DNA of 10,097 bases. Source: Candidatus Micrarchaeota archaeon (GTDB lineage Archaea > Micrarchaeota > Micrarchaeia > Norongarragalinales > Norongarragalinaceae). Below, piece after piece: positions 1-10,097 of the stretch; position 1 is the first letter of the stretch; the number at the start of each line of letters is the position of its first letter. The stretch lies in contig JBBIMI010000029.1 in NCBI GenBank assembly GCA_037444485.1, positions 1 to 10,097 on the forward strand, read 5' to 3'. The notes beneath the pieces are model-generated. The model did no database searches. It saw only the letters and a program-made list of their open reading frames with translations, and was not told where the DNA came from. Made by a program: the position numbers and the translations under genes.

Positions 1-1
1 T

Positions 2-934
2 AACTACCGCGGCATTAAGGCAGGCGCGCGCGTTGAAGACACGCTCACTATTTTAAAGCTCTTGCCGCTAGTGTTGCTCGCGATTCTCGGGTTTTTCTAT
101 TTTAATTCAAACAACTTGCTTCAGCCTCCAACGAGTTTGCCTGCAGCTGGCGGGAGTAGTGAAGGAATCGCGTTCGGTTTTCTCGCTGCAGTGATTCTCG
201 CTTTGTGGGCTTACCAGGGAGCTGAAATCATTACCGTGCCTGAAGAAGAAATGAAGAACGCGCGCAAGATAGTGCCACGCGCCGTACTCACCGCGTCTGG
301 TTCTGTCATCGTGATTTACGTTCTCGTTTCGCTTGCTGCACTCGGCGCAGTTGATTGGACGAAGTTTACGGGCTCGCAAGCTCCTTTGGCTGACGTCGCG
401 CGCGCGTTGGCTGGCGAGCCTGCAGGCGTTATTCTCGCGGTCGGCGGGCTCGCGTCGATTCTTGGCGCGTTGAATGCGGTGGTTCTCGCGAGCGCACGCA
501 TTTCTTTCGCGATGGCGCGCGACCGCTTGTTTCCGCGTTTTTTTGATTACTTGAGTCCGTTGCATGAGACGCCGAGCCGCGCGTTGTGGATTCACTATTT
601 TCTCGCGCTTGGCGTGACGCTGGTTTTCCGCGATTTTCCTGCTCTCGCGAGCGTCGTAGTGTTGTTCACTATAATTCCTTACTTGCTCAGCAGCGTTTCA
701 GCGCTAGTGCTGCAAAAGCGTTTTCCTGAAAAGGGAGTGCTGCGTTCAGGCAAGATTCCAGTAATCACGGTAATCGTTTCGCTTGCGTTGGGGGGCTACG
801 CGGTTTCACAAAACCCGCTCGCGTTCGCTGCAGTGATGGCGTTCGGCCTCGCGTTTTACGCGCTGCACAAGAAAACTTCGCGCCGCCCGCCGCATTCAAC
901 GCGAGCGCGCCCGCACGCGCACACTGCTAGTTAA
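2..934 (+). CDS. APC-superfamily amino acid/polyamine permease, 5'-truncated by the window edge
   Basis: The frame is open from position 2 (NYRGIKAGARVEDTLTILKLLPL...), so the TTG at 62 is internal. It carries APC-type motifs WAYQGAE, EEMKNARKIVPRA, SARISFAMARDRLFP and HETPSRAL, plus many hydrophobic helices. Stop TAG at 932-934. Confidence 0.92.
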   Translation, partial: NYRGIKAGARVEDTLTILKLLPLVLLAILGFFYFNSNNLLQPPTSLPAAGGSSEGIAFGFLAAVILALWAYQGAEIITVPEEEMKNARKIVPRAVLTASGSVIVIYVLVSLAALGAVDWTKFTGSQAPLADVARALAGEPAGVILAVGGLASILGALNAVVLASARISFAMARDRLFPRFFDYLSPLHETPSRALWIHYFLALGVTLVFRDFPALASVVVLFTIIPYLLSSVSALVLQKRFPEKGVLRSGKIPVITVIVSLALGGYAVSQNPLAFAAVMAFGLAFYALHKKTSRRPPHSTRARPHAHTAS

Positions 935-1040
935 AAAAAATGAAACGTAATGCGGCCGGTTTTTATTAAACTCGCAAATGCATTAAATTGTTCATTAATT
1001 AAAATTGTTTGTTAATTAATTAAAGTATTAATTAAATTAA

Positions 1041-1083
1041 TTAGATTCATTTAATTTTAGATTCATTTAATTTTCATTTAATT
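1041..1083 (+). repeat. 16-bp tandem repeat TTAGATTCATTTAATT (2 copies plus a partial) in the AT-rich tRNA upstream region
   Basis: Copies at 1041-1056 and 1057-1072, with a partial TTCATTTAATT at 1073-1083. Several TTAATTAA palindromes precede it. Confidence 0.8.
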
Positions 1084-1088
1084 GGAGA

Positions 1089-1200
1089 GCCGGAGTGGCA
1101 GAACGGCAATGCGCCAGCCTTGAGCGTTTTTAAAGCAAGTAAGGCACAGAGAGCTGGTTCCCGTCCAACGGGATTGAGAGTTCGAGTCTCTCCTCCGGCG
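1089..1200 (+). tRNA. tRNA-Ser(TGA) with a 27-nt anticodon-loop intron (about 1125-1151)
   Basis: Acceptor stem GCCGGAG/CTCCGGC with discriminator G1200; anticodon stem CCAGC/GCTGG; loop CT-TGA-GA after removing 27 nt; long variable arm TCCCGT-CCA-ACGGGA; T arm GAGAG-TTCGAGT-CTCTC; no encoded CCA. Confidence 0.95.
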
Positions 1201-1218
1201 TTAACAACGTGATTTTTC

Positions 1219-1779
1219 ATGGTGGAGAAACTTAAAGAAAAAATAGATTCGCTGCGAAAAAAAATAATAGACAGTTTTTTCATTCGAGGTACTACCATAG
1301 GTCTTGCCTTCAAGAAAAAAATCTTTGCTTACGACAAGGCAGAGATTCCGGCTTACGTTGTACAGCCGCTTTACAAAATGGATTCAGGGGAATGGCTACA
1401 GCGTTTGGATGCGACGATTCACGCTGCAGTCGCGAGAAGCATTCAACACGCAAGATTCTCTATAGACTGGGAAAACTTGGAAGCGATTAAGGAAAAACAT
1501 TTGCCGGTGTTAATGGTTTTCGGACCACGCGGCGGTTTTTACTCTTTAGAAGCGTATAAAACGCTTTTTGGAGGCGAAATCAAGTTCGACACCGAATTCC
1601 GGCCGGTGCGAGAACGATACGAGTACGGCATAGTTCACGGCGTTGCAAAGCCGACTTTCCCTGAAACGAGTTTGGACTTTTCGCGCCGGTTCAACAAAAA
1701 AAAGGGGAAACGTTTGTCGAGATCAACAACCCTAAATTGTTTGAAGTCAAACTCACGAAACGAGAATTCGACAAAATAA
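1219..1779 (+). CDS. Hypothetical protein, probably the N-terminal part of one gene (1219-2171) frameshifted near 1696-1704
   Basis: 186-aa ORF with ATG start and protein-like composition. It overlaps the next ORF downstream of an A8G4 run. Confidence 0.7.
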   Translation: MVEKLKEKIDSLRKKIIDSFFIRGTTIGLAFKKKIFAYDKAEIPAYVVQPLYKMDSGEWLQRLDATIHAAVARSIQHARFSIDWENLEAIKEKHLPVLMVFGPRGGFYSLEAYKTLFGGEIKFDTEFRPVRERYEYGIVHGVAKPTFPETSLDFSRRFNKKKGKRLSRSTTLNCLKSNSRNENSTK

Positions 1780-2171
1780 TAAAAAAAATAAACGCCAAGC
1801 TCAAGAAAACTGGAATAGAGTCAATCGAGGAACTCGCGAAGCAATACATTTCAAGGAAAGTCGACGAAGAAAAATTATGGCGTAAAGCAATCCAAGCAAT
1901 GGCGGGAATGACAGAAATAAAGCCAGTCAAAAAACTCGCAAAGCAATACATTTCAAGGAAAGTCGACGAAGAAAAATTATGGCGTAAAACGCTCAAAGCG
2001 ACTGGACGTAAAGAATTCGAGAAAATCGGTTACGAAACTGGTCCTCTAAACCCGATGGAATACTTGTTCCACGAAGAAGCAAGCCAAGTGCTTTCAAACA
2101 AGTTCGTAAGACGAGGCTTGAAGTGGTTAGAGAAACACGTTTCAAAACAACAAAAACTAAAACAACGATGA
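1737..2171 (+). CDS. Hypothetical Lys/Glu-rich helical protein segment with an internal duplication, probably the -1 frame continuation of the 1219 ORF
   Basis: The frame is open from 1665, upstream of the slippery run. The only nearby start is TTG without an evident RBS. LAKQYISRKVDEEKLWRK occurs twice. Confidence 0.65.
   Translation: MFEVKLTKREFDKIIKKINAKLKKTGIESIEELAKQYISRKVDEEKLWRKAIQAMAGMTEIKPVKKLAKQYISRKVDEEKLWRKTLKATGRKEFEKIGYETGPLNPMEYLFHEEASQVLSNKFVRRGLKWLEKHVSKQQKLKQR
1831..1988 (+). repeat. In-frame intragenic direct repeat, 56 bp, 102-bp period
   Basis: 1831-1886 and 1933-1988 are identical except for one base (G1838/A1940). Confidence 0.95.
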
Positions 2172-2219
2172 ATAAAGACAACAAACAAAAACAAACAAAC
2201 AAAAACGAGTAAAGAATGA

Positions 2220-3020
2220 ATGAGAATGAATGCCGGAAAATTGAATGAAAAATCGGAGTTACTGGTTTTAGGCGATTTTCACGCTGCTACTCGCGAGAAA
2301 ACGCGAGAGTTAAAGAAAAAAACGCTGGCGGTAATCAAACAAGAAAACCCGAGTCACGTTGCTTGCACTGGCGACTTCGACCACCCGAGCATGGCGCTCG
2401 CGTGGAAGAAAATAGAAGACGAGTTGAAAAAAATAGGTAAAACTGTTGCGACTGTTCCAGGCAACCATGACCACGCTAACTTGAAAGGACTCAAAATAAC
2501 GTCTAAAACCTTGTACGAACAAAAACTTGAAGACAACTCTACGCTGCAAAAAGAATTCGAGAAAAACGTTGAAGCAAGCGAGTACGTTGATTCGCTGTTA
2601 AAGTCGAAAGTTAGAGTAATACGGTTTGAAAAAACGCGGTTCATGGTCGCGCACGGCGCTCTAGACGGCAGTCTCGAAAGCTATCCGTTCGCCCCGCTTG
2701 AACTAAGAGTTTTATGGTTTCGACTCGATAGTTCCCTCGACCACCGCGCGAACTTCGAGAAACTCGTTAAAACGAATTGCCGCGTGCTCTTACGCGGACA
2801 CGACCACGCGCCACAACACGCTTCCTTCAACCCAGCCAACGCTTGGCAAAGCATTAAAATCAATGCGCCCGACATTGAAAGCAAAACTTTTGAAATGGAT
2901 TTTAAAATGGATAAATGCGCGTTTCACACGGTCACCGCAGGCGCGTTTTACGACGGTTGCTACGCAATCATCACGCCCATGCGCGGCGGTTTTAAAGTCA
3001 CTTTCAAGAAAATAAAATAA
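2220..3020 (+). CDS. Calcineurin-like metallophosphoesterase
   Basis: All five motifs are present in order: GDFH, GDFD, GNHD, AHG and GHDH. Confidence 0.9.
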   Translation: MRMNAGKLNEKSELLVLGDFHAATREKTRELKKKTLAVIKQENPSHVACTGDFDHPSMALAWKKIEDELKKIGKTVATVPGNHDHANLKGLKITSKTLYEQKLEDNSTLQKEFEKNVEASEYVDSLLKSKVRVIRFEKTRFMVAHGALDGSLESYPFAPLELRVLWFRLDSSLDHRANFEKLVKTNCRVLLRGHDHAPQHASFNPANAWQSIKINAPDIESKTFEMDFKMDKCAFHTVTAGAFYDGCYAIITPMRGGFKVTFKKIK

Positions 3021-3056
3021 GATACTATTGGAACGCACAGTCAAAAAACGCGTAGT

Positions 3057-3094
3057 CAAAAACGATTTATATACTAGTACGTATTTACTAGTAC
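3057..3094 (+). promoter_or_regulatory. Candidate archaeal BRE/TATA promoter overlapped by palindromic TACTAGTA boxes
   Basis: CAAAAACGA-TTTATATA at 3057-3073. TACTAGTAC occurs at 3072 and 3086, with a degenerate TACCAGTAC at 3111. Confidence 0.5.
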
Positions 3095-3383
3095 GACGTA
3101 TTACTCGTGTTACCAGTACTTATTAGTCGTGCTGGACAGCAGTTAGTCACGCAGGACAGCAGTCGTACGAAGTAACAGTTAGTCGTGCGGTAATTTTTGC
3201 ATAAATTTTGCATAAAATACGCGAAGGAATTCTTTCTCTTGAAACATTTACCGTGAAGAGAAGGACAACAACGCGGTTAACCATAAACTATATTCAGTAC
3301 ATTCACAGTATTCACGTCGGGAAAATATAAAAAACGAAGAAAACAAACGCAAGGCGATTGAAAGCAGTTGAAAGGCGATTAAG

Positions 3384-3935
3384 TTGACTAACTTGTACGT
3401 CACGACGAGCCGCAAGCCATCACAATCAACGCGAAAGCTCGCGCGGTGGCTCGCGTTGTTGTGCAACGCGTCAAGCGAAAACCGCGGAAAGAAAAGCGTG
3501 GGCGAATGCGTCGAACGCGCCCACGCGCTCGGGTTGACGCGCTTATTGTTCGTCTACGAAAAACAAGGTAATCCCGTCGAACTCGCTTTCTACGACGCTA
3601 GCGCGCAAAACGAAGGCTGGCTCGAGCCCTCAATTAAAATCACTGGAATCTCGTTTCCAGAGAAAAAACAAAAACTCGGACGCGTTTTCAAGCACGTGCG
3701 CGTGACCTCGCGCGACGCTGAAGGCGACGAAATCAAAAAACTTTTCGCCTTCGAACAAGAACAAGAAGAGTTCGAGGAAGTAAGCGCGCGCGAACTCGTT
3801 GAAATCGTTGCAGGCGGCGGAAAGCTTTCTTTCAAAATAGCTGGAAGGCTGGTCGGGCCCGTGATGAAAATAAAACTGGAAAAAACGCTTGCACGCGGCG
3901 AGCGACTGCAAGCTGCAAGCGTTGACGGCGATTGA
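3384..3935 (+). CDS. Archaeal Brix/Imp4-like rRNA maturation protein
   Basis: The N-terminal YVTTSRKPSQSTRKLAR, NRGKKS and EKQGNP motifs are typical of archaeal Brix-domain proteins. It lies near prefoldin beta, as in the conserved archaeal cluster. Confidence 0.88.
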   Translation: MTNLYVTTSRKPSQSTRKLARWLALLCNASSENRGKKSVGECVERAHALGLTRLLFVYEKQGNPVELAFYDASAQNEGWLEPSIKITGISFPEKKQKLGRVFKHVRVTSRDAEGDEIKKLFAFEQEQEEFEEVSARELVEIVAGGGKLSFKIAGRLVGPVMKIKLEKTLARGERLQAASVDGD

Positions 3936-3948
3936 ATACGGCGATTGA

Positions 3949-4269
3949 ATGATTGTTGCGAGAATAGTAATCAAAGGCGTTGTGCAAGGCGTGGGCTTCC
4001 GTTGGCGCGTGCAACGCGCAGCGCGCGCGAAGAAACTTGGTGGCTTCGTGCGCAACCTGCCTGACGGAAGCGTGGAAGTTTACGCGAGCGCGCCAAGCGA
4101 AACCGAATTAAAAGAGTTCGTGAAACAAATTACTGCGCGGAATACCGCGCGGAACGCTGGACTCGGATTCGGGCCGCTCGTCAAGGAAACGCGCGTCTTC
4201 CGTAAAGGCGAAAAGGAATTCGGAAACCCGGGCGAGTTGCCCGAAGAATTCGAAATACGATTCGATTAA
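3949..4269 (+). CDS. acyP: Acylphosphatase
   Basis: Signature motifs GVVQGVGFR and GFVRNLPDGSVEV; 106 aa. Confidence 0.95.
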   Translation: MIVARIVIKGVVQGVGFRWRVQRAARAKKLGGFVRNLPDGSVEVYASAPSETELKEFVKQITARNTARNAGLGFGPLVKETRVFRKGEKEFGNPGELPEEFEIRFD

Positions 4270-4331
4270 TCGAATAAAAAAATAATGGGATAAAAAAAGA
4301 AAAAAATCGAGGAGAAGGAGTTGGTGTTCTA

Positions 4332-4760
4332 GTGGGAAAAGAATTAAGTGAAGAAACTAAGAACGAGTTGATTGAATTCCAGCAATTACAGCAGCAAATC
4401 CAGATTCTGCAAATACAGCGCCAGCAGACGCTCGCACAAATCGCGGAGTTGGATAAAGCGCGCGAGGAAGTCGAGAAAACTATTGATGCAAACGCGAAAT
4501 TATACCGCTTTGTCGGCTCGATAATCGTTCCAAAAAAGAAAGACGAACTCTTGAAGGAATTGAGTGAAGAACGCGAGTCGCTTGACGTGCGCGTAAACGC
4601 GTTCAAGAAACAGGAAGATAAGTTAAGAGAGCGTTACGACGCGCTGCGCAAGAAACTCGAACAAAAACTCTCGTCAATGCAATCCGCGCAAGCGCAGCCG
4701 GCGCCGGCTGCACTGAAAACCCGCGGCAAAACAATTAGTGAAGGCGCGACCGTCGCGTGA
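4332..4760 (+). CDS. pfdB: Prefoldin beta subunit, with a low-complexity C-terminal extension
   Basis: Gln-rich coiled coil (FQQLQQQIQILQIQRQQ), beta-hairpin LYRFVGSIIV, then a second coiled coil. GTG start after GGAGTTGGTG. Confidence 0.9.
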   Translation: MGKELSEETKNELIEFQQLQQQIQILQIQRQQTLAQIAELDKAREEVEKTIDANAKLYRFVGSIIVPKKKDELLKELSEERESLDVRVNAFKKQEDKLRERYDALRKKLEQKLSSMQSAQAQPAPAALKTRGKTISEGATVA

Positions 4761-4883
4761 GCAACCGCAAGGTGCTTGGCGTAACTGCTTGACGCAAGGT
4801 TTTTAATTCTTGACGGCGTTTATTACCAGTTTGCGGTTAGCAAACATTGTTTTAAAAAAAACACTTTTTTGTGGGGGGATTGA

Positions 4884-6125
4884 TTGGTAAAGAAAGGCAA
4901 TTTTTTGTTTACGTCGGAGTCAGTCACTGAAGGTCACCCGGACAAAATCATTGGATGAAGTTCGAGGTTTTCGTTTGATGAAGTTTGAAGTTTGTTTTCG
5001 TTTTTTCATCCTTTGACGTCTAAAATCTGTGACCAAGTAAGCGACGCGATTCTCGACGACTTGCTTCGCCGAGACCCAAAATCGCGTGTTGCAGTCGAAA
5101 CGCTTACAACCACTGGTTTAATAATGGTTGCAGGCGAGGTGACGACGAACGCTTACTGCGACATTCCAGGCGTCGTGCGCCGCACCCTCAAAGAAATCGG
5201 TTACACGAATCCGGAGTACGGGCTCGATTACGCGGACTGCGCGGTTCTAGTCTCGATTCACGAGCAAAGCCAAAACATTTCAGTCGGCGTCACCGAGACA
5301 AGCGTGCACGAGCAGGGAGCAGGCGACCAGGGAATGATGTTTGGTTACGCTTGCCGTGAAACGCCTGAATTAATGCCTTTACCGATAATGCTTGCTCACA
5401 AGCTCACCATGCGCATGACTGAAGTGCGCAAGAAAGGCATCCTTGAGTGGGTGAGGCCGGACGGCAAGTCGCAAGTCACAGTCGAGTACAGCGACGGCAA
5501 GCCTCTTCGCGTCGACACCGTCGTAATCGCTGTGCACCACAATCCAGAGGTTTCCAACGAGCAAATCCGCGAAGACGTGATTCAACAAATCATTAAGCCG
5601 GTTTGCGGCGAGTACCTCGACGCGAACACGAAGTTTTTCGTTAACGCCACCGGAATTTTCGTGGTTGGAGGGCCTGAAGCTGATTCTGGAGTTACAGGCC
5701 GCAAGATCATCGTCGACACTTACGGCGGCATGGGGCGCCACGGCGGCGGTTGTTTCAGCGGTAAAGACCCGAGTAAAGTCGACCGCAGCGCTGCTTACAT
5801 GGCTCGTTACATCGCGAAGAACGTGGTCGCGGCAGGGCTGGCGGACGAGTGCGAAGTGCAACTCGCTTACTCGATTGGAGTCGCGAAGCCAGTATCGATT
5901 TTCGTGAATACTTTCGAAACGAACAAGATTCCGGAAGAAAAAATTGTTGAACTAATCCAAAAACACTTTAAAGTCAAGCCAGCTGAAATCATTAAGGAAC
6001 TCGACCTACTGCGCCCGATTTACAAGAAAACCGCTGCTTACGGACACTTCGGCAGGCAAGACCCAGACTTTACTTGGGAACGCGTCGACAAAGCGGAATT
6101 GCTGCGCAAGGAAGCAGGACTATAA
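4884..6125 (+). CDS. metK: S-adenosylmethionine synthetase (bacterial/eukaryotic-type MAT), interrupted by a 78-nt insert; 387 aa if spliced
   Basis: TTG at 4884, after a G-rich RBS, gives [21 protein letters not shown]. The same frame resumes as [11 protein letters not shown] and contains [40 protein letters not shown] and AAYGHFGR. The ORF-track start at 4992 lies inside the insert. Confidence 0.96.
4946..5023 (+). other. Putative archaeal BHB/BHL-type mRNA intron in metK (78 nt)
   Basis: Two in-frame TGA stops (4956, 4986). The central helix GGAC 4940-4943/GTCT 5018-5021 is followed by AAA on each strand. Cutting after the second A of each restores GAC AAA ATC TGT. Inner stem GGATGAA/TTCATCC; exon-exon stem GGTCAC/GTGACC. 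Confidence 0.75.
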
Positions 6126-6138
6126 GAAACAAAAAATT

Positions 6139-6230
6139 AGGGAAAAAGAAAAGAAACAAGAAAAAAACAAAAAAAAGAAACAAGAAAAAGAGAACAAAAA
6201 AAACAAAAAAAAGAAACAAGAAAAAGAAAG
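6139..6230 (+). repeat. T-free A-rich low-complexity tract with a 31-bp direct repeat
   Basis: AAAAAAACAAAAAAAAGAAACAAGAAAAAGA at 6161-6191 and 6197-6227. Confidence 0.75.
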
Positions 6231-6301
6231 TGGGGCCGGAATAAAACCGAAACCGTTTTCGTATCTTGTTTTTTAACCCTAATTTTAACTCTAAAAAGGT
6301 T

Positions 6302-6598
6302 TCAGTGGCCCCAGATTACGGTACGCGTTGACTTGAACATGCGTCCGTCAAGTAGTTTGAATTGCTGGTAGTAGTACATGGAAGCGAAGAATGCGGGAAG
6401 CGCGATTATCGGCGCGTTAAACAAGCCCCAAACGCCGACTGCTAGGCCGACGATAAAATACAAGCGGTACTTGATGTGGTCCTTCCACAACGGAATGTAC
6501 TTTACTAAGTAATTGTAACGCGTGTCAGCAGCTAGCCAAGGCGCCTTCGTTTCCGCAACAACGCTTGAAACCTGCACTCCGCTTCCCAAATCCTTCAT
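6302..6598 (-). CDS. Small hypothetical membrane protein (two-helix hairpin), paralogue E
   Basis: 98 aa, ATG start. Motif TRYNYLVKYIPLWK is followed by a hydrophobic hairpin. Flanked by low-complexity intergenic DNA. Confidence 0.8.
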   Translation of the reverse strand: MKDLGSGVQVSSVVAETKAPWLAADTRYNYLVKYIPLWKDHIKYRLYFIVGLAVGVWGLFNAPIIALPAFFASMYYYQQFKLLDGRMFKSTRTVIWGH

Positions 6599-6771
6599 TC
6601 TTTAAAACACCCGAATTTTTCAAACTCTCTCTTTTTTCTTTTTTCTTTTTCAAAAGCTTCCTTTTTTTCAAAAATTTTTTCTTTTCCAATTCTTTCAAGA
6701 TTTTGTTTTTCCAAGTTTCAATGTTTTCTTTTTTTCAATGTTTTCTTTTTTCCAAAGTTTTCTTTCTTTCC

Positions 6772-6848
6772 AAGGTTTTTTCTTTTCCCAAAAGAAAAAA
6801 GCTTCTTTCTTTTCCAAGGTTTTCTTTCTTGTAAAGAAAGAAAAGCTT
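6772..6848. repeat. Two adjacent copies of the cluster's repeated hairpin
   Basis: AAGGTTTTTTCTTTT-CCC-AAAAGAAAAAAGCTT (6772-6804) and AAGGTTTTCTTTCTT-GTA-AAGAAAGAAAAGCTT (6816-6848). The second overlaps the stop codon of gene D. Confidence 0.85.
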
Positions 6849-7293
6849 ACACTGTGTAATACATTGCTTTTCCTTTGAACCATTCTAGGGACCAAGCGTC
6901 GTTGAGTAAGCGCTCGCTCCAGAAATGACCAGTCAAGTACGCGAATATTGCTGCGACGTAAACACTGAATCCTAAAGTGATTACTGTGAGCAGGAAAAAA
7001 ACGATTGCAAGAAAATAGGCTCTGTAAACCGTCCCTAAATTGCCTTCGCGCATGTCGCTGTTAAACCACTCGCTGAGAATGTTGCCTCTCGTCTTGACTT
7101 CCATGGTGTGGACGGGTTGGTCTTTGCCTGGGTGCATCGTGCCAACGCTAGCCATTGGAACGAACAAGTGTTCTGCGCGTGGCTCGCCGTAACCGTCACT
7201 CGCGTTGCTTGCGCTCGCTGGCTTTATGGCGCCGTTCGCCACGAGTGCTTTCACTTCATTAATGCTTGCGTTCTTGTTCAAAACTAGTTTCAC
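6847..7293 (-). CDS. Small hypothetical membrane protein, paralogue D (148 aa)
   Basis: Likely GTG start at 7293 (MKLVLNKNAS...) after GAGTGAGA, which avoids overlap with gene C; the ORF track extends it to 7374. Motif TRGNILSEWF is followed by a hydrophobic hairpin. Confidence 0.78.
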   Translation of the reverse strand: MKLVLNKNASINEVKALVANGAIKPASASNASDGYGEPRAEHLFVPMASVGTMHPGKDQPVHTMEVKTRGNILSEWFNSDMREGNLGTVYRAYFLAIVFFLLTVITLGFSVYVAAIFAYLTGHFWSERLLNDAWSLEWFKGKAMYYTV

Positions 7294-7307
7294 TCTCACT
7301 CTTTTTT

Positions 7308-7520
7308 TTAAATTATTTTCATTACTATCGCGCTGTACAACAGTGACGCTAACACTATCGCGTAAATCATCCAATCCGGCAGGATGAACGAGGTTTTCGA
7401 CATCGCGGCTTCAAAAGACACGGGCCGGTCTTGAATGTGGACAATGCCGATTTCTTCAAGCAACGCCATGAACTGCGCGCTCAAGTGACTCGGACCCCTC
7501 AAATCACTCCAGAAACCCAT
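7308..7520 (-). CDS. Small hypothetical protein with a single C-terminal transmembrane helix (gene C, 70 aa)
   Basis: ATG start after GGTGTAGAAA. C-terminal WMIYAIVLASLLYSAIVMKII. It fills the space between the upstream low-complexity spacer and gene D. Confidence 0.72.
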   Translation of the reverse strand: MGFWSDLRGPSHLSAQFMALLEEIGIVHIQDRPVSFEAAMSKTSFILPDWMIYAIVLASLLYSAIVMKII

Positions 7521-7547
7521 TTTCTACACCATTTTTGTTTTTTTTCT

Positions 7548-7648
7548 TTTTCCACTTCTTTCTTTTCCACTTCTTTCTTTTTCCACTTCTTTCTTTTCCA
7601 CTTCTTTCTTTTCCAAGGGTTTTCTTTCTTTCCAAGAAAGAAAAGCTT
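7548..7648. repeat. 15/16-bp tandem repeat (4 copies) followed by the repeated hairpin
   Basis: CCACTTCTTTC at 7552, 7567, 7583 and 7598. Hairpin AAGGGTTTTCTTTCTT-TCC-AAGAAAGAAAAGCTT at 7615-7648. Confidence 0.88.
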
Positions 7649-7650
7649 TT

Positions 7651-8052
7651 TTAGTCTATTAATACTAGTGACCTGTGTTTTCCGAATTTTGTTACTATGA
7701 AATTACACCACCACGCTAAGTCAGCGTGCCTGGCCGCGAGCGCGATCATTAGTAACGCGCCGGGCGCGAAGGCGTTCAGCGTTAGAATGCCGCCTGCAAA
7801 AAACAGTGCTGCTTTAAACGTGTTCGCGTAACGCATTTTGTAAAAATCTATGTATTCTGCCAAGTAATCCCAACGCTTGTGCATCTTCATGGTTGGGGGA
7901 ACGTGAGCAGGGTAATCTACAGCAACAAAGCTAGTCATGCCTGTGCCGTCAACTGCGCGTTGCTGTTCCTCCATTCCTCGGCGAACTTGCTGGTCTAACG
8001 GCGCAGTGTTCGGCGCGGAAATTGTTTCAATCGTTTCAATGCTTCCAGCCAT
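7651..8052 (-). CDS. Small hypothetical membrane protein, paralogue B (133 aa)
   Basis: ATG at 8052 after GAGTGG (MAGSIETIET...); the ORF track's 8085 start runs through the low-complexity spacer. Motif KRWDYLAEYIDFYK is followed by a hydrophobic hairpin. Confidence 0.8.
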   Translation of the reverse strand: MAGSIETIETISAPNTAPLDQQVRRGMEEQQRAVDGTGMTSFVAVDYPAHVPPTMKMHKRWDYLAEYIDFYKMRYANTFKAALFFAGGILTLNAFAPGALLMIALAARHADLAWWCNFIVTKFGKHRSLVLID

Positions 8053-8082
8053 TTTTTTCCACTCTTTTTTCGTTCTTTTTTT

Positions 8083-8140
8083 CAAGTTTCAATGTTTTCT
8101 TTTTTCCAAGGTTTTTTCTTTTCCTAAAAGAAAAAAGCTT
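8083..8140. repeat. Repeated hairpin element after gene A, sharing sequence with 6712-6804
   Basis: CAAGTTTCAATGTTTTCTTTTTT (also at 6712), then AAGGTTTTTTCTTTT-CCT-AAAAGAAAAAAGCTT at 8108-8140. Confidence 0.88.
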
Positions 8141-8145
8141 TTTTT

Positions 8146-8535
8146 TCAAGTGCCTTCCAGCAAGTACCTTTTCTTCAAGAGTTTGGTTATGTAGAATCCT
8201 CTGCGGACGTGTTCGCCGTACCACCAGCCTGCAAGCAGTGCAGCACCGCCAGCAAGCCATGGTTGGTTTGCGAAGAAAAGCCAAATCGCGCCTGCGCCTG
8301 CAAGCGCTGCACCGACTCGCGTTAATTGCCAAGCGCGCCATGCGCTGATGTTGTTGTTTAAGAACTCTTGACGCGTGGTGACTTTGATGACTGGTTTGCC
8401 TTCGCTTGCTACAGGCAAAAACATTTGAGTTTTACGCCAGCCGCTAGCGCTACTCGCATTGCCGCTGTTTTCAGTCTCGCCACTAAACCGCTTTCTGTCA
8501 GCGTTGACTACGCGCATTACTTCACGCAGTGACAT
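8146..8535 (-). CDS. Small hypothetical membrane protein, paralogue A (129 aa)
   Basis: ATG start after AGGCGAG. Motif TRQEFLNNNISAWR is followed by an Ala/Gly-rich hydrophobic hairpin and a basic tail. Confidence 0.8.
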   Translation of the reverse strand: MSLREVMRVVNADRKRFSGETENSGNASSASGWRKTQMFLPVASEGKPVIKVTTRQEFLNNNISAWRAWQLTRVGAALAGAGAIWLFFANQPWLAGGAALLAGWWYGEHVRRGFYITKLLKKRYLLEGT

Positions 8536-8740
8536 TGCTCTCGCCTTTCTCGTGTTCTAGCTTTTTTACAAAAACTCTTCACTTTTTTTCGCCAATTTTT
8601 TTCGCTGATTCTTTGCCGCGCATCGCAGTGCAAGCGGTTTCCTTGCATGTTGTTTAGCGCAGCAGCACCAGTTAACGCGTGTTAACGCTTGGGTGCGGTT
8701 GTGCATGCGGTTGTGCACTAAAATAAGCGCAGCCATAATA

Positions 8741-8809
8741 TATATACTTTTTGGTAGTAACATTTACGTTTGCAACGCATAGCGTTTATATACTTTTTGG
8801 TAGTAACAT
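8741..8809 (-). promoter_or_regulatory. Exact 23-bp direct repeat, probably tandem BRE/TATA promoters for the minus-strand cluster
   Basis: TATATACTTTTTGGTAGTAACAT at 8741-8763 and 8787-8809. The minus strand reads ATGTTACTACCAAAAAG-TATATA, a purine-rich BRE followed by TATA. Confidence 0.65.
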
Positions 8810-8945
8810 CTAGCATTTGTAAAGTTGTGATAGGTTGTAATAGTGGGGATAAGTAAGGGATAAGTAATAGTGTGGGGGACAATTAGGTGGCGAGAACAGT
8901 AGGCGGATTTAGCAGGTTTAGGCAGGTTTAGTATATTACATATTT

Positions 8946-8996
8946 AATACTCTATATTAAATACTCTACAGAATACTCTATATTAATATTCTACAG
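8946..8996. repeat. Imperfect ~26-bp tandem repeat built from AATACTCTA units
   Basis: AATACTCTATATTAAATACTCTACAG (8946-8971) and AATACTCTATATTAATATTCTACAG (8972-8996). Confidence 0.8.
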
Positions 8997-9412
8997 TATT
9001 CGTAGCATCCTTTCATTTAGTTCAGTATTCACGTCCTTACGTTTTTGCTATTACTTGTAAGTTATTTAGTTGTATTGAGTAGTTTGTGGTTGTTTTGTAG
9101 TTGTTTGCCGGGTGGCTTGGCGGTTGGAGGGGCTGGCCGCTTTGGAGGGTGACGCGGGACGGTGCGGGAACAATGCGTGTTAGCGCCGGTGTCGGTTTCT
9201 GTCGCTGTTGCTTATTGTCTTGTTGCCCGTTGTCTGGTAGGAGATGTTAGGGTGTTGCGCGCGAGTTGCCGGTTGCCGGCGCTGAAGGCTGCTGACGGCA
9301 GGAGTAAAGCAGTTGAGTGAAAGCGTGGACTCGAGGGGAAGCGGAGATTAAACTAGAGGGGGACTGGCGGGCTTTGCGCGAGGACGCTTTACGCGATGAC
9401 GACGAGCGAAAA

Positions 9413-9490
9413 CAAAAAGAGTTTAAAAACCAGTGGCGCAAGCCGACTGCGAGTTCGACGTTTGCCGTGTAATCGATAAGTTTAAAAAGC
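9413..9490 (+). promoter_or_regulatory. Candidate tandem BRE/TATA promoters upstream of the S-layer gene
   Basis: CAAAAAGAG-TTTAAAAAC (9413-9430) and GATAAG-TTTAAAAAGC (9475-9490). Confidence 0.45.
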
Positions 9491-9686
9491 GTGTTTCTTA
9501 AACTCTTAAAAGCGACTCAGTAGAGTGCATCTCTGCGTGGTTTGCTTTATTTTAGCTTGTCCCGCGTTTCGCGGGCGTGGAGAGCGATTTTTTACTGTGG
9601 TTGCGCCAACAAAAAATATCTTTGATGAAAATTGTTTTAAAGAATAAAAGTGTTTTACGAACCAGTTTGGTTCGTGAGGTGGTTTC

Positions 9687-10097
9687 GTGAAAAGCATGAA
9701 CGTAAAGAGAATTGCGGCAACTGCCTTGGGCGCTGCAATGGTTGGAGCAGCGTTCGCTGGAGCAGTTAGCGTAGACCCCGGCTTGAGTAACTTCAAGTTT
9801 TTCGATGGCGGGTCACCGAACGTGAAAATCGTTGTAGGCAGCGCTGCTGCGCCGAGTGACGCTGTTGCTGCAGCTAACATTGCTGCAATGATTGGCAACC
9901 TGGCGTACACTAGCTCAGACATTACCGTCCTCGGCAAGGACCAATTGTCGTGCGGCGGCGGAGGCGAGGCTACTGAAAAAACTACTACGCTTGAAGTAAC
10001 CACGCCTGGAGTGAACCCGAACGTAGCGTACCAAATGAAGACGTACATTCAAGGCTATCTAGACAAGACGCCGATTGACGACCGCATCAACGACATG
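9687..10097 (+). CDS. Archaeal S-layer protein (S_layer_N-type N-terminus), 3'-truncated
   Basis: RBS GAGGTGG, then GTG at 9687 (alternative ATG at 9696). Signal peptide MKSMNVKRIAATALGAAMVGAAFAGA is followed by the conserved KIVVGSAAAPSDAVAAANIAAMIG. The frame is open to the window end, and the ORF track misses it. Confidence 0.9.
   Translation, partial: MKSMNVKRIAATALGAAMVGAAFAGAVSVDPGLSNFKFFDGGSPNVKIVVGSAAAPSDAVAAANIAAMIGNLAYTSSDITVLGKDQLSCGGGGEATEKTTTLEVTTPGVNPNVAYQMKTYIQGYLDKTPIDDRINDM

Follow-up and report, generated by a model that had tools for sequence, protein, structure and literature searches.

The stretch of DNA analysed here, called the window throughout, comprises 10,097 nucleotides and makes up contig C29 of a Micrarchaeota-like genome (G000) of 961,727 bp in 58 contigs, estimated to be 95% complete. 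The host is an archaeon. At 1089-1200 the window carries a tRNA-Ser(UGA) gene with a 27-nt intron, and a scan of the window against Rfam (E <= 1) returned tRNA only, with no ribozyme and no known intron family. On the forward strand, between a prefoldin gene upstream and small membrane-protein genes downstream, lies a bacterial-type metK in two parts. Exon 1 (4884-4945) opens with a TTG at 4884, or possibly at 4905, and ends in GAC AA, the last two letters being bases 1-2 of the catalytic Lys codon. Exon 2 (5024-6125) begins with the A that completes this codon, continues with ICDQ and stays open without interruption to a TAA at 6123-6125, and the N, M and C domains of S-AdoMet_synt are all matched in it (Pfam). 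The 78 nt between them (4946-5023, forward strand) interrupt the GHPDK/ICDQ motif of an otherwise intact gene with 26 codons, two of which are in-frame TGA; this much had been claimed in the first-pass annotation, and the frame read from 4884 bears it out. The segment was delimited as an intron by the reading frame, the relatives' inserts, a covariance model and the alignment of the spliced product. Its excision yields an ORF of 1164 nt (387 aa), the product of which is 75% identical to the MetK of an intronless relative in an alignment of 379 aa that has 0 gaps where the exons meet. As a stop follows shortly 3' of the 5' site, the unspliced mRNA would give only a 24-residue peptide.

The interrupted gene is the only SAM synthetase found in the genome, since the archaeal-type MAT (PF01941) has no match in the 95%-complete assembly and the single PF02773 match is the interrupted metK itself. 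Neither is the insert a member of a repeat family, as a 103-nt stretch and model R1 each return one genomic match (E <= 10). A multicopy MITE alongside a second intact MAT gene, which the first-pass annotation had named among the observations that would overturn its proposal, was thus not found in this genome. The insert is likewise present in a Logan contig from run X1, assembled at a depth of ~20 and spanning 4700-5700 with 0 differences, although X1 is possibly the source sample, so that this agreement tests the assembler, is not independent sampling and leaves the reads themselves outside the comparison.

In the RNA, the pairings proposed at first pass (GGAC/GUCU with an AAA 3' of each strand, an inner stem and an exon-exon stem) are all present. 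The outer exon-exon helix joins GGUCAC (4932-4937) to GUGACC (5029-5034) over 6 nt at 100% complementarity. Within it, a central 4-bp helix pairs GGAC at the end of exon 1 (4940-4943) with GUCU in the intron (5018-5021) through one G.U and three Watson-Crick pairs, and all four pairs form in 9/9 sequences. The 5' bulge AAA (4944-4946; predicted cut 4945/4946), a closed 3-nt bulge in 8/8 relatives, is followed in the window by an A.C mismatch (4947/5017), and two U.U mismatches occur as well. An inner helix, h', joins 4948-4960 to 5004-5016, though with mismatches, and closes a 43-nt loop region, and its stem 4948-4959/5005-5016 is 83% complementary over 12 nt. On the 3' side, positions 5022-5028 (predicted cut 5023/5024) read AAA and then AUCU opposite CC at 4938-4939, and in all nine loci this site is a 7x2 internal loop and never a closed 3-nt bulge. 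The strict hBHBh' form with two closed 3-nt bulges is therefore absent from 9/9 loci, whereas the relaxed form (HBh'/BHL) is found, with GGAC/GUCU invariant and h' directly after the bulge in 8/8 relatives. By the definition given in PMC5829648, an AAA AUCU facing CC makes this a relaxed motif with a disrupted 3' bulge, BHL-like, in keeping with the first-pass description of loops rather than perfect bulges.

The window's intron is the largest of the nine owing to an internal tandem duplication (4948-5003; 23-nt unit 4948-4970/4971-4993, 83% identity) together with a repeated element within the duplicated region, GTTTTCGTTT, which stands at 4967-4976 and again at 4994-5003. The second copy of the unit supplies a rival partner for the 3' arm, GAUGAA (4977-4982), which the minimum free energy (MFE) fold takes up, and it is because of this competition that the plain MFE fold (4920-5045; z = -0.76, an energy that is not unusual) lacks the bulge-helix-bulge (BHB) arrangement. 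The BHB-type fold is 0.5 kcal/mol less stable than the MFE, and the central-helix pairs have a probability of ~0.33. Folded with 12-nt flanks, 5/8 relatives have as their MFE structure the order outer helix, 2x7 loop, GGAC:GUCU, 3-nt bulge and hairpin. The A.C mismatch, the U.U mismatches and the competing arm make the window's copy the least canonical of the nine.

Inserts at the same site were sought by an exon 2 search of 41 genomes (G000 and 40 relatives), of which 32 gave a match. Twenty-nine loci were readable at the GHPDK/ICDQ junction, one further locus (L033) starting too late and two genomes (G007 and G019) giving partial matches. Twenty of the readable loci are contiguous and nine, namely the window and 8/28 relatives, are interrupted at exactly GHPDK/ICDQ. 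Against the 78 nt of the window, the relatives' inserts measure 38 (G010), 36 (G008 and G014), 35 (G031 and G016), 34 (G035) and 33 nt (G004 and G015); those of 34, 35, 35 and 38 nt are not multiples of three, and both exons are intact. The start codon and peptide of exon 1 are kept in all nine intron-bearing loci, and in alignment A1 every difference among the SVTEGHPD codons is synonymous. The nine loci have in common GGAC, a 3-nt bulge, a hairpin, GUCU, a second 3-nt segment at the bulge position and AUH UGY, and in the eight relatives the hairpin starts directly after the bulge and ends directly before GUCU while differing in sequence between genomes. As the genomes compared are kin, counts across them are not independent.

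Alignment of the relatives' metK for covarying inserts had been suggested at first pass, and besides the eight inserts it yields compensatory change in the inner helix, where 11/11 pairs are changed on both sides and still paired (alignment A1). Paired cells amount to 88.9% of those in A1, compared with 30-43% when the partners are slid, and the covariation score is 0.357, whereas shuffles average 0.158 and 0/500 of them reach it. The central helix, being invariant, has no covariation support of its own, and the outer helix (helix 1 of A1), the sequence of which is constrained by coding, is paired in 94% of cells with no compensatory change. The Pro-Asp codons are CCGGAC, as the central helix requires, in 9/9 intron-bearing but only 4/19 intronless alleles. 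A covariance model built from the eight relatives' inserts alone, with the window left out (R2), gives 78.7 bits against window positions 4920-5049, with 45 nt placed as a loop insertion and three non-standard pairs, compared with 12.9-52.9 bits against 19 intronless metK loci.

The relatives also fix the junction. In the window, the 6-nt direct repeat AAAATC stands at both borders of the insert (4944-4949 and 5022-5027) and allows seven cut registers with identical mRNA, so that the window alone leaves the junction unfixed. The earlier assertion that the cleavage rule gives exactly GAC AAA ATC was to this extent too strong for the window by itself, the seven registers being equivalent there, and it is the relatives that make it good. 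The 5' bulge of G014 is AAU, so that exon 1 cannot extend beyond GACAA, and the 3' bulge of G010 is ACA, so that exon 2 cannot begin before the last A of that bulge. GACAA/AAUC is the one register compatible with both, each cut falling behind the second base of its bulge, and only this register restores Lys in both genomes.

The machinery that such an intron would call upon is encoded in the host. Its splicing endonuclease, EndA (G000:C2), is a single chain of 388 aa with two nuclease domains and aligns along its full length (residues 13-388) with the epsilon2 EndA of Candidatus Micrarchaeum acidiphilum ARMAN-2 (PDB 4fz2; E = 6.8e-128). It keeps Tyr160-Lys161 of the ARMAN-specific loop and the catalytic Tyr236, His251 and Lys282 (ARMAN-2 numbering), and PMC12397907 reports the Tyr-Lys loop and the catalytic Tyr/His/Lys as necessary for cutting both BHB and BHL substrates. 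By its sequence the host enzyme is of the epsilon2 type and has the broad specificity of that of ARMAN-2, which is the kind of endonuclease that so relaxed a motif had been predicted to need. The EndA match also agrees with the placement of the host in Micrarchaeota. The gene for the ligase RtcB is present as well (PF01139, 496.6 bits, G000:C30), and ARAGORN, run with introns allowed, called 29 tRNAs in the genome, 20 of them with introns, some of which calls may be spurious.

Taken together, these data favour, with a probability of about 85%, the reading of 4946-5023 as an intron of the archaeal tRNA type, with a relaxed BHB or bulge-helix-loop motif, which the host's EndA and RtcB would remove from the metK pre-mRNA. 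The first-pass proposal of an mRNA intron of the endonuclease type is in this way strengthened, both by the covarying inserts at the same site in relatives and by the presence of an epsilon2 EndA. The model proposes that GGAC at the end of exon 1 would pair with GUCU near the 3' end of the intron to form the 4-bp central helix, with the intron hairpin stacked on one side of it and the short exon-exon helix closing the other. The epsilon2 EndA would then cut two bases beyond the 3' end of each helix strand (4945/4946 and 5023/5024), upon which RtcB could ligate the exons to give GAC AAA AUC (Asp-Lys-Ile) and the intron would be freed, probably as a circle.

It is conceivable, at low odds, that the 78-nt copy belongs to a real intron family and is itself decaying, such that owing to the internal duplication and the mismatches next to its 5' bulge it splices poorly or not at all and metK is turning into a pseudogene. 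Only in this copy does an A.C mismatch adjoin the bulge and a duplicated arm compete for pairing, and its central-helix probability falls below the 0.73-0.96 obtained for most relatives with a short flank. However, two relatives have similar or lower values (G014, ~0.2; G016, 0.40-0.46), the BHB-type fold stays within 0.5 kcal/mol of the MFE, and both exons, which join without gaps, are those of the only MAT gene found in the 95%-complete genome. Less probable again is an insertional inactivation, in which a MITE-like DNA element with a 6-bp target duplication (AAAATC) would have killed metK and no splicing would occur. The direct repeat flanking the insert and its inverted-repeat arms are what such an element would leave; however, G010 and G014 do not keep that repeat intact, and this together with the single genomic copy, the intact exon pairs of nine genomes, in which exon 1 has changed only synonymously, and the failure to find a second MAT gene does not fit a dead gene carrying a MITE.

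A programmed translational bypass, of which gene 60 of phage T4 is an example, merits very little credence. The ribosome would take off at AAA AUC and land on the matching AAA AUC 78 nt downstream, and the window does offer matching take-off and landing codons, an early stop after take-off and a hairpin. The matching codons are present in the window and absent from both G014 and G010: exon 1 of G014 reads GAC AAU, and the bypass fails for want of a Lys codon on the take-off side, while the landing side of G010 reads ACA AUC. The host moreover has a complete enzymatic route for BHB splicing. Least credible are an in-frame insertion of 26 residues with TGA as a sense codon, for which it can be said that 78 is a multiple of three but which would fall inside the invariant GHPDK-ICDQ motif and is contradicted by the frame-shifting lengths of four relatives' inserts (34, 35, 35 and 38 nt), and an assembly artefact, which would have had to arise in nine independent assemblies and again in the Logan contig that matches the window exactly.

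The reading of the metK insert as an EndA-spliced intron gains two companions in the same genome, both in rtcB and both detected through the Pfam search. The first (G000:C30 2998-3048) is 51 nt long, with a central helix AAGG/CCUU and bulges AUA and GAA, and the second (G000:C30 3126-3160) is 35 nt long, with a central helix GGCU/GGCU and bulges ACA and CGG. Both follow the metK cut rule and have long hairpins directly 3' of the 5' bulge. Cutting after the second base makes the junction of the second unambiguous (TAC/GAC), and removal of both inserts leaves ...MPDGHEGYGFPIGG...GGVGYDINCGVR... in a single open frame. A scan of G000 by the BHB rule and frame joining gave 242,656 structural hits, of which 10,366 joined open frames and 309 were left by stricter filters; these remaining candidates are mostly intergenic hairpins and low-complexity spacers and are dominated by noise.

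Beyond the close relatives, the length of the open frame was considered as a proxy for the intron in 401 genomes of the phylum and found to be unreliable, as G010 has the intron and yet an open frame of 419 aa; a covariance-model search was used instead. Model R1, which could miss an unrelated intron at the metK site, was run on 151 genomes sampled at class level and found 43 metK sites, 7 of intron length and 36 of the 52-nt intronless length. The seven all fall within the order of the window (families f1, f2 and f8), and the 21 R1 hits outside that order are all of the 52-nt length. On a MetK tree of 28 rows (L016 and L033 left out), which recovers the genera, the intron label changes 9 times, at least 6 of these changes being forced by well-supported branches, and clusters no more than shuffled labels do. 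Both states occur within each of genera g2, g5, g6, g9 and g10. So scattered a label implies that the intron was often lost precisely, that it was gained repeatedly at a single site, or that both happened.

A possible lead is offered by homing endonucleases. In G016 and G008 a LAGLIDADG gene lies directly upstream of metK on the same strand (Pfam), the two being 62% identical to each other and the frame of that in G008 stopping only a few bases from where metK starts; in G014 a different LAGLIDADG gene lies upstream in divergent orientation (Pfam). A profile of these genes and G000's own, run against all frames of L004-L033, found G016, G008, G014 and the intronless G003 only. A LAGLIDADG gene is thus beside metK in 3/9 intron-bearing compared with 1/20 intronless loci, counted over 1.5-kb flanks, some of them cut by contig ends, in genomes that are kin; the association with the metK intron is suggestive. 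Three upstream frames (L005:294-1385, L008:426-1415 and L022:790-1476) were first read as divergent endonucleases and are probably antisense frames, the same region being matched in many loci with an HTH-CBS gene on the opposite strand. In the window itself no LAGLIDADG gene was found by Pfam, by tblastn or by the profile search ~1.5 kb to each side of the site, and the introns of the relatives and the window (33-78 nt) contain no ORF, so the window lacks the mark of a mobile intron, an endonuclease gene within it or next to it. G000 has nine LAGLIDADG matches elsewhere, and no interrupted neighbours of its free-standing LAGLIDADG genes were recognised.

It is possible, and can be put forward only tentatively, that a two-part homing element is at work, of which the mini-intron is the "immunity" half and the free-standing LAGLIDADG gene by metK the other. 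The endonuclease would cut intronless alleles in the invariant GHPDK/ICDQ coding sequence, the mini-intron would destroy the target, and intron and endonuclease gene would be propagated jointly by gene conversion; either could be lost afterwards. The window would then hold an orphan intron that has outlived its endonuclease and been enlarged by internal duplication. If true, collaborative homing would here rest on a BHB intron that proteins splice, and this could explain why such introns, the two of rtcB included, occupy the best-conserved motifs in the core genes of these archaea.

A cbf5 pre-mRNA intron has reportedly been described by Watanabe in 2002 and by Yoshinari in 2006 in Crenarchaeota (Desulfurococcales and Sulfolobales). 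According to PMC2738675 (Yokobori 2009), archaeal pre-mRNA splicing is confirmed only for cbf5, other cases being only predicted. That intron resembles the one in metK in being short, BHB-type and protein-coding in context, often with a relaxed motif, in a host with a broad-specificity endonuclease, and in having a lineage-specific distribution with losses. The metK case is set apart by its gene, its position in the catalytic Lys codon of GHPDK and its DPANN, Micrarchaeota-like host as opposed to Crenarchaeota, by an epsilon2 enzyme where that of the cbf5 host is a heterotetramer, and by a far patchier pattern that varies within genera; splicing of cbf5 was demonstrated by experiment, whereas that of metK is deduced from sequence. 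The BHL-type pre-tRNA introns of ARMAN-2, which its epsilon2 EndA cuts (PMC12397907 and PMC5829648), share with it the enzyme type and the combination of a central helix, one good bulge and a looped second site. The metK substrate would, in contrast, be an mRNA, without a tRNA body to aid recognition.

Archaeal rRNA and tRNA BHB introns can carry LAGLIDADG homing endonuclease genes and lie at highly conserved sites. The metK intron is like these in its conserved site, in a patchy spread that suggests mobility and in the LAGLIDADG genes nearby in some relatives, but differs in that the endonuclease gene is free-standing, stands beside metK in 3/8 intron-bearing relatives and is absent from the window. 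The concept of collaborative homing is attached to F-CphI and psbA of cyanophage S-PM2. There, a free-standing homing endonuclease gene (PMC6083498) adjoins a gene with an endonuclease-less intron at a conserved site; that intron is, however, a self-splicing group I intron of a phage, whereas in metK an enzyme-spliced BHB intron would lie in an archaeal chromosome with an archaeal LAGLIDADG protein as candidate endonuclease. Outside subscription journals, we found no literature joining SAM synthetase with bulge-helix-bulge, and none on mRNA introns in Micrarchaeota, DPANN or ARMAN, where the topics covered were tRNA, rRNA, enzymes and group I introns only. The mechanism would accordingly be the known EndA/RtcB route, and what appears to be new is the host gene, the lineage and the enzyme type.

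If the metK and rtcB inserts are spliced as proposed, the sole SAM-synthetase gene of this genome and its splicing-ligase gene would both depend on the tRNA-splicing machinery. SAM supply and the production of RtcB would then hinge on EndA and RtcB activity, possibly forming a regulatory or bootstrap loop. Gene callers will mark such essential genes as broken or truncated, and metabolic reconstructions of DPANN will, as a consequence, wrongly score them as missing. Further, the presence and absence of the intron within genera, together with the homing-endonuclease genes in some relatives, provide a tractable case in which to follow how BHB introns move.

Within the frame of exon 1, a stop codon lies 2-5 codons inside the metK intron at all nine intron-bearing loci (L004, L005, L006, L008, L014, L017, L021, L022 and L024), and unspliced mRNA would therefore yield only a peptide of approximately 20-25 residues. 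A GAATGA or GGATGA core is common to five of these nine intron copies, which suggests that those five derive from one ancestor. In the relative G007, metK matches exon-2 residues 1-106 and 102-360 approximately 1.2 kb apart, both within one 778-aa open frame (G007:C107:1478-3772); this arrangement resembles an in-frame insertion, such as an intein, at a metK site different from that of the intron. Three intron-bearing relatives (L014:613-1446 in G016, L021:582-1412 in G008 and L024:2706-3548 in G014) and one intronless relative (L020:1914-2630 in G003) each have a free-standing gene for a LAGLIDADG homing endonuclease directly upstream of metK; in the window, metK has no adjoining LAGLIDADG gene. 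The 0.96-Mb genome to which the window belongs (G000) holds nine LAGLIDADG-domain matches, at coordinates including C42:799-1347, C12:22419-23306, C12:14205-14450, C2:61951-62184, C6:3693-3884 and C14:10892-11439, some inside very long, intein-like open frames (781 and 1180 aa) and others in free-standing frames of 170-225 aa, with two in tandem on C12.

Four small minus-strand genes of the window (6302-6598, 6847-7374, 7651-8085 and 8146-8535), whose predicted products terminate in hydrophobic stretches and gave no Pfam match, are set apart by A-rich or T/C-rich spacers of low complexity (6130-6230, 6630-6850, 7540-7630 and 8050-8125), in which units such as CAAGGTTTTCTCTTTTC recur. A similar motif, GAAAACCTTGGAAAAG, forms the hairpin of intron 1 of rtcB, the RNA-ligase gene of the same genome. 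Introns are also predicted in its tRNAs: with introns allowed, ARAGORN called 29 across the genome, 20 of them intron-containing, and found the 112-nt tRNA-Ser(UGA) of the window (1089-1200, plus strand; Rfam, 46.7 bits), which default ARAGORN missed and which carries a 27-nt intron in its anticodon loop. The rtcB gene (G000:C30:2925-4321) is itself split by two BHB-type inserts, of 51 nt (G000:C30:2998-3048) and 35 nt (G000:C30:3126-3160), situated inside the conserved RtcB motifs MPDGHEG|YGFPIGG and GGVGY|DINCG, and a single open frame results once both are taken out. The ligase that such splicing requires would therefore need splicing itself.
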